A program made the position numbers and the translations under genes. A stretch of DNA of 64,000 nucleotides from Thermofilaceae archaeon (lineage in GTDB: Archaea; Thermoproteota; Thermoprotei; Thermofilales; Thermofilaceae): assembly GCA_038861545.1 (NCBI GenBank), contig JAWCCZ010000004.1, positions 189,182 through 253,181 on the forward strand, written 5' to 3'. The notes below the pieces were generated by a model. It was not told the DNA's origin, made no database searches, and saw only the letters and a program-made list of their open reading frames with translations. Within the stretch, counting starts at the first letter, position 1. Each line of letters begins with the position of its first letter. Below, one piece after another: positions 1 through 64,000 of this stretch.

Positions 1-81
1 TATAACGCTTAGGAATTAAACCTCCGCTAATTGTTAGCCTACACTTAAGTGCTTTTAACAACCACCTGAGAATATGCCAAA

Positions 82-1113
82 TCAACTCATAATTCCAACA
101 TAGTTTCCTTTTGTAAACTTAGCCACACTAATCAGAAGCTTTGTTCCGCTTATTAATGGTTCAACATCCTCAGCTGATACTCTGTGCCTAGTATTTATTA
201 CAACTGTTTCGATCTTATTTCTGGCGATTAGTGAAGCAACATCCAGCACCGAGCGCACGGCTGGATCTAATGAGATATAACTTGAGTCGCCTCTTTTCCT
301 CTCAAGAGGCACATTTGCATTACCATCGCTGATAACTACAAGAACCGGCTCGTAACCCTTCCGTCTCTCCCTTAGAGCCATGTTGTAACCCAGGTACATT
401 CCAGCGGCTAGCGGGGTGAAATCATCTAACCCAACGCGCACTATTTTGCCCAACATTAAGTTGAAATTCGTGGTAGGGTGCTGGACAATGGTTGCACTGG
501 AACCCTTACATACGATCAAAGCTACACGGTCTCTGTACCTGCGAGCCTCTTTCTCTATAGCTTTGAGCGCGGTCATTATTCCCCTTATAGAGTACGCCAT
601 CGAAGCACTGGAGTCTAAGACTATCACAAGCGAGACCCTAGCCCTACCGCTAAGTAGCTTAGCCATGAGCGATTCCCAGCTTATGGTGGGAAATTCCATC
701 CGAGAAGCACTTTTCCTGAGAGTCGCAGGAAAGTGTATCTTGAAGTATCGCTTCTTCGGCAAGGTAGAATCAACTGTAAGAGAAGCCCCTTCCATCCTTC
801 TCTTACCCTTATACCTTGCGCTTTTACGCGAAACATTGATCGCTAACTCTGTGAGCTGACTTGGCTCAACCCATCCCCCGAGAATTTTCAAACCCCTAGA
901 GAGAGATAAAAAGTTCCTCTTGAAGTCTATGGAGGAAGAATAAGCTACGTAGACCGCCTTACGAGTTTTAAGCAGGGCCCTTTTACCTGAGTATATCGAA
1001 TCTTTATTGAGAAGCATGCTTAGGATGAACCATATTACAGCTGCAAGCGCAGCCAGTACTAAGTCTATGAATGCTAAGGCTATTAGAAGCGCTCCCATGA
1101 AAAGCGTTAGCAA
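82..1113 (-). CDS. vWA-domain protein, ChlD/CobT-like chelatase medium-subunit C-terminal half, with N-terminal hydrophobic hairpin
   Basis: MIDAS motif VLDSSASM, TPLAAG and VISDGNAN; lies directly downstream of a ChlI-like ATPase; frame open upstream to 1167. Confidence 0.85.
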   Translation of the reverse strand: MLTLFMGALLIALAFIDLVLAALAAVIWFILSMLLNKDSIYSGKRALLKTRKAVYVAYSSSIDFKRNFLSLSRGLKILGGWVEPSQLTELAINVSRKSARYKGKRRMEGASLTVDSTLPKKRYFKIHFPATLRKSASRMEFPTISWESLMAKLLSGRARVSLVIVLDSSASMAYSIRGIMTALKAIEKEARRYRDRVALIVCKGSSATIVQHPTTNFNLMLGKIVRVGLDDFTPLAAGMYLGYNMALRERRKGYEPVLVVISDGNANVPLERKRGDSSYISLDPAVRSVLDVASLIARNKIETVVINTRHRVSAEDVEPLISGTKLLISVAKFTKGNYVGIMS

Positions 1114-1141
1114 TACATCGGCTTTCCTCGATAATCTAAGG

Positions 1142-2245
1142 TTAGAAACTCCACCTGGGAAAAAACTTTACCTGCTCTTTCTTTTCTTCTCCAGCTTTTT
1201 CCACCTTCTGCACGGGAAGCTTTTTACCTGAGACTTCGCTAAAAGCTGCTCGAAGCTCCTCTTTAGTGGGTGGCGGTTTTAATCCCTCCGCCCTTGTTCG
1301 GTGCCCCAATGCCAGCCTCAACCCTTCTATCGCATCCTCCTCAATAACTTCGTACCTCCCGTTCAGTGCTGCTAGAGCCCTAGCAACTTTTACAGCTACG
1401 ATATCCGGCCTATAACCATCAACTTCTAACCTTGCACAAACTTTTGAAATTAAATCTACTACCGAGTCGCTAACCTTTATTTTAGGAAGAAGTTCCTTCG
1501 CAATGGCTATTCTGGCTTTTATCTCTTCTTCTGCGGGCACCCACTTACTGATAAACAACTGAGGCTCGGATTCCAGCTCTAAATTCCTTTTTACTATTTC
1601 CATCCTCAACTTAGGGTCGTGTACAGTCTCTAGTTTTACACTTATAGCAAATCTGTCTAAGAGCTGAGGTCTAAGCTCGCCCTCTTCCGGATTCATTGTT
1701 CCTATCAGTATGAATCTCGCAGGATGCTTAAGAGATATCCCTTCCCTTTCCACGACGTTCCAACCAAACGCGGCTGAATCGAGGATCGAGTCTACTACGT
1801 GATCTGGGAGCAAATTAACCTCATCGACATAAAGGATCTGTCTATTAGCCCTGCCAAGTAGACCTGGTTCGAAGACTAACCTACCTTCCCTAAGGGTTCT
1901 CTCAATGTTTATTGTACCCAAAACCATGTCCTCTGTAGCGCCTATCGGTAATTCAACTATCGACATCGGTACTTCGCTGATAAGTAGTTTCTCTCCGTGT
2001 TCCCATTTTGACCTGCATAAGTCACACATACCCTCAGGTGACTCGGGATCACAGTTGAATGGGCAACCTTTTACCACTTTTATAAGTGGTAAAAGGTTGG
2101 CGAAGCTTCTGACTATACTGGATTTACCTGTGCCCTTGGGACCCATAATTAATAAACCCCCAATTGATGGATCAACGGCTAAGACAAGAAGCGCCGTCTT
2201 TAGGTCATCCACTCCAACATAAGCTGGGAAGGGTAGTAATCGCAC
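1142..2245 (-). CDS. Mg/Co-chelatase subunit I (ChlI)-like AAA+ ATPase
   Basis: Walker A GPKGTGKS, FEPGLLGRANRQILYVDEVNLL, GTMNPEEGELRPQLLDRF. Confidence 0.92.
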   Translation of the reverse strand: MRLLPFPAYVGVDDLKTALLVLAVDPSIGGLLIMGPKGTGKSSIVRSFANLLPLIKVVKGCPFNCDPESPEGMCDLCRSKWEHGEKLLISEVPMSIVELPIGATEDMVLGTINIERTLREGRLVFEPGLLGRANRQILYVDEVNLLPDHVVDSILDSAAFGWNVVEREGISLKHPARFILIGTMNPEEGELRPQLLDRFAISVKLETVHDPKLRMEIVKRNLELESEPQLFISKWVPAEEEIKARIAIAKELLPKIKVSDSVVDLISKVCARLEVDGYRPDIVAVKVARALAALNGRYEVIEEDAIEGLRLALGHRTRAEGLKPPPTKEELRAAFSEVSGKKLPVQKVEKAGEEKKEQVKFFPRWSF

Positions 2246-2315
2246 TCCATTACACCACTGTTAATATGCAGAAAATTAACTTATAAGCACTGCGCTAGAT
2301 TTACGACTACTCTCA

Positions 2316-2843
2316 TTAACGTAAGTGGAAAGTGATTTTTTCGTAACCGGTTACCCTTTCGCCTTCATCTATACGCATAATTATTATCCTGTCACTGATT
2401 ATCTCGGAAGTTCCAGAACATTCAACCTCACTAACCTTCGAGTTAGGCGGGAGTACCCAGTACACTTCATAGGGGTATTCGGAAACCTCAGCCTCATACA
2501 AGTTTTCATAGTAGTTAATACCTTTCCGAGGCTTGCCTCTAAAGTGTATGAAAAACACTAGATAAGGCTCCTCCGGATTACCTTTAAACCCTAAGTTAGC
2601 TCCGATTACTAATGGTCTTACACGTTCACCATTAATGACGGCTTCTTCCTTATCTAAGTGCGCCTGCATATTATAAGCTAGCTCTGAAAGCTCTTTATTC
2701 AGCCGCTCTATATTCCTGCTCACTCCCGCGTAGTACCTATTATAATCTAAGTACTCAAAAACTATAATTTGATTAAACTCTAAACTTTCACTTACGGTAA
2801 AAAAACCGCATGCGTGAATTGGCTCTGCAGACTCTCTACTCAA
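2316..2843 (-). CDS. hypothetical protein
   Basis: 175-aa ORF packed between co-directional genes. Confidence 0.65.
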   Translation of the reverse strand: MSRESAEPIHACGFFTVSESLEFNQIIVFEYLDYNRYYAGVSRNIERLNKELSELAYNMQAHLDKEEAVINGERVRPLVIGANLGFKGNPEEPYLVFFIHFRGKPRKGINYYENLYEAEVSEYPYEVYWVLPPNSKVSEVECSGTSEIISDRIIIMRIDEGERVTGYEKITFHLR

Positions 2844-2852
2844 TTCATCCCC

Positions 2853-3530
2853 CTAGAGCCCGCTGGGCTCTACTCCGTTAGCTTTCAATATATACGATAT
2901 AAAATGTACGTCGGGAGCCGCTCCCTCAAATTGAACTCGATCCTCCCCCTCAACCTCGATAATAATCTTCGGCACAGCATAGACTCCATATTTATCTGCT
3001 AAGTCAGAGAATTCTAAGGCTTCAATCATGTCACCATAAATCAGCCGGTTTACCATCGCAAATCTATGAGCGGCTCTAACCGCTAATGGACAGTAAGGAC
3101 AAGATGGAGTTACAAACACTTTTATTCTCGTTTTCATTGTAACGTATTTCCTTAACACCTCCTTAAGCCTTGGAGAGAGATTACGTGGCTCACCTCTAGA
3201 AACATCCTGAATATCCTCAATTAATGATGCAAACTCGTATCCTGCAGGAGTTCCAAAGAAACGAATATTATACTGTTCGGCTCCATGCACAATTAAAGCA
3301 GGATACATAGGCACCTCCAGTCGAGAGGCTTCTTCGGATTCACTGGTATACTCTTCAACTTTAATCTTGTCAGAGACCTTTGCCAAAAGATCTAGGATCT
3401 CCCTTATATCATCACAGTGTTTACACCCCTCTTGGGAGTTAGTAAAAAAGAGCAGCTTTACAGGGTTGATTAAGGTTTTAAATGCATCGTGTAGCTCCTT
3501 CACTAAATCATCGCCGTATTCTATAGGCAT
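2853..3530 (-). CDS. protein disulfide oxidoreductase (PDO, two thioredoxin folds)
   Basis: CKHC and CPYC motifs, GTPAGYEF, VYAVPK. Confidence 0.92.
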   Translation of the reverse strand: MPIEYGDDLVKELHDAFKTLINPVKLLFFTNSQEGCKHCDDIREILDLLAKVSDKIKVEEYTSESEEASRLEVPMYPALIVHGAEQYNIRFFGTPAGYEFASLIEDIQDVSRGEPRNLSPRLKEVLRKYVTMKTRIKVFVTPSCPYCPLAVRAAHRFAMVNRLIYGDMIEALEFSDLADKYGVYAVPKIIIEVEGEDRVQFEGAAPDVHFISYILKANGVEPSGL

Positions 3531-3625
3531 AGAACCGTTAATTTTAGCACATGTTTAAATTTAAACGTATCTGAAGGTTATAGATCAACTTTGAGATATC
3601 GATACTCTTGTAAGGGTGGATCGCC

Positions 3626-4462
3626 TTGACAACACAAATTGCATTAGGTTTATTTTTAACTGTAGTGGCTGCTTTTCTTGCTAAGAAATACAAAGCGTTA
3701 AGTAATGGCGGAATTGCAGCAGCAGTGCTACTAGCCTTAACGCTTTTAGCCACAAGCTGGGAGGGGTTCGTCCTAATGTTCCTGTTTTTCTCGTCATCCT
3801 CGGTTTTTACTTTAATCGGCTACAAGAAGAAAAAGGAGCGGGGAGCCTCTGAGAAAGAAGGGGGAAGAAATATTAGTCAAGTGTTGTGTAGTGGTGCTGT
3901 ACCAGCCGCGGTTTCTGGCTTATGTTATGCCGTTAATGGGCTGCGGGGAGCCGCTGCATTAGCCGTAGCTTCAACCATAGCTTTCTCGAACGCGGATACA
4001 TGGGCCTCTGAACTTGGATCCCTCAGCTCAGCAACACCTCGCTTGGTAACAAATCCTTACAGAAAAGTCCCGCACGGCGTGTCGGGGGGTGTCACGCTTC
4101 TAGGCGAATTAGGAGCCGTGATGGGCTCTGCTTTCATAGCTTTTCCGGCTAGCCTGTTACTCGCTTTTGCTAAGAATTATGGGTGGAGTTGGGCTTCAGT
4201 TAACATTGACCCATTTAACTTCGGTGTTGCCGTCCTCCTTTTAGGATGGGGTGGAGAAGTTCTAGATAGCATACTCGGTGCATTAATACAAATAAAGTAT
4301 GTGTGCCCTAAGTGTGATACATTTTCGGATAACCCCATCCATATATGCGGCTTCAAAGCTAAACCGGTGTCAGGGTTGCCCTTCGTAAAAAATGAGACTG
4401 TTAACCTAATAAGTGAGATGGCTTTAGCTCTCTTGGCTTTAATTATTTCACTACATCTGTGA
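3626..4462 (+). CDS. DUF92/TMEM19 family membrane protein with a C-terminal Cys cluster
   Basis: GGRNISQV, ADTWASELG, GVSGGVTLLG, DSILGA. Confidence 0.9.
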   Translation: MTTQIALGLFLTVVAAFLAKKYKALSNGGIAAAVLLALTLLATSWEGFVLMFLFFSSSSVFTLIGYKKKKERGASEKEGGRNISQVLCSGAVPAAVSGLCYAVNGLRGAAALAVASTIAFSNADTWASELGSLSSATPRLVTNPYRKVPHGVSGGVTLLGELGAVMGSAFIAFPASLLLAFAKNYGWSWASVNIDPFNFGVAVLLLGWGGEVLDSILGALIQIKYVCPKCDTFSDNPIHICGFKAKPVSGLPFVKNETVNLISEMALALLALIISLHL

Positions 4463-4826
4463 AGTCGAAGCCCACAGGGCCTAGCTCCTGTACGTCAAGT
4501 TCTAACTCTACTTTGTGTTCACCAGGAGTAAGCCCTTTACCTAGCTCGAAAAATATAGTAAGCTCATCCCCAACAGCGACATAAATCGATCTTCCTGCCG
4601 CCTCAGACGCTCTCATTCTCTCCCCCTTAAATTCAATCAGAATCCTTTCCGGAGACACTTCTTCGCCGTCAATTATAGCCCGCAATCTACCCCGCACGCT
4701 TCCACCACCTAAAGTATTCCTGAGTTTTATCCTAGCGCCGTCGAGTATTCCATCACCGTTTATATCTACGTTTTCCAAGCTACCCTTAACATATAATTGC
4801 CTAAGGAGATATCTAGGAATGAACAT
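4443..4826 (-). CDS. hypothetical beta-rich protein resembling the N-terminal extension of some HMG-CoA reductases
   Basis: MFIPxxLLRQLYVKGSLEN...LRN start; Ig-like LTPGEHKVEL; family resemblance from recall. Confidence 0.6.
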   Translation of the reverse strand: MFIPRYLLRQLYVKGSLENVDINGDGILDGARIKLRNTLGGGSVRGRLRAIIDGEEVSPERILIEFKGERMRASEAAGRSIYVAVGDELTIFFELGKGLTPGEHKVELELDVQELGPVGFDFTDVVK

Positions 4827-4854
4827 GTTCTCCTATCTAAAGATTACTTCCACA

Positions 4855-5793
4855 TTAAAATGATTTGCGACTGTAGAAACTTCTTACTCTCTCTGAAAGC
4901 TCGCATGCCTTGCATAAATCCCCTGAAGAGGGCATACCGCAAATCTTGCATGTTCTAAAATCACTTACTTCTTTACATATCCCAGTTAAAAGCTCTTTAA
5001 GAGCAAGTACCCTATACTTAACCATGGGATCTTCAAGCTCGATATAGTTAAGCCATCTGCGTACCACATTACGTATAGAGTAAACTATGTAGGGGCATTC
5101 AACATAGGGGCTTTCAATTGTGTGAAGAAGAGCATATGTCATCACTTCTTTTTCAGGAGTAAAGTAGAATGGTTTAACTCGTGGTACTAGAAGTTCATGG
5201 GCCTTTATATCGACAATTCCCTCTTTTAAGAAAGCAGTCAAGTTGGCTTGGATAGCGTTCATCAGGAAAGCTTGAGCCTCATCGTCTAAATTATGAGCTG
5301 TAGCCAGCTTATCGGCCCCGAGGTCAAGCGCGATACGATTAAGTAGGTACCGTCTAAACACTCCACAAGCCGAGCAAGGCTTTACTGATAACCCTTCCAT
5401 CATTAGCGCAAAAACCACCTCGTCTAGCGTGAAGCCGAATCCCTCCTTGAAGGAGGTGACACATAGCCTAACCCCCCAAGCTCGCGCATACTTTTCTGCG
5501 GCGAGCTGCTTATACTCCCGGTATCCGCTTATACCTTCATCCACAAGGACTGCTACCAACTCAACTCCAAGCCGGTCCCTATACTTAGAAAGTAGGTAAA
5601 GCAGTGTTAGGCTATCTTTGCCTCCCGATACAGCAACTGCAACCCTATCGCCGGGCTTGAAAAGCTTAAATTTTTCCACTGTTTCAAAAAACCTGCGCTC
5701 GAAATACTGAGAAAAGTGATACTCACAAAGGTGTAGCCCTAGATAAACTGATTTAACTGCTGCCTCCTTAGAGCAAATGCTGCACTTAACCAG
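4855..5793 (-). CDS. tRNA 2-thiolation protein TtuA/Ncs6 (TIGR00269 family)
   Basis: PP-loop SGGKDS, CSAC, ATAHNLDD, ECPY, terminal Zn fingers. Start uncertain: CTG at 5793 follows GGGGAG, alternative TTG at 5817. Confidence 0.88.
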   Translation of the reverse strand: MVKCSICSKEAAVKSVYLGLHLCEYHFSQYFERRFFETVEKFKLFKPGDRVAVAVSGGKDSLTLLYLLSKYRDRLGVELVAVLVDEGISGYREYKQLAAEKYARAWGVRLCVTSFKEGFGFTLDEVVFALMMEGLSVKPCSACGVFRRYLLNRIALDLGADKLATAHNLDDEAQAFLMNAIQANLTAFLKEGIVDIKAHELLVPRVKPFYFTPEKEVMTYALLHTIESPYVECPYIVYSIRNVVRRWLNYIELEDPMVKYRVLALKELLTGICKEVSDFRTCKICGMPSSGDLCKACELSERVRSFYSRKSF

Positions 5794-5848
5794 ATGGCTC
5801 CCCTGTTTCCATAACAAATGAATTAAAAATATAGTTATAGATACTAAT

Positions 5849-6121
5849 TTGATGACAAACATGATAAACTTGGAAGAAATTGTTACTGTAAGGGTTGGAA
5901 AAAAGGGTATTACTAACGAACTTCTTAAAGAGTTAGATAACGTGCTCCGAGCCCGCGGTCTTGTAAAGGTACAATTCCTGAAGAACTTTCGGGATGCATA
6001 CGGGATTAATCGTGAAAATAAAGCCGAGATTGCTGCTGATCTTGCTCAAGCTCTTGGAGCCAAAGTAGCTGAATCAAGAGGCTACACTATACTTTTGAAA
6101 AAGGTGAAAAAGCATGGCTAA
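5849..6121 (+). CDS. YhbY/CRM-domain RNA-binding protein
   Basis: VRVGKKGIT...LVKVQFL...RGYTILL. Confidence 0.88.
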   Translation: MMTNMINLEEIVTVRVGKKGITNELLKELDNVLRARGLVKVQFLKNFRDAYGINRENKAEIAADLAQALGAKVAESRGYTILLKKVKKHG

Positions 6122-6719
6122 TTACTATACCCACCCAACAGCTATTGTGGAGGAGGGGGCGGACGTAGGTATTGGTACTAAAATCTGGCATTTCGTGCAC
6201 GTGAGAAAAGGAGCTAAGCTGGGCCCTAATTGTAATGTGGGTAAATGCGTCTATATAGATAGTGGAGCTGCAATAGGAAAAGGCGTGAAAATACAGAATT
6301 TTGTCTCAGTGTATAAAGGTGTTACCATAGAGGATGAGGCTTTCCTAGGACCCAGCGCTACTCTCACAAACGATCGGTACCCGCGAGCCTTCAGCGAATC
6401 ATGGGAATTGGTTCCCACGATAATTGAAGAAGGTGCATCCATAGGTGCTAACGCCACCATAGTATGCGGAGTTAAGATCGGTAAATATGCAATGGTTGGA
6501 GCTGGCTCAGTAGTTACTAAAGATGTACCCCCACATGGTCTAGTCTTAGGAAATCCCGCTAAGCTACGGGGCTTTGTTTGCTATTGCGGTAGGACGCTGA
6601 GGAAACTCGAAACGCTGAGGAAACAGCATGTAGTATTCAGGTGCGAGTATTGTGGGAGAGAGATTGAGATTTCCATGGACGATTACCTCAGGCTAGTAAT
6701 TGAGAAATCAGTCAGTTGA
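6114..6719 (+). CDS. hexapeptide-repeat N-acetyltransferase (WbpD-like) with C-terminal Zn ribbon
   Basis: IWHF, TNDRYPRA, GAGSVVTKDVP, GNPA, CxCG...CxxC. Confidence 0.9.
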   Translation: MANYYTHPTAIVEEGADVGIGTKIWHFVHVRKGAKLGPNCNVGKCVYIDSGAAIGKGVKIQNFVSVYKGVTIEDEAFLGPSATLTNDRYPRAFSESWELVPTIIEEGASIGANATIVCGVKIGKYAMVGAGSVVTKDVPPHGLVLGNPAKLRGFVCYCGRTLRKLETLRKQHVVFRCEYCGREIEISMDDYLRLVIEKSVS

Positions 6720-7508
6720 ACCTGTTCCCTGAACCAAGCGTTTCAGTAAATCTACAGTACCGAAATCATATATGCCGACGTTTAAATCCACAGCATAAAC
6801 CCTCATAGAGCTCACGTCAACCCGCTTTAAGAGGGGAGATAGGAATCGAGCCCTAGGGACATTTACCTCAGTACCAGGCATCAGCGGTGAGGAGGCTGGA
6901 AGGACAAACATCACGGATTCTTCAATGCTGCCTCTAAGGAAACATTTTAACTTAATAGTGACGCCTAACTCGTCTCTCAAAATTATAGCTGGGTGCTCAT
7001 GCGCGATAATTGTGTACCTAATATCCTGACTCCAAGCATCAAGCGGTAGCTCTTTATGCCCATGAGCAAAGAGGTACCCTTCCTCTATATAGTAGGGGTC
7101 ATGAAGTGGAATTTCAAGACGTTTAAGGATTGGTATAAGGAAGTTGTCATGATTCCCTCTTACTACATGTAACTTTAAACTCCTAGACTTCAATGTGGAA
7201 AAGAGGTCTAGGGTCTCGCTCCATTCCTGCCTTAACGCGCTACCGAACTCATGTTTTACATCCCCTAGAACAATTAACTCTTCAGCACCTGTTTCCTCAA
7301 GAGCTCCTAAAATGAAGTTTTTAATAAGCCTGTACTGGACAGCCGGTATAAAAACCCCTGCATCCTCTAACGCTTGCTCGTACCCTAGGTGCAAATCTGC
7401 AATTACAAGAATGCCGGAATCCTCTAAGAACAGGGCATTACCAACAATTGATATCCCGTGATCTACTACCATTTCGGGTATCTGCTTTACATTATCCAGC
7501 TTATGCAT
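6708..7508 (-). CDS. calcineurin-like metallophosphoesterase (ICC-like)
   Basis: ADLHLG, LGDVKH, GNHD, HGH, AHEHP. Confidence 0.9.
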   Translation of the reverse strand: MHKLDNVKQIPEMVVDHGISIVGNALFLEDSGILVIADLHLGYEQALEDAGVFIPAVQYRLIKNFILGALEETGAEELIVLGDVKHEFGSALRQEWSETLDLFSTLKSRSLKLHVVRGNHDNFLIPILKRLEIPLHDPYYIEEGYLFAHGHKELPLDAWSQDIRYTIIAHEHPAIILRDELGVTIKLKCFLRGSIEESVMFVLPASSPLMPGTEVNVPRARFLSPLLKRVDVSSMRVYAVDLNVGIYDFGTVDLLKRLVQGTGSTD

Positions 7509-7512
7509 GCCT

Positions 7513-7821
7513 CTAAGCCGACCCCTTATCTCGGATGATAAACCTGGGGTTGCTTATACGTTCGCTTTTGCATTTCGGACATTTAGATGGCCTCTTCGGT
7601 TTATTTAAGTCCTTGAAGGTATATCCACAACTCAGGCATGAGGGAGGTTCCATTAACAGTATACTGCTAGTACCACGTAGGCTGCGCGCAATGTGGGCAA
7701 GGTCTTCGTAAATGATTTTAATCTCGCTCGGTTTTATGCCTAGCGCACTAGCAATCTGTTTAACATCAAGCGGTTTAGCTGTTAAAGAAAGCAGTTCGAT
7801 AATCTGTTCTCGCCTACTCAA
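7513..7821 (-). CDS. HTH + Zn-ribbon transcriptional regulator (COG3357-like)
   Basis: SRREQII, YEDLAHIARS, CxxCGY...PSKCPKCKSE; TTG start at 7821 after GGAGG. Confidence 0.85.
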   Translation of the reverse strand: MSRREQIIELLSLTAKPLDVKQIASALGIKPSEIKIIYEDLAHIARSLRGTSSILLMEPPSCLSCGYTFKDLNKPKRPSKCPKCKSERISNPRFIIRDKGSA

Positions 7822-7822
7822 G

Positions 7823-8299
7823 TTAACCTCCCTTAGTAAGCTGCAGGATTGCATCCTCTTGATTCAGTTCAACGCCGCAGAAGGAGCAAAACATCCTGAG
7901 AGGTCTTAAAGACTTTATTATAAATTTAGGTTTCACAGGCTCTCTCGGCTGGTTTGTTATACAGTTTGGATTTGCGCACTTTAAAAGCCCTTCTATTACA
8001 TGAGGAACTTGAACTTTGACCTTCTCCGCAACTTCGTAGTCCTTAACGATGTTAATTGTAGCAGAGGGGGCTATCAAGGCTATCTTGCTAACTTGGTCTT
8101 GCCGAAGCTCTACACCTTCGATTTTCACTATATCTTTTCTGCCCAGCTTATGACTAGGCACGTTCATGACTACTGCTATTGTTAACCCCTCGCTGCCGTC
8201 TAATCCAAGTATTTTAAGAACATGAAGCGCCCTGCCAGCGTCTATGTGATCGATTACGGTTCCATTCCTGATTTTACTTACTTTGAGCTCCTTTCCCAT
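7823..8299 (-). CDS. pyrI: aspartate carbamoyltransferase regulatory subunit
   Basis: [26 protein letters not shown]; start moved to ATG 8299. Confidence 0.96.
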
Positions 8300-8340
8300 A
8301 CACTCAAGTGCCCTGTCGAAGTTTAAAAACCTCCTTCCCT

Positions 8341-9264
8341 TCAACCCTTCAATATGAGCTTGAGTAAGGCCATTCTCACTGGAACGGCAAAGTAGGCCTG
8401 CTTAAAGTACCAAGCATAACTTGTTTGATCCAAGCTATATGGTAGCTCGTCAACTCTAGGAAGAGGATGAAGCACAGTTAGGTTTTCGTTCGCATCCTTG
8501 AGTAGAACGTCGCTCACTACGTAACTACCTTTAACTTTCTCGTACTCTATCGGGTCAGGGAAACGTTCTCTTTGAATCCTAGTTACATACAATACGTCTA
8601 ACTCACATAAGACCTTTGTAACTGTAGAAGTTTCTTCGTAGTAAATCCCCTTTTCCTCAAGGAACTGGAGAGTTTCAGGTCTACATGAAAGCTGGGGAGG
8701 CGAAATTAGGTAAATTTTCTTAGGTTTAAATATGCTTAAGCCTAGTATGAAGGATCTTGCCGCACGCCCGTATTTAAGATCCCCCAGAACCCCCACAGTC
8801 AAGCCATCTATATGGCTGTGAGCCCGTCTAATTGTATAAAGGTCTATCATTGCTTGAGTTGGATGATCTCGTGTTCCATCCCCCCCGTTTATAACTGGAT
8901 GTTCGGCAATCTCTGCCGAGAACCTAGCCGCCCCCTCTAGGCGGTGCCTTATCACTATAATATCCGCGTATGAATCAAGCATCCTCACGGTATCTGCTAA
9001 GCTTTCTCCCTTTGCCCTGGAAGATGCATCTTCGGGCGGTAGGTCTATGTAAGCTCCTCCAAGCCTCAGCATAGCCGTTTGAAAACTCAGCTTAGTCCTT
9101 GTACTTGGCTCGAAAAAAGCCGTCGCCATTACATAGCCGTTAAGTAAGTCCAACTTTTTCCCACTTGTTAATACGCTTAGAATTAAGTCGGTTTCCTCAA
9201 ATAGCCTTTCCAAAGCCTCTCTTTGGAAATCCGTTATTGTTAATACATCCTTGCCAGCGAACAC
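8341..9264 (-). CDS. pyrB: aspartate carbamoyltransferase catalytic subunit
   Basis: [25 protein letters not shown]. Confidence 0.97.
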
Positions 9265-9277
9265 TGCAACCTCCCGT

Positions 9278-9838
9278 TTAACTTGACGGAGAATTTAAGC
9301 TTGTGTGGAAAGCGTATACGAGTTCTTTAAGCTTAAGTAGCGCATGTAAAGCAACTCCATTATTGTTTAAAGCGGATTCCGCTCCTTCCTCCCTATCTAT
9401 AACGACCAATGCATCCCTAACCTCAAGCTCAGCTTCCCTTAGCACTGCGACGGCTTTAAGTATTGAAGACCCAGTCGTCGCTACGTCATCGACTACCACC
9501 GCTACCGCTCCTTTACTCTCCACGTGGCCTTCAATCATTTTTTGAGTGCCATGCTCCTTAGGTTTTTTCCTAACATAAATCAAAGGTTTATCAAGAATAT
9601 AAGAGCATAGAGTGGCTAAGGGTATCCCACCACTCTCCACACCGGCTATGTAATCACAGTTGAACTGCTTAATTAGTTCAGCAAGCTCCGCAACCACTAC
9701 TTTAAGCTCTACTGGGTGAGAGTATAGTCTTCTCACGTCAACGTACAAGTTACTAGTTTTTCCTGAACTCAGCTTGAACGTGCCGTGGAGTAAACATCCT
9801 GCTTTACTCAAAGCTTCTATAACTTCAGTTTTACCCAT
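9278..9838 (-). CDS. pyrE: orotate phosphoribosyltransferase
   Basis: [24 protein letters not shown]. Confidence 0.96.
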
Positions 9839-10541
9839 TCAAACACCCATCCCACTTAGAGGTTTGTTTTTTAATTATGGCGTTTATCTCGTCACGTGCG
9901 ACCTTGCATGCGCGACTTGGATCTTCGCTCAACGTCACCGCTCTACCGATTATCTCAAAATCTGCTCCAGCCTCTATAGCTGAGCCGGGCTGCGGCCCCT
10001 GTGCTCCGATTCCGGGTGCTAGCAGCGTTAGCCTAGGCGCAAGCCTGCGGACCCTTCCAATTATATCCGGCTTAGTCGCCGGTACAACGCAACCCTCAGC
10101 TCCAGCATCAATAACAGCCTTAAGCAAGTCTTCAAGGTGAGCGTCGATAAGTGTAGATTGAGGATGGCTCATAGCTATCAACCCAAAGAGGTTCGGCCTA
10201 TTGGACAGCTTGGATAACTCCTGTATTCCACCTTGAAAAACGTGTACTATTGCACCGTCGAAACCCAGTTCCTTAATCAGTATAAGCTCCTCAGACACCA
10301 CGTAGGGTATGTCAGCCAATTTCATGTCACATAGCATGTAAAGAGCCTCGCCATACTTCTCGCATAAGTTTCTGATTATTTCAGGTCCCCATCGAAGCAG
10401 AAAAGGAAGCCCTATTTTAAGGCCAACCGCGTACTCTTTGATGAACTCTATAATTAAGTAGGGTTCAGCTGGTATGGTGTCAAGCGCTACGATAACCCTA
10501 GTTCCCTTCTCATGGGCTAGCCCCCACAGCTTACCAAGCAT
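9831..10541 (-). CDS. pyrF: orotidine 5'-phosphate decarboxylase
   Basis: IVALD, DMKLADIP, PGIGAQG, IIGR; start moved to ATG 10541. Confidence 0.95.
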   Translation of the reverse strand: MLGKLWGLAHEKGTRVIVALDTIPAEPYLIIEFIKEYAVGLKIGLPFLLRWGPEIIRNLCEKYGEALYMLCDMKLADIPYVVSEELILIKELGFDGAIVHVFQGGIQELSKLSNRPNLFGLIAMSHPQSTLIDAHLEDLLKAVIDAGAEGCVVPATKPDIIGRVRRLAPRLTLLAPGIGAQGPQPGSAIEAGADFEIIGRAVTLSEDPSRACKVARDEINAIIKKQTSKWDGCLNG

Positions 10542-10640
10542 CAACGCGACCTTTACAACATTGCATAAAAACATTCTGAAATACTGAAAATAACTTGAGC
10601 ATTAAGAGAATCCTTAATAACTTGTTTAAGCGGCTTTTAG

Positions 10641-11108
10641 TTGGTGGAACTAAGCGTTTCTGTTCAACCTATTGAGAAAATGTATAGAATTCTTCTTCCC
10701 AAATCAGTAGCCAGCTCAATTATAGAACACATAAAAGGAGAATACCCCATCGAGGCTTGCGGAGCCTTACTTGGTCACGTAACCAGTAATTTCTGTTTTA
10801 TCGATGAAACAGTCCCTCTAAGAAACATACTGGCCTCAACTACTTCTTTCTGGTTTGATGTTAGCGAGTGGATGCAGGTGATAATCAATGCTCGTAAGGT
10901 AGGTCTGGAGTATATTGGGCTTTATCACAGCCACGCACGCGATGAACCCCTTCCCTCGCTAAGCGATAGACATAGAATGATGGAATGCCCGGGCGAATGC
11001 TGGTTAATCGTAGCCTACAAACCCGGCTACCCAGTAAGGTTTGCGGCTTATAGAATAGATGACTACGGCTCTTCGATTTCTTCAATACCAATCGTGATCG
11101 ATTTTTAA
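10641..11108 (+). CDS. JAMM/MPN+ (M67) metalloprotease, desampylase-like
   Basis: PIEACG...YHSH...PSLSD JAMM motif. Confidence 0.9.
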   Translation: MVELSVSVQPIEKMYRILLPKSVASSIIEHIKGEYPIEACGALLGHVTSNFCFIDETVPLRNILASTTSFWFDVSEWMQVIINARKVGLEYIGLYHSHARDEPLPSLSDRHRMMECPGECWLIVAYKPGYPVRFAAYRIDDYGSSISSIPIVIDF

Positions 11109-11144
11109 ACGTTAGAGGAATATCTCTCTTCAATACAGGATATC

Positions 11145-12116
11145 GTGTCCGAAGTTTTGTTAGAAACTAAAAAGGAAGTCTCGCTAGAGAAGCTTGAATC
11201 GCTTACACGGAAAGCTAATGAGTTGAGGGCTAACCTCAACGCATTGTTGAGAGCTATAGAATCTAAGTATTCATCAGATCCCCGCTTCGGCAGCCTTGTC
11301 AAGAACCTATTGAAAGCTATACGTCCCCCTGAACCCATAGACAATAGCTTAATTGTAGCCTCTAATAGTCTTGAAAAGTACGTCACAGAACTTGAACGAG
11401 GAGTGAAAACTCTAACGGAGTACGCAGTAACCTTGGATAAAATTTACAGCGAGCTAGGGAGATTGGAAAACGAGGTAAAGGAACTAGGGAAGTGGGAGGA
11501 ACTGCTGAAAGAACTTGCGCCACATCTGTCAGCAGAAGCCACGAGGTTACTTTCCAGTGCTCATAAACTTATACAACAACCACCTTTCGACGACGTTAAA
11601 AGATTCTCAGACGAGATTTTAATACTCTCTAAGGAGATTAGGAGCCATAATAGAGTCTGTAAATCGGTTTATCTCAATCGTGTAAACGAACTTTTAAGTT
11701 CGGCTTCGCAACTGTATAAAGCTGTTAAAAGGATAGTTAAAGCTCAGCCATTTTCAGAGAGAAGTGAGATCAGATCCTACGAAGAAAGCCTCAGGAAGCT
11801 GGTTGAAAAACTCGAATCAGTTAACCGGAGACCGTTAGAGGAGAAATTAGATCTAACCTTGGTTAAAAGAGAAATCGAAAAAATCGAGAAAGAGATCTCA
11901 AATATCGCTGAGGGCTTGCTTAGCGGCGAGGAAAATTCTCTTATCAAAGAACTGGAAAAACTCACTAGATCGCTAGATAACAGACTTGTCAGTTACTCTA
12001 CGCTACTCGAAGCCCTTTCAAGGAGGACCGACATGTCGGTGGATAAAATAGCGTATATGTTATATGTGCTGGAAAAACGTGGGCTGATCACACTTCAAAT
12101 CCGGTTAAGCTCCTAG
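11145..12116 (+). CDS. long coiled-coil protein with probable C-terminal winged-helix domain
   Basis: E/K/L heptad-rich helices; C-terminal ...LYVLEKRGLITL. Confidence 0.7.
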   Translation: MSEVLLETKKEVSLEKLESLTRKANELRANLNALLRAIESKYSSDPRFGSLVKNLLKAIRPPEPIDNSLIVASNSLEKYVTELERGVKTLTEYAVTLDKIYSELGRLENEVKELGKWEELLKELAPHLSAEATRLLSSAHKLIQQPPFDDVKRFSDEILILSKEIRSHNRVCKSVYLNRVNELLSSASQLYKAVKRIVKAQPFSERSEIRSYEESLRKLVEKLESVNRRPLEEKLDLTLVKREIEKIEKEISNIAEGLLSGEENSLIKELEKLTRSLDNRLVSYSTLLEALSRRTDMSVDKIAYMLYVLEKRGLITLQIRLSS

Positions 12117-14548
12117 ACTTTCAAGGTGAAGGTGACTTCAGGGTATTCTGGAACCTCTTCTTCACCTTTACCATAATATCTCACTTCAACTTCCCGTACT
12201 CTCAGTGTACCGGCTATATCCGTAATACAGGCTTTCAGGTAATCAGCTAGATCTAATGGCGCATACAGGATTACTTGAGAAATCTGCGTGTTGAGAGGAA
12301 CACCCAGTTTGCTTTTAACCCGCCTGATCGCCGCAATAGTTTTAATAACCATTTCACCTTTTTGGATGATAACTTCATCATATGGCTCAGGCTTAGGCCA
12401 CGGTGAAACAGTTATGCTCTCCCACCCTATATGCTTCGCATATATATTTTTGTAAAGCTCTTCGGCTATATGAGGCGTAAAAATAGAGAGCATTTGTAAA
12501 ACTTTAAGTAGAACGTCGTACATTGTCTTCAGGGCTGCCTCCTTGCCTGGCCCACCCGCTACCCTGTATTTAACAGCTTCAAGATAATGATCGCAAAATA
12601 CATGCCAAGTGAACTCGACTAACTCGCTGGCTGCGCTTATATAGTCGTACCCTTCAAGCCTCTCCGTCACAGTTCTTATCAATATTTGTAACTTCCCATG
12701 TATCCATTTATCTAAAAGCTTAGAGTCGACATCAGCAGTTGAAAAACTTGAGTCAAGGTCTTCCAAGCACATCTCAACGAACCTTGCTGCATTCCAGAGT
12801 TTGGTAAGGAACCTTTTAGCAAATTCAACTCCTTCCCAAGTGAACCTGATATCCGATCCTGTGGTGGCAGCTAAAGCAACCCATAGTCTAAAAGCATCAG
12901 CTCCATACTTATCGATCACTTCAGCTAGGCTGACGTAATTCCCATAGCTTTTATGCATCATCCTACCATCCGTACCCCTCACCATTCCATTGATCAACGC
13001 GATTTTGAACTGAGGTTCTTCAAAAAGTGCAATCCCTCGAACTAAAAGGTAGTAATCCCAAGTCCTTATAATGTCATAACCGTTCGGTTGTAAATCCGCA
13101 GGGAACAATCGCCTATCCATCGCATCCGGCCATCCGGCTTGTATGGCTACCGTTATACTAGAATCCATCCATGTATCCATAACGTCGCTTTCTCCGATAA
13201 AGTCCTGTGAACCACACAGCGGGCATTTTTCAATTCCGGGGGCATCCCTCCTAGGATCAACGGGCAACCAATCAGGCTTGGCCACTATAACTTCTCTGCA
13301 ATTCTTGCAGTACCACACAGGGATCGGGGTGGCAAACGCCCTCTGCCTTGAGATAACCCAATCCCAGTCAAGAGAATTAACCCAGTCTTCCAGTCTCTTA
13401 TAGGCATGAGACGGGATCCATGTAATCAGTTTAGCTTTTTCTAGGATAGCAGATGCTAGATCCCTTGTTTTGACAAACCATTGGATTTTAGGTATGATCT
13501 CGATTGGCGTGTGACATCTCCAGCATGTGCCTATACTGCTTTTCACGTCTTCCGATTTAACATATAGACTATGCTGCTTTAGGAGCTCGAGTATTTTGCT
13601 TCTAGCCTCCTTCACGCTCAATCCCTTTAACGGGCCAGCCTCCGCGGTCATCTCACCCCTCTCGTTAACAACTACCCTGATAGGTAACGAATGCTTTTTC
13701 TGCCACTTTACATCCTCTTTATCCCCGTAGGTGCATATCATAACAACTCCCGTCCCAAATTCGGGATCTACTTCCTCCTCTGCTATAATTGGTACCTCTC
13801 TACCATAAATTGGCGTCAGAGCCGTACGTCCGATCAGTGTTCTATAGCGCTCGTCTTCTGGGTGTACAGCCAGAGCTACGCAAGCCGCAACAAGCTCGGG
13901 ACGTGTCGATGCAACAACTACCTCGCCACCCTCATTTAACAGGAACTTGAAGTAGTGGAGTTCCCTACTGGTCTCCACATACTCGACCTCAGCCTCAGCT
14001 ATAGCTGTTTCGCAGCGAGGACACCATGTAACCGGGTGCTCTTCTCTGTATATTAGACCCTTCCTATACATTAGGATGAAACTAAGCTGTGTTCTTCTCC
14101 AATAATCTGGGTTCATCGTCATGTACTCAGTGGTCCAGTCTATACTGCAGCCCATAGCCTTGAGCGAGGCGCGCATAGATTCTATCCATTTTAACGTGTA
14201 TTCCCGACATAGCTTAAGAAATTCGTTGATAGGTATTTCTCTCTTGGTTTTACCTACGGTTCTTTCGACACGAACCTCTGTGGGGAGGCCATGGCAGTCC
14301 CAGCCCATTGGAAAGAAAACGTTGTAACCCCTCATGCGCTTAAATCTTGCAGCGAAATCAATGTATGCGAAATTCAGCGCGTTACCGACATGGAGCTCTC
14401 CACTGGGATACGGGGGAGGAGTATCTATACTGTAAACTGGCTTGCTGCGATCATTACGATCAAACGCGTATATGCGCCGCTCTTCCCAGAATTTCTGCCA
14501 TCTAGCCTCAACTTCTTTGAAATCATACCTTTTTGGTAAATGCTCCAT
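12113..14548 (-). CDS. valS: valine--tRNA ligase
   Basis: DTPPPYPSGELHVGN, GWDCHGLP, DWVISRQR, MMHKS; start moved to ATG 14548. Confidence 0.97.
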   Translation of the reverse strand: MEHLPKRYDFKEVEARWQKFWEERRIYAFDRNDRSKPVYSIDTPPPYPSGELHVGNALNFAYIDFAARFKRMRGYNVFFPMGWDCHGLPTEVRVERTVGKTKREIPINEFLKLCREYTLKWIESMRASLKAMGCSIDWTTEYMTMNPDYWRRTQLSFILMYRKGLIYREEHPVTWCPRCETAIAEAEVEYVETSRELHYFKFLLNEGGEVVVASTRPELVAACVALAVHPEDERYRTLIGRTALTPIYGREVPIIAEEEVDPEFGTGVVMICTYGDKEDVKWQKKHSLPIRVVVNERGEMTAEAGPLKGLSVKEARSKILELLKQHSLYVKSEDVKSSIGTCWRCHTPIEIIPKIQWFVKTRDLASAILEKAKLITWIPSHAYKRLEDWVNSLDWDWVISRQRAFATPIPVWYCKNCREVIVAKPDWLPVDPRRDAPGIEKCPLCGSQDFIGESDVMDTWMDSSITVAIQAGWPDAMDRRLFPADLQPNGYDIIRTWDYYLLVRGIALFEEPQFKIALINGMVRGTDGRMMHKSYGNYVSLAEVIDKYGADAFRLWVALAATTGSDIRFTWEGVEFAKRFLTKLWNAARFVEMCLEDLDSSFSTADVDSKLLDKWIHGKLQILIRTVTERLEGYDYISAASELVEFTWHVFCDHYLEAVKYRVAGGPGKEAALKTMYDVLLKVLQMLSIFTPHIAEELYKNIYAKHIGWESITVSPWPKPEPYDEVIIQKGEMVIKTIAAIRRVKSKLGVPLNTQISQVILYAPLDLADYLKACITDIAGTLRVREVEVRYYGKGEEEVPEYPEVTFTLKV

Positions 14549-14675
14549 GGTTAACCCTAATTGCAGGCTTAGTAAAAATTTGCCCTTACGTTGGGAGGTC
14601 ATACTCCCCGATGCATTTTCACCCCTGTACTATGGGAACAGTTTCCCTTTTATCTTTTACCGCATGCGCTAGCCC

Positions 14676-15512
14676 ATGAGATACGTTATCGACCATGCAA
14701 CTGTGAAGAAACTAGCTTTGTACTTCAAAGATCCAGGTACTCAACAGTTGATTGACGTAGCTGAGGAAGTCGATCCGCAAGCCCAAATGGTGGAAAGTAT
14801 ACTGGAGAAATACGGTGCTTTTGAGAAAGCCGCGCTCTATATAACAGGTATTGCTGCGATTAGCTACATGCTGTCGGTTAAAGGCGAAGAACATTGGATG
14901 ATCGCTGCTCAACAAGCTTCCTCGGATCCCGCGGTGGATCTTCTAAAATTTGCTAGTTTTTCGCCCAGCGTTAACTTTAACAGAGGAGCTAGACTCAAGC
15001 GTATAGAAAGACTTCTCGGGTACGAACATTTCTTCTACAGCAGGATCAGTCAGTATCTTGCAGATCTGAATATGCTGAGAAGCGACCTAGCTAGTATTTT
15101 AAAGGCAGATAAAGACGCTAAAACTGTAGTCTTTGCTGTAAAAATGTTCTACTATTCTGCGAGAAAAGCGGGGATCAATGTTAAAGTTCCCCTTGAAATA
15201 CCCCTACCAGTGGACAGGAGAATCTGTTTAATTAGCCTTCTAAGCGGTATAATTAAGGGAGGCGCACCAACTTTACGGGACGCTAGAACGCTACTAATGA
15301 ATGCCTCTGGCTTGGTGAGACAGGCATGGGATACTGTGGGAAGAGAGAGTGGGATACCACCGTTAAGGATAGATGCCCTGCTCTGGTTGTTGGGAGGATG
15401 TTATGAGAAAAAGAGAGGGGCCGAGCAAGCCTTAGAAATAGCATCTAGCATGCTATCACCTAAATCCCCACGGGCCTTTCTAGCACTTCGACTGTTATTA
15501 GGACTTAAATGA
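14676..15512 (+). CDS. archaeal 8-oxoguanine glycosylase/AP lyase (AGOG family)
   Basis: DPQ, SYML..KGEEHW, KTVVFAVKMF, IPLPVDRRI, IPPLRIDALLW. Confidence 0.88.
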   Translation: MRYVIDHATVKKLALYFKDPGTQQLIDVAEEVDPQAQMVESILEKYGAFEKAALYITGIAAISYMLSVKGEEHWMIAAQQASSDPAVDLLKFASFSPSVNFNRGARLKRIERLLGYEHFFYSRISQYLADLNMLRSDLASILKADKDAKTVVFAVKMFYYSARKAGINVKVPLEIPLPVDRRICLISLLSGIIKGGAPTLRDARTLLMNASGLVRQAWDTVGRESGIPPLRIDALLWLLGGCYEKKRGAEQALEIASSMLSPKSPRAFLALRLLLGLK

Positions 15513-15596
15513 TGCCGTAAGCGCGCCCAACCAGTCGACTGCTCTCAAAACATGCAAGACTTATTTCTCTGAAAAAGACATTCAACTGGTGATCTA

Positions 15597-15959
15597 GTGA
15601 TCATAGCGCTTAAAATTAACGATTTGAAACTCCGTGTTTACTTAACACCATATTTCTCCCCTAAGACTTTCTCCAAGGTGGTGAACCAATTGCCCCTAAA
15701 CCTACATGCACACGTTTACGGGGATACATTAATAGCAGGTACGGGAATAGAGACCGCAGTTGAATCTCATAGGATTTTACTTTACGAAAGAGAACTCGCT
15801 TACTGGCCACCGGCAGCTGCGCTAGTTATCGCTTTAAGAGGTTCTACTAGCTTCGGTAGCCCTGTAAACCCTCTGGGATACATCATCAATGCAGCCGAAG
15901 AATTACGATATTTAAAAGATGGGGAGTCGCTTAGGATCATTCTAGATTTTGACAGTTAA
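15597..15959 (+). CDS. cyclophilin-like fold protein (TM1367/DUF369-like)
   Basis: SPKT...LPL, ELAYWPP, SPVNPLG. Confidence 0.75.
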   Translation: MIIALKINDLKLRVYLTPYFSPKTFSKVVNQLPLNLHAHVYGDTLIAGTGIETAVESHRILLYERELAYWPPAAALVIALRGSTSFGSPVNPLGYIINAAEELRYLKDGESLRIILDFDS

Positions 15960-15999
15960 TTTCAGCAATGCTTTTTGGAGTTTAAAGAGAGGGGTTCTT

Positions 16000-16572
16000 G
16001 TGAGGAGAGTTATATATTTTGTTACAACGAATGAGGGTAAACTACGCGAAGCCCGTATAGTACTTGGAAACTATGGATTTTATGTAGAAGCAGTAAATAC
16101 TAGGAAGCTCGAGCTTCAGTCGGAGAGCTTAGAAGAAGTAGTGAGTTTCGCGGCAGCGCAGCTGATTGGTAAAGTAGTTGACCCGTTTATAGTTGAAGAT
16201 TCAGGGTTGTTTATCCAAAGCCTTAATGGTTTTCCTGGTCCTTACTCCTCTTATGTGTATAAAACACTAGGAGTTAAGGGGGTGCTCAAGTTACTTGAGG
16301 ACATAGAAGACAGGAAAGCCAAGTTTGTGAGCGTAACTGCTTTATGCTTCCAAGGAGAAATACGTACTTTTAGAGGCGAAGTTGAAGGAACTATATCTTT
16401 CGAGGCTAGGGGTTCTACGGGATTCGGTTTCGATCCGATATTTATACCGGCTGGCTACGATTTAACCTTCGCCGAAATGACCCTAAAGTTAAAATGTGAA
16501 ATCTCGCACAGGGCGAAATCGTTATCAGTGTTAGCTAATTATTTACTAGAAATAACCGGTTCTTCTAAGTAA
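16000..16572 (+). CDS. non-canonical purine NTP pyrophosphatase (Ham1/RdgB family)
   Basis: TNEGK, EDSGL, FPGPYS, GFGFDPIF, SHR; start moved to GTG 16000. Confidence 0.95.
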   Translation: MRRVIYFVTTNEGKLREARIVLGNYGFYVEAVNTRKLELQSESLEEVVSFAAAQLIGKVVDPFIVEDSGLFIQSLNGFPGPYSSYVYKTLGVKGVLKLLEDIEDRKAKFVSVTALCFQGEIRTFRGEVEGTISFEARGSTGFGFDPIFIPAGYDLTFAEMTLKLKCEISHRAKSLSVLANYLLEITGSSK

Positions 16573-16640
16573 CTTTAAAATTGGATCATTCAGTCTAAAA
16601 TTACTGAATAATCTTAGGGGATATTAATTTCCAATTTTTA

Positions 16641-16680
16641 GAAGTATAAATATCGAGAAAAGTAATATAACCCTCAAGAA
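16641..16680 (+). promoter_or_regulatory. two candidate BRE/TATA elements upstream of the structured RNA
   Basis: gaagTATAAATA (16641-16652) and aaaagTAATATAA (16668-16680). Confidence 0.45.
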
Positions 16681-16691
16681 AACTGGATGCA

Positions 16692-16779
16692 GGGGCGAAA
16701 CCGCCGGTGAGCGTGGGGCAGTGCCACCCGCACAGAGGGCGTAAAGCGCTCCACTGGCTTAAGCCGGCGGCGCTTAACC
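16692..16779 (+). ncRNA. GC-rich structured ncRNA candidate closed by a bulge-helix-bulge motif
   Basis: GC island in an AT-rich intergenic region; GG/CC, GGCG/CGCU 4-bp helix, AAA and UAA bulges, CCGCCGG/CCGGCGG inner stem. Confidence 0.65.
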
Positions 16780-16834
16780 CTATTTATAAGTTTCGGGGAG
16801 TAGAATATTTTAAGTTCATAGATCGGCACGCCTA

Positions 16835-17797
16835 TTGAAAGACATGGTCAGGAGTTCTATTTACCGAGCGCTTTCGATTTGTAAGGCTTTAGTTACAAGG
16901 AAGCCTTTAGCCCTCTGCGACATCGGCGATTTGGATGGCTTAACTTGCGCTGTACTTTTCAAAATGAAATACAGGGAAGGCGTGCTGGTCTTAGCGTCAC
17001 CCTCCGATGTGAAAAATAGTAGGATATTGCGTGCTGTGGAATGGACATTCGTGGCCGACTTGCCATGCCCTGGAAAAGCTGTGCTACGAGCTGATCATCA
17101 TGCCACCAACACACCATGTGCTAGGCAAGAGTTTTACGATCCCAGAGCGCCGGCGGCGGCGGTTTTAGCCCTTAAGGCCCTCGGTTTGGAGGACTTTAAA
17201 CAAGCGGAAAGACTAGTTAAGTTAGCTGTCGAAACTGACACGGCAAAAATTGAATCCAATGAAGCCCTTGCGTTAAACGATGCTGTAAAGGGTGCAGGCT
17301 ATCGAGGTAAGCTCAGGCTGGCTGAAATGCTTTCAACTATGGAACTGGAAAAAGTGTTATCTAATGGAGAAGTTAAAAAATGGATAGAAAGGTATAGTAA
17401 GGTAAGGCTTGCAACCGAGAAACTGGCTTCAGAGTTACCAGATGTAGAACATTTCGTCGCAGTTTTCGAAAAAAATATGCAAATCTCTTACAGGTATCTC
17501 TCAATACTTATAGAAAGAAAAGGTGCAAAGTTTACTGCGATTATAGTGCCTAGAAGCTTCTCTATGATCAGAGTATACCTTGGGTCTTCAGATCAAGCTT
17601 ACGATGTATCGATGTTGGCGGGAAAGCTGGGAGGGGGAGGGCACCCATTTGCAGCCGGTGCTTCTATTAGAGGATACCCAGTTTCTAAAATTATTAGAAA
17701 AGTGCTGAAGGAGATAGCTGCATTCACGGGGCAAAAGGAGCTTAACGTATATATGATCGGGGGGCAGGGATTTAGACTAACTCTATTTACTCCTTAA
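16835..17797 (+). CDS. DHH/DHHA1 family phosphoesterase
   Basis: DLDG, ADL, DHH, GGGGHPFAAG. Confidence 0.85.
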   Translation: MKDMVRSSIYRALSICKALVTRKPLALCDIGDLDGLTCAVLFKMKYREGVLVLASPSDVKNSRILRAVEWTFVADLPCPGKAVLRADHHATNTPCARQEFYDPRAPAAAVLALKALGLEDFKQAERLVKLAVETDTAKIESNEALALNDAVKGAGYRGKLRLAEMLSTMELEKVLSNGEVKKWIERYSKVRLATEKLASELPDVEHFVAVFEKNMQISYRYLSILIERKGAKFTAIIVPRSFSMIRVYLGSSDQAYDVSMLAGKLGGGGHPFAAGASIRGYPVSKIIRKVLKEIAAFTGQKELNVYMIGGQGFRLTLFTP

Positions 17798-17802
17798 TTG
17801 CT

Positions 17803-19476
17803 TCACTGGAAAAGTGCCGCTTGAATCTCGCTACCTAATTCTATGTAAATTTTGTCAAGCCAATAACGTGCCGATCGTAAAACTTCGTCGAGGTAAGCTG
17901 TTCGAGCCCTTGAATCTATCCTTGCTAGAAAGCCCATTAATGGTGCCATGTTAAGCGCAGGTAGCTCATGACCCTCATATGCTAACCACCTCCTTTCAAC
18001 TGTTGCTAAAGCTTCTACTGTAGCACTTCCCTCTAACACTCGTTTGACCGCTTCCAGATCCTCGATAAGCAGCAACTGAGGTACAAGCACACTGGTTAGG
18101 AGCTTAGGTTTGGATACATGGCCGGAGACCACTTTTATTAGTCTCCTCCGAAGCTTTCTGTATAATTCTTCATTAGGTTCCAGCATGTTCAGTGCTTCGA
18201 ATAACTGTTGTGGAGGTTCAGAGAACGCAGAAGCACGCTTCAATAATTCTAGGAGTTCAATGCGTAGCGATTCGTATTTAAAGAATCCCAGCTTTTCATT
18301 TGCAACCGACTTTACAATTTTTGATGCGTATTCCTTGGCCAATTTAACGGCATCCCACTCGATGTGGTCAATCGTATCTTTATCCGAGTGGTAATAATCA
18401 ATATAATTCCACATGGAATGAATGGTAAGTGCTGGAACACCAATCCTACTAAAGGAGAAACTGTCGAAATAGGCTGAATCGAGTTCATATACCTTACCAG
18501 GACCCAATAGCTCTTTCACCGCGTCGCGATATTCAGGACCACTCGCGCTAATGATTAAAGGTTTACGCACAGGCAAATCCAAATTGACGACTGCTACAAT
18601 GTCGTTAAGTTCGCCTTGCTTCTCTGCAAATTCCACATATTTGCGGGATCCCCAAGACCAATACCATGCACTGTAGCCTGGCGCACCATATTCTTCAGCG
18701 CCAAAAGCCATGAATCCTATGTCACGCTGGTAGGCCATTTCGTCTGCCAGCAGTAGAAGCAGTGCAACGCCAACCGCATCATCAGCAGCACCGCTAAGCC
18801 AGTGATCATAGTGAGCAGTAAGAAGCACACTCGGTTCACCGTTTACTACTATCACATTACTTGATTCAGCATCCTTTACATATTCAGTCTTTACGCTTAA
18901 TTGAGCATAATGGACACGATCGTCGAGAAACGATAAAGCTGACTCGCGCTTGATGGTCACTGCTGGTATGGGGGCAGGCACGTTAGGGCCCTCTAAATGG
19001 CTCGGCCAATAATTTATCACGATTCTACGAAGCACATCTGCAGCGAAATCATAGAATACAACTCCCAGAGCTCCTGCTTCCACCAACATTGTGTACTGGG
19101 ATGCTATAAAGTCAGGGTCTTCTGGAATCATTCCAGTAAGTGCTATTTTACCTTGTACTTTTGAAAGGTTTAGGCGGGAACCTACGCCAGCGTGCACAAG
19201 CTCTCCTTCGATATAACCGCTTGGTGAGTTGGGCATCGCAATAGCTTGTACGTGCTTCGCATCGACTAGCAGTTCCACTTCTTTTTCTAACCAGCTAACG
19301 CAGGTAAACCTTTGAACTTCAGCGCTTAAGCCTAGGTTCTCAAATTCCTCGGCTAACCATGTTGATAAAGCTTGTTCCGCACGCGTTCCTGGCGGAGCTT
19401 CACCATGTGCTGTTATTTCCGAGATTTTTTGCTTTAAGAAGCTAAAATTGAACACAGGGCTGTGCTTCAAGTACAC
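17803..19476 (-). CDS. M28 family aminopeptidase with PA domain
   Basis: AHYDHW, GAADDAVG, AEEYG, YHSDKD. Confidence 0.9.
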   Translation of the reverse strand: MYLKHSPVFNFSFLKQKISEITAHGEAPPGTRAEQALSTWLAEEFENLGLSAEVQRFTCVSWLEKEVELLVDAKHVQAIAMPNSPSGYIEGELVHAGVGSRLNLSKVQGKIALTGMIPEDPDFIASQYTMLVEAGALGVVFYDFAADVLRRIVINYWPSHLEGPNVPAPIPAVTIKRESALSFLDDRVHYAQLSVKTEYVKDAESSNVIVVNGEPSVLLTAHYDHWLSGAADDAVGVALLLLLADEMAYQRDIGFMAFGAEEYGAPGYSAWYWSWGSRKYVEFAEKQGELNDIVAVVNLDLPVRKPLIISASGPEYRDAVKELLGPGKVYELDSAYFDSFSFSRIGVPALTIHSMWNYIDYYHSDKDTIDHIEWDAVKLAKEYASKIVKSVANEKLGFFKYESLRIELLELLKRASAFSEPPQQLFEALNMLEPNEELYRKLRRRLIKVVSGHVSKPKLLTSVLVPQLLLIEDLEAVKRVLEGSATVEALATVERRWLAYEGHELPALNMAPLMGFLARIDSRARTAYLDEVLRSARYWLDKIYIELGSEIQAALFQ

Positions 19477-19510
19477 GTTAAATTTTTCCCTCTAAAACAG
19501 CTACCTTCGT

Positions 19511-19714
19511 ATGACGTCTCCTGAGAAAAAGGATAGAAAAGTCCTGGAAGATGCATTAGATCATATCGATTCTGCGATACATCTACTCCACACTTTTGTT
19601 AAGTTTCAACCTTGTAAGTTAGAGGAGGTTGAAGATATAATCGTCTTACTAGAAGATGCTGGAGACGCGCTTGAGAAACTATCTAGGACTTTATATGAAG
19701 AACAGGCCGATTAA
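19511..19714 (+). CDS. small acidic helical hypothetical protein
   Basis: 67-aa ATG ORF filling an intergenic gap. Confidence 0.6.
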   Translation: MTSPEKKDRKVLEDALDHIDSAIHLLHTFVKFQPCKLEEVEDIIVLLEDAGDALEKLSRTLYEEQAD

Positions 19715-19741
19715 AAAATAACAGAAAAAGTGTGGCCTAAA

Positions 19742-19804
19742 GCCCCGCTCAGATACCCCAGGACACGCTCACTACTCGGTCGGCATAACTTTCATCACAG
19801 GGGC
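19742..19804 (-). ncRNA. C/D box methylation-guide sRNA
   Basis: Minus strand: GCCCC-u-GUGAUGA(C)-AAGUUAUGCCGA-CCGA(D')-gua-GUGAGCG(C')-UGUCCUGGGGUAU-CUGA(D)-gc-GGGGC with terminal stem. Confidence 0.85.
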
Positions 19805-19865
19805 ATGCTAGTAACTGGATATACGCTTTAATTTTTAACCCTTCATTGGCAAGGTTAAGCGCGAG

Positions 19866-20288
19866 ATGCCTCTTAAATGGAGAAGGAGAGGATTTGACGC
19901 GGAAAGAAGGCTTGTTAAACTACTGTCTAAGCGTGCTTCTGTATATGTATTTAGGATTCCGGTTAGCGGTGGAAGACCGCCGCCTGGCTCACGAGTTGCA
20001 TTACCGGATGTTTTCATGGTAGATAACACGAGAGGAGAAATCATAGCGTTTGAGGTTAAGGCTACAAGTAAGACCAAGGTCATAGTAAGTACCGAGCAGA
20101 TATCGAAACTCTTCAAGTTTCTCAATGCATTCAAACGATATGAAAAACGTACAGCTGTTATTGCAGTCTGGTTTTCGAGGGAGGGTAAATGGCTCTTTAA
20201 ACGTATTGAGGACTCCCTTCAATACTCTGATTTGACACTCACATGTAGCGATGAATCCGACTGGAGTCCTTCGAAGACAAGTTTTTAA
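19866..20288 (+). CDS. hjc: archaeal Holliday junction resolvase
   Basis: GFDAERRLV, RIPVSG, PDVF, FEVK. Confidence 0.88.
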   Translation: MPLKWRRRGFDAERRLVKLLSKRASVYVFRIPVSGGRPPPGSRVALPDVFMVDNTRGEIIAFEVKATSKTKVIVSTEQISKLFKFLNAFKRYEKRTAVIAVWFSREGKWLFKRIEDSLQYSDLTLTCSDESDWSPSKTSF

Positions 20289-20314
20289 ATTTTAGTAGCA
20301 GGAAGAGGAGCCGG

Positions 20315-21655
20315 GTGATACCCTTGTCAGCTCGGCGTTTTGAACGGATAGGTGCACACTCTCATATTAAGGGGTTAGGAGTTAAAGATGGGAAGCCACA
20401 ACAGGTTGCTGACGGCTTTGTTGGCCAAGTGGAAGCTAGACGCGCCGCTTACATAGTTGTTCAAATGATTAAAGCTGGTAGAATGGCTGGACGGGGTATA
20501 CTTTTAGCCGGTCCCCCTGGTACTGGAAAAACGGCCTTAGCTGTAGCTATTGCGCGCGAACTGGGTGAAGATACTCCATTCGTAGCGATCTCTGGCTCTG
20601 AGATATACAGTGCTGAGGTTAAAAAGACAGAAGTTTTAATGAGAGCCATTAGAAGTGCTCTAGGCGCTAGGATAAGAGAGTATAGACGAGTTTACGAGGG
20701 TATGGTTAAGAAGCTAGAAGTAAAGTTTGATAGGCATCCGTATAACCCTTGGACACAGGTGCCTGTTGAAGGTATAGTTACGCTAAAGACTAGCAATGAG
20801 GAACGTACGTTTACAGTGGATGGGAGCGTGATCTCCGAAATGCTTTCCAAGAGTATTTCGGAGGGGGATGTTGTTTGGATCGACGCTGAAACAGGAAGAG
20901 TTTATAAGTTGGGGCGAGCTAGTTCAGCTGAACGGAAATATGATCTCGGCTCTTCTAAACTGGTTGAAATTCCTAACGGCCCGATACTTAAAGAGAAGGA
21001 ATTCGTGCACACTGTTACATTACATGAATTAGATTTGATGAACTTGCGTAGCGGGAGCCTATTTTCAATGCTATTCGGAGGAGGAGAAGAAAGGGAGATA
21101 TCACCAGACGTGCGAAGATCAGTTGACGAAACTGTAAAGAAATGGATCGATGAAGGTAGAGCAGAGTTACTACCGGGCGTCCTATTCATAGACGACGTCC
21201 ATATGTTGGATATAGAAGCTTTCAGCTTTTTATCACGAGCAATGGAAAATGAACTCGCACCGATACTGGTTTTAGCTAGTAATAGAGGCTTTGCGAAGAT
21301 AAGGGGCACAGACTACGAATCACCGCACGGCATTCCGCTTGACCTCCTAGACAGGCTTCTTATAATAGAAACTAAACCTTACACTAAAGATGAAATCAGA
21401 GAAGTACTACGCATTAGGGCTAGAGAGGAAGGAGTAGAGCTTGATGAAGAGGCACTTGAGCGGCTCACTGAGATAGGAACTGAGCGTAGTCTCCGTTATG
21501 CAGCACAGTTATTGACGCCCAGTAAGATAATCGCCGAGGAAAGAGGAAGTAAAAATGTAGATGCTGAAATTGTAAAGTATGCCGCCTCGCTGTTTGTCAG
21601 CGTGAAAGAATCTTCCGCTTACCTGAAGGAGTACGAGGAGAAGTTTTTAAGATAG
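20315..21655 (+). CDS. TIP49/RuvBL-family AAA+ ATPase
   Basis: RIGAHSHIKGLG, GPPGTGKT, PGVLFIDDVHMLDIE, SPHGIPLDLLDRL. Confidence 0.96.
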   Translation: MIPLSARRFERIGAHSHIKGLGVKDGKPQQVADGFVGQVEARRAAYIVVQMIKAGRMAGRGILLAGPPGTGKTALAVAIARELGEDTPFVAISGSEIYSAEVKKTEVLMRAIRSALGARIREYRRVYEGMVKKLEVKFDRHPYNPWTQVPVEGIVTLKTSNEERTFTVDGSVISEMLSKSISEGDVVWIDAETGRVYKLGRASSAERKYDLGSSKLVEIPNGPILKEKEFVHTVTLHELDLMNLRSGSLFSMLFGGGEEREISPDVRRSVDETVKKWIDEGRAELLPGVLFIDDVHMLDIEAFSFLSRAMENELAPILVLASNRGFAKIRGTDYESPHGIPLDLLDRLLIIETKPYTKDEIREVLRIRAREEGVELDEEALERLTEIGTERSLRYAAQLLTPSKIIAEERGSKNVDAEIVKYAASLFVSVKESSAYLKEYEEKFLR

Positions 21656-22067
21656 AATAGCACTGAATGGCGGACAATATAATAATTAACTGCGCTACAT
21701 CTAGCCTATAGAAACTCCCTTCATTTGCCTCAACCAAGTTGACTAATGGTAAAACTTTGACAGTCAAACCGTTTTGTACCTCTATTGAGACCATTGCATA
21801 GTAAGCGACAGTAATAGCTATAGCGCTTGTTAACATAATCCAGTTGGCGAGTGCCCGTTTGCTGGATGAGAAGAGAGATGATATAATCCATACAATAATC
21901 ATTATGGTGCCTACGCGCCATGGTGCATACCACGGGTAGGAAGTAACGAATCTATATTTGCTTAGGTAATCTTCAAGGGGGCTTGAAACGGCTAGGCCGG
22001 CAATAGTTACCGTCACGACGGTAGCCATTAAGGCATGCCTTACCTTTTTAAACTGTATATACTTCAT
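21597..22067 (-). CDS. hypothetical membrane protein
   Basis: About 4 hydrophobic segments; coupled to upstream gene by ATGA overlap. Confidence 0.6.
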   Translation of the reverse strand: MKYIQFKKVRHALMATVVTVTIAGLAVSSPLEDYLSKYRFVTSYPWYAPWRVGTIMIIVWIISSLFSSSKRALANWIMLTSAIAITVAYYAMVSIEVQNGLTVKVLPLVNLVEANEGSFYRLDVAQLIIILSAIQCYSILKTSPRTPSGKRKILSR

Positions 22068-22828
22068 TCGTATACCACCTTTGTACCTACTCCTGTTAAT
22101 TCCTCTAATTCAAAAGCTTTAGCTATCTTCTCTCGAGCCTCTATAGAGGTTGAATGAAGCGGAACTACGTTGGCTTTTCGAAGCTTAGCAAACTTTACCA
22201 ACAATCTCAGACCGTAAGCATCGAAGGAGCTTAAGTTAAAGCCTCCTATAATGCCTATCAGCTTGCCATTCAGCTTCTGTAAAGCTTTATCAATAGCCTG
22301 CAACGCTATATCTATCCCGTAGACTGAACAAGCGATGAACGCCACATAGCCCCTGAAGGTCCTAATTAGAACAGCCCTTTCGTTATAGATTGGTGATTGA
22401 AAAGGTACTAAAACTACTGGAATCCCTGTTAGTTGTTCCATCATATAGTATTTAGTTTTCGGTAGCGGGGGGAGGTAAAACGCTTCAATCTTCTTACTTC
22501 GCGTTAAATAAAGAAAAGCACATACATGATGCGAACTCCACAGTGCAGCGATCGCCGCATCTACATTACTCAAATTCACACATAAAACCTCTGCGTTATG
22601 TATTAGTACATCCAGAAGCGGACCTCCGTCGAGTAGTAGCCTGAGCCTACTTCCTTCATCTAGATGAAGCTCAGCTAGGATGCCGATACCATGCGCCGGG
22701 AACGCGCCGGCTTCAGCGCCTCTATCGGATATAAGATCGTCTACAAGGACTGTTAAATCAAGTCCCAGCGCTGCGCTCAACGTCTTCACCGGTTTCCGAT
22801 TCAATGTCTTCCATGTATTGTTTAACAA
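22064..22828 (-). CDS. degenerate metallo-beta-lactamase-fold protein (COG1237-like)
   Basis: LTVLVDD, AHG, LLDGG, IIGGFNL, PLHST; HxHxDH motif eroded; start probably ~22770. Confidence 0.65.
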   Translation of the reverse strand: MLNNTWKTLNRKPVKTLSAALGLDLTVLVDDLISDRGAEAGAFPAHGIGILAELHLDEGSRLRLLLDGGPLLDVLIHNAEVLCVNLSNVDAAIAALWSSHHVCAFLYLTRSKKIEAFYLPPLPKTKYYMMEQLTGIPVVLVPFQSPIYNERAVLIRTFRGYVAFIACSVYGIDIALQAIDKALQKLNGKLIGIIGGFNLSSFDAYGLRLLVKFAKLRKANVVPLHSTSIEAREKIAKAFELEELTGVGTKVVYE

Positions 22829-23165
22829 AATCTTCTACCTCACTTAACCTCTGCCTTTGTGATGCTAAAAACTTTGATCCTTTTTCTGTCAATACGTAAT
22901 AATCCCTGTAAAGCTCAGTATAAATCGGGCCAACAATGTAAAGTGGTTTAACTAATCCCTCCTTTACCAACTCTTTAAGTCGATCATCAACTAGCAGAGA
23001 AAAGGGTTGAGACCCGAAAAAAGTCAGTTTCTCTTTCAAATTTAAGTTATTAGAAGTTAAATGATATAAATACTTATGTAGAAGCCTCCTTTCTATGGGT
23101 TTACTTTTGTATTTAAGTACAAGTAATATCAGGCAATCAACGTCTTGGGGGGAACCGTTAACCAT
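22758..23165 (-). CDS. winged-helix hypothetical protein
   Basis: LHKYLY, PFS, LKELVKEGLV, YVLTEKG. Confidence 0.7.
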   Translation of the reverse strand: MVNGSPQDVDCLILLVLKYKSKPIERRLLHKYLYHLTSNNLNLKEKLTFFGSQPFSLLVDDRLKELVKEGLVKPLYIVGPIYTELYRDYYVLTEKGSKFLASQRQRLSEVEDFVKQYMEDIESETGEDVERSAGT

Positions 23166-23445
23166 ACCGCAAGTCAGCCAAACGATTGAGGTATTAAAAA
23201 ACTTATGTGAAATTTGCCATGAAAGAGAAGCGACTAGAATCTGTAAAATATGTGGTAGGAAGACATGTAATGAGCATTGGGGAAAGGAAATGTGTAGAAT
23301 ATGTGAAGCAACTATATGTGAAAGTTGCGGCGAGAAGCTGTCCTTAGGTTACTGCACTGTATGTGGGAAACTTGTTTGTGCTTCCTGCTCGAAGGAAATC
23401 GGCGCAGCTGTAATTTGTTTACAATGTCATTCCAAGTTAACCTAG
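23095..23445 (+). CDS. small Cys-rich multi-zinc-finger protein
   Basis: Eight CxxC/CxxH pairs in about 75 aa; true start uncertain. Confidence 0.75.
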   Translation: MGLLLYLSTSNIRQSTSWGEPLTIPQVSQTIEVLKNLCEICHEREATRICKICGRKTCNEHWGKEMCRICEATICESCGEKLSLGYCTVCGKLVCASCSKEIGAAVICLQCHSKLT

Positions 23446-23451
23446 CTAGAC

Positions 23452-24108
23452 CTAAACTAAGGAAACTTCATAACGAGGAGAAAAACGTGAGGGTTCTTTT
23501 ACCACGCGGATACCTGCATAGTCAGCTAGCCATAGTTTCAAGCTGTAGTTTTCAAGCTTGTAGCCAGCTGCTTTTAACTCTCTTTTTAATAGCCTCAATA
23601 AGTACTCGATACATGCTTTAATCCTAGCTCCCAGCTTTTCCAGCTCGTCTGCTTTTTCAATGTAAATCCCTAGTATCTTATAACTTACATACGTTCTGAA
23701 GTAATATATAGTGTAAACAAGTACAAGCGAAGTAGCTATAATGAAAAGAGCAATGGTAAAAATGACTGCGTTACTGTATGTGAAGGCAAAAATATAGACT
23801 ACAATCGAACTGATTAGCAGAGCTATGTTAATAAAACTCAACTTTCTTGAAATTTTATCCATCTTCGAGATCTTTCTATAATTTTCAGAAGTTGTTGGAA
23901 GCTTAAGAATAGCCTCCATGTCGCTTTTTAACTCATCCCATGGGTAAGGGAGCCTTACATTTAGTTCTCGGAATAGCCGTTCAACTTTGCTGAGATCCGT
24001 AACACGCCCAACCCTAAAGCCGTCCAAGACCTCTATAAGCGATCTTAGCCTTCTAGCTTTCTCAACGCTATCCATGTAACCACCTTTCAAGCCCTCTTCC
24101 CTCTCCAA
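23452..24108 (-). CDS. hypothetical protein with two TM helices
   Basis: Central hydrophobic hairpin; likely start ATG ~24075. Confidence 0.65.
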   Translation of the reverse strand: MEREEGLKGGYMDSVEKARRLRSLIEVLDGFRVGRVTDLSKVERLFRELNVRLPYPWDELKSDMEAILKLPTTSENYRKISKMDKISRKLSFINIALLISSIVVYIFAFTYSNAVIFTIALFIIATSLVLVYTIYYFRTYVSYKILGIYIEKADELEKLGARIKACIEYLLRLLKRELKAAGYKLENYSLKLWLADYAGIRVVKEPSRFSPRYEVSLV

Positions 24109-24685
24109 TTAATTCCCCAAGGAAACAGAAGTCATCTTCTATTAAGCTCCTCAAGCGTGGGTTATACAGCGCCGCAGCTGGATGTAGGGTCGGCAGCAGC
24201 ATAAATTCGTTTCCACTAAAAATCACCCTTTTCACCTCGCCCCTTACTTGCATAATAGAGGAAAAACTCAAACCGGCCAGCTGAAAAAATAGGCGAGTGC
24301 TATGCCTTCCTAAGCTCACAACTATTTTAGGTTCGATTGCTTTAAGCTGAGCTAGTAGGTAGGACTCACAGGCAGCAACTTCAGAATCCTCAGGATCCCT
24401 ATTACTGGGAGGCCTGCATTTCACAACGTTTGTTATAAACACTTTTTGCCTACTTAGCCCAGCTACTTTGAGCAAGTCGTTTAACAGATTACCTGCAGCT
24501 CCAACAAAAGGTTTCCCCTGCAGGTCCTCGTTAAAGCCGGGTGCCTCGCCAACTAGCATAACATTGGTACACGGGTCTCCTTCTCCTGGTACTGCGTGAG
24601 TTCTATAGGCTTGAAGCGGGCAACGAGTGCATCTACGCACCTCTTCCGCTATTTGATCAAGAATTGATTTTCTCGTTTCGCACAT
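24068..24685 (-). CDS. udg: family 4 uracil-DNA glycosylase ([4Fe-4S])
   Basis: CTRC, GEAPG, KCRPP, HPAAAL. Confidence 0.95.
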   Translation of the reverse strand: MCETRKSILDQIAEEVRRCTRCPLQAYRTHAVPGEGDPCTNVMLVGEAPGFNEDLQGKPFVGAAGNLLNDLLKVAGLSRQKVFITNVVKCRPPSNRDPEDSEVAACESYLLAQLKAIEPKIVVSLGRHSTRLFFQLAGLSFSSIMQVRGEVKRVIFSGNEFMLLPTLHPAAALYNPRLRSLIEDDFCFLGELIGEGRGLERWLHG

Positions 24686-25109
24686 TTAAGTGCACCTCTA
24701 GTAAACCATCTTTCCCTTTAACAATTATTCTTGCCGTTTTCCCCTGTATCTGCTCTTTTAGTTTTAATGGATCGGGTGAAGGTTTATCCATTAGGGGTAC
24801 CCCCCCGAGCATGCAGCCAATGATTATTATCGGCTCGCTTTGTAGGTTAATTATTCCAGCTGGCGCTTTACCTTTTTTAGCAAGCCTGAGCAATATGTAC
24901 GACCCCACTGTACTTCCTTTACCATGGGGAAATACCAGTAATCGTCCAGATATACTTTCACCATGGAGTTCATGTCCTTTCTCGACTATTTTACCTGAAT
25001 CGGGATCGACTCCACCATAAAAAGAAATTGGCTCTTCGCTGAGTAGCAAGGGGGCCGTTGCTCTGCCTTCAACTAAACCTCTGCCATGCACTTTAATTAA
25101 CTGTTCCAC
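24657..25109 (-). CDS. AcnX small subunit (DUF126), probable phosphomevalonate dehydratase subunit
   Basis: ISFYGGVDP, GKGSTVGSY. Confidence 0.92.
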   Translation of the reverse strand: MEQLIKVHGRGLVEGRATAPLLLSEEPISFYGGVDPDSGKIVEKGHELHGESISGRLLVFPHGKGSTVGSYILLRLAKKGKAPAGIINLQSEPIIIIGCMLGGVPLMDKPSPDPLKLKEQIQGKTARIIVKGKDGLLEVHLNVRNEKINS

Positions 25110-25183
25110 GTGAACTCACCTAAGCCGTTTCAATAACAGTACTCTTTAATGTTAATTTACGTTTAATAACGATACACATCAGG

Positions 25184-26368
25184 CTAGGAGAGGATATTAT
25201 CTATTAAAACCTCGCGAGGGATTAAAGAAACACTGTAGCCCTGACTGCTTAGATAATACGCAGCCTTAGCAGAATCCGTCGAGCATGAAAAAATACCCAT
25301 TCTCCTCAAATCGCATACCACCATGCATGTATCGGCGTATATTTTTATTCCAGATTCTCGAAGTTTCTGAACTACCCAAGGCACTTTGGATATGCAAGAT
25401 CTCGAAGTGAAAAAGATTGCCTGACACTTGACTCGTCTACCTTTTATGCGTGTATACAGTTCAGTCAATTCACTAGGAGATAAATGAGGACACCCTAAAA
25501 CTATAGCATCCGATTCCTCTACGTTCCATTTACTTGCAGCTTCTTGCAAGTCTTTCACCCCTAAGCGTATGGCCTCTACCTCCCTTGACGGCTTAAACTC
25601 GGGAGACACCCCCTCAATTAGTAGTAAACCCACAGAGCTTGAGGCCCCAACCGCTGAAAGAAACAACCTTTGTAGTTTTGGTTCACGTAGTCCAACTGGA
25701 GGATTCAGTAGAACTGGAACTCCGGATTTGATTAAATCCCCTATCACATATCCGAGAAGAGAGTACCAGCCTCTTCTCTCCACCTCTCGCTTAACTTCGC
25801 TTAAGTCGACAGATATCGTTGGTAGCCGACCCTCCGTGGTATGGAGACCTGTATGCGGTGCCCGGCCCACAATAGCCTCTAGGAGTGCTAGCGGTCCCCC
25901 TTCACGGTTCGTCCTAGCTCCCAACATGCTATTTGCATATAAAACCGCATTGCTCTCAGCCCAAGCGAGGTGCTCTCCAAACCTTGGAGGCGAGTACAAG
26001 TAGGGTGTGCATGTAAGTGTAACACGTGCACCCATACGTTTAAAAGCTTTAAGGACGCGCAGCTGTAAACTGTAGATTTCATCGCTTACCCCCATATCCC
26101 GATAATTAATTATGTCAAAACCCGCGGGGTTAAGCGTCGTTGTAACTGAGAACCCTAACCCATTTCCGGATATTTTCTCAATGAACTCAACCCCCTCTAA
26201 ACCTAAGTTCTTGTAGGATATACCCGATATATGTGCACTTGAGATTTTTACAAGCCTATCAGCTTCGAGAACCTCCGCTACTTTAACAACGGTTTGCATG
26301 GCCTTAGCTAACCACTCTCCTTTCTCTCCACTAAGGATACGCTCTTCATCCCTAGTTAGCTCAACCAC
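25184..26368 (-). CDS. AcnX large subunit (DUF521), probable phosphomevalonate dehydratase subunit
   Basis: AHISG, TCTPY, WAESNA, GARTNREG, GCPH, DTCMVV, TDSAK. Confidence 0.92.
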   Translation of the reverse strand: MVELTRDEERILSGEKGEWLAKAMQTVVKVAEVLEADRLVKISSAHISGISYKNLGLEGVEFIEKISGNGLGFSVTTTLNPAGFDIINYRDMGVSDEIYSLQLRVLKAFKRMGARVTLTCTPYLYSPPRFGEHLAWAESNAVLYANSMLGARTNREGGPLALLEAIVGRAPHTGLHTTEGRLPTISVDLSEVKREVERRGWYSLLGYVIGDLIKSGVPVLLNPPVGLREPKLQRLFLSAVGASSSVGLLLIEGVSPEFKPSREVEAIRLGVKDLQEAASKWNVEESDAIVLGCPHLSPSELTELYTRIKGRRVKCQAIFFTSRSCISKVPWVVQKLRESGIKIYADTCMVVCDLRRMGIFSCSTDSAKAAYYLSSQGYSVSLIPREVLIDNILS

Positions 26369-26479
26369 TGCTGCCTATGCTGAAATCTGAACGTATAATG
26401 TTTTTCGCTTACCAGCAGATAATTAACTTTCGCTCTATTAATCGTCCGAAACCTTTAAGTCAGCAGAACGTACGTCGAT

Positions 26480-27505
26480 TTGGTATCAATGAGCAAACGG
26501 GAAAGGCCCCAGGTAGAGGATGAGGAGGGATTTGACAATGCGAGCGAAGGAGATACTAGCTTGGAAGAATTGGAGCTCGAAGATCTCGAAGGAGTGGGAA
26601 GAATTACTGCTCAGAAGTTAAAGCAGGCTGGTTTCTTTTCAATAAAAGACATAGCTTTCGCATCTGCCCACGACCTTGCCGAGATTTTAGGTTCGGAAGA
26701 ACGAGCGATGAGTGTTATTCGATCAGCTCAGAAACTGCTTGGCTACGGTAAAATCTTTGTTACAGCCAGAGAATTTTACGAAGAGCGAAAGAATATCGCC
26801 TATATTTCAACCGGAGTGAAGGCTCTTGATGACCTACTCGAAGGCGGTATTGAAACAAGGGCTATCACAGAGCTTATAGGGGAGTTTGGGGCTGGTAAGA
26901 CTCAGCTTTGTCATCAGCTTGCTGTTATGGTTCAGCTTCCCCGTGAGCGGGGTGGTTTATCAGGTAAAGCTCTCTACATTGACGCTGAAGGAACTTTTAG
27001 ACCTGAACGCGTAATCAGTATTGCAAGATACAGAGGCATAGACCCAGAAAAAACACTTGAAAATATCGTTTATGCTAGAGCCTATAACAGCGACCATCAG
27101 ATGCTCATAATCGACGAAGCAAAGAAAATAGTGGAGGAGGAAAGCATTAAAATAGTACTCATAGATAGTTTAATCACACATTTTAGGGCTGAGTATCCTG
27201 GGAGAGAGAACCTTGCGGCTAGGCAACAGAAACTGAACAAACATATAATGCAGCTGGCAAGGCTGGCAGCGATATATGATCTTGCAGTGGTGGTAACAAA
27301 TCAGGTGATGGCCGCACCAGATGTGTTTTTCGGCAACCCTCTTAAGCCGGCAGGAGGGAACATCGTAGCCCATGGCTGTACATATAGGTTATGGTTAAGG
27401 AAAGGGAGAGAAGGAAAGAGAATAGCTAGGATTATAGATTCGCCTAAACATGCCGAGAAAGAAGCAGTTTTCGCGATAGCTGAGGAGGGGGTTATAGATG
27501 CTTAA
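26480..27505 (+). CDS. radA: DNA repair and recombination protein RadA
   Basis: N-terminal Hh[40 protein letters not shown]. Confidence 0.98.
26985..27066 (+). repeat. 82-bp exact repeat, copy 1 (inside radA)
   Basis: Identical to the reverse complement of 63919-64000. Confidence 0.97.
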
Positions 27506-28821
27506 GCTGGCTTTATTGAAGTAGTCCCACCCTCTTGAGCGTTATTTGAAGTAGTGAAAACTTCTATGCGGTAAACCAGTGGTTGAAAACCATGGTAAAT
27601 TAACTCCTCTAGCAAGCCTTTACTGCTCAGCAGTTTATCGTTGACAAACACGATCTCCTTTTCAATATATGCCCTACCACCATCTTTCTTAATTACCCAC
27701 ATCACTTGGGCTTTTTTATCTAAGGCATACATCTTCATAAGGGAGCAAACTTTTTCACCGACTTTCTCGCTTTTACAAGCAAACAAATACTCACTAAAGG
27801 CAACTAAGCTACTAGCTCCTTCAGAGTAATATTCTGCAACCCTATCCTTCGGAAGCACAACAACTTTCCTCCCATCCTGCTCTATCACCTCCTTTAACCT
27901 TCGCAGCAGTATGTATTCGACAAAATCCTCGTAAGACTCTTCATTCCTGAGCGTAGATACTGGAACATAGAAGGTTTCATTAAGCATCTCCTTGTTTGTA
28001 TCGGAAATTATTACATGTGTCTTCTCTGAATCCCTGCTGACCCTTTGAAAACCTAAATCAAAACGATTTGCGCATCTTCTACACATTGTCCAGTCACCAG
28101 GTAAGTGGACCTTCTTTCCGCACCTGTTACACTTTTTCCAGACTCCGCCTATGAACCTCCACTCCACCGATACGCCTCCTTCCTTATTTACATTAACGAT
28201 AGCATAGTTTCCAATAATTTTTCCATCCCTATCTACTCTATCCAGTCGAGCTACATTAATGTAAGTTACGCCATTATACTTTACGTGAATCCCGCCAAGA
28301 GCATGGCTGTGGCCGAATATGTGCACAATAGGTTTATAATATGATAATAGATAATTGACCTCAGGTAGCCCCGCGTGGTGACTAATGAGAGAAGCCTCTA
28401 ATTTTCCTCCCCTGTCAAGAATACTGAATGGTGGATAATGTGTAACTAAAATTATAGGTTTAGAGAAAAGCCCTTTAAAAGGTTTTAGTGAAGCTCCATG
28501 TCCTATGAGCAACATACCGTTAAGTTCGAGTGGCCCTAGGGCTTCTAAATCCGCTATTAATGGTTCTTCGTTAACGATCCCGGAAGGGGCATTAGCATCC
28601 CAGTTCCCTCTAATATAAAGAACGGGTTTACCTAGCTTTGATAACTCTCCGATCACTTGGATAAATGCCTCCTCTTTCTGGGGATTCCCAAGATCCCCTG
28701 CTATTATTATTGCGTCTAGAGACCTCAAAATATCTTGCCCAATGCTAGCTGTAAGGGCTTTTACAGATTCCGTTCTTCCATGGATATCTGACACACATAG
28801 CATGTTAACTTCATTCCTCAT
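27502..28821 (-). CDS. metallophosphoesterase with internal Zn ribbon and C-terminal extension
   Basis: SDIHG, AGDL, GNWD, THYPP, GHSH; CNRC...CRRC. Confidence 0.85.
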
Positions 28822-28914
28822 TGGTAAACCTCGTCGGCATGCCGCGACTACGCACTACCCTGGAGAACCATTCTAAAAATCTTCCTCACCCAGCGAAGCT
28901 ATTTTACCCTCCTT

Positions 28915-29940
28915 ATGGTTGGCATTAGTGTGAAAATAAGCGTTGTAGTGCCTGCCTCTAACGTGTGCGAATCCTTGCACCGGCTGCTTTTAAGCTTAAA
29001 TGAACAGAAGCTACAGCCAAGCGAGATTATAGTGGTTTTACCTAGACCTGTAAAATTAGATAAACTTAAAGAGATTATCCTTAAAGCTGAACCCGAAACC
29101 CGTGTAATCGAGCTTTCAAAGGATCCGGGTCCTATCAGAGCAAGGGTTTTCGGAGGCCTCATAGCTTCAAGTCCATTAGTAGCGTTCATCGATAGTGATT
29201 GTAAAGCTCCTCCGGAGTGGCTCGAAAAAATGGTAGCAGAGTTAACACAATGGAACGTCGAAGTAGTAGCCGGTTCAGTTAACGGAGCCAATATAGACAA
29301 CTTCATAGCTAGGATGCAGGAAAGATCCATTATCACGCCGAACCCTAAACATAAGTATAAACTACTTAAAGACGACATAGGGCTGAACTTAATAGTTACA
29401 GCGAACATGCTTGTAAGAAAAGAGGTGCTTCTGGATGACGGAGTGGTTCCACCCAGCTATAAAAGGTACGGCTTCGAAGACCTAGACTTTGCAGTTCGTT
29501 TAACTAGGAATGGTTACAAGATTCTTTGCAGTCCGACAAGAGTTCTCCATTATAACAGAACCTCTTTCTCAGCTGTACTCAAGCGATACTACCAATATGG
29601 TCGAGGACTCCCCCTCTTTAGGAAAAGGGTAGGTAAATGTATTTACTCAAAAGTTGTATCCATGTTAGTTTACTTCTTTCTCATGATTTTAGTGTTAACG
29701 CTGACTTTACTAGTCTATAAACTGATTATGCATGCGATTACCGCTTTTTCACTTATAATTGTCCCGCTTTTAGCATACCACTTTTCTAAACTCAGCGATG
29801 GGGGATGGGAGCGCCTAATATACCCACTCACGGATCTAGCTCTGGCTACCGCTTCAGCAATTGGGGTACTTTGTATGGAATTTGAACTCTTGTTGAACAG
29901 GAGACATTATTGCATCCCACTGCAGGACCTACGGTCGTAA
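28915..29940 (+). CDS. glycosyltransferase family 2 with C-terminal TM helices
   Basis: SVVVP, FIDSDC, EDLDF, RYYQYGRG. Confidence 0.9.
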   Translation: MVGISVKISVVVPASNVCESLHRLLLSLNEQKLQPSEIIVVLPRPVKLDKLKEIILKAEPETRVIELSKDPGPIRARVFGGLIASSPLVAFIDSDCKAPPEWLEKMVAELTQWNVEVVAGSVNGANIDNFIARMQERSIITPNPKHKYKLLKDDIGLNLIVTANMLVRKEVLLDDGVVPPSYKRYGFEDLDFAVRLTRNGYKILCSPTRVLHYNRTSFSAVLKRYYQYGRGLPLFRKRVGKCIYSKVVSMLVYFFLMILVLTLTLLVYKLIMHAITAFSLIIVPLLAYHFSKLSDGGWERLIYPLTDLALATASAIGVLCMEFELLLNRRHYCIPLQDLRS

Positions 29941-29973
29941 ACCATATATCCCCTCTAGGTAACCTCCACCTAA

Positions 29974-30076
29974 GCCCCGGTAGCTCAGCCTGGTTAGAGC
30001 GCCGGCCTCGTAAGCATGGGGCACAGCCGAGGACCAAGTCAGCCGGAGGACCCGGGTTCAAACCCCGGCCGGGGCT
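29974..30076 (+). tRNA. tRNA-Thr(CGU) with a 28-nt intron (30013-30040 if at 37/38); CCA not encoded
   Basis: Acceptor GCCCCGG/CCGGGGC, D stem GCTC/GAGC, anticodon stem CCGGC/GCCGG with CT-CGT-A, T arm CCGGG-TTCAAAC-CCCGG. Confidence 0.93.
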
Positions 30077-30094
30077 TTCTTACAATTTTTACCT

Positions 30095-30115
30095 AGTAGG
30101 AAGTAACTTCCTACT
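30095..30115. repeat. perfect 10-bp inverted repeat with 1-nt spacer between convergent genes
   Basis: AGTAGGAAGT-A-ACTTCCTACT. Confidence 0.8.
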
Positions 30116-30149
30116 TAAGCTTGGCCAGTTAAGCTACAATCTTTCCCTT

Positions 30150-31436
30150 TCAAGGGTAAGCTCGTCTTATAGTGCGGGGGAAAGGTACAGCGTCGATAAT
30201 GTTATCGAGACCAGCTATCCACATAACTGTTCGATCTACACCAAGACCGAAGCCGGCATGCTGTACTGATCCGTACTTTCTCAAATCTAAGTACCATTCA
30301 TAATCTTCTGGGTTTAAACCAAACCGTTTTATTTTATCTACTAGCTCATCTAATCCTTCAATCCTTTCACCCCCACCGATAATTTCCCCGTAACCCTCTG
30401 GTGCTAGAAGATCGACGGATAGTGTAACTTCAGGTCTTAAAGGATCATTTTTATGGTAGAAAGCCTTGATTTTCTCTGGGTAACGGCATATAAAAACTGG
30501 TTTATCGAACTCTTCTACCAGTACACGCTCTTCATCGGCCCCCAAATCATCCCCCCATTTTATATTCACACCTTTTCCTTCAAGAATTTCTATAGCCTCA
30601 TCGTAGCTTATTCTATAAAACGGTGGTTTACATATTTCTAACTGTTCAATTTTTCTCCCTAAAAGTTTTAATTCATCCTGGTTATCTTCAAGAACTTTTT
30701 GCACTATATATCCTATAAGCTCTTCTTCTATTCTAATTATTTCTTCGAACCCAGTCCATGCAACCTCGGCTTCGCAGTGCCAAAACTCAGTTAAGTGCCT
30801 TCTCGTCCTCGACTTTTCGGCTCTAAAGGATGGAGCTATTGTGTAAACCTTCTCCAAACTGTAAATTAGTGCTTCCAAGTAAAATTGAGACGACTGGGTA
30901 AGGTAAACCGTGCTTTCATCAACATATTTAACTGGGAAAAGTGTTGCCCCGCCTTCTACAGCGGCAGTTACGAACATCGGGCATTGCACTTCATAGTAGC
31001 CATGCTTCCTAAAGTATTTATGAAGCGCGCCGAATACTGTATGCCTAATCTTTAACGCGGCAGTCATCCTTCTACTCCTAACCCAAAGATGTCTAACGTT
31101 CATCAGGTATTCCCTTGAATAGTCTTTCGTTATCGGGAAGCTTTTTGATGTTCCAACAAGCCTAAAAGATTTAGCTTCTAACTCTTTACCGCCGGGAGCT
31201 CGTGGATCGCTTCTCAAAGATCCATTTACCAGGACCGAAGCTTCTATATCCGCTTTTCGGGCTTCATCAGCTATATCGTTCTTGAAAACGACTTGAAGAA
31301 CACCAGTTGAATCCCTAATTAACATGAAAACTTTATCGCGAAGATCTCTGAAGCGGTATACCCATCCCCTAACAGAGACATTTGAACCATCATCCATCAC
31401 AAGGGTTTCCCTAATACTCTTGCAGTAGTCTTCCAT
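30150..31436 (-). CDS. asnS: asparagine--tRNA ligase
   Basis: RHLWVR, VEGGATLF, YLTQSSQFYLE, FRAEKSRTRRHLTEF, GEIIGGGER; start moved to ATG 31436. Confidence 0.93.
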   Translation of the reverse strand: MEDYCKSIRETLVMDDGSNVSVRGWVYRFRDLRDKVFMLIRDSTGVLQVVFKNDIADEARKADIEASVLVNGSLRSDPRAPGGKELEAKSFRLVGTSKSFPITKDYSREYLMNVRHLWVRSRRMTAALKIRHTVFGALHKYFRKHGYYEVQCPMFVTAAVEGGATLFPVKYVDESTVYLTQSSQFYLEALIYSLEKVYTIAPSFRAEKSRTRRHLTEFWHCEAEVAWTGFEEIIRIEEELIGYIVQKVLEDNQDELKLLGRKIEQLEICKPPFYRISYDEAIEILEGKGVNIKWGDDLGADEERVLVEEFDKPVFICRYPEKIKAFYHKNDPLRPEVTLSVDLLAPEGYGEIIGGGERIEGLDELVDKIKRFGLNPEDYEWYLDLRKYGSVQHAGFGLGVDRTVMWIAGLDNIIDAVPFPRTIRRAYP

Positions 31437-31535
31437 ACTCAAAGCAGGGTTAATACCACAACTATATCTTTTGTGTCCTAGGTCTCCCTGCTGCGACACA
31501 AAATTTAATAGGGTAAACTTACCTGCGGTGGCGGG

Positions 31536-31853
31536 ATGAGTATGGAATACGTGTATGCAAGTTTACTGCTACACTATGCTAAAAAACCAATAACGGAAGA
31601 TGCGCTACGCAGAATACTTGAAGCTGCTGGGATAACAGCGGATGAAGTAAGAGTAAAAGCCGTTGTAGCAGCTTTAAGCGGAGTAAATATTGATGAAGCT
31701 ATAAAAAGTGCTAGTTTTATAGCTCCAGCTGTTCCAGCCGCGGCTCCTGCTTCCGTGCCTGAATCGGCACAGGCTCCTGCAGCCGAAGAAGAAAAGAAAG
31801 AAGAAAAAAAGGAGGAAGAAGCTATAGAGGGATTAGCCGCTCTGTTCGGATAA
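31536..31853 (+). CDS. rpl12p: 50S ribosomal stalk protein L12p/P1
   Basis: [11 protein letters not shown], Ala/Pro hinge, acidic tail, GLAALFG. Confidence 0.97.
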
Positions 31854-32582
31854 GATACGTAAACGATTTTCCAGCTCGCGCGGGTTATCAGTATACAACC
31901 TTATTCTCCCGGTAGATCCGCCTGCTGCTGGTATAGACCTTAACTTTATCTCTACATAGCGTCTCCGAGCATCAACTTTCATTTCCTCCACCTTCAATGG
32001 CGCTTTTAAGGGAATCCTATCCTCCAGAATTAACCCTTTATCGGTTAACATATAATAGGCTGGTACCTCCAGCTTTCCACCCATTTTCTGTAAACTCTTG
32101 TTGATCACATAGTTAGTTAAGTAAGAGACCGTCATGAACGTGCCATACAGTGCTGTGAAGGCAGCAAAAAGTTGTAATCTTTGATTTTGAAAGAAGCTGA
32201 AGAAAACATCGCTCAAGCTTGTAACTAGTGTATCCCTTAACCCAGGTACTATGAAAACAAAGAGCAACGCAAATAGCACCAACGGTTGAATTATAAGTGG
32301 TTTAGCCTGTTTACTCAGTTCTTTCTCCAGCTCGCGATCTCTAGCTCTAAGTCGTGTTGCCTCTTCCTTGCTAATAGTTAACAGAGGCTTACCACTCTTG
32401 ACAAACTCAGCATCGCGTAGGAGAGTTGCGGCACTTCGACCAGCTATGGCTGTGGTAACTATCAGCATGGCAACCATGTAAATTATAAAGAACCAAGATG
32501 AGAACTCGGGGTGATTCGAAGAAACGTAGGAGAATGCCACTAGCAATGCAAGCGAGATTAAAGCATTTATCCACGTTTTCAT
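31833..32582 (-). CDS. DUF2208-like crenarchaeal membrane protein
   Basis: Four TM helices, RDREL..E, Y.LTDKGL, PH-like C-terminus. Confidence 0.7.
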
Positions 32583-32630
32583 ATACAGCAGGTTTACCAG
32601 GCTCCTTGAAAAACACTACGTTTTAAGGCT

Positions 32631-35396
32631 TTAATCCCAGAACTCTCTAGTCCGCACGTAATCAGCTTCTGCTTTAGCGATTTCTCTAACTAATTCGTCA
32701 TAATCCTTGCTAAGGCTAAGCATCCTAGCAGCTACGACAGGCCCCACTCCTCTACCCGCAAGGCAGAATAACGCTTTCTTACCGTAGCTCATAACAAGGA
32801 TGGCGCTCTTTTGTGCGGATTTAACAATTTTCATCTCGCTTTCCGTTAACTTCTCACTTCTCCTCCACTTCTTTAACACTTTAAGGGACTCCTCATCCCA
32901 CGGGTTTAAAGCTGCAATAACCTTGGATCCGCATGAGGGGCATCTGACCTCTTCGCCTACATCGCCTACGATTACTACATTACTCCACTTAAGGCAGTGA
33001 AGGCATACCAGTAGAAGCCTAGATTGTTCCAACCTCTTTCTAACAGATTTCAATATTAAAAGGGGTTCTGAGCCTTTAGCTATCAAGCCAGCTTTGTACG
33101 GTTTTTCGAACATGTTTTCGGTCATGGGAGATGGCGCATTCACTTGAACAGCACAAATTTTCTTTGCACCAACTTTAAGTTCATCGGCCAATTGCTTAAG
33201 AATTTTAAGGTCAAAACGTGTTGTTAATAATTCTTTTATAACTTCCTCCTCAAGCACGCTTCCCTCGAAAACCTCAGCTAGCTTCCTAGCTGGAATCTTG
33301 GGAGTACTACCTTTCCTTACTACACCCATCCTCTGACACACGTGAAGTATTTTCCAGAGGTATGCACTAGATCCCTTAACAGCGACATGCGCGTTATCAA
33401 GTAGGTAGTCGATTCTTTCAGTTAAGAGTTCGACAAGCCATTCTCCATGAATCCTCTTAGGTGTTATCAGAACTACACGGTACGCATCAAAATAATATTT
33501 GGAGGAGATTCCGTAAAGCTTGGCTAAGGCGAAAGAGAGCAAAAGTCCGAGCAGAGCGTTAGCTTTAGTCCCTATACATGCATGTACTACCAGAAATCTA
33601 TTGCTGACCTCGATTACAATCTCTTTATCGCTTGGAACAACCCCTATAGCTTCTATCTGTTGCTCGACATAGTGTTTTAATGCATCAAGCAAATCTTCAT
33701 CCACTCCATACTCTGATACAAGCCTCCTAAGAGGTTCTGATAGAACTCTCCGCCTGAGTGCGCCAACTTCCCTAGCTACTTTATAAGGAACTGGCAAGTC
33801 TTCACCAACCCACGCAGGGATAGCGGCTTCCGCTTCGCCCGAGGGGGTGACATACACTTTACACTCGTCTAATGATAGTTTGATGACTTCCCATACTCTA
33901 CCCCCTAAGATGAACCTCGACCCTTCCGCGATCGTTGACGCCGCAAAATCACCGTCGAGTGAGCCGACACGCTTACCCTCAGCTACGTCGACTACGTCGA
34001 AAGACTCTACATCAGGTATGGTTGAAGCCGCTTCATAGTAATATGAAATACTCCGAGCTCCTTTGAACAGTCTGCCATCGCGAAATCTGAGTACTTTTAT
34101 TCCCTCTAGGAAAAGGATCAACTTTTCAAGTTCCTGCATCGTTATGTTCCTGTAAGGGTAAGCCTTACTTACGACTTCGTAAACTTCTTTCAAACTTATA
34201 CCATCATTTACTAGCAGCATCCCTACAACTTGATGAGCCAAAACGTCGTAAGCATTCTCCTCAATTTCTGAGTCCTCTAAATCCCCGTGGGCTGCCCTTC
34301 TAGAGATGACTATCGATTCGGCTAGGTCATCTAAGTCGGAAGCTATTATACACCCCCTAGCTATACCCCCTCGGAAATGGAAGCTTCTGCCAACTCTTTG
34401 AATCAGCCTATTTACCTGTCTCGGAGACATGTACTGGACAACATACTCAATAGAGCCAACATCGATGCCTAGCTCTAAACTAGACGTTGCTATAACACCC
34501 TTTAGCTTTCCATTCTTCAAACCGAGCTCAACCGATATTCGTTCCTCTTTAGATAAGGAGCCGTGATGTACTGCGATAGAGTTTTCGAAAAACCTGCGGA
34601 GTTTCACTCCAAGCGCCTCGGCTGTATCCCGCGTGTTGACGAATATTAGGACATTCCTATGCTTTCCAAAGATTTCGGTCAAGAGCTTCATTTTCTCCTC
34701 AGACTCGTAACGAGAATCAATGTATGCTACTTCTACCATATATTTGCGTCCTTCTTTGGCTTCAATTATTTCGAAGCCACGGTAACCAGTGAGAAATAAT
34801 CCAGCAACAATCACATTGTTGATAGTCGCTGAAAGACCTATCCGTTGAATTCTCCTTTTAACCAATGACTCGAGTCTTTCTAAAGCCAAAGTTAACTGCA
34901 AACCCCGTTTACTCTGCATTAATTCATGTAGTTCATCAACGACGACCCATTTAACTGAGCTTAGCGCTTCACGAAACCTAGGCGCTATAAGCAGGAATTG
35001 TAAAGTCTCAGGAGTAGTTATGAGAACATGGGGAGGATTCTCAACAATCCTTTTCCGAACACTTTGAGGGGTATCGCCATGCCTTACTTCGAGCGTTACT
35101 CCTACTTCAGCAGCAAGCCTACTAATTCTAAGGAATATATCCCTATTAAGAGCTCTTAGCGGGGTAATGTAGAGTGCTTTCACACCCCATTCCTTAACGC
35201 CTTCCGTTAGTATAGAACTGATTATTGGAAAAACAGCTGCTTCGGTTTTCCCGTAACCGGTTGGTGCTACTATCAACACGTTAGATCCTTTAGCTATAGA
35301 TTTGAATGCTCTAACCTGAACATCGTTGAAGCTAAGATACCCAAACTTTTCGGCAACCTTTGCCAATTCTGCATGTAGCTGTACTTCTTCGTACAT
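32631..35396 (-). CDS. Lhr-type SF2 DEAH helicase
   Basis: APTGYGKT, ITPLRALNRD, VDELH, HHGSLS, SSLELGID, QRVGRS, C-terminal Zn finger. Confidence 0.95.
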   Translation of the reverse strand: MYEEVQLHAELAKVAEKFGYLSFNDVQVRAFKSIAKGSNVLIVAPTGYGKTEAAVFPIISSILTEGVKEWGVKALYITPLRALNRDIFLRISRLAAEVGVTLEVRHGDTPQSVRKRIVENPPHVLITTPETLQFLLIAPRFREALSSVKWVVVDELHELMQSKRGLQLTLALERLESLVKRRIQRIGLSATINNVIVAGLFLTGYRGFEIIEAKEGRKYMVEVAYIDSRYESEEKMKLLTEIFGKHRNVLIFVNTRDTAEALGVKLRRFFENSIAVHHGSLSKEERISVELGLKNGKLKGVIATSSLELGIDVGSIEYVVQYMSPRQVNRLIQRVGRSFHFRGGIARGCIIASDLDDLAESIVISRRAAHGDLEDSEIEENAYDVLAHQVVGMLLVNDGISLKEVYEVVSKAYPYRNITMQELEKLILFLEGIKVLRFRDGRLFKGARSISYYYEAASTIPDVESFDVVDVAEGKRVGSLDGDFAASTIAEGSRFILGGRVWEVIKLSLDECKVYVTPSGEAEAAIPAWVGEDLPVPYKVAREVGALRRRVLSEPLRRLVSEYGVDEDLLDALKHYVEQQIEAIGVVPSDKEIVIEVSNRFLVVHACIGTKANALLGLLLSFALAKLYGISSKYYFDAYRVVLITPKRIHGEWLVELLTERIDYLLDNAHVAVKGSSAYLWKILHVCQRMGVVRKGSTPKIPARKLAEVFEGSVLEEEVIKELLTTRFDLKILKQLADELKVGAKKICAVQVNAPSPMTENMFEKPYKAGLIAKGSEPLLILKSVRKRLEQSRLLLVCLHCLKWSNVVIVGDVGEEVRCPSCGSKVIAALNPWDEESLKVLKKWRRSEKLTESEMKIVKSAQKSAILVMSYGKKALFCLAGRGVGPVVAARMLSLSKDYDELVREIAKAEADYVRTREFWD

Positions 35397-35459
35397 GATT
35401 CTAGGTGTTTAAGTTGATATACCTCCGCCAAAAATTTATCGAGCACCGCGTAAATCTTA

Positions 35460-35867
35460 TTGATGGCTCCACAATTTAAAAAAAGCGGGGAAAAAGAACA
35501 GCAAGTAACGTTACCGCTTGAAGTACTACTTAAATGCAAACCGATAAGGAATCCTTCAGTAAGCTGGGAAAAAAAGGATGAGGATGAAGTGGTTGTGAAA
35601 GTTAAGTTGCCGGAATCTAAACCAGGTCTGCTTAGTGGTTTTGTTAAAGATCCAACAGAGAAAAAATATGCTCTTGATAAGGTAGGGAGCTATGTATGGG
35701 AACAGCTTGACGGGGAAAAAACGGTAGAAGAAGTGGTTGAATTGCTGACGCAGCGGTTTAAGTTCCATAGGAGAGAAGCTCAGACATCTCTCTTAGCGTA
35801 TCTGCAGATCCTAGCTCAGAGAGGATTAATTATGCTTATTCCACCGAGCCAGCAAGTGGGCGGGTAA
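35460..35867 (+). CDS. PqqD-family (RRE-like winged-helix) protein
   Basis: KPIRNP, LDKVGSYVWEQLDGEKTVEEVV...L..RGLI. Confidence 0.8.
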   Translation: MMAPQFKKSGEKEQQVTLPLEVLLKCKPIRNPSVSWEKKDEDEVVVKVKLPESKPGLLSGFVKDPTEKKYALDKVGSYVWEQLDGEKTVEEVVELLTQRFKFHRREAQTSLLAYLQILAQRGLIMLIPPSQQVGG

Positions 35868-35868
35868 C

Positions 35869-36591
35869 TTGTCTGAGGAAGTTACCGCCGACGAATACGA
35901 AAAATTATTGAATGAATTGGAAAACGAAGTCTTTAGGCAAGTGGAACTTCGATCAGGGGAACTGCTAAAATGGGGTGAAAAGCGAGGTATCGGTGTAGTA
36001 ACATTAGCCCTTCTAATAGACGACCTAAAACGTAGAGGGTCTATCAGTGTATCAAGCGAACTGGAAGTTGTTGACGAGCATTTAGATATATCAATACCTT
36101 TGAGTATTAAATCTAAGATTGTAAAACCGCAGCCTGATGACAGGAAAATTAAACGAAAATCCCGGCAAGTAAAAAAGGAAGAGCAAGGGACGCTATTAAA
36201 GTTCCTATTTAAAGAAGAGAGGGGGGAGGGAAGCGGTGAAACATCTGAAAACCGTGTTAAACCCCACTCAGAAAAAACCTCGAACCAAAGCTCAAGTCAA
36301 GATACCGTACTAGAAAAACTAGAACTTGCCCAGGAAAGCGAAGATTTTACAATAACTCTTCAGTATTTGCGACGATACTGGAGCGTGGGAGAGCTTCGGC
36401 TATTATCCGATTTAAGCGAGCTGGGAGTAAAAGATCCAGCTGCTATTATTCGAAAATTAGAGGAAGACGGAGTCATAGTCAGATCAGAGTTAGGAGTAGT
36501 GAACGCTAACAAAGAAATTATAGCGAAGTTGCTCAGCAGGCTACCCCCCTCTGCTCGTTCAAGCAAAAATTTAGGAGAGCTGTTCGGCTAG
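35869..36591 (+). CDS. hypothetical protein, two putative winged-helix domains joined by a charged linker
   Basis: LKRRGSI and KLEEDGVI wHTH-like ends; K/E/S-rich linker. Confidence 0.65.
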   Translation: MSEEVTADEYEKLLNELENEVFRQVELRSGELLKWGEKRGIGVVTLALLIDDLKRRGSISVSSELEVVDEHLDISIPLSIKSKIVKPQPDDRKIKRKSRQVKKEEQGTLLKFLFKEERGEGSGETSENRVKPHSEKTSNQSSSQDTVLEKLELAQESEDFTITLQYLRRYWSVGELRLLSDLSELGVKDPAAIIRKLEEDGVIVRSELGVVNANKEIIAKLLSRLPPSARSSKNLGELFG

Positions 36592-36639
36592 AATTCAAGC
36601 TGAAACGCTTGATCTAGTTTTAAGTTCACTCCTTCAAGG

Positions 36640-36957
36640 TTAAGAGGGCACATATATCCGGGTTCTACGGTTAGAATCTACCAACTTAATAACACCTTGC
36701 CCTTCAAGGCTACCAAGTACTTGCTTAGCTGCACTGATCTTTAATCCAAACCTACTCGAGAGCAGGAAAGGCGTTATATAGGACCACTTCGAGATCTCTT
36801 TGAGTATTTCATTCATGGATGCCTGTGTTAAAGCACCTTCATCCGTAAGCTTTGCCTTGAAACCTCCTTTCTCGCCTTTCTCCGACGACTTGCTTTCAAG
36901 CTCTTTCTTCATTCTTTTCTCCAACTGCGAGACGGTTGGTCTCTTCTTACCACCCAT
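36640..36957 (-). CDS. rps25e: 30S ribosomal protein S25e
   Basis: MGGKKRPT, YITP, KISAAKQVL. Confidence 0.93.
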   Translation of the reverse strand: MGGKKRPTVSQLEKRMKKELESKSSEKGEKGGFKAKLTDEGALTQASMNEILKEISKWSYITPFLLSSRFGLKISAAKQVLGSLEGQGVIKLVDSNRRTRIYVPS

Positions 36958-36968
36958 ACCGATCCCAT

Positions 36969-39143
36969 CTACTCGGTAATCTCCTCTTTAAATTCCCTAC
37001 GCTGGTCTATCCCTATCACGACTAGCATCAACAAGCCCGCCAACGCGGACAAAGCGGCTGGATCCCCAGTAACCTCGAACAAACCCTCCAGCAAATTAGA
37101 TAGCTCTCCGGCCATCCACTCAGCCTCTCCGCGAGCCCCAATTCCCGCAAACTTTACTACCCCGTTCTCTAATAAGATTACCGTGGGAAAGTTGGTCACA
37201 TTGAACGTTTTTGTCAATACAGTGTTTTCATCTAACACGTAGTACCAAGTAGAAACCCATTCACCTCGGAATTCTCTTAGGGTAGAGGCACTGTCGTATA
37301 TTGAGGGAGAAATCAATACTATGCTTACATTATCTATATCCTCCATATTTTTCAAGCCTGTAAGCAGCACTTTACAGCCAGGGCATTTCGTGTAGAAGAA
37401 TACGAGGACTTTAACACCACTGTTAAGGTCTATAGCTTGGCCATCAATGTCTAAGACCTTACCTATGCCAGCTCGAGTGTTATTAATTTTAGCCGGAATA
37501 GCTGCAAGGTTTTCAACTACTCTGGTAATATTTACCGATGCGTTTGGATAAAGCGGTTGAGTAATCACTGGTGACATTTGATCTGCTTTCTTCAGACTTA
37601 GGGTTATGATGCTTCCGTTAACTCCAGCGTGAATTTCACCTTTCCATTCGATATACCCTTCGGCACTGACAAAAATCGCATACTCTTCTTGGCAAGCTAG
37701 GTATAGTTCAAGCAGACCTTCTTTGGGCTGAAGTTGTTTAGTAACAGGGGATGCAAATCCATTAATTAAAGTCACGTTTAAGGTGTGTAGTAACGGTTGC
37801 TTCGTGTTGTCATCCACTACCTTAAGGAACACAGGACAGTAATTGGGTTCTGTAAAAGTTAACTTTACGTTAATTTTCATGACTTTATTTGGGTCTATTT
37901 CGACCAATGTATAATTCCGCTTATACCCTTCCTTTGTAAAAGATATATTATACAGACCAGGGGGGAGGTTTAAGACAGCTAGACCGCTACTATTTGTGAA
38001 GCTTTCCACGCGTAACTTAGGTATCTCGATTAGAGTTCCGGGCTCTGTCGCTATGATTATTGAAGGTTCTTTTACGCTGTAGATAGAGTAAATGAAATTC
38101 CCCCCATATATGAGAACAACGCCGTCTCCATACTCAAGTAACATGGAATTCTGAAGCGGTAAAAGAGTTCTGACCGGTATTTTCGATTCATCTAAGTAAA
38201 TAGAAGATTCACTTATAACAGCGGGTATTTTACCTACGAAGAAAATCCTAGACCCTTCATCGTATTTTCTTACAGCGTGTATTTTACCACCTTCGATTTT
38301 ACTTAAAAAAACACCGCTATCATTTTGTGATAAAACGTAACCACATTTACTGTAAACTCTGACATCCGCGATTACCCCGTTCACTTCAAACTTTACTTCG
38401 AGACCCTCCTCCAAGTCGTAATAGTAGCCTAAACCATTGTTAATTTTAACGATAACCAGAGTATTGCCTACCAAATCGCTTAAACAAGCTCCGGGCCTTA
38501 CGGCAAAAATTCTACGAAGTTGTGAAAGATTATAGACAAGCACATAGGTATCCGTCATTTTACATAAGGAACATGTAGTGTCGATTCCTGTGATAAGCAG
38601 CAGACTACCTGAGATCTTTATATTGAAAGCATAGACTAACCTGGAATCCCCATTCTTGTCTATTTTATAGACGACTGCTCGTTGCAAGCAATCGAATACC
38701 AGAATTCTATCCGCCTCATAGCCACCTAGGTTATACTTAACGGTAGCAGCTATCCACCTTCCATTAACCGCCGTGCTCTTAATAGAATAGCTCTCTGCCA
38801 GCTGTGCATTCCAAAGTCGTGCACCATCTTCGACGTTCAATGCAATCACGGTACCGTTCCGGAAAACTAATACAGCTATGTTCTCGTCAAGTGGACCTAA
38901 ACCAGCTATTTCAACTTCGTTGAAAGTTAGCAGTTTCCTAGCATTCGCTAGCCTGGGTAACTCGTAGGCGATTAGTGAGCCATTACTGTATGTCACCAGC
39001 AGACGCGTGCCCACGACGGCTGCGTGGACAACTTTAGATTCAGTTAACAGGTGGGTAGCTTGAACGTTCATAGGCTCAGCTAGACTTAGAGCCGCTAGTA
39101 AAAGTATACAATATATAAGGAAGAGAAAGCCGACATACTTCAT
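36969..39143 (-). CDS. secreted, membrane-anchored multidomain protein (beta-propeller-like, PEGA/Ig-like, thioredoxin-like)
   Basis: N-terminal signal peptide; TNSSG..LPPGLYNISFTKEGY; FFYTKCPGC...FPT; C-terminal TM helix. Confidence 0.8.
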   Translation of the reverse strand: MKYVGFLFLIYCILLLAALSLAEPMNVQATHLLTESKVVHAAVVGTRLLVTYSNGSLIAYELPRLANARKLLTFNEVEIAGLGPLDENIAVLVFRNGTVIALNVEDGARLWNAQLAESYSIKSTAVNGRWIAATVKYNLGGYEADRILVFDCLQRAVVYKIDKNGDSRLVYAFNIKISGSLLLITGIDTTCSLCKMTDTYVLVYNLSQLRRIFAVRPGACLSDLVGNTLVIVKINNGLGYYYDLEEGLEVKFEVNGVIADVRVYSKCGYVLSQNDSGVFLSKIEGGKIHAVRKYDEGSRIFFVGKIPAVISESSIYLDESKIPVRTLLPLQNSMLLEYGDGVVLIYGGNFIYSIYSVKEPSIIIATEPGTLIEIPKLRVESFTNSSGLAVLNLPPGLYNISFTKEGYKRNYTLVEIDPNKVMKINVKLTFTEPNYCPVFLKVVDDNTKQPLLHTLNVTLINGFASPVTKQLQPKEGLLELYLACQEEYAIFVSAEGYIEWKGEIHAGVNGSIITLSLKKADQMSPVITQPLYPNASVNITRVVENLAAIPAKINNTRAGIGKVLDIDGQAIDLNSGVKVLVFFYTKCPGCKVLLTGLKNMEDIDNVSIVLISPSIYDSASTLREFRGEWVSTWYYVLDENTVLTKTFNVTNFPTVILLENGVVKFAGIGARGEAEWMAGELSNLLEGLFEVTGDPAALSALAGLLMLVVIGIDQRREFKEEITE

Positions 39144-39571
39144 GTTTCACTCTCCTTAAATAAAAGTTTGATAGGTATACCGTTAAGAGTTTGAACTAGT
39201 AATTTCAGCCCACCTCTACTTGTATCGGTTTCCTTTGCCAACTGAACAATAACCTCCCTTACACGAGCTATCGCTGAAAGCTGATCTCTTAGCGCTGAGA
39301 GCGCCTCCTCAACTGCCGTAAGTTCATCTAAGGCTCTTGCACTCACAACAACCCGTATACCTTTGAAATCAACCTCGTTAATTGTTTTTATTTCCTCACC
39401 TACTAGTTTACTTAGCAGGTCTTCAAGCCTCTTAACTTTCTCTGCTCTTAGCCTAAGCTGCTCGTATCTAGCCTCAAGTTCTTCAATTTTACCTTTCAGC
39501 CTAACTATTTCTGACTCTAAGTACTTTAATAGATCGCCGAACCCATCAAATATCAGCAAGTCATACGACAT
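39140..39571 (-). CDS. coiled-coil hypothetical protein
   Basis: Two long heptad helices around a beta hairpin; ATGA overlap with next gene. Confidence 0.75.
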   Translation of the reverse strand: MSYDLLIFDGFGDLLKYLESEIVRLKGKIEELEARYEQLRLRAEKVKRLEDLLSKLVGEEIKTINEVDFKGIRVVVSARALDELTAVEEALSALRDQLSAIARVREVIVQLAKETDTSRGGLKLLVQTLNGIPIKLLFKESET

Positions 39572-39758
39572 TCAACCACCAGTTTTAATTTTAACTCTCT
39601 GAGAAAGCATTCGTTTCAGTATATAAAAGTATTGAATTTGATTAGTTGTTTGCTTGAATACTCGTATAACCTTAAACTAGGCCGGTAAATTCAACACCTG
39701 CGCTTATCAGAACACCGCTTAGTGTAGATGGTAATATAATTAAAGTATGTATGCTGAG

Positions 39759-40565
39759 TCAAGCTCCAAAACGCCTCGACCTAGCCTGATAAATTCTTAT
39801 AGCTCTAAGCAAGTCAATCCTTCTGAACTCGGGCCAATATACGTCTAGGAAAACAAGCTCCGAGTAGGCTATTTGCCAGAGTAAAAAATTACTGACTCTT
39901 AGCTCACCGCTGGTCCTTATTACCAGGTCAGGATAAGGGTTGGGTAAGTGTGCGGTTTGCAGATATTTTTCAAATAGCTGTTCATCGACGTTCTCAAGCT
40001 TGATTATGCCTTTCGAAACATCTTCTGCTATCCGCTTAGCTGCTTCAACTATCTCAGCCCTACCCCCGTAGGCTAAAGCGATATTGAGAAACTTTTCATT
40101 GAAAGTCTCTGTCCTAAGTTCCAGCTCCTTTAACGCCGCGGCTATATCGTGCGGTAGAAGTTCAACCCAGCCGATGGCTTTTACTCGAACCTTCCTTTTA
40201 ACTAATTCATTCTCACGTCGCTCTCTCTCCAAGTACTTACGCATTATGTTCAGCAGTAAATCTATCTCTTCTCTCCTCCTCCTAGCAATATTCTCCGTAG
40301 ATAAGGCATATAGGGTAACAGTTTTTATGCCAAGGTCGTAACACCATTTCAAAAAATCCTCTACCCTGCGGGCGCCTTCCTCATAGCCTTTCTCAAGTGG
40401 CACTCCCTCTTCTCTGGCCCACCTCCTATTGCCATCCAAAATCACGGCAACATGTGAAGGAAGTCCATCAGTAGCACTAACTTCGTTCTCCAGTATTTTC
40501 TCGTATAGTATATAAAAACCGAGGGCTGCCGCTCCTTTTCGTAGTAATTTAGATAGCCTCGGCAT
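39759..40565 (-). CDS. uppS: cis-prenyltransferase (UppS family)
   Basis: HVAVILDGNRRWA, YALSTEN, YGGRAE, IRTSGELRVSNFLLWQ, RRFG; start moved to ATG 40565. Confidence 0.95.
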   Translation of the reverse strand: MPRLSKLLRKGAAALGFYILYEKILENEVSATDGLPSHVAVILDGNRRWAREEGVPLEKGYEEGARRVEDFLKWCYDLGIKTVTLYALSTENIARRRREEIDLLLNIMRKYLERERRENELVKRKVRVKAIGWVELLPHDIAAALKELELRTETFNEKFLNIALAYGGRAEIVEAAKRIAEDVSKGIIKLENVDEQLFEKYLQTAHLPNPYPDLVIRTSGELRVSNFLLWQIAYSELVFLDVYWPEFRRIDLLRAIRIYQARSRRFGA

Positions 40566-40587
40566 AGCACCTACCCCGTCAAATTTT

Positions 40588-40884
40588 TTGTCCTCCAAGT
40601 TAACCTTGCCTGTGAACGACAGAACAATTGGACTGCTATTAATGGTTATCTCACTATGCTTCGGAACGCTATATGCGATTTCTTTCTTCTTCTGGATCTC
40701 TTCACTTTGGAACTCATTCGGAGATAAAGCATGGAGTTGGTGGGTTATTGCCTTACCCATAACAGTTATCGTAGGTTTTGCTGTGTTCTTTTTCACTTGG
40801 ATAGGGTGGGTTATGCTGACAGCCTCAAAATCCAAGAAAGAAGAGTTACTGCTTGGATCGGTTATGAAACCTTCTCGCGGATAG
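40588..40884 (+). CDS. small two-TM membrane protein
   Basis: DRTIG...WIGWVM pattern; divergent from the corrected uppS start. Confidence 0.7.
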   Translation: MSSKLTLPVNDRTIGLLLMVISLCFGTLYAISFFFWISSLWNSFGDKAWSWWVIALPITVIVGFAVFFFTWIGWVMLTASKSKKEELLLGSVMKPSRG

Positions 40885-41596
40885 AATAAATATATTGAGT
40901 GATTGTTTCAAAATCTTCTCTTACAGCATCTGATGGTAGTTCAAGTTCATGAGCCTCGTAGTCAACAATAAAATAGCTATCGTAGCCCTGTTGAAGAAGC
41001 TCTCTAACTACGGTAAAGATGTTAATCGTTCCATTAGCGTTGGTTAGCCTGGTTGCTTTCCCACAGGTGACGAAGTTAGTGAGCTTTACTGCTACCACTT
41101 GACTGATATGGCTTAACGTGAGCGCGATAACTTCCTCTGTGGTCGAGGAGGGCGAGGGAGATATCGATAATTTCAGAACACCGCCCAGGTAATTGTACAT
41201 CATGTTAGTCACTTTAGCGATAGTGCTCCTTGTGGGTTCAAGAGCCACGCGCTTTGAGTAGATCACAGCTAGGTGAAACAAGTTCTGCATTGAGCTTGCC
41301 ATCGAGCCTAGATTGTTTTCATCAACAGGTAGGATTGCAAACTCAGCCCCGAGCTCATCCATCAATATCAACAATCTCTCGAGCTCCCCACTCAGGAGTC
41401 CTTCAGTATCACCTGAAGGTTTTACAGCTACTATGTTTAAACCCTCTTCAAGTAAAGGGTCGATTATTTCAAATATATTAAGCTCTATTAACTTAACCGC
41501 AGGCACTATAAGTTCAAACGGCATATTTTTAGGCAGACTTCTTAACCTATTCATTCGGTTAATTGTACCATCATAAAGTATACTGTAGCAGAGCAC
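40862..41596 (-). CDS. divergent xylose isomerase/AP-endonuclease-like TIM barrel protein
   Basis: ELGAEF, VALEP, G.IN...L.QGYDSY; metal ligands partly lost. Confidence 0.55.
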   Translation of the reverse strand: MLCYSILYDGTINRMNRLRSLPKNMPFELIVPAVKLIELNIFEIIDPLLEEGLNIVAVKPSGDTEGLLSGELERLLILMDELGAEFAILPVDENNLGSMASSMQNLFHLAVIYSKRVALEPTRSTIAKVTNMMYNYLGGVLKLSISPSPSSTTEEVIALTLSHISQVVAVKLTNFVTCGKATRLTNANGTINIFTVVRELLQQGYDSYFIVDYEAHELELPSDAVREDFETITQYIYSIREKVS

Positions 41597-41687
41597 GCCG
41601 CTTCCTTGGCCAAAGATACCTCAAGCCTTTAAACTTTTAATTCATAGTAAGGCTTAAACTTATGACTACCTACAAACCTTCGATACT

Positions 41688-42581
41688 ATGCCAGCAGACG
41701 GCGAATCCATAGATCTAGAAACAGTGTATTCTGTGCTGGAAGACCCTATAAAGCGAAAGATCATAGTGTTACTGGCTGAGAAAGGGCCTCTCAGATACCG
41801 TGATCTCCAGAAAGAACTCGGAATAAGCGCTGGAAGCTTCTACTATAATATGAATGCCCTGCGTAGCCAGGGGTACATTCTTCAAGATGAAAGTAGAAAA
41901 TATTCATTGACTGAGAAAGGGGCTGCACTTTATAAAGCCTTGAAAGAGGGGGGAGAAGTTATAAGGCAGGTTTTCACTTCACGTAAGCGTATCATTAACT
42001 TACTTGACAAATACCTTGTATCTTTGATAATACCTATACAGCTTACACTAGTGTTCCATAAAAATTCCCTTATGAGCATCCTAGTGCTAGTTGCTTGTAT
42101 AACTTCAGGGCTAACTGTAACCTTAGCTACAAAACTATCCTTAAAAGTGATTGAAGTCGAGCCCATTCCTCTTCAACAGCCTAAGAGTTTTGGAGTAGTA
42201 ACCCTTCAACCGAACATTCTGCTAGCACTAAGCTACGCCGTAAGCCTCACTCTATGTGCTTTGATGATATACCTGGTAGCGCGCATATTAACAGGTAGGC
42301 GCCCACCTCTTTTGAGCCTTTTCGCTGGCATTGCTTCCTCGCAAGTACCGCTGCAAGCGTATATGGTTATCCAGTATTTACTAACCAATACCTCTTACCC
42401 TAATATTCCAGAACAAACCTTTATAATGCTAGCTGTAACTTTGAGAATTCTGCAAATATTTGTTTTAGGCTTACTAACGGCCACGGTTGCGGTATGCTAC
42501 GATACGTCAAGAGAGAGGGGGTTTCTTGCAGCTTCGATAGTGTTGTATGCGAGCTTCTTTCTTCGGTATTTCCTTCCGTAA
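41688..42581 (+). CDS. ArsR-type wHTH fused to a multi-TM domain (membrane-bound regulator)
   Basis: LEDPIKRKII...YSLTEKG followed by about 6 TM helices. Confidence 0.8.
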   Translation: MPADGESIDLETVYSVLEDPIKRKIIVLLAEKGPLRYRDLQKELGISAGSFYYNMNALRSQGYILQDESRKYSLTEKGAALYKALKEGGEVIRQVFTSRKRIINLLDKYLVSLIIPIQLTLVFHKNSLMSILVLVACITSGLTVTLATKLSLKVIEVEPIPLQQPKSFGVVTLQPNILLALSYAVSLTLCALMIYLVARILTGRRPPLLSLFAGIASSQVPLQAYMVIQYLLTNTSYPNIPEQTFIMLAVTLRILQIFVLGLLTATVAVCYDTSRERGFLAASIVLYASFFLRYFLP

Positions 42582-42721
42582 ATAGAGGAAAACTATTGTT
42601 ACAGGCATTCGTGCAAGTTTTCACATAATTTTAACATACTTGACCTTTAATCCTAAGCACCTTTACAGGGTTAGCTAATATTTTACAAGCCAAGAATATG
42701 AAAAACAATTATTTGCCTCGA

Positions 42722-43126
42722 TCACTTGAAAGGCCTAAACTTTATTCCGTATTCTATGATTCCGTTAGATGCTTGTTCCCTATATTTCCTGAAAACTGCC
42801 ACTACCTCCATACCCTCTTTTACATCCTCCGGATTCACATCTGTTAATTGCGATAAAACCCTAGCCCCATTCTCCAGTTCAATTACTGCTACAACATAGG
42901 GTTCTTTTCCTTCAAAATCCGTCGGGGGGTGTCTGACAACAGAGAAAGTTACTACTTTACCATACCTCGGTAATTCAACCGGCTCCAAGTTTTCTGCTCC
43001 ACAGTAGGGGCACGTACTCCTATGCGGGTAGACGATGGTGCTGCATTTCCCGCATTTTCCTCCGATCAACCTGTACTTCTTAACCCTCTCTCTCCAGAAT
43101 CTGGGTACACTTTCACTCCATACCAT
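42722..43126 (-). CDS. DUF35 Zn-ribbon/OB-fold scaffold of the thiolase-HMGS complex
   Basis: CGKC...CPYC, IIEYGIKFRP; operon context. Confidence 0.93.
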   Translation of the reverse strand: MVWSESVPRFWRERVKKYRLIGGKCGKCSTIVYPHRSTCPYCGAENLEPVELPRYGKVVTFSVVRHPPTDFEGKEPYVVAVIELENGARVLSQLTDVNPEDVKEGMEVVAVFRKYREQASNGIIEYGIKFRPFK

Positions 43127-44302
43127 TTACCTCACCCTCCTCAATAAGTGCACAACAGTTGTACCTGCTACACCGCCAAAGTTTCCAGCTAAACCTATTT
43201 CAGCATCGTCAACTTGATTCGATCCAGCTCTCCCCGTTAATTGGGTAAATAAGTCAAAAATTTGGTAAACTCCAGTGGCTCCAACTGGGTGGCCCCTAGC
43301 CTTTAAGCCACCCATAGTGTTCGTTGGAATTTTACCTCCAGGAGCCAGTTGCCCCTCCACTACTAAGCGCCACCCTTCTCCGCGGGGAGCGAATCCCAGT
43401 TCCTCGAGCGTAAGAATACCAAGTATAGTGAATGCATCATGTGCTTCTAAGACATTTATGTCTTCTGGTTTAACCTTTGCACGTTTTAGAGCTTCATCAG
43501 CAGCCTTGCGAAATGACGTAATAGTATCCAAGTCCTTTCTCTCGTGCACGCTAAATATGTCTGTGGCCGCTGTACTAGCGACAATTTCTATCAATTCATC
43601 GCGTGGGCTTCCTTTCAAGTATTTTTCATTGCAAAGTATAAGCGCTGCAGCTCCATCGCCTGTAGGAGCACACTCGAGAAGTCTTATTGGATCGGCGATT
43701 AAGGGAGAATTCATTACATCTTCTAGCTTCACCTCACGTCTAAATTGAGCATAGGGGTTTGCTACAGCCATCTTATGACAATGCACGGCGAACTGCGCTA
43801 CATGCTCCTGCTTGACCCTGTATTTCGAAAGATAATACCTGTATACCATTGCATTTAATGCCACGAAAGTGGCTCCAACGGAGACTGTGTATTCCTGGTC
43901 TTCAGCTGTCAGGAGGGCGGCCGTAACATCGCTGGGGAGAGCGTCAGTCATTTTTTCGACGCCCACAACAGCTACGCAATCGTAAGCTCCTGAAGCTACA
44001 GCTAAAAACGCTTGATGAACCGCTGCGCCACCGCTTGCACAAGCCGCTTCAACTTTGAACGCGGGAGTACCCGCCACTCCTGACCACGTAGCTATTAGTG
44101 AACCTAAATGCTCCTGTCCCTGTAGCTCGCCTGACATCATGTTACCGACGTAAAGTGCTTTTACTTCCCGTTTATCAATGCCGGCATCTTTAGTAGCTGC
44201 TAGCAAAGCCTCGGCAGCAAGTTCCCTAAGCGACTTACCCCAGTGCTCACCGACCTTAGTTGCACCAGCTCCAAGAATGAATACCCTCTCCACCATGCTC
44301 AC
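43127..44302 (-). CDS. acetoacetyl-CoA thiolase
   Basis: EAACASG, DGAAA, EAHDAFT, GHPVGATG. Confidence 0.95.
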   Translation of the reverse strand: MSMVERVFILGAGATKVGEHWGKSLRELAAEALLAATKDAGIDKREVKALYVGNMMSGELQGQEHLGSLIATWSGVAGTPAFKVEAACASGGAAVHQAFLAVASGAYDCVAVVGVEKMTDALPSDVTAALLTAEDQEYTVSVGATFVALNAMVYRYYLSKYRVKQEHVAQFAVHCHKMAVANPYAQFRREVKLEDVMNSPLIADPIRLLECAPTGDGAAALILCNEKYLKGSPRDELIEIVASTAATDIFSVHERKDLDTITSFRKAADEALKRAKVKPEDINVLEAHDAFTILGILTLEELGFAPRGEGWRLVVEGQLAPGGKIPTNTMGGLKARGHPVGATGVYQIFDLFTQLTGRAGSNQVDDAEIGLAGNFGGVAGTTVVHLLRRVR

Positions 44303-45327
44303 CTCAATAAACCTTTAAATTTCACGTAAGTTCCATAATCCACGTAGATTTTTCGCTCCAAGAATAAATCTAATGAGCTTCTATGTTTTCCAGCACCTTC
44401 CCTTGTGACTAAGCTGATAGCATCCGACCCTGCACCCGACCCAAAGGATACAACGAGTATCCTTTGGCCTGGCTTTGCCTGATCGAGTACCCTAACTAAA
44501 CCGATAAGTGAGGCGGCAGCGTAAGTATTACCTATCTTGTCACAGAGGATTCCTGTCTTAACTTGTTCAACAGAAAATCCGAGCTGCTGAGCTGCTCTTA
44601 ACGGAAAACGCACATTCGGTTGATGGAAAACCACGTAGTCGAAATCGCTCGGTTTTAAGCCGGTTTCCTCCATCAAACCCTTTGCCGCGGAAATCACATG
44701 GTGAAAATAGGCTGGTTCTCCAGTAAACCTGTATGTATGCCTAGGGTATCTCTCCCCTTCTCTGCGCCAGAAATCCGGAGTGTCAGTTACATATGAAAAA
44801 ACATGCTCGATTTCGGCGATACTCTCACTGCTCGACTCAGAGAGCAGAAAAGCTGCCGCGCCAGCGCCTGCAGTATACTCAAGCTCGTCACCGGGCTTCG
44901 CTTGCGCGTTGTCGGTACCTATAGCTAAACCATGTTTAATCGCCTTACTGGCCACTAAACCGGAAATAAGTATCAAAGCTGTCGTACCCGCCTTACAGGC
45001 AAACTCCATATCTATCGCGACTACTCTAGGCGTAACCCCGAGTGCTTCAGATATCACCGTAGCCGAGGGTTTAACGGCGTAAGGTGGTGATTCCGACCCC
45101 ACAATCACAGCGCCTATATCCTCGCGATTAACGCCAGACATTGCGATAGCCTCTCTAGCCGCCTCAAAGGCCATTGTGAGAGAATCCTCGTCGAGCCCTG
45201 GCAAACTTTTTTCCTCGACGGGAGACTCCTCTCCTCCCCATACCCGCTCTATTTCAGTATCTTTAATCCTATACACTGGGACATATACACCGTAACCGGA
45301 TATTCCGATTTTTGTCGAAAAATCCAT
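44299..45327 (-). CDS. hydroxymethylglutaryl-CoA synthase
   Basis: GSESPPYAVKP, EFACKAGT, FHQPN, SFGSGAGSD. Confidence 0.96.
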   Translation of the reverse strand: MDFSTKIGISGYGVYVPVYRIKDTEIERVWGGEESPVEEKSLPGLDEDSLTMAFEAAREAIAMSGVNREDIGAVIVGSESPPYAVKPSATVISEALGVTPRVVAIDMEFACKAGTTALILISGLVASKAIKHGLAIGTDNAQAKPGDELEYTAGAGAAAFLLSESSSESIAEIEHVFSYVTDTPDFWRREGERYPRHTYRFTGEPAYFHHVISAAKGLMEETGLKPSDFDYVVFHQPNVRFPLRAAQQLGFSVEQVKTGILCDKIGNTYAAASLIGLVRVLDQAKPGQRILVVSFGSGAGSDAISLVTREGAGKHRSSLDLFLERKIYVDYGTYVKFKGLLR

Positions 45328-45394
45328 CGCTATTCATAGAGGGATTATAAAGGACGTATTTTAGGGATGCTAACTCTCTGCATTTAAAAAGGCA

Positions 45395-45946
45395 GTGTTT
45401 CACAGCCTTACGATGGAGGGATTAGTAACGCTGAAGAGCAGGGTACGGGTATATCCCATCTTTATGGTAATGCTTCTGGCAATGATAGCGGCGGGCTCAC
45501 TGCTACCGGCTCCCTACGAACTGTTGCATGATAGGTACACTCGGTACAATGAGTACTATAAAGACATAGCTAAAAAACGGCTTGAGGAACGAGTTTATAG
45601 TATCTTTTTTAATAACCTGGGCGCTGGGTTGCTGATGCTGACCCCTGTTGTGGGGCCGTTTTTCGCCACACAGATATGCTTGGAAACAGGTTTAACGCTA
45701 AGAGCCATCGCCCTAGTTGAATATAGAAATCTAGGGCTGCTATTACTGACCTTAGTATTCCTACCAATCACATGGAGTGAAATGCTAGCTTACGCAGTAG
45801 CTCTTACAGAGAGCGCCTGGTTGAGCAGGGCACTGATTAAAAGAGAAAACATTAACCTTGCTTTAACCGCATCCCTTTTACTGCTTTCATCGGCTTTGTT
45901 ACTCCTTTCAGCCACATTTGAAGCACTACATATGATCATGCCTTAA
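45395..45946 (+). CDS. SpoIIM/DUF95-like membrane protein
   Basis: IFFNN, E.LAY, SATFEA. Confidence 0.75.
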   Translation: MFHSLTMEGLVTLKSRVRVYPIFMVMLLAMIAAGSLLPAPYELLHDRYTRYNEYYKDIAKKRLEERVYSIFFNNLGAGLLMLTPVVGPFFATQICLETGLTLRAIALVEYRNLGLLLLTLVFLPITWSEMLAYAVALTESAWLSRALIKRENINLALTASLLLLSSALLLLSATFEALHMIMP

Positions 45947-46050
45947 CTAAGCAAGCTAAGTTACTTACGGATGGGTGGAGATTAGTCGTTCCTGCTCTAC
46001 TAAGATTTTGCTTAAATAAGCCCTACTATTGCCTATTTTCGGCGGAGAAA

Positions 46051-47283
46051 ATGCTGGAGGAATTAGGAATTAAAACTTTGGATGATGTAGAAGTTTCGGG
46101 AAAAAGAGTATTCGTGAGGGTTGACATTAACTCTCCGGTAGATCCAGCAACCAAGAAAGTCCTCGATGATAGTAGGATCAGGGAGCATGCAGAATCCACA
46201 CTAAAGGACCTCGTAATGAGGAAAGCCAAGGTAGTAGTTTTAGCCCATCAGGGCCGCAAAGGTGATCCCGACTTTATAAGTTTAAAACAGCACTCGGAAA
46301 TACTGAGTAAAATCCTAAACCTTAAAGTGAAGTTCGTCGAAGATATTTTTGGTGATAAAGCTAAAGCAGCTATCCAAAGCCTCAGAGAAGGAGAAATCCT
46401 TTTACTCGAAAACGTCAGGATGTGGGACGGTGAAACTAAAACAGCGAAGGCGGAAGAACATGCTAAAACTGATCTAGTTAGAAACTTAGCTCCGTACGTA
46501 GAAATCTTCGCCGTAGACGCGTTTGCGGCAGCGCATCGAGCACATGTCTCCCTTGTAGGTTTCATGCCAGCGGCGAAGCATGTGGTTGCAGGCAGGGTAA
46601 TGGAGCGGGAGCTCAGGGCTTTAGCTAAAGTAAGAGCAAAACCAGAAAGACCGTGTGTATATGTGCTCGGAGGAGCGAAGGCGGAAGACGCTGCTGACAT
46701 AGCTGAAGCTGTGTTATCCCAAGGCATTGCTGATACGGTCTTAACGGGAGGACTAGTAGCAAACGTCTTCCTCGTGGCTAATGGGCTAGACCTTGGAGCT
46801 CCGAATATTAAGGTACTCGAAGAAAAGGGGTTCATGGAGCTCGTTCCCCGCTTCAGAGAAGTATTAAGCAAATTTAGGACTCAAATAAAGCTTCCTGTCG
46901 ACTTAGCTGTTGACGTGAATGGGAGGAGGTTTGAAATCGGTATTGACAAGCTACCCTCGGAAGGTTTAATCAAGGACATCGGCACGAAGACTGCCGAGGA
47001 GTATGCAAAAGTAATAACTGGAGCTAAAAGCCTTGTAATGAATGGCCCGATGGGCATATTTGAAGTTGAAGAGTTCGCCTACGGTACTAGAAGAGTGTTT
47101 GAAGCTATAGCCTCATCAAAGGCTTTCAGCGTTATTGGCGGGGGTCACACAATCGCTGCAGCAGTGAAACTCGGTTACACCAGTAAAGTATCCCACGTGA
47201 GCACTGCCGGTGGAGCGTTAATGGAGTTCCTCAGCAAAGGTTCGCTACCAGTGGTGGAAGAGCTGAAAAGATTCAGCAAATAA
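46051..47283 (+). CDS. pgk: phosphoglycerate kinase
   Basis: RVDINSP, AHQGR, LLENVR, DAFAAAHR, NGPMG, STAGGA. Confidence 0.97.
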   Translation: MLEELGIKTLDDVEVSGKRVFVRVDINSPVDPATKKVLDDSRIREHAESTLKDLVMRKAKVVVLAHQGRKGDPDFISLKQHSEILSKILNLKVKFVEDIFGDKAKAAIQSLREGEILLLENVRMWDGETKTAKAEEHAKTDLVRNLAPYVEIFAVDAFAAAHRAHVSLVGFMPAAKHVVAGRVMERELRALAKVRAKPERPCVYVLGGAKAEDAADIAEAVLSQGIADTVLTGGLVANVFLVANGLDLGAPNIKVLEEKGFMELVPRFREVLSKFRTQIKLPVDLAVDVNGRRFEIGIDKLPSEGLIKDIGTKTAEEYAKVITGAKSLVMNGPMGIFEVEEFAYGTRRVFEAIASSKAFSVIGGGHTIAAAVKLGYTSKVSHVSTAGGALMEFLSKGSLPVVEELKRFSK

Positions 47284-47322
47284 CGGAATCTTTTTCTATT
47301 TCTTTCTCAGGTTTAGATCGTT

Positions 47323-48078
47323 ATGAATGAATGGTTATTCCACGAGCTAGAAGAGGTTCCTAAAGCGGAATATCTGATAGTCGGTATGCCGGATGTGGGG
47401 TTAGTCGGCCTAATAGCTTCCACGTATTTAGTTAAAGAGGTGAAGGCTAGTGTCGTGGCCTACCTGGACTCGCAACACCTGCCACCGGTAATTCAGTACC
47501 ATGAAGCCAGGCCATATCCTGTTATGAGGGTTCACCGGCATGCAGGAGATGGGAAAAAACATCTGCTACTGGTTAGCGAAGTTCCATTTAACCCAGCGGG
47601 TTACCAGTCCTTTGCCGATGAACTAGTCAAATGGATTAAGTCAAAAGAAGTGAACCGAACAATACTCCTCGGAGGGGTACCGACGCCCCAAAGGATGAAG
47701 CTTGAAAAACCCAGCGTTTACTGTGCCGGTGTTACAGAGGATGACTTGAAAGAAATAGAGAAAGCAGGGCTCAACCTTTTCAAAGAAGGTTACATCAGTG
47801 GACCTTACGCTCAGATATTAAAAGAGTGCTTCAAGCGTTCTATTAACTGTGTAGCGCTTTTCGCTGAATCGTTTCTCAATTACCCAGATCCCGGAGCGGC
47901 TGCCGCGGTGATTTTAGCTTTAAGCTCGCTCACTGGAATAAAAGTTAGCGTTGAACCTTTGCTTGAACAGGAAGAGGAGATTAGGGTTAAGTTAAGGGAA
48001 ACCATGAAAAGAACTATGGAGACTATGCAGGAGTCTGGAAAAGCTTACGAGTACACCGTACCGGCTATGTACCTGTGA
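47323..48078 (+). CDS. PAC2-family proteasome assembly chaperone homologue
   Basis: GMPDVGLVG, YPDPGAAA, C-terminal HbYX-like MYL. Confidence 0.88.
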   Translation: MNEWLFHELEEVPKAEYLIVGMPDVGLVGLIASTYLVKEVKASVVAYLDSQHLPPVIQYHEARPYPVMRVHRHAGDGKKHLLLVSEVPFNPAGYQSFADELVKWIKSKEVNRTILLGGVPTPQRMKLEKPSVYCAGVTEDDLKEIEKAGLNLFKEGYISGPYAQILKECFKRSINCVALFAESFLNYPDPGAAAAVILALSSLTGIKVSVEPLLEQEEEIRVKLRETMKRTMETMQESGKAYEYTVPAMYL

Positions 48079-48091
48079 GAGGTGAAGTACT

Positions 48092-48511
48092 ATGGAGGAA
48101 TGGTTTGAAGAAACCATGAGAGAAATGAGGCGAGAGATTAGAAGGTTTATGAGGGAATTCGAAGAATTGTTAAAACCCCTAATAGATACTGATACCGGTG
48201 AGATTGAACCGCTATACGAGGTTCTAAAGGGACCTGATAAAATAACAATTAGAGTTGACCTTCCAAGAGTCCGGAGAGAGGATATAGAAATATATAGAAC
48301 AGAAGACCGATTAATAGTTAGAGCTAAGATGAGTAACCCGTTAAACTTATGCGACATCCCCGCTTACTCGGGTTGTGAGATCAGGGGTTATAGGTTAGAC
48401 CTTGAACTACCACCGAACGTGGATACAGAACGTATCCAAGCAATTTATAGGAAAGGTTACTTGGAGATCATTTTACCCAAGCATAAAGCTTACAGAGTCA
48501 AAGTTGAATGA
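48092..48511 (+). CDS. small heat-shock protein (Hsp20)
   Basis: VDLP.V, LP..VD..RI.A.YRKGYLEI.LPK. Confidence 0.9.
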   Translation: MEEWFEETMREMRREIRRFMREFEELLKPLIDTDTGEIEPLYEVLKGPDKITIRVDLPRVRREDIEIYRTEDRLIVRAKMSNPLNLCDIPAYSGCEIRGYRLDLELPPNVDTERIQAIYRKGYLEIILPKHKAYRVKVE

Positions 48512-48514
48512 AAA

Positions 48515-49228
48515 CTAAATACTGCGTAACGCTTGGAGTAACTCCTCAATGTCCTTAATCTGGCATACAGCTAGCGGTACACTCTCTCTTCTGGCTATTT
48601 CGATAGCCAGCTCATCGGGTTTTCCTACCCCCTGCATCACCACAAGAGCTGGTCGTAAACCACCCATGCCCGCCTGCATTGATTTAACAGCAACCATCGG
48701 GCTCCTGCCCAGCATAACACCAGTGAAAATAGCGGCTCTCTGAGTCGTAGCCCCATAAAGCCTGATGTACTCGGTCGCAGGCACTTCAACAACCAGCTTC
48801 ATACTGTCTACAACTGTGTAACCCAGTAAAAGTTCTTTACCAGTTCCAACAATTAAGTTAGCGTTAATCCGTTTACAGAATTCTCCTGATTCTATCGGCT
48901 CTTCAAACTCCCTTATGTCTAGAATTGCATCCCTTAGCTTCTCGGAACCTGCCATAAGTACTGAGAGCGACCTTAGAGTATAGCCTCCTCTTTCCATATC
49001 AATTTTTACAAGGCTTTCTACAAACCTTTTCAGAAACCTAGTTCCTGGGGATCTTCTCCTCCCGCTCTCGTAGTCGCTTACAACCGACGCTGAAACTCCC
49101 ATAGCCTCAGCGAGCTCGATCTGAGCAATTCGGAACTGCTCTCGCCATTTACGCATCGACCTGCCCGGCGAAGGAGAGAGTACTATATCTCCTATAATAC
49201 GTGCGGCTACTTCCCTCCAAGCCTCCAT
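48515..49228 (-). CDS. XRE-HTH transcriptional regulator (COG1709-like)
   Basis: MRKWRE, SDYESGRRRSPG, GYTVVDS, GRSPMVA. Confidence 0.88.
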   Translation of the reverse strand: MEAWREVAARIIGDIVLSPSPGRSMRKWREQFRIAQIELAEAMGVSASVVSDYESGRRRSPGTRFLKRFVESLVKIDMERGGYTLRSLSVLMAGSEKLRDAILDIREFEEPIESGEFCKRINANLIVGTGKELLLGYTVVDSMKLVVEVPATEYIRLYGATTQRAAIFTGVMLGRSPMVAVKSMQAGMGGLRPALVVMQGVGKPDELAIEIARRESVPLAVCQIKDIEELLQALRSI

Positions 49229-49308
49229 ACTGGTTGAAAGTTCCGACGGTCTTATATAAGGGATCGCGCTGGTGTTACTCTAACTTACTAATATTGAAGT
49301 TTAAAGTA

Positions 49309-49369
49309 GCGGCCAATGATGACGCTCGAAAGGTATGACCTATGATGGCCCCGGGCAAGGCTGAGCCGC
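49309..49369 (+). ncRNA. C/D box methylation-guide sRNA
   Basis: GCGGC-ca-AUGAUGA(C, 49316-22)-12 nt-AUGA(D')-ccu-AUGAUGG(C')-12 nt-CUGA(D, 49361-64)-GCCGC with terminal stem. Confidence 0.92.
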
Positions 49370-49424
49370 GCTACCCCATTTTTCTTTAAAACTAAGATTT
49401 ATTTACTCCCATGGACAACGCCTC

Positions 49425-50456
49425 TTGATGACGTACAAATTAGGGATCAACGGTTTTGGAAGAATTGGAAGGCTATTCTTCAGGGCTGCACTGAAGAACC
49501 CGAAGTTTTTCGAGAAATACGAGATAGTGGCGATTAATGATATTGGTAAGCCGGACATGTTAGCCTACTTATTAAAGTATGATTCGACTTTTGGCAAGCT
49601 GTCAAGTAAGGTTGAGGCTAAAGGTAATAAGCTAGTAGTCGACGGCAAAGAAATACCGGTACTTAGTGAGCCAAGCCCAGATAAACTACCATGGAAGGAC
49701 CTTGGAGTCGATGTTGCGCTGGAATCCACCGGTAGGTTCACTGAGAGGGATAAAGCTGCCCTACACATTAAGGCCGGTGCGAAAAAAGTCATCGTATCCG
49801 CTCCCTCTAAGGGTGCTGATGTTACAATTGTGATGGGAGTTAACCATGATATGTACGATCCGAAGGCCCACGAGGTGATTTCCAACGCTTCGTGCACAAC
49901 AAATTGTTTAGCTCCCATAACTTTTGTTCTTAACAGGAAGTTCGGCGTGGAATGGGGGTTAATGACTACTGTTCATGCGTATACCAATGATCAGAGGGTA
50001 CTTGACTTGATTCATCCAGAGGAGTTCAGGCGAGCGAGGGCTGCTGCGATGAACATAATCCCCACTACAACTGGTGCGGCGAGAGCTATCCACCTGGTGA
50101 TCCCTGAACTTAAGGGTAAACTCGACGGTATGGCTATGAGGGTGCCTGTACCCAATGTATCAGTAGTAGACCTCACTGCTAAGCTTGGCAGAGAAATCAC
50201 TAAACAGGAAATGGATGCGGCGTTTAAGGAGGCTGCCGAAACTTATCTTAAAGGTATTCTAGAATACACTGAGGATCCCATAGTATCTACCGACGTCCTA
50301 GGCAACTCCCATTCCGCGGTTTACGACTCCGCGGCAAGCATGGTGCTCGGCACTAAAAGCGATAAAGTGAAAGTGGTGGCATGGTACGATAACGAATGGG
50401 GATTCAGTTGTAGGTTAGTGGACTTACTACTCTACATAGCCCAGAAAGGTCTCTAG
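49425..50456 (+). CDS. gap: class I (bacterial/eukaryotic-type) glyceraldehyde-3-phosphate dehydrogenase
   Basis: GINGFGRIGR, ASCTTNCLAP, TVHAYTNDQ, IPTTTGAA, WYDNEWG. Confidence 0.97.
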   Translation: MMTYKLGINGFGRIGRLFFRAALKNPKFFEKYEIVAINDIGKPDMLAYLLKYDSTFGKLSSKVEAKGNKLVVDGKEIPVLSEPSPDKLPWKDLGVDVALESTGRFTERDKAALHIKAGAKKVIVSAPSKGADVTIVMGVNHDMYDPKAHEVISNASCTTNCLAPITFVLNRKFGVEWGLMTTVHAYTNDQRVLDLIHPEEFRRARAAAMNIIPTTTGAARAIHLVIPELKGKLDGMAMRVPVPNVSVVDLTAKLGREITKQEMDAAFKEAAETYLKGILEYTEDPIVSTDVLGNSHSAVYDSAASMVLGTKSDKVKVVAWYDNEWGFSCRLVDLLLYIAQKGL

Positions 50457-50716
50457 GGCTTTCTCCGACTATAGAGAATTTCCCCAGTAACCTCGTTTTT
50501 TACTTCTAAAACTCTATGAAATGGAATGTAAGTTATTTTCCCGTTGTAGTTAACCTCGAACCCCCTAAGGTACACTTTAACTAAATCGCTACCGCGAACC
50601 TCATCCCGATCTCTCTCAGAACCCCTTGACGTATAACTTATCCTGTAATCACCGGCTCGAAGGTTAGGATTCATCAGTATTTTTATCAGTAAATTCCTTA
50701 ATGGATTGCCCCTCAC
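50453..50716 (-). CDS. DUF504/MJ1316-like RNA-repair-associated small protein
   Basis: I.Y.SRG, YIPFHRVLEV. Confidence 0.82.
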   Translation of the reverse strand: MRGNPLRNLLIKILMNPNLRAGDYRISYTSRGSERDRDEVRGSDLVKVYLRGFEVNYNGKITYIPFHRVLEVKNEVTGEILYSRRKP

Positions 50717-51905
50717 TTATAACCAACCTTTTCCTGAACGCTGTTTCCAGAAGCCTCTTATAACCTATGCGCTCAAATAATAATCTTCTCGCCCTGTTTC
50801 TGTTCCTTACTGATATGAGAAGCTGCCGACCCTCATCTATTACTTCAAACGCCTCGATTTTCAGGTAGTTTTTTACAGCCCGTTTAACGTCACCGGTATC
50901 AACCTCTACTCTTATTTTTTCACAGCCCACTGGACAGCGAGTACAAAAGCGTCCATCTATAAAATCTAGACCCATGCAGGGGATTCTAACACCTAAGCTT
51001 AGGTGTAAGTTTAAAGTGTTGGCGCAGCAAGCACTTAGCAGCGGCACTAAACCGACTTTTCGAGCCTCTTTAACCGCGTAATTCTTTAAGTCTTCAGATC
51101 GAACGCTCAACTGTATTCCGGCTTTTAGCTCGCGTTTAACCCTGTTGAGGACTGGAGCGATATCCACACCTGCAGATTTAAGCCTAGCTAAGATAGACGG
51201 AGTAACTCTTAAACTCCCAAGCACTACAGCGGTAGCTCCATATTTCTTGGCTTTTTTCAATAGCTCGGGAACCTCCTGCTCGAAGCCGGGTAGTAAAGGC
51301 CTTAGGAAAAGCATCGGTTGAAGCCCAGCTTTACGCATGAACTTTATCCCCTCCAACCTTTTTAGAGGAGCTGGTGCTCCAGGTTCAAGTACGTGGTGAT
51401 AGCTGAGCGTGATGGCGCTCACCAGGGGGGTGAGAGATCCACGGGAAATGCTAGCTAACCTACGAGCGATTTCTTCACTGACAGCGGTTTTCGTTGAAAG
51501 CTGGAGCGGGTTACGCAGCAATCTAGAAAATGTTTCTATATACTCAAAGGTTCTGTAAAGACCGTTTGGGTAAAGCGGCTCCCCTATACTGCCGAACGCT
51601 AAGTATGTACCCTTTAAACCTGGTAAGTAAAACTCATTATTAAGAAGAGCATATGTTATTTCCTCTCCGCTTAATGCATAAGGCTGGGCTTTAGTGATGT
51701 CGAACCCCATATCCGGGCTGTAGCAGTATACGCACCGGAAAGTGCATCCCACTACGCTGTGAACCGTCAGACCGCAGTGAACTGGAGGTTTAACCGCATG
51801 GTGGTCGTTTAAAGCTACTTCTTTCCTTTCGTAGCTAAGCTTCTCCCCGAGCTCCTCTTTCAGTTTAAGCTTCTCGTACTCTAATTCGCTGAGCGAGAGC
51901 TTCAT
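50664..51905 (-). CDS. radical SAM protein (SplB-like)
   Basis: GCTFRCVYC, STK, LEPGAP, FLRPLLPG. Confidence 0.88.
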   Translation of the reverse strand: MKLSLSELEYEKLKLKEELGEKLSYERKEVALNDHHAVKPPVHCGLTVHSVVGCTFRCVYCYSPDMGFDITKAQPYALSGEEITYALLNNEFYLPGLKGTYLAFGSIGEPLYPNGLYRTFEYIETFSRLLRNPLQLSTKTAVSEEIARRLASISRGSLTPLVSAITLSYHHVLEPGAPAPLKRLEGIKFMRKAGLQPMLFLRPLLPGFEQEVPELLKKAKKYGATAVVLGSLRVTPSILARLKSAGVDIAPVLNRVKRELKAGIQLSVRSEDLKNYAVKEARKVGLVPLLSACCANTLNLHLSLGVRIPCMGLDFIDGRFCTRCPVGCEKIRVEVDTGDVKRAVKNYLKIEAFEVIDEGRQLLISVRNRNRARRLLFERIGYKRLLETAFRKRLVISEGQSIKEFTDKNTDES

Positions 51906-51918
51906 CCGCTACCAGCTT

Positions 51919-53739
51919 CTAAGAGTACCCGGGCCTTTTACTAACCTGTAGCGGGATGGGAAGAGGAATTCTCGGGTACGGCCCGCTTTTCCTTTCAAGT
52001 TCGCTTAGAAAACCCTCTAGGCTTTTCTCCTCCGTTTCGCCGTCTCTCTTCCTTACACTCAACACGTTTTTCTCAGCCTCTTTAGCACCGATCACAACTA
52101 TAAACGGTATCCATTTAACTTCAGCTTCTCTAATGCGTTTTGCCAAGCTCTCCTCCCTATCATCAACATCAGTCCTAAAGCCGCGCGCGTTTAGGTGCTC
52201 GGCTATCTCGACTGCCTTCTTAGTGTATTCGGCGGAAACGGGCACTACCCTAACCTGCACCGGTGAAAGCCAGAGGGGGAGAGACGGCTTACCACCCCTT
52301 GCTTCCTCTTCAGCAGCTGTATCAAAGAGCATGTAAAGGTATCTTTCAAGGGAACCTATTATCGCCGTGTGGATGATCACTGGGTGCTTCTTAGCTCCAC
52401 CTTCATCAGTGTACGTTATCCCGAAGCGCTGAGCGTTTCCCACGTCTATCTGGAAAGTCCCGATCTCCCTAGGCCTGCCGAGCTGGTCGATGATGTTGTA
52501 CTCGATGTTGATCACCCAGTAGTACCTGCCTTCAGGTACGAAGTGGAGGAGGACTGGTTTACCCTCCATGGAGACGAGCTTCTTCAAATACTCGAGGTTT
52601 TCCTCGAGGAAACTTCTGGTTAAGTTGTAAATGGAAACGTAATCTCTGCCAACTTTCCTAACTTCTTCGTATATTTTCTCATGCACTTTCAAGGAGACCT
52701 CCTTAGCTTCATTCAAGTCGCGTGTCAGTATGTGCAAGTCCGGCATTAGGAAGCGGCGCAGCCTGAAACAGAGAGTCAGCTCGCCGGGTTGCTCTAGCCT
52801 GTAGCTATCCGCTACCTCGAAAACCCCGAACGGAAGATGTTTGTAACTAATATTCCAATCCTTGATCATGGCGAACTGCTGGTGGCAAGCAGCATACCTC
52901 AAGACTAGACGTTTCTGGCCAACCTCCAGCGTGTAAAGCCTATCACCGAAGAGGTCGGCGTGCTGCTTGACAGCCGGTAAGCCTAAGTCGAACATGTTAG
53001 TACCCTTTACCCTGAAAACCGGGAAACCTAAGGAGACGGCGCACATCCAAGCATACTCGGCTAGTAAGTCTATGATTATGCTAGCCTCGGGACCGTATCT
53101 CATATGTCCTTGATCGGAGGACTGCTCCCATTCAATTCCGAACTTCTTACAGTAGTCAAGGTACTTCGGCTCACCGCCAGCGCTTGTTTCGTTAAAGACT
53201 TCTTTTCTCACCAGTTGCTGGAACTCCTGGGGAGCTGAGCTTAATTCGAAGCGGCTAATAGGGATAACCTTGCCGTCCGGAGTCATTACGGCGAACTCCT
53301 CTTCAACGGTCTCTGCGGGCCTGATCGTTCTAGAAAGTTCGGCTAGTGGATGCCCAATACATGAAATGGTGAAACGTTTATACCATCCGAACGGCGCCCT
53401 AACCACGTGAAAGCCCCTATTCGCTAGCTCGGTTTCAAGCGACTTTAACGTGCGTATAGCTACACGGGATGGGGCAAGCTCAGGAGATAAATGGGCATAA
53501 GGATATATTACCAGGTGCTGGACACCGAGGCGTTTAGCTAAGCCTTCTATTTCCTCTGCGGCTTTACCCACAACCCACGCTAGGTTGCTTTCATCAAAGC
53601 TCTCCACAGTTGTAAAGCAAACTAGAGCGTTATCCACCGCTCCGTGCATGCTGCATTCATCTACTTCTTCAGCTTCTTCAACCGCTTTCTGCCTAGCCTG
53701 AAATTCAAATTTCGCTGCATGGATTAGGAGTAGCTTCAA
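51919..53739 (-). CDS. thrS: archaeal-type threonine--tRNA ligase
   Basis: IYPYAHLS, APFGWYK, GHPLAELSR, LRYAAC, GSLER. Confidence 0.97.
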   Translation of the reverse strand: MKLLLIHAAKFEFQARQKAVEEAEEVDECSMHGAVDNALVCFTTVESFDESNLAWVVGKAAEEIEGLAKRLGVQHLVIYPYAHLSPELAPSRVAIRTLKSLETELANRGFHVVRAPFGWYKRFTISCIGHPLAELSRTIRPAETVEEEFAVMTPDGKVIPISRFELSSAPQEFQQLVRKEVFNETSAGGEPKYLDYCKKFGIEWEQSSDQGHMRYGPEASIIIDLLAEYAWMCAVSLGFPVFRVKGTNMFDLGLPAVKQHADLFGDRLYTLEVGQKRLVLRYAACHQQFAMIKDWNISYKHLPFGVFEVADSYRLEQPGELTLCFRLRRFLMPDLHILTRDLNEAKEVSLKVHEKIYEEVRKVGRDYVSIYNLTRSFLEENLEYLKKLVSMEGKPVLLHFVPEGRYYWVINIEYNIIDQLGRPREIGTFQIDVGNAQRFGITYTDEGGAKKHPVIIHTAIIGSLERYLYMLFDTAAEEEARGGKPSLPLWLSPVQVRVVPVSAEYTKKAVEIAEHLNARGFRTDVDDREESLAKRIREAEVKWIPFIVVIGAKEAEKNVLSVRKRDGETEEKSLEGFLSELERKSGPYPRIPLPIPLQVSKRPGYS

Positions 53740-53742
53740 ACC

Positions 53743-54069
53743 CTACACCTCCCCTTCAATATCCACCCCCAACTTCTTAAACCTCTTTCCAAGGTTGGTG
53801 TAATCGCTTTTTACCCTGGCTGCTTCCTCGTCAATCGAAGGTTTCCTTTCTTTTTTGGTAACCATCAAGCTGCAAGTTCCGTCGGGGTACAGAGCGTGCC
53901 GCATGCAATCAGCGAACTGGCATCTCCACCCTATACACCTATCGCCGCTCCAATCGCAAAGCGACTCGAGCCTATCCCTTCTCCTCCTAATGACTAAAGC
54001 ATTCTTCGTGCACTTGAATGCCCTAAACGGGCACAGGGGGGTGCATTCCGATGATAACATCACGTTCAC
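53743..54069 (-). CDS. small Cys-rich hypothetical protein
   Basis: CxPxCP...C.W.GD.C.G..CQFA.C pattern. Confidence 0.7.
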   Translation of the reverse strand: MNVMLSSECTPLCPFRAFKCTKNALVIRRRRDRLESLCDWSGDRCIGWRCQFADCMRHALYPDGTCSLMVTKKERKPSIDEEAARVKSDYTNLGKRFKKLGVDIEGEV

Positions 54070-54117
54070 CAGCCCCTTTTACACAACCCTTTATCAGGGT
54101 AGGAAATAAAGCAAGCG

Positions 54118-55047
54118 TTAGATTCCGCCGCGCACCCTCTCAGCTAAAAATTGGTAACCCGAGGCTCTTAGAAAATTGATTGCATCATCCAGCGTAGGGC
54201 TTGACTGAGCCCCTATTCTCGCTATCTTCAGTGCAGCGCAAGCGTTGGCAAAAACCAGAGCCTCTTGCAGCTCAAGTCCCTTATTGAGGGCGAAGCAAAA
54301 AGCCGCGTTGAACGCATCACCCGCACCAGTGGAGTCCACTACATGGGTGGGGAAGGCGGGAGCTTTCACAGTTGTACTCCCTTTAAGCGCTTTCGACCCC
54401 TTTCCTCCCATCTTTATAACGATTAAAGGCACTGTTTCCGAAACTTTAGCTAGATTTAAGCCCCCTCCAAGTTTCTCGAGGATGAATGCTTCCTCCTCAT
54501 TCACCAGTAATATGTCGACTATGTTTAACGCAGTTTTGAGAGCTTCGAAACCTAGCTTCACTACGGACCCTCCGGGGTCGTAGGAAGTTATAGCGCCGGC
54601 GACCTTTGCAGATTTAAATACTGTTTCTGCTACTTCAGGTCCAACTGAGCACGCGTGAACCCACTCAACATTTAATTTCTCGAAGTTTTTGACGACATCT
54701 AAGAGATGGGAATTAGCACCCCGGTAGGAGATCATCGTTCGTTCACCCTTTTCATCGACTATTACCACTACAAAACCTGTAGCTGAGTCAACCTGGGCTA
54801 CTAAAGACACATCAACTCCGTTAGACGCTAACTCATGAATAAGCCAGTGACCTTCACGATCGCGCCCGACACAGCCTAAAACTCCTGAACTTTCTCCGAG
54901 CCTCGCAAGGGCTACTGCAAAATTAGCCGCCGCACCCCCCGGGTTCTTGGCGAAAAACTTTGCCTCCACACGTCCGCCTACGCTTGGGACAGTGTTCACA
55001 TACATTGACAGGTCAACGTTTAGATTGCCCACTGAAAGCACGTGCAC
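54118..55047 (-). CDS. PfkB/ribokinase family carbohydrate kinase
   Basis: GGAAANFA, NEEE, DSTGAGDAF. Confidence 0.93.
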   Translation of the reverse strand: MHVLSVGNLNVDLSMYVNTVPSVGGRVEAKFFAKNPGGAAANFAVALARLGESSGVLGCVGRDREGHWLIHELASNGVDVSLVAQVDSATGFVVVIVDEKGERTMISYRGANSHLLDVVKNFEKLNVEWVHACSVGPEVAETVFKSAKVAGAITSYDPGGSVVKLGFEALKTALNIVDILLVNEEEAFILEKLGGGLNLAKVSETVPLIVIKMGGKGSKALKGSTTVKAPAFPTHVVDSTGAGDAFNAAFCFALNKGLELQEALVFANACAALKIARIGAQSSPTLDDAINFLRASGYQFLAERVRGGI

Positions 55048-55293
55048 ACTGTAGCTATGCTTTAATGGTTAATAACAGTTAACTAGCGGAAAAGTGAGGC
55101 TCATCTTGTATAAAGGTGAAGTGGTTACACCACATGAATACCGTAGACTAGCCGCCGCGCTGTTCGACTGTTTTTCCATTAAATCCATGCTGAATATTCC
55201 AGAAAGTATAATTGAATAAGACCTCAAAGCGGGGAAAAGCTGGTTACGCAGGGTTTAGCTAGCCTTTAATACTCCAATGATAATTATAAGACG

Positions 55294-55878
55294 GTGGGTC
55301 CTTTGGAAGATGACCGCGTTAGGAGGCTTGCGGAGGTAAAATCCTACTTGCAGAGGAAAGTTGAGGAATTAGAGGAGGAGCTAGAACTTCTAAAGCTCTT
55401 AGTAAACTTGGTTGACTCAGCTTTGTCGAGCGAGAGCTTTACTAAAGCATCGGAGCTGCCTCGCATGGAGACTGAAAAAACCGTCACGCCCTCAGCCCCT
55501 AGCATAGAAAACCGATTGGGGAGAATGTTAACCGAGCAGTTGGTTACCTCTAGAGAGGGAAAGAAGCTAGCGAGTCTCTTAGTTTACGAGCATGGCATAG
55601 TGGTGAAACCCTTAATGGAAGTTCCCGTTGACTCGCCTCCTATTCGAAGCTTCTTTATAGGTAAAATCCTCGATGGGTATAAAAGAAAAGATGAAGAACT
55701 AGTTAATGCTGGAGGTTTATCTGAAGATGAAGCCTTAAATTACGAGATAATAGATGAAGAGGGCCTTATTAAAGAAATCAGGGTATTAAACTACAGGGAA
55801 AGAAGAAGGCTCGATGAGCTGAGAAGTTCGTTGCGGTGGGCTCTTAACAGGGTGCTTGAAAGGACTGAAGGCCGTTGA
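55294..55878 (+). CDS. hypothetical protein with N-terminal coiled coil
   Basis: 194-aa ORF downstream of TATA-like TTTAATA. Confidence 0.75.
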   Translation: MGPLEDDRVRRLAEVKSYLQRKVEELEEELELLKLLVNLVDSALSSESFTKASELPRMETEKTVTPSAPSIENRLGRMLTEQLVTSREGKKLASLLVYEHGIVVKPLMEVPVDSPPIRSFFIGKILDGYKRKDEELVNAGGLSEDEALNYEIIDEEGLIKEIRVLNYRERRRLDELRSSLRWALNRVLERTEGR

Positions 55879-55879
55879 G

Positions 55880-57697
55880 CTAGGCGACTTCTGCCGGAGC
55901 CTTCGGAATTGAGACTTTCCTCTGCAACCTGTACATTTCAATAAGCTCTTCCTCGGTAGTAGCATCTTCTGGCTTCTTATCAACCCTGTACCTACCCGTA
56001 AAACGTGGGAAACGTATAGCTAAACCAGCTTCGGGTCTTACCCTACCAAGCGCGCAGGTATGCATTGGGCTCAGCGTGATTTCAGCCCCGATTACTTCAA
56101 GGACAAAGGTGGGTACGACCCACACGTCAGCCTCCATTTTCGATACAACCCTCGGGTGTTTGTGGTCAATCCTATAGGGCTCCAGAAGCTTGGGAAGCTG
56201 AGCAAGGTCTTCATCGGAGAAACCGCTCCCAACCTTGCATACAGTTTTGAATACATCTTCCTCAGGACTATACGCGGCCATTAATAGAGCCCCGTAAGTC
56301 CCTGCTCGCTTACCCCTTCCATGGAAAGCGCCGACTACAACTAGGTCTACCGTATCAGTCATTTCGTACCTATAATCTCTTTTGAACTTGACCCACAGCC
56401 ATCCCCTAGCTCCCATCTGATATATTGAATCGGGCGATTGCGATTTACACATTACGCCTTCACACCCTTCAGAGACCGCTTCTTCGAAGAACTTGAGCAA
56501 CTCCTCTGCGCTTGAAGCAGTCGTAAACTTGGCTAGCTTGAAACGATCGCTCTCTCTGATAACCTCTATAAGTCTTTTTTTCCTTTCCGGTAAAGGTAAA
56601 TCTAGAAGGTTCTCACCCTCCGTGTAAAGGATATCGAAGAGAAAAACCGACACTGGGTAGTTTTCCATTGCCTCTTCCACTTCGTATTTTCTCCTCCTAT
56701 GCATCAGCTCCTGAAACGGCAGCATCTCCCCAGTATCTGGATTAATGGCTACGACCTCGCCCTCCAATACAGCTTCGTCTACTTTAACGTTCTCCTTCAC
56801 CATCTCCACAACGTCGGGGTAGTGGTTCGTTATGTTTTCAAGCCTTCTGCTAAAAAGGTAAACCTTGTCCATTTTCTTATGGGCCTGAACTCTTTCGCCG
56901 TCGTACTTATACTCAACCAGGCAGCTACCTCCAAGCTTCCTTAGGATTTCCTCCGGATCGTTTAACCGCTCTGCCAGCATCGGCTTGACCGGGATTCCCA
57001 CTGTTACCTTAACTTCCTTAACCCCCTCAGGCCCTTTCTCGGCCAGGACTTTAGCAATGTAACCGAGATCTGGGTGAACATTGTAAGCTCTTTCGATAAC
57101 TGGTTTCATCGCCTTGGAGCCTGCAAATGCCACAGATAATGCGTCGATAATGGTCATATCCGCTACCCCTAGGCGCAGCTTTCCAGTAACCGTCCTCAGA
57201 AGATATTTAGCCTCCTTCGGCCCAGAGTCTTTAAGAAGTGATACGAGGATCATGATCTTCGTGTCCTGTGCCCCTGGGCCGGCAGCCTTAGCGACCTTCA
57301 CAAGCGAATCGTAAACCCTGCTGATGGTTAAGGGCTTTGAAGAAGTAGCTACATCGCCAAAGAAATCGAAAAGGGATGATGATTTTCTCTTACTCATTAG
57401 ATCCTCGACTACTAAGCCGATATCGCCTAGCCTTTTGTAAGCTTCGTCTACTTCCTTCTGACTGATCCCGAGCGCCTGTGCAACAGCCTTTAATGCGAGT
57501 TTTTCAGCTACTCCGAGCTCCGGCGCTTCGTAATCGGGTCCCAGCACCCCCCGCGTCAAGTATACAAGCTTATCGATTACCTCCGGTGGAGTTCTCTTAA
57601 GCAGTGCAACTAAAAGGTCGGTCATCGCAAGCCTACTGCTCGTTGACTCAATCTTTTCGTAGAAATCAGTTAAAAGGGAATACTCGATATCTGCCAT
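55880..57697 (-). CDS. lig: ATP-dependent DNA ligase
   Basis: EYKYDGER, EGVMCK, WVKFKRDY, IRFPRF. Confidence 0.98.
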   Translation of the reverse strand: MADIEYSLLTDFYEKIESTSSRLAMTDLLVALLKRTPPEVIDKLVYLTRGVLGPDYEAPELGVAEKLALKAVAQALGISQKEVDEAYKRLGDIGLVVEDLMSKRKSSSLFDFFGDVATSSKPLTISRVYDSLVKVAKAAGPGAQDTKIMILVSLLKDSGPKEAKYLLRTVTGKLRLGVADMTIIDALSVAFAGSKAMKPVIERAYNVHPDLGYIAKVLAEKGPEGVKEVKVTVGIPVKPMLAERLNDPEEILRKLGGSCLVEYKYDGERVQAHKKMDKVYLFSRRLENITNHYPDVVEMVKENVKVDEAVLEGEVVAINPDTGEMLPFQELMHRRRKYEVEEAMENYPVSVFLFDILYTEGENLLDLPLPERKKRLIEVIRESDRFKLAKFTTASSAEELLKFFEEAVSEGCEGVMCKSQSPDSIYQMGARGWLWVKFKRDYRYEMTDTVDLVVVGAFHGRGKRAGTYGALLMAAYSPEEDVFKTVCKVGSGFSDEDLAQLPKLLEPYRIDHKHPRVVSKMEADVWVVPTFVLEVIGAEITLSPMHTCALGRVRPEAGLAIRFPRFTGRYRVDKKPEDATTEEELIEMYRLQRKVSIPKAPAEVA

Positions 57698-57744
57698 CTA
57701 ACCACTAGGTTATAGAGCATGCCCACTAAATAATCTTAACTCGC

Positions 57745-58221
57745 TTAGGATCTCCTTTTACAGGGCGGCGCCCCGGGATCCTCAACTTTCGTTCGTAGAA
57801 GAACGCATTTGGATCCTGCCTCATCGAAGAACACACAGCTCCTGCAACCCCCTCTTAGCGCTGATGAGGGCGCCCGTTGGGGCTCTACCGGTTTCGGCTG
57901 CACAGGTTTAGGTGGTGCACCTATAAGCTCAGCAAGCTCCCCCTTTGAGGGAAAGTAGCCTTCAAAAACCTTTGTGTCCCCGATTATCAATGCTGGTAAC
58001 TTTTCAACGCTGTACTTCCTGTACTCGTTAACATACTGGGATCCATACAGCTCCTCTAGGTAGTCTAGGAAAGCGGGGAACTCAGCTGGGTTATTTATCT
58101 TAGCGCGGATCACGCGTATCCTTGCCGCTTTCCCTGAGCTGCGCAGAACCTCGTATAGATCCTTTACCAGCTGGGCACATTTATCACTCTGGTATACGAA
58201 GAGCGTGACTGTCTCCTCCAC
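57745..58221 (-). CDS. thioredoxin-like domain plus C-terminal Cys cluster
   Basis: LPALII...EG.FP fold signature; CRSC...C...C tail. Confidence 0.6.
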   Translation of the reverse strand: MEETVTLFVYQSDKCAQLVKDLYEVLRSSGKAARIRVIRAKINNPAEFPAFLDYLEELYGSQYVNEYRKYSVEKLPALIIGDTKVFEGYFPSKGELAELIGAPPKPVQPKPVEPQRAPSSALRGGCRSCVFFDEAGSKCVLLRTKVEDPGAPPCKRRS

Positions 58222-58259
58222 TGAAATCCCGGTGAATAGTTTTTTACCAGTTTAAATTT

Positions 58260-59453
58260 CTACGCACGGTTGATCAACTTCAAAGCCTCTTTAGTTACTT
58301 CGTAATCCCCTTTATACTTGATGAGCTCGCTGGATAACCTTGAAGCTGCTTCCTGAGCCTCATCGCTTAAAGCCCACGCAATCTTCTCGCACAGGGTACC
58401 TGCATCCTCCTCTACTACGTGAGTCTTCGCCACGCCTAAAGCTTCTGCAGAGAGGGAGTTCCCTAAACGCTCTGTGTGAGTCTTCTTCACCATATGAATC
58501 GCCGGTAACCCGAATGCGATTGCCTCCAACACAGTCGTGTGCCCACCATGTGTTACGAGCACGTCAGCAGCTTTGACATATAGTGCCCTTTCAGGTAACC
58601 AATCGCACACGTATACCCCTCCTCCGAGCCTTTCTAAAGCAGGGGAACCTGATGGATCGCCTCTTGAAACGATAATTTTAACGTTACTGGGCATATCGCA
58701 CCCTTTTATCTCCTCTATGAAGCACTCGAAGAGAGCTCGCCCTTCACCACTGACCCCCGTAAAGCTTGCGATGATGAGTCTGCCCTTAATTCCCAGTTTA
58801 CTCCTAACCTCCTCTTTAGATGGTAACTCATCCGGCCAAGTTGGGAGAACCGGCCCGATAAATCGGACGCGTGGAGGTAACTTTTCCCCCTCGGCTAGAA
58901 TATTAGCTTTAGCTATAGTGTATGGAGGAGGATAATCGGGGATCATAACTTCATCGGCGGTGTACCAGCACCTGCCTAACAGCCTGTAGAGAGCCTCCTC
59001 GGCTAACCCTTTAGCCTTAATCTTCCTGTTAGTCGGCTTCTTAACGGGGATTATGACCCTTAACTGACTTAATACTAGGATTACGGGCACCATCCTCGCC
59101 TTAGCTGCTATGAGTGTAGAAAGCCTGCTATCAGAAACTACAACGTCAGGCATCAGGGTTCCGATATAGTAGAGTTCATCACCCACCTGTCGGACAAAAC
59201 GGTATAAATTAGCGGGTCCTTTTGTAATCGTTCTCCTCACATCCACGTCGCCGTGCTCATCTACCTCGTAGCTTACCTCTCTTGTCTTCAGACATGGGTA
59301 GCCATTTACTCTTATCATCTCCACGGCTCGACCATAGGATGAGAAAACAATTTCTGAGCCGTAAGACTTGAGCCTTTTAGCTACTGAAAGCATTCTACCG
59401 GCGTGGCCTAGTCCCATGCCGCATGCTGCCAGGTAGGCCAGCATGAGCCTCAC
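58260..59453 (-). CDS. GT-B glycosyltransferase (GT28-like)
   Basis: GMGLGHAGR, PDVVVSD, THGGHTTVLEA; start moved to GTG 59453 (GTGA overlap). Confidence 0.88.
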   Translation of the reverse strand: MRLMLAYLAACGMGLGHAGRMLSVAKRLKSYGSEIVFSSYGRAVEMIRVNGYPCLKTREVSYEVDEHGDVDVRRTITKGPANLYRFVRQVGDELYYIGTLMPDVVVSDSRLSTLIAAKARMVPVILVLSQLRVIIPVKKPTNRKIKAKGLAEEALYRLLGRCWYTADEVMIPDYPPPYTIAKANILAEGEKLPPRVRFIGPVLPTWPDELPSKEEVRSKLGIKGRLIIASFTGVSGEGRALFECFIEEIKGCDMPSNVKIIVSRGDPSGSPALERLGGGVYVCDWLPERALYVKAADVLVTHGGHTTVLEAIAFGLPAIHMVKKTHTERLGNSLSAEALGVAKTHVVEEDAGTLCEKIAWALSDEAQEAASRLSSELIKYKGDYEVTKEALKLINRA

Positions 59454-60088
59454 TGAAAAACTCGCTCGAGTACCTCGCCCTCCGGGTAAACTTCCGCGAA
59501 CACTCGTGCTGTAAACGTGTATATCTTCAACTTCCCGCTTCTCCAAGCGTCTGGTGGTAAACCCGCTTTAATACATGCATTATCCAAGTACTCTTCTATG
59601 CTCCACTCGTACTCGACCGGCACCTGTGGTAGAAGAAGCCCCCTTAAAATTCCCCGTTCAACGATGATCCCGTCCCTGCCGATTCTCACTTTTTCGAGCA
59701 GCTCCTCTGGTTTCGAGTAGCTGACAAGTGAGGGGGTAGATAAGATGCTAACCTCGAACACCACGCTTCCGAGTTCCTCCAACTTCATCGGCTCGAAACG
59801 GGGATCCTCAGTAGCCGCCGCGATCGCGGCCTCAACTGTAGCCTCCGCCAGTGGCATAACGGGCTCTGGAAAACCTATACATCCGCGAAGCATCCTGCGG
59901 GGAACACCTGTAATATCCCTAGCTATTTTCTCTATTGTAACGAAAACTCCCGCTTTTTCCCTTAACTTTGAGGGTGTGTCCACTGGGGGTTCAACCTTTG
60001 AAAACTCGGTAAGATACTCCCTGACTGCCAACCTCGCTAGCTTAACCAGGAACTCCCCTTCACCTTTAGTTAACTCCTCGATTCGCAC
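59450..60088 (-). CDS. AMMECR1-domain protein
   Basis: GVFVT, LRGCIG, DPRF, GLLLPQV, CIKAGL. Confidence 0.95.
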   Translation of the reverse strand: MRIEELTKGEGEFLVKLARLAVREYLTEFSKVEPPVDTPSKLREKAGVFVTIEKIARDITGVPRRMLRGCIGFPEPVMPLAEATVEAAIAAATEDPRFEPMKLEELGSVVFEVSILSTPSLVSYSKPEELLEKVRIGRDGIIVERGILRGLLLPQVPVEYEWSIEEYLDNACIKAGLPPDAWRSGKLKIYTFTARVFAEVYPEGEVLERVFQ

Positions 60089-60094
60089 AATCCC

Positions 60095-60601
60095 TCAAGC
60101 CCTTGAGTGTGGTACGCTAAAAGCATTACCGCCGCTCCACAGTTTCCTGAGGAAGGCTTTCATCCTCTTTAAGTGGCTGCCCGGCCAGTAGACATGGCCA
60201 CATGAAACGCATATGAAAACCGGTTTTCGACGTTCGAGAACGCCGAGCGGTACTTTACCCTCTACTTCGTTGCACGAAGCTCGCCTCAGCTTACCGTTGC
60301 ACAGCGGACACCTAGTATCGGAGAAATCGACACTAAGCCTAACCCCGTACCTTGCTCCAATCAGCTGCAGAGCTTCTGCTAGCCTAAGCTCCGCGAGGTA
60401 GATAACCTCTACGCCTCTTTTAGATGCCTTCTCGTAAAGCTCCCGATCCCTTGTTACCAGAACTGCCCCATTTCTTTCCGCTACTTCGACTAGAGTATCA
60501 TCTAACGCGTTAGGGTCGTAGTAGGTACTCTTTCCCAGTATTCTTAACCACTTCGCAAGATCGCCAAGCATCGCATCAACTACAAACTCATACTCGTCCA
60601 A
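60095..60601 (-). CDS. Mut7-C RNase domain protein (PIN-like + Zn ribbon)
   Basis: DAMLGDLAKWLRILG, TRD, RCPLCNG, CVSCGHVYWPGSH. Confidence 0.93.
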   Translation of the reverse strand: MDEYEFVVDAMLGDLAKWLRILGKSTYYDPNALDDTLVEVAERNGAVLVTRDRELYEKASKRGVEVIYLAELRLAEALQLIGARYGVRLSVDFSDTRCPLCNGKLRRASCNEVEGKVPLGVLERRKPVFICVSCGHVYWPGSHLKRMKAFLRKLWSGGNAFSVPHSRA

Positions 60602-60602
60602 C

Positions 60603-61316
60603 TTACCCCCTCTTAACTCCTCGTAACGAGTTAACCCACTTCTTTGAGCTTTCCCGCATAACTTTAAGCAGAGATATATCGTCGATTAAGTAAACGCTTT
60701 CGCGGATAAGGGCGGCAAAGCCGTACCTACTTAGAGCCTCAAAAAGCCCAGTGTAACTGGAGCATAGCGCCTCGCTTCTCGCTATCTCGCTACATGGGAT
60801 GTCGAGAACCTCGCTGCTACTCTCAGCTACCATGCGTACAGCAGTCCAAGCATCTACAACCCCCTTTAATTTACCGGCCCTTACTACGAATACGCAGATA
60901 GACCCTCGTTCCATCATCCTCTTTAAAGCGCCTCTCAGCGTAGCATTAGGTGCTACGACAGCCGGCGCCATAGCTTTGCCCGTGACTTCAAAGGGCGAGA
61001 TGCTTTTAGACGCTATACGGGCTAGGGATCGCGGGGCTAGAACTAATCGGCTCCCCCCTGCAACAAACAAGTACTTAGCACCACTCGCAATATAATACTC
61101 TACTGCTCTACTTAAACCTACCCGCCCTTCCAGCTTAGCGAGTTCTCCCCCCGCGCTCCACCCACCTTCAGAGAAGCCGTTCATGGCTAACCGAACCAAA
61201 GAGTCTAAGGTCACCGGCTTCCCTTTAACTAACGCAATGAGCATCAAGCCGCGTGCAAACTCTGCAGTAATCGCGTCCGGTTCATCGCATTCAAGCGAGA
61301 TGACTGGTTCAGCCAA
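60603..61316 (-). CDS. divergent CBS-domain protein
   Basis: AM.PAVVAPNATLRGALKRM...GKLKGVV. Confidence 0.65.
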   Translation of the reverse strand: MAEPVISLECDEPDAITAEFARGLMLIALVKGKPVTLDSLVRLAMNGFSEGGWSAGGELAKLEGRVGLSRAVEYYIASGAKYLFVAGGSRLVLAPRSLARIASKSISPFEVTGKAMAPAVVAPNATLRGALKRMMERGSICVFVVRAGKLKGVVDAWTAVRMVAESSSEVLDIPCSEIARSEALCSSYTGLFEALSRYGFAALIRESVYLIDDISLLKVMRESSKKWVNSLRGVKRG

Positions 61317-63210
61317 TTTCCACCACCCTAGAGATGTGGAAACCCCCGCGTGGAAGCAAAGCCAATACTTCGCTAGGCTGAATTCTGGCTTTTAACCCTT
61401 TTGCCATCAACGCAGAAGAAAGCCTTTTAGCTACTTTCTCAGCAGTTTCTTCTCTCTTCAGCCTGCCTGGCTCCAAGATAACGGCCGCTTTACACTTGCT
61501 GAGGAGCGGCTGGAGTGGACCTGCGAGCAACTTAAACACTCCCCCCTCTACTTCAACCCCTATCGCGAGCTCTAGCTTTACGCTCTTAATATAATTCCTT
61601 TTCCCGTACACCATGAAAGCACCTTTTTTGATGTACTCTCCGGCTGGAGCTTTTTTTGAAACTTGATCTGAATTCACCCAGTAAACGTCAACGGAGGTTA
61701 AACCGGCTTCCCACGCCTTCGAGTAAATAGCGGCTAACTGGGCCGCCTCCCTGATAGTCGCTTCGCCAACCTGCTTACCCTCACTTTTCACTATAACCAC
61801 GGGTCCACCGTGAATCTCAGCATGAAAGAATAAGTCGCCTACCTGCATGTACTTCCTAACAATCGCTTCGTTCTGGCTAGCATCCCTACCGCCAATGACT
61901 AGGAAACCCTCGCTCGAGAAAAAGTGGTGGAAGCTCTCGAACCAGCTTCTCTCTTTCCTTAACTTAAGAGAAGGTAATTCCGGCGACTTCAGCCCCAGTC
62001 TAGCTGCAACTTCCTTAGCCTTCTCAGCTTTCCTCTCAAACTCCTTAGCCTCCTCGTATAGTAGCGAAGCGTTACGAGCTGCACTTAGGTTTGCATTAAG
62101 ATCCACTTCGACGCCGTTCACGAGCATTTTCACCAACATTCTAGGAGGATCTACAGCGATTATCTCAGGGTATTTTTCGCTCAGCTTACCTTTTAAAAGA
62201 TCCCATTGCACGCTTTCCCTGAGGATTTTAAACTCTTTTAATAGCATTTCAAACCTAGCTAGGTCGGACATTATAACCTCCGCTGCCCTTTTAAGCTGAA
62301 TTGACCTTTCAGCGTACTCGTGGGCGAACTGCTCGGCCTCCACAGCAGCTCCACTCGTCGTTGCTGGAACCTGGATGAGGAGTTTAGTTAGAAGCCGGTC
62401 TACAGCCTCAGCGAAAGTCGTGCTTGGCTCGAGTTTCAAGGTTACGTGCTTCAGCTTAATAGGGTAAGCTGCAGCTACCTCCCCCTCCTCCAACGCTACG
62501 CACGGCTCCAGCTCTCCTTTAAGCACCTTTAAGATCAACTTCTTCAGTTCAACGAGCGCTCGACTTAACGCGTTAAGTGGAACAGTGTTAGAGACAACAT
62601 TCGGATCAACTCCAGCGCGGTACGCGGCTTCGGCTAGGAGCTCGCCTGGAGCGTTCACCGTGCGGGAAAGAAGAGCCGCTACTGTTAATCTTGCATTAGG
62701 AGATGGCACATCCAGGTGAGTTAGGGAGAGGGGGTCAAGTCCCCTTGGAGGTGGCGGCTCATAAAGCTCTCCGATAGCTAGCCTCCTATCCCTCATCTCC
62801 CTAGCCCTTAACAAGGCTGTCACCCTTCCTCCACCGTTCAGCGCTATTAAGTTCCCCTCGCGAACCCACTCGGCAACTATCTCCACCCTTCCGCCACCTT
62901 TATCGAAGGTTAAGACTGCTACCCTGTCTAACCCGACTTGCCTTATACAAGTTAGTCGCGCCCCCCTTAACTCACGCAACACGGCAGCGAGCTGCTTAAC
63001 AGGTTCCCCGCGGGGAAGCTCGTACCGTGTTTCAAAAACTCCTATACAAGGGCTGAGCACTAGGTAACGGTCGCCTAAAGCCGGCTCCCTGAACCTGGCT
63101 ACTACGGCTTCGCCAAGCATCCAAGCCTTCTGCAGCCTTAATCCCTCAAGGCCGTTTAACCCCTCCCTAAGAAGCGCCGCGAAGTCGACTGCTGTAAGAG
63201 ACCGTTTCAA
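61309..63210 (-). CDS. NFACT/RqcH (aRqcH) ribosome quality-control protein
   Basis: LDRV, EGN, WFESFHHF, GGRDASQNE, FHAEIHGGP, GAFMVYGKRNY; start moved to TTG 63210. Confidence 0.92.
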   Translation of the reverse strand: MKRSLTAVDFAALLREGLNGLEGLRLQKAWMLGEAVVARFREPALGDRYLVLSPCIGVFETRYELPRGEPVKQLAAVLRELRGARLTCIRQVGLDRVAVLTFDKGGGRVEIVAEWVREGNLIALNGGGRVTALLRAREMRDRRLAIGELYEPPPPRGLDPLSLTHLDVPSPNARLTVAALLSRTVNAPGELLAEAAYRAGVDPNVVSNTVPLNALSRALVELKKLILKVLKGELEPCVALEEGEVAAAYPIKLKHVTLKLEPSTTFAEAVDRLLTKLLIQVPATTSGAAVEAEQFAHEYAERSIQLKRAAEVIMSDLARFEMLLKEFKILRESVQWDLLKGKLSEKYPEIIAVDPPRMLVKMLVNGVEVDLNANLSAARNASLLYEEAKEFERKAEKAKEVAARLGLKSPELPSLKLRKERSWFESFHHFFSSEGFLVIGGRDASQNEAIVRKYMQVGDLFFHAEIHGGPVVIVKSEGKQVGEATIREAAQLAAIYSKAWEAGLTSVDVYWVNSDQVSKKAPAGEYIKKGAFMVYGKRNYIKSVKLELAIGVEVEGGVFKLLAGPLQPLLSKCKAAVILEPGRLKREETAEKVAKRLSSALMAKGLKARIQPSEVLALLPRGGFHISRVVEIG

Positions 63211-63321
63211 ACCGAACCCCAAGACCTTTAGCTGGTTACCAATAAATTTGACGAGTTTAATGTCTTTTAGGCTGCGACTAATAGTGGTGTTAATATATAC
63301 CCCCTCTACAGCAACGCTGTT

Positions 63322-63546
63322 ATGAAGTGTCCCAAAGAATATACGCATTTAATTGCCGCTCTCCTGCTCGGCATGGCTTTCGGTGCCTCTCTGATTCCTC
63401 CTCTGGTCGGCTACCTTGTTGCCATGTTAGCCGGGTTAGCTCTGCACAAAGCTGGCCTGCTTAACGCTTTGAAGGAGGCGGTTGAATACGTGGGTTTGCT
63501 AGCCATATCCTGGACCATAGTTGCTACCCTCTTGCATTACCCGTAA
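63322..63546 (+). CDS. small membrane protein
   Basis: 74-aa hydrophobic ORF in the gap, downstream of TTAATATA. Confidence 0.55.
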   Translation: MKCPKEYTHLIAALLLGMAFGASLIPPLVGYLVAMLAGLALHKAGLLNALKEAVEYVGLLAISWTIVATLLHYP

Positions 63547-64000
63547 TCAAGTATCCCCTTATCTGTTATGACTAACCTACAAGTATCCGCGGATCTGGGG
63601 ATTTCAAGCGAAGCCTCTACCAAACCATTCCCTATGGGTTTTAACCTTACCCGAAAATCCACCCACATGGAAACATGGGGGTCTCCGATAACTTTATCGC
63701 CTCTTACAGCGCTTGTAACCACTGCTACACCACCCCAGAGAGACAATCTCTTTAAAAGCTCAGCCGCTTTCCCAAAAGCTCTTCTCGCCTCCCTAACACC
63801 CCTAGGCGATAAAAGCGCGTAAGCTAGGGAATCAACCACCACTAGGTTCACGTCAAGATCCCCTAAACTTATCACTGCTTCCGCGATACCGTCCAAATCG
63901 ATAGCTTCAATGTATTTAATATTTTCAAGTGTTTTTTCTGGGTCTATGCCTCTGTATCTTGCAATACTGATTACGCGTTCAGGTCTAAAAGTTCCTTCAG
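63537..64000 (-). CDS. RadA/RecA-family paralogue, 5' end outside the window
   Basis: Frame open to window edge: [29 protein letters not shown]...LVVVDSL...AVVTS...ITDKGILD. Confidence 0.85.
   Translation of the reverse strand, partial: EGTFRPERVISIARYRGIDPEKTLENIKYIEAIDLDGIAEAVISLGDLDVNLVVVDSLAYALLSPRGVREARRAFGKAAELLKRLSLWGGVAVVTSAVRGDKVIGDPHVSMWVDFRVRLKPIGNGLVEASLEIPRSADTCRLVITDKGILDYG
63919..64000 (-). repeat. 82-bp exact repeat, copy 2 (inside radA paralogue; truncated by window edge)
   Basis: Reverse complement matches 26985-27066 base for base. Confidence 0.97.

Follow-up and report, generated by a model that had tools for sequence, protein, structure and literature searches.

A conserved RNA element bounded by a bulge-helix-bulge motif ahead of a DHH/DHHA1 phosphoesterase gene in Thermofilaceae, a candidate for excision as a small circular RNA

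In two genera of the heat-loving Thermofilaceae, a structured RNA element lies directly ahead of a gene encoding a DHH/DHHA1 phosphoesterase. The ends of this element fold into a bulge-helix-bulge (BHB), the motif cut by the archaeal splicing endonuclease (EndA), while its interior combines covarying helices with an almost invariant core sequence. The element is thus a candidate new family of non-coding RNA (ncRNA). The reading that best fits the comparative evidence, to which a probability of about 0.5 is given, is that the BHB-bounded RNA would be excised from the leader of the DHH mRNA and circularised. Such a product would be the second case of its kind in a 5′ leader, in another phylum than the first, and would show BHB excision to be a more general route to small circular RNAs and to leader trimming.

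Locus, structure, and conservation of the element

The element was found in a stretch of 64,000 nucleotides (the window) from a Thermofilaceae metagenome-assembled genome of 1.63 Mb in 12 contigs (G000). Within an AT-rich spacer between the Ham1/RdgB and DHH/DHHA1 genes, positions 16692-16780 form a GC-rich island that holds the parts listed in Table 1. The best solved relatives of the DHH protein are the TM1595 phosphodiesterase (E 1.3e-8) and NrnA. A stretch of 35 nt inside the Ham1 gene (16419-16453) is matched with 4 mismatches by far deeper contigs in all four sequencing runs compared; this is probably a conserved motif from the genes of other organisms and not a feature of the locus.

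Table 1. Features of the element and its surroundings, numbered from the first letter of the window (g1 and g9, the two genera with the element; G000 and G001, genomes of g1).
Feature	Position	Strand	Remarks
Ham1/RdgB XTP/dITP diphosphatase gene	15949..16572	+	Pfam and NCBIfam; constant upstream neighbour
TATA box ATATAA, the element's own promoter (predicted)	16665..16670	+	AT-rich box aligned in all homologues
BHB outer helix, 5′ strand GG	16692..16693	+	pairs with CC 16778-79
BHB central 4-bp helix, 5′ strand GGCG	16694..16697	+	pairs with CGCU 16771-74
5′ bulge AAA	16698..16700	+	predicted EndA cut after 16699
Inner stem, 5′ strand	16701..16708	+	8 bp, 100% paired in 11 sequences
Core 21-mer GUGGGGCAGUGCCACCCGCAC	16713..16733	+	P2 5′ strand and P3 hairpin, loop CACCC
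Purine-rich single-stranded junction and variable loop, ending in GC	16734..16747	+	unpaired in consensus fold
P2 3′ strand GCUCCAC	16748..16754	+	7 bp with 16713-19, 100% paired
Inner stem, 3′ strand	16763..16770	+	covaries with 16701-08
BHB central helix, 3′ strand CGCU	16771..16774	+	pairs with GGCG 16694-97
3′ bulge UAA	16775..16777	+	predicted EndA cut after 16776
BHB outer helix, 3′ strand CC	16778..16779	+	pairs with GG 16692-93
Predicted excised/circularised RNA, 77 nt	16700..16776	+	inferred from BHB geometry
Second TATA-like box TTTATAA	16783..16789	+	genus g1 only; conserved in G000 and G001
DHH/DHHA1 phosphoesterase gene (NrnA / TM1595-like)	16844..17797	+	Pfam DHHA1; constant downstream neighbour

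The central helix of the BHB consists of three G-C pairs and one G.U pair. Above it, the inner stem is formed by CCGCCGG (16701-07) and CCGGCGG (16764-70) and is lengthened by one U.G pair (16708/16763). The P3 hairpin has 4-5 bp. In the junction that follows the core, the AGG within an SD-like GAGGR and the terminal GC are invariant, while the remainder varies. The preliminary description of the locus had placed the outer, central, and inner helices and both bulges exactly where they are found here, and its 77-nt product closed by the loop CGCUUAA follows geometrically from cutting after the second nucleotide of each bulge; the predicted circle folds as a rod closed by that loop. RNAfold on the + strand recovered an identical base structure. 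The assignment to the + strand alone is likewise borne out, since the homologues contain many G.U pairs that would become A.C mismatches on the - strand. The fold energy itself is ordinary for the base composition (z = -1.75), with 13 of 200 shuffles folding equally well. An alternative apical fold, pairing CCC with GGG and GC with GC, was rejected because G-to-A changes in genomes G015 and G009 leave it uncompensated.

Homologues were sought by BLASTN, by exact-pattern scans of genome and metagenome collections, and with a covariance model (R1). In total, 11 distinct homologous sequences were recovered, one copy per genome, from the two genera g1 and g9 only. The element occurs in 7 of the 120 genomes of the class and in metagenomic variants, and the covariance model found no homologue beyond g1 and g9 in those 120 genomes. 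Exact matches to the core 21-mer in this context came from Thermofilaceae only, in the genome and metagenome collections alike, and viral contigs gave no match to the 21-mer. Gene order is the same around all homologues: Ham1, the element, the DHH gene and then, on the opposite strand, a gene for an M28 peptidase. In other Thermofilaceae genera, the DHH orthologue lies behind a different gene and has a short plain leader without the element. The element is therefore best described from these comparisons as a clade-specific, promoter-proximal module ahead of one gene.

Across the 11 sequences, 98% of the structure cells are paired and six pairs have changed on both sides; the observed covariation score was reached by none of 500 shuffles. 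Three double-compensated positions lie in the inner stem, where C-G has been replaced by U-A and G-C by A-U, and variation in P2 is limited to changes from G-C to G.U. The 21-mer GUGGGGCAGUGCCACCCGCAC is identical in all homologues save for one A/U position. Meanwhile, the flanking intergenic DNA cannot be aligned between the genera, and the DHH proteins are 57-60% identical. A conserved structure and an invariant core that persist despite diverged flanks mark the element as a functional structured RNA. The invariant core further suggests sequence-specific binding of a protein or of another RNA.

BHB geometry, promoter, and relation to the DHH leader

BHB-shaped motifs were counted over the whole genome of G000 against a mirror-image control, in which the bulges lie 5′ instead of 3′ of the central helix while hairpin content and composition are kept. 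Under loose criteria, there were 9811 BHB motifs and 10008 mirror-image motifs; under strict criteria, there were 4 and 3, respectively, with the present locus among the 4. Judged within one genome, the BHB shape is thus at chance level, and it is conservation that exceeds chance. Since the motif shows no genome-wide enrichment over its mirror image, the evidence for it has to come from comparison between genomes.

This comparison gives a consistent picture. The strict hBHBh′ form, with 3-nt bulges on opposite strands, each 3′ of a 4-bp helix, and flanking helices of at least 2 bp (about 1 bp in the metagenomic variant L044), occurs at the homologous place in five of six species (G000, G001, G015, G009, and G012), and the same 3-nt/4-bp/3-nt geometry is seen in the metagenomic variants. 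The 5′ bulge is always 3 nt long although its letters may be AAA, AGA, GAA, or GUA, and the 3′ bulge is 3 nt long in most homologues, where it reads UAA, UGA, AGC, AAA, ACU, or AUC. The central helix stays at 4 bp through compensated changes (GGCG/CGCU, CGCG/CGCG, GGCG/CGCC, and GGCG/CGUC), its outermost pair being G.U, G-C, or C-G. The inner helix covaries among the homologues at a length of 8-11 bp, the outer helix has 2 bp in G000 and G001 and 3-6 bp in g9, and the predicted excised length remains at 77-81 nt. Two exceptions were found: a G.G mismatch leaves three of the four central pairs in the sixth species, G019, and in L044 the outer helix is reduced as noted above. Covariation of the BHB between the Ham1 and DHH genes of related genomes, which the preliminary description had named as a check, is accordingly present over two genera. 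The retention of bulge size and spacing without retention of the letters is what a splicing endonuclease would need, and it would not be usual for a ligand pocket.

The enzymes needed for such processing are present in the host. G000 encodes two genes of the EndA family (PF01974, 109 and 48 bits) and one RtcB gene (586 bits). The two EndA-family proteins are of the crenarchaeal alpha/beta type, which tolerates relaxed motifs.

The TATA-like box that had been noted upstream of the GC-rich island is confirmed as ATATAA in G000, and in all homologues the aligned box precedes the first G of the outer helix by 27-29 nt. In the tRNA genes of G000, an AT-rich box precedes the 5′ end of the tRNA by a modal 31 nt (28-34). 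By this spacing alone, transcription is predicted to start at about 16691-16695, at the base of the hairpin. The predicted start falls on the 2-bp outer helix or within 1-3 nt of it, so that the helix may be clipped or incomplete in the RNA, and here the excision model is at its weakest. A census of the promoter motif (TATA followed by CCC) returned 259 matches and was too degenerate to inform. A search of public sequencing runs for the locus turned up one metatranscriptome and seven DNA runs from hot springs. The metatranscriptome, the sole RNA run found and available as contigs, covers 17033-17252 inside the DHH gene and not the element.

The RNA had been described as free-standing, which does not hold, as every homologue is immediately followed by the same DHH/DHHA1 gene. 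With start codons set by aligning the orthologous DHH proteins, the ATG was found 14-17 nt after the BHB outer helix in the lineages of G009, G015, and G019. There, it is preceded by an SD-like GGGUG or GGGGA, and the spacer is GC-rich and contains no AT-rich box. An ATG so close leaves no space for a promoter in between, so one transcript would contain both the element and the mRNA. Judging from the arrangement of the sequence, the element must then form the 5′ leader of the DHH mRNA in these three lineages, with transcription driven by the TATA box of the element itself. In G000 and G001 the role as a leader is ambiguous, for the second box, TTTATAA, could be a separate promoter. This box is missing from the GC-rich short leaders of g9, and in g1 it may be either such a promoter or a piece of a weak T-rich terminator. 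Elsewhere the ATG is farther from the element: the spacer has 63 nt in the G012 group as well as in g1 and reaches about 200 nt in L044. The 3′ end of the 16S rRNA was not found in G000 with a conserved probe.

Several smaller observations concern these spacers. Between G000 and G001, the 63-nt spacer (16780-16843) is about 85% identical, while the spacer sequence ahead of the TATA box of the element has diverged much further; constraint seems to act on the downstream leader or second promoter as well. A leader segment, GCGCTAAACCCTTAGCCCCCTC, is common to the G012 group (L011 and L047-L049) and L044 with their spacers of 63 and about 200 nt, and may be a second conserved leader element. In L003, the locus of G015, the core 9-mer GUGCCACCC is repeated right before the DHH ATG (GGGUGCCACCCAUG), about 20 nt after the element. 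In G015 only, the 3′ strand of the inner stem may, according to the predicted fold, pair instead with the first codons of the gene (CUCGCCGCCG).

Predicted excision and alternative explanations

In the proposed mechanism, an RNA of about 88 nt would be transcribed from the element's own TATA promoter, starting at or beside the base of the long irregular hairpin. The heterotetrameric splicing endonuclease would cut within both 3-nt bulges, after 16699 and after 16776, and RtcB would circularise the 77-nt piece by ligating its ends, with the predicted junction leading from GGCGGCGCUUA into ACCGCCGGUG (16776 to 16700). This circle would carry the invariant apical domain, composed of P2, the P3 hairpin with its CACCC loop, and the GAGG-rich junction. 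Because the DHH gene follows the element directly, the same cut would strip nearly the entire structured leader from the DHH mRNA. What is left would be a short SD-bearing leader that either begins with a 5′-OH or has been joined again to a 5′ exon of about 8 nt. More tentatively, and with less than even odds, the element may found a new family of small circular ncRNAs in g1 and g9, made by excision of the tRNA type. The apical domain might then work in trans, perhaps as a binding site for a protein or the ribosome, while the same cut would mature the DHH mRNA. If true, this RNA gene would have a dual output, which has no described counterpart in archaea.

Several points weigh against excision. 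In a single genome the BHB geometry is no commoner than its mirror image, the 2-bp outer helix is possibly incomplete at the predicted start, and the G.G mismatch of G019 and the outer helix of about 1 bp in L044 depart from the motif. In addition, the fold is not unusually stable, and the conserved bulges could serve some other ligand or protein. A spliced mini-ORF beginning at the ATG at 16687 was rejected, as this ATG is ACG in G001 and is absent in g9; in g9, the 5′ exon has no start codon that shares the reading frame of the DHH gene.

The strongest alternative, a possibility on the unlikely side, is that the element stays uncut and regulates the DHH mRNA in cis as its leader. It might be an aptamer of the riboswitch kind, an autoregulatory site bound by a protein, or a 5′ stabiliser, and its bulged base would belong to the functional fold and resemble a BHB without being one. 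The presence of the same gene downstream in all 11 sequences would be explained in this way, as would the direct junction of the element with SD and ATG in three lineages. An aptamer would also suit a single-copy element in which invariant loop and junction nucleotides are set between covarying stems, and the CACCC loop of P3 is complementary to the GGGUG SD of G009 and G015. However, this complementarity is missing in g1, G019, and G012, the predicted folds show no sequestration of the SD in the leaders that were checked, and no Rfam riboswitch or leader family matched. No conserved expression platform linking an aptamer to the SD, the start codon, or a terminator was found, as no alternative pairing of the SD is conserved. 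The distance to the start codon (14-17, 63, or about 200 nt) also fits poorly with an uncut regulatory leader; because spacer length varies and conserved alternative SD pairing is absent, an autonomous excisable module would suit the data better than a switch coupled to the SD. The free variation of the bulge letters at constant bulge size and 4-bp spacing, as required by EndA, speaks against an uncut leader as well.

It is unlikely that the element is instead an independent stable sRNA, acting in trans by way of the invariant apical domain. Such an sRNA would be a primary transcript left unprocessed by EndA; in g1 it would terminate at the T-rich stretch, and in g9 transcription would continue into the DHH gene. 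A TATA box at a fixed distance, resembling the tRNA promoters of the genome, would have the transcript start at the base of the hairpin, and both the invariant 21-mer and the T-rich sequence with the second TATA-like box downstream of the element in g1 are compatible with such an sRNA. Yet, in g9 there is neither a T-run terminator nor a promoter between the element and the ATG, and an unprocessed sRNA leaves the exact 3/4/3 staggered geometry of the bulges unexplained.

There is a slight chance that a known RNA has been disguised here: a tRNA in permuted or split form, a fragment of RNase P RNA or SRP RNA, or a guide RNA of the C/D or H/ACA type. Thermofilum is noted for permuted and multi-intron tRNAs, and ARAGORN misses several tRNA species in G000. 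Here, however, the BHB junction lies outside an 8-bp stem and not within a tRNA body. ARAGORN found no tRNA or tmRNA in the window, searched as linear sequence, or in the triplicated circle, and RNase P RNA and SRP RNA are each encoded at full length elsewhere, on contig C9. The absence of tRNA or rRNA exons and of C/D boxes, which had been stated from the sequence of G000, is borne out, and for tRNA it extends to the permuted circle. Alignments read by eye held no conserved C/D, H/ACA (ACA box), K-turn, or hammerhead motif. Rfam searches of the linear window and six homologous loci, at gathering thresholds and at E<=10, gave scattered chance matches with no recurring family, the best being 19.6 bits against a cut-off of 114 bits (BSnc120); the element, as had been supposed, matches no known family. 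The least probable reading sees the element as functionless, either a GC-rich hairpin that arose by chance or a decaying relic, such as what is left of a tRNA gene or an intron. It could appeal to the ordinary stability of the fold and to the frequency of BHB-shaped motifs by chance, but conservation already makes it very unlikely: the 21-mer has stayed invariant and changes in the stems have been compensated between genera with DHH proteins only 57-60% identical and flanks that cannot be aligned.

Comparison with known systems and other RNA genes of the genome

If excision is taken as the preferred reading, the nearest precedent by analogy is the intron in the 5′ UTR of HVO_1309 in Haloferax volcanii. 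This BHB intron of 46 nt lies in a 5′ UTR of 192 nt, is circular in vivo, and is cut by EndA in vitro (Schwarz et al. 2020, PMC7714728). As of 2020, it and the cbf5 intron were the only substrates of the archaeal splicing endonuclease on record other than tRNA and rRNA (PMC7714728). In both HVO_1309 and the Thermofilaceae locus, a BHB lies in the leader of a protein-coding mRNA, and that leader is conserved among relatives. Whereas the HVO_1309 piece has been excised by EndA and found as a circle, excision in Thermofilaceae is predicted from sequence. The Thermofilaceae element further differs in that its 77-81 nt make up almost the whole leader, in that it begins at the predicted transcription start with a 5′ exon of about 8 nt, and in that it has an invariant structured interior and belongs to the phylum Thermoproteota. 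The strongly conserved interior and the very short 5′ exon are the features by which the element stands out.

In the cbf5 pre-mRNA of Crenarchaeota, a BHB intron is likewise found in a crenarchaeal mRNA. However, the cbf5 intron interrupts the coding frame, while here the 5′ exon holds no start codon and the ORF follows the element. The processing stems of archaeal pre-16S and pre-23S rRNA offer another likeness, as an RNA bounded by a BHB of its own flanks is cut from a longer transcript, as is predicted here. In pre-rRNA, the piece cut out is circularised, and its flanks are discarded or ligated. In contrast to the rRNA circles, which are intermediates that are reopened, a 77-nt circle would be the product in Thermofilaceae, with an mRNA as the downstream partner. 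The permuted SRP RNA of Thermoproteus and the permuted tRNAs of Thermofilum pendens, both from related Thermoproteota, also involve BHB-dependent circularisation of an RNA that is not an intron, but in these cases circularisation restores a known RNA, and none is recognisable in the present element. The conserved interior recalls the paradigm of rRNA and permuted SRP RNA, in which a functional RNA is cut from its flanks. As a compact substrate of about 90 nt with natural covariation, the element also lends itself to testing in the biochemistry of EndA and RtcB at high temperature.

Other RNA genes were seen in G000 during the analysis. At 29974-30076 (+) of the window lies an intron-containing tRNA gene, which scores 57.4 bits with the Rfam tRNA model and is read as tRNA-Thr CGU by ARAGORN when introns are allowed. 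It is missed by ARAGORN under default settings, and a promoter box stands 29 nt upstream of its 5′ end. Three near-identical tRNA genes, on contig C3 at 11984-12079 (-) and on contig C5 at 19337-19432 (+) and 107796-107889 (-), are reported by ARAGORN as 'tRNA-???'. They differ only around the anticodon loop, where CCG, UCU, and UCG can be read by eye, and they are probably isoacceptors of tRNA-Arg. All three share the insert CCCGTTAACGGGGCGCAAG, which resembles a non-canonical intron. On contig C9, the genes for RNase P RNA (7540-7866, -) and SRP RNA (7953-8265, +) stand back to back with about 90 nt between them. The SRP RNA is matched over its full length with 84.6 bits, under the Rfam cut-off of 96.5 bits.

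Follow-up and report, generated by a model that had tools for sequence, protein, structure and literature searches.

Gene conversion among the chaperonin (thermosome) subunit genes of crenarchaea was reportedly described by Archibald and Roger in 2002. In prokaryotes, concerted evolution that gene conversion has maintained among paralogues over long times has been documented for tuf, mtrA and other genes (PMC6053082, PMC4632066). A 2018 survey listed 26 such genes, seven of them archaeal and all of these from methanogens, with no recombinase and no gene from Thermoproteota (PMC6053082). The products of genes of the tuf/mtrA type tend to form homopolymers or to belong to the same complex. Here we describe a locus in Thermofilaceae in which the recombinase gene radA and two RadA-like paralogues carry one block of identical DNA, and we put at about 90% the probability that this identity was produced by recurrent short-tract gene conversion, that is, by concerted evolution. 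We found no description in the literature of radA-paralogue conversion or of Thermofilum RadA paralogues, and the case is apparently undescribed, though its mechanism is ordinary, gene conversion between paralogues being well known; prokaryotic cases that last for long are nevertheless rare.

The window, by which we mean the whole stretch of 64,000 nt that was analysed, comprises positions 189182–253181 of contig C4 (253,181 nt) of the genome assembly G000, and its base 64000 is the final base of that contig. The original prediction, made on the letters of the window, was that its last 82 bp are an exact, in-frame reverse complement of radA 26985–27066, and this was confirmed. Positions 63919–64000 (− strand) match radA at 100% over 82 nt, the repeat is in frame both in radA and in the paralogue at the window end, and it is the sole inverted repeat of at least 30 nt in the window. 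Outside the block, DNA identity between radA and this paralogue is only 37% (246 aligned nt), and an exact run of 82 nt is therefore not a chance match. Since C4 ends at base 64000, these 82 nt are the visible part of a longer repeat. The full block has 173–197 nt and lies in three genes, radA, paralogue 1 and paralogue 2. The tract is thus longer than the 82 nt in view, as had been suspected, and the window stops at a contig break that the repeat itself caused. The earlier picture of a repeat between two genes holds for radA and a paralogue as carriers of the copies and fails on their number, as there are three copies and the gene in the window is one of two tandem paralogues. Two direct repeats in the window, D1 and D2 (72–77% identity, 35 nt), look like chance. 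The features of the window are as follows.

26489..27505, + strand: radA, archaeal recombinase with an HhH domain, the FVTA polymerisation motif, an ATPase core and L1/L2 motifs
26870..27066, + strand: converted block in radA, 197 nt, twelve residues not spelled out here and then ...EKTLENI, identical to paralogue 1
26894..27066, + strand: sub-block common to radA, paralogue 1 and paralogue 2, 173 nt, GKTQ...ENI
61309..63348, − strand: NFACT-family gene (Pfam NFACT-R_1 and NFACT_N), downstream neighbour of paralogue 2, outside the repeat
63537..64000, − strand: 3' two-thirds of paralogue 2 (153 codons), an open-ended ORF truncated by the end of C4
63902..63918, − strand: post-block stretch of 17 nt, codons KYIEA, present in paralogue 2 and in another copy, followed by divergence
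63919..64000, − strand: portion of the block left on the end of C4, 82 nt, the reverse complement of 26985–27066

The radA product is a RadA by family model, with a whole-protein score of 472.9 bits against a cut-off of 259 (NCBIfam RadA equivalog, NF003301 / TIGR02236). It matches Pfam Rad51 and HHH_5, and its best solved relatives are 1PZN and 2BKE. When aligned to 1PZN, the block corresponds to PfRadA residues 135–200 and spans Walker A, the next helix, and a β-strand and a helix that together make up most of the FxxA acceptor site. In PfRadA, V168, I169 and W170 belong to the Phe pocket of this site, while K198 lies beside the Ala pocket (PMC5117717). The strand of the block carries V168, I169 and W170, and its helix reaches K198 (PfRadA numbering). 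Residues Y201 and V202 are just outside the block of G000, but they fall within the longer tracts of three other genomes (G003, G013 and G020). Convergent with radA is a metallophosphoesterase gene of 439 aa (window 27502–28821, − strand), the two 3' ends overlapping by 4 nt; the pairing is conserved, as G019 (L023) has this neighbour too.

We compared radA with the k=31 contigs of four runs, X1 and X2 from study P1, probably the one from which the assembly stems, and X4 and X6 from an independent 2024 study, P2; the comparison is of contigs, with no raw reads, and depth is a rough value per contig. A branch at 26870 is present in all four runs, its loose end being the sequence found at the end of another contig of the assembly, C3. 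Branches at 26894 and 27066 are present in three of the four (X1, X2 and X4). The one at 26894 leads in these runs to a 522-nt contig, whose loose end encodes IVELVGPQSS before GKTQ, a Walker A of the paralogue-2 type. The 173-nt unitig covering 26894–27066 has a depth of 31.5/36.6/19.7, compared with 13.3/14.1/5.7 for the single-copy flanks (~2.4–3.5x). At 27066 the paths lead to radA sequence and to the C4-end sequence, and the latter splits again after 17 nt: a 47-nt unitig made of 30 nt of block and these 17 nt occurs in X2 and X4, and a 190-nt contig in X1 stops at the same point. The second gene sharing the 17 nt (63902..63918) would be paralogue 1. The organism has three copies of the block, in radA, paralogue 1 and paralogue 2, and C3 and C4 both stop at the repeat, C3 in the copy of paralogue 1 and C4 in that of paralogue 2, because assembly failed to pass through a sequence present in three identical copies. 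The stretch common to paralogues 1 and 2 is ~190 nt, with 173 nt shared by all three genes and 197 nt by radA and paralogue 1; similarly, paralogues 1 and 2 of G019 have 193 nt in common, running past the radA boundary. In X6, where depth is ~7, a contig crosses the block without the branches at 26894 and 27066, which at such depth and in contigs only is not evidence of absence. No inversion isoform of the 37-kb segment between radA and the window end was seen in the contig data. A 21.7-kb contig of ~3x higher depth in X1 and X2 matches 32 nt of the window (27179–27210) and then diverges, with a loose end encoding ...VVVDSITG. This contig probably carries radA from a relative that is more abundant in the spring.

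Paralogue 2 is a RadA-like protein of ~215 aa without an HhH domain, a linker, an FxxA motif or L1/L2 motifs, and its orthologues are 212–215 aa long, starting MLSTG. As had been noticed from the window fragment, the gene diverges abruptly after ...ENI and has none of HFRAEY, TNQV and PAGGN, with SLAYALLSPRG and VVTSAV at those places. In a tree of the flanking protein sequence it groups with paralogue 2 of genus g9, which belongs to the same family. The end of C3 carries the N-part of a RadA-like gene that also lacks an HhH domain; this paralogue-1 N-part (L003:4625–5000) lies downstream of a gene for a surface protein of >1500 aa. The last 130 nt of C3 differ from radA 26867–26996 by one mismatch, at position 3, which leaves 127 identical nt (26870–26996). 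Other contig ends of the G000 assembly also overlap by exactly 127 nt, and the overlap of the C3 end with radA suggests a k-mer junction. Neither paralogue has a Pfam HHH_5 match, and both fall short of the RadA cut-off of 259, with 185 bits for paralogue 1 (of G017), 123–131 for paralogue 2 and 34.9 for the window fragment; the converted block supplies much of these scores. They are likewise below the RadB cut-offs, with 50–58 bits against 172.4 and 46–51 bits against 278 (TIGR02237 / NF006861). Complete loci are available in genus g9, where two overlapping RadA-like genes lie by the NFACT gene.

g9 gene 1, ~270 aa: N-terminus matches the C3-end gene; carries the RadA-like block
g9 gene 2, 212–235 aa, starts MLSTG: C-part 58–60% identical to the window-end gene; carries the RadA-like block

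The tandem architecture is also found on a JGI contig, and the NFACT gene is a neighbour in G001, a sister species of the same genus, as it is in g9. We infer that the window-end gene is the second of two tandem, slightly overlapping paralogues of ~270 and ~215 aa, and that the 522-nt contig holds the paralogue-1 C-part and the paralogue-2 N-part that are absent from the assembly. This k=31 contig was read at one end, of which 30 nt lie on radA. After subtraction of the assumed overlaps it measures 479 nt, and the same interval is 475–478 nt in G012, G017 and G019. Its size, the loose-end peptide and synteny point to the order C3, paralogue 1, paralogue 2, C4, in which C3 and C4 would be neighbours separated by block, ~480 nt and block, and the block repeat would join these two contigs of G000. 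The end of C3 also has a 12-nt overlap with the C4 end taken in reverse complement. Joining them there gives a single 275-aa 'chimeric' gene, which we rejected as the main reading because g9 has two tandem genes and the run contigs show a third copy and the 522-nt piece. The joined gene is probably not real; a fused single paralogue gene may exist in part of the population. A nearly identical, full-length paralogue 2 was sought in a protein collection, as was, with the g9 protein, the paralogue-1 C-part of this organism; both searches returned more distant relatives only, and a scan of metagenome contigs for the paralogue-2 C-part gave no matches. A 968-nt JGI contig belongs to a g9-like organism. 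Convergent with paralogue 2 is a hydrophobic ORF of 74 aa (window 63322–63546, + strand), its 3' end overlapping that of paralogue 2 by 10 nt; it has no Pfam match.

The same architecture is found in other genomes. In G001, all four arms, namely the N- and C-parts of radA and the N- and C-parts of the paralogue, end in the block, in an assembly made with overlaps of 141 nt. The exact repeat of G001 is 174 nt long, with its right boundary as in G000, and one contig (C23, 37,050 nt) is the exact interval between the inverted copies. The arms extend 82 nt into the block on C4 and 126 rather than 141 nt in G001; such odd lengths may reflect the third copy, but low coverage or overlap trimming could equally explain them. 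An inverted repeat with a spacing of ~37 kb had been proposed from the window, and the radA-paralogue inverted arrangement is conserved at 37–39 kb in two genera and at 186–268 kb in Thermofilum. Over ~20 genomes from at least six families, exact tracts range from 77 to 294 nt with variable ends, the longest runs being 292–294 nt. In the near-closed G020, an assembly of 4 contigs, two genes separated by 186 kb share an exact run of 293 nt. Among closed genomes, Thermofilum pendens Hrk5 (G014; RadA ABL78417.1, 'Rad51-like protein' ABL78145.1) has an exact run of 116 nt and T. adornatum (G011) one of 77 nt, and in both the copies are 97% identical in the core. The two paralogues of sister families, by contrast, are matched to one another over 270–294 nt and not to radA. 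For 46 genomes from other orders of the class, no two genes with an identical block peptide were found among the matches listed. In G043, G049, G044 and G041, also from other orders, a short paralogue lies ~1.3–2.2 kb from radA on the same contig. Its block is just 54–61% identical to that of radA; adjacency alone does not bring conversion.

Between the two sister species, G000 and G001, the radA block is 82.2% identical (31 differing sites out of 174), with 28 codons showing synonymous changes only and one amino-acid change, while the copies within G000, and those within G001, show no differences. As these internally identical blocks differ between the species, at least one event must have taken place in each lineage after the split. 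In the ~20 genomes, within-genome copies are 87–100% identical over the core and 30–50% over the next 100 codons. For 32 of 67 sequences the nearest neighbour of the core is in the same genome, compared with 2 of 67 for the flank. The flank protein tree groups by gene type and the core DNA tree by genome. The types in the flank tree are radA, paralogue 1, paralogue 2, a single paralogue (in Thermofilum/Infirmifilum and genus g4) and a fourth paralogue. The latter, of ~330 aa, is never converted, with 64–70% DNA identity in the block and ~50% in the flank. Converted genes (from T. pendens, T. adornatum, G020 and G013) and unconverted Infirmifilum orthologues form one clade (SH-aLRT 99), and conversion is therefore episodic; the block of the Infirmifilum genes (G016, G018 and G006) has 52–62% DNA identity to their own radA. 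In the close relatives G009 and G017 different copies have been homogenised, and the block of G009 looks like a mosaic of the three G017 variants. Converted cores of Thermofilaceae nest with radA of the same genome, a tree position which suggests that, in this family, the donor was mainly radA. The locus thus shows greater similarity within than between genomes, synonymous identity with abrupt boundaries, and recurrence in several lineages, which are the marks of concerted evolution. Conversion events are here read from such patterns rather than observed.

Three other explanations of the identity can be weighed against this evidence. One event in this lineage, either a single recent conversion or a chimeric duplication, would be enough for G000 on its own, as 100% identity there shows only that the last event was recent. 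The original prediction had kept a recent chimera as an alternative, and it named homogenisation within the genomes of relatives as the sign of concerted evolution. This is what was found: each of the two sister species is identical inside and 31/174 sites away from the other, the ~20 genomes of at least six families have variable tract ends and have decayed to different extents (87–100%), and G009 and G017 differ in which copies were homogenised. We therefore regard a single event as very improbable. An assembly artefact, also raised at the outset, is less probable still. In such a case a contig end would have been wrongly extended into radA and the paralogue would really be diverged there; the repeat does sit exactly at a contig end, and the overlap of C3 with radA, 127 nt, is the length of the other contig-end overlaps in the assembly. 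However, contigs of X1, X2 and X4, from the two studies, join both the C3-end and the C4-end sequences directly to the block, and so bear out the junction at 63918/63919, while X6 has the C3-end junction. The same four-arm junction was assembled from a different species at a different k (141), and exact runs of this kind are also present in closed isolate genomes. Least likely of all, to the point of being nearly negligible, is selection on the nucleotide sequence itself, through an embedded RNA, a binding site or codon constraint, without recombination. No part of the protein is more conserved than the block, and even the never-converted fourth paralogue has higher DNA identity here than in its flank. 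But 28 of 58 codons differ synonymously between the sister species while the paralogues are identical within each genome, unconverted orthologues have only 52–62% identity in the block, and the tract ends differ by lineage. With junctions present in independent contigs, and with block trees ordered by genome and flank trees by gene, the claim of ongoing gene conversion stood.

Conversion may not be peculiar to radA in this organism. Several tandem paralogue pairs of G000 share exact tracts of 66–132 nt, which argues that conversion is generally active in G000, and such tracts suggest that short-tract conversion is common in the genome. Outside the window on C4, gene-sized repeats ~1 kb apart share tracts at C4:109440–109556, 110435–110551 and 112379–112479. 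On C1, 76 nt are shared between positions 427090 and 428078 and 72 nt by another pair 976 nt apart, and further tandem pairs lie 1063 and 819 nt apart on C3 and 1245 nt apart on C6. Some short tracts were missed by a megablast self-comparison and recovered by a 40-mer scan, which covers the same strand only. Several contig ends are also similar to other contigs. C9:1–127 equals C3:166098–166224, this break lying at a repeat between paralogous genes; the end of C5 is ~76% identical to C3:164774–166106; and the starts of C3 and C5 have 352 nt in common at 82%. These similarities are possibly further breaks related to conversion or to strains. A dispersed element of ~97–109 nt occurs on both strands at 97–99% identity (C3:11984–12081, C5:16628–16737, C5:19336–19444 and C5:107793–107889).

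A separate question is whether the conversion serves a purpose. The original prediction proposed that it lets the paralogue co-assemble with or cap RadA filaments; in a fuller form, selection would maintain conversion since the paralogues need a P-loop and an FxxA acceptor face identical to those of RadA in order to dock on or cap filaments. The position of the block fits this idea, as PfRadA 135–200 takes in V168, I169 and W170 of the Phe pocket and, next to the Ala pocket, K198. Paralogue 2 itself lacks a linker and an FxxA motif, the pattern persists over a whole order, and long-lasting concerted evolution was found mostly in subunits of one complex or homopolymers (PMC6053082). A predicted complex of RadA and paralogue 2 of G019 lends weak support, with an ipSAE of 0.57 (0.00 for the highest of three controls), agreement between runs in at least 71% of contacts and a partner pLDDT of at least 80. 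Of 80 solved complexes 58 attained the mark used for such predictions, as did 2 of 110 mismatched pairs, but only 7 of the 80, along with the two mismatches, were at 0.60 or less; the score of 0.57 may also stem from solved RadA filaments already known to the predictor. Set against this, the Infirmifilum orthologues belong to the same clade and carry a diverged block, so the gene can persist without the identity. Tracts end at different points, with lengths between 77 and 294 nt, many other conversion tracts in G000 link unrelated tandem paralogues, and in sister families the paralogues match each other and not radA. The proposed purpose thus gained something from the complex prediction and lost ground with the unconverted orthologues, and we hold it to be unlikely on balance. 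Equally doubtful is the stronger statement that conversion is used and not just tolerated, copying of the radA module keeping the docking face of the accessory paralogues matched to the evolving recombinase. If it were true, the paralogues could always accept the polymerisation motif of RadA and cap or nucleate the filament, and the interface would co-evolve by copying rather than by compensatory mutation, the copying being done by the recombinase itself with its own gene as the template.

In the mechanism that we propose for concerted evolution at this locus, the identity very probably arises from recurrent, non-reciprocal homologous recombination with tracts of ~80–300 nt. The donor would mainly be radA in Thermofilaceae, while in sister families conversion would take place between the two paralogues. 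The most conserved segment of the RecA fold would retain enough identity to seed recombination, and every conversion would renew this identity, making the process self-perpetuating. Selection would remove tracts running into L1/L2 or the C-terminal part, since these would abolish what the paralogues themselves do. It would likewise remove crossovers, which would lead to a 37-kb inversion and to radA chimeras; given the conserved inverted arrangement, a crossover would invert DNA and not delete it. Our reading is that the RadA-identical module, with its P-loop and FxxA acceptor site, is tolerated in the paralogues rather than required.

These results bear on annotation and on experiment. Short-read assemblies of Thermofilaceae break at radA because of the block, and many proteins at contig ends are therefore 'partial RadA'. 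One protein cluster at 90% identity mixes a 253-aa paralogue with full RadA and many 'partial' RadA and HhH fragments from the contig ends of Thermofilum sp. MAGs. It follows that MAG assemblies of Thermofilum are often interrupted at radA by the block, with contamination of clusters and annotation as a result. The block also inflates the scores of the paralogues against RadA models and, left unmasked, will mislead trees of the RadA family. The same orthologue with a converted block in Thermofilum and an unconverted one in Infirmifilum is a natural experiment on the need for a RadA-like ATP/FxxA face.

How does the locus compare with known systems? Like archaeal RadB, crenarchaeal aRadC, and the eukaryotic Rad55-Rad57 and RAD51 paralogues, which are short proteins of the RecA fold that assist the recombinase, paralogues 1 and 2 have an ATPase core without the N-terminal HhH domain, have no or degenerate L1/L2 motifs, and are encoded as a pair. 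By analogy, a role as mediators or at filament ends is plausible for them. They differ from RadB in lying outside the RadB equivalog (50–58 bits, cut-off 172), and we know of no RadB, aRadC, Rad55-Rad57 or RAD51-paralogue family that is kept identical to its recombinase by conversion. The thermosome genes are likewise a reported case of concerted evolution of paralogues in Thermoproteota, their products being subunits of one oligomer, but there most of the gene is reportedly affected, whereas here it is the module from the P-loop to the FxxA site only. As with tuf and mtrA, paralogues within a genome are closer to each other than orthologues are, the identity extends to synonymous sites, and the pattern recurs in many lineages. 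Unlike the cases in the survey, conversion at radA is limited to a 0.1–0.3 kb module of genes that otherwise differ in function and have diverged strongly, and it connects a tandem pair to a dispersed copy in inverted orientation. Conversion between old, functionally distinct paralogues, in multiple segments and giving mosaic genes that mislead phylogeny, is also described for the bacterial release factors RF1/RF2 (PMC4530459), for different genes and in a different domain of life. The few prokaryotic genes listed as showing long-lasting concerted evolution are thus joined, from Thermoproteota, by a recombinase gene together with its accessory paralogues.
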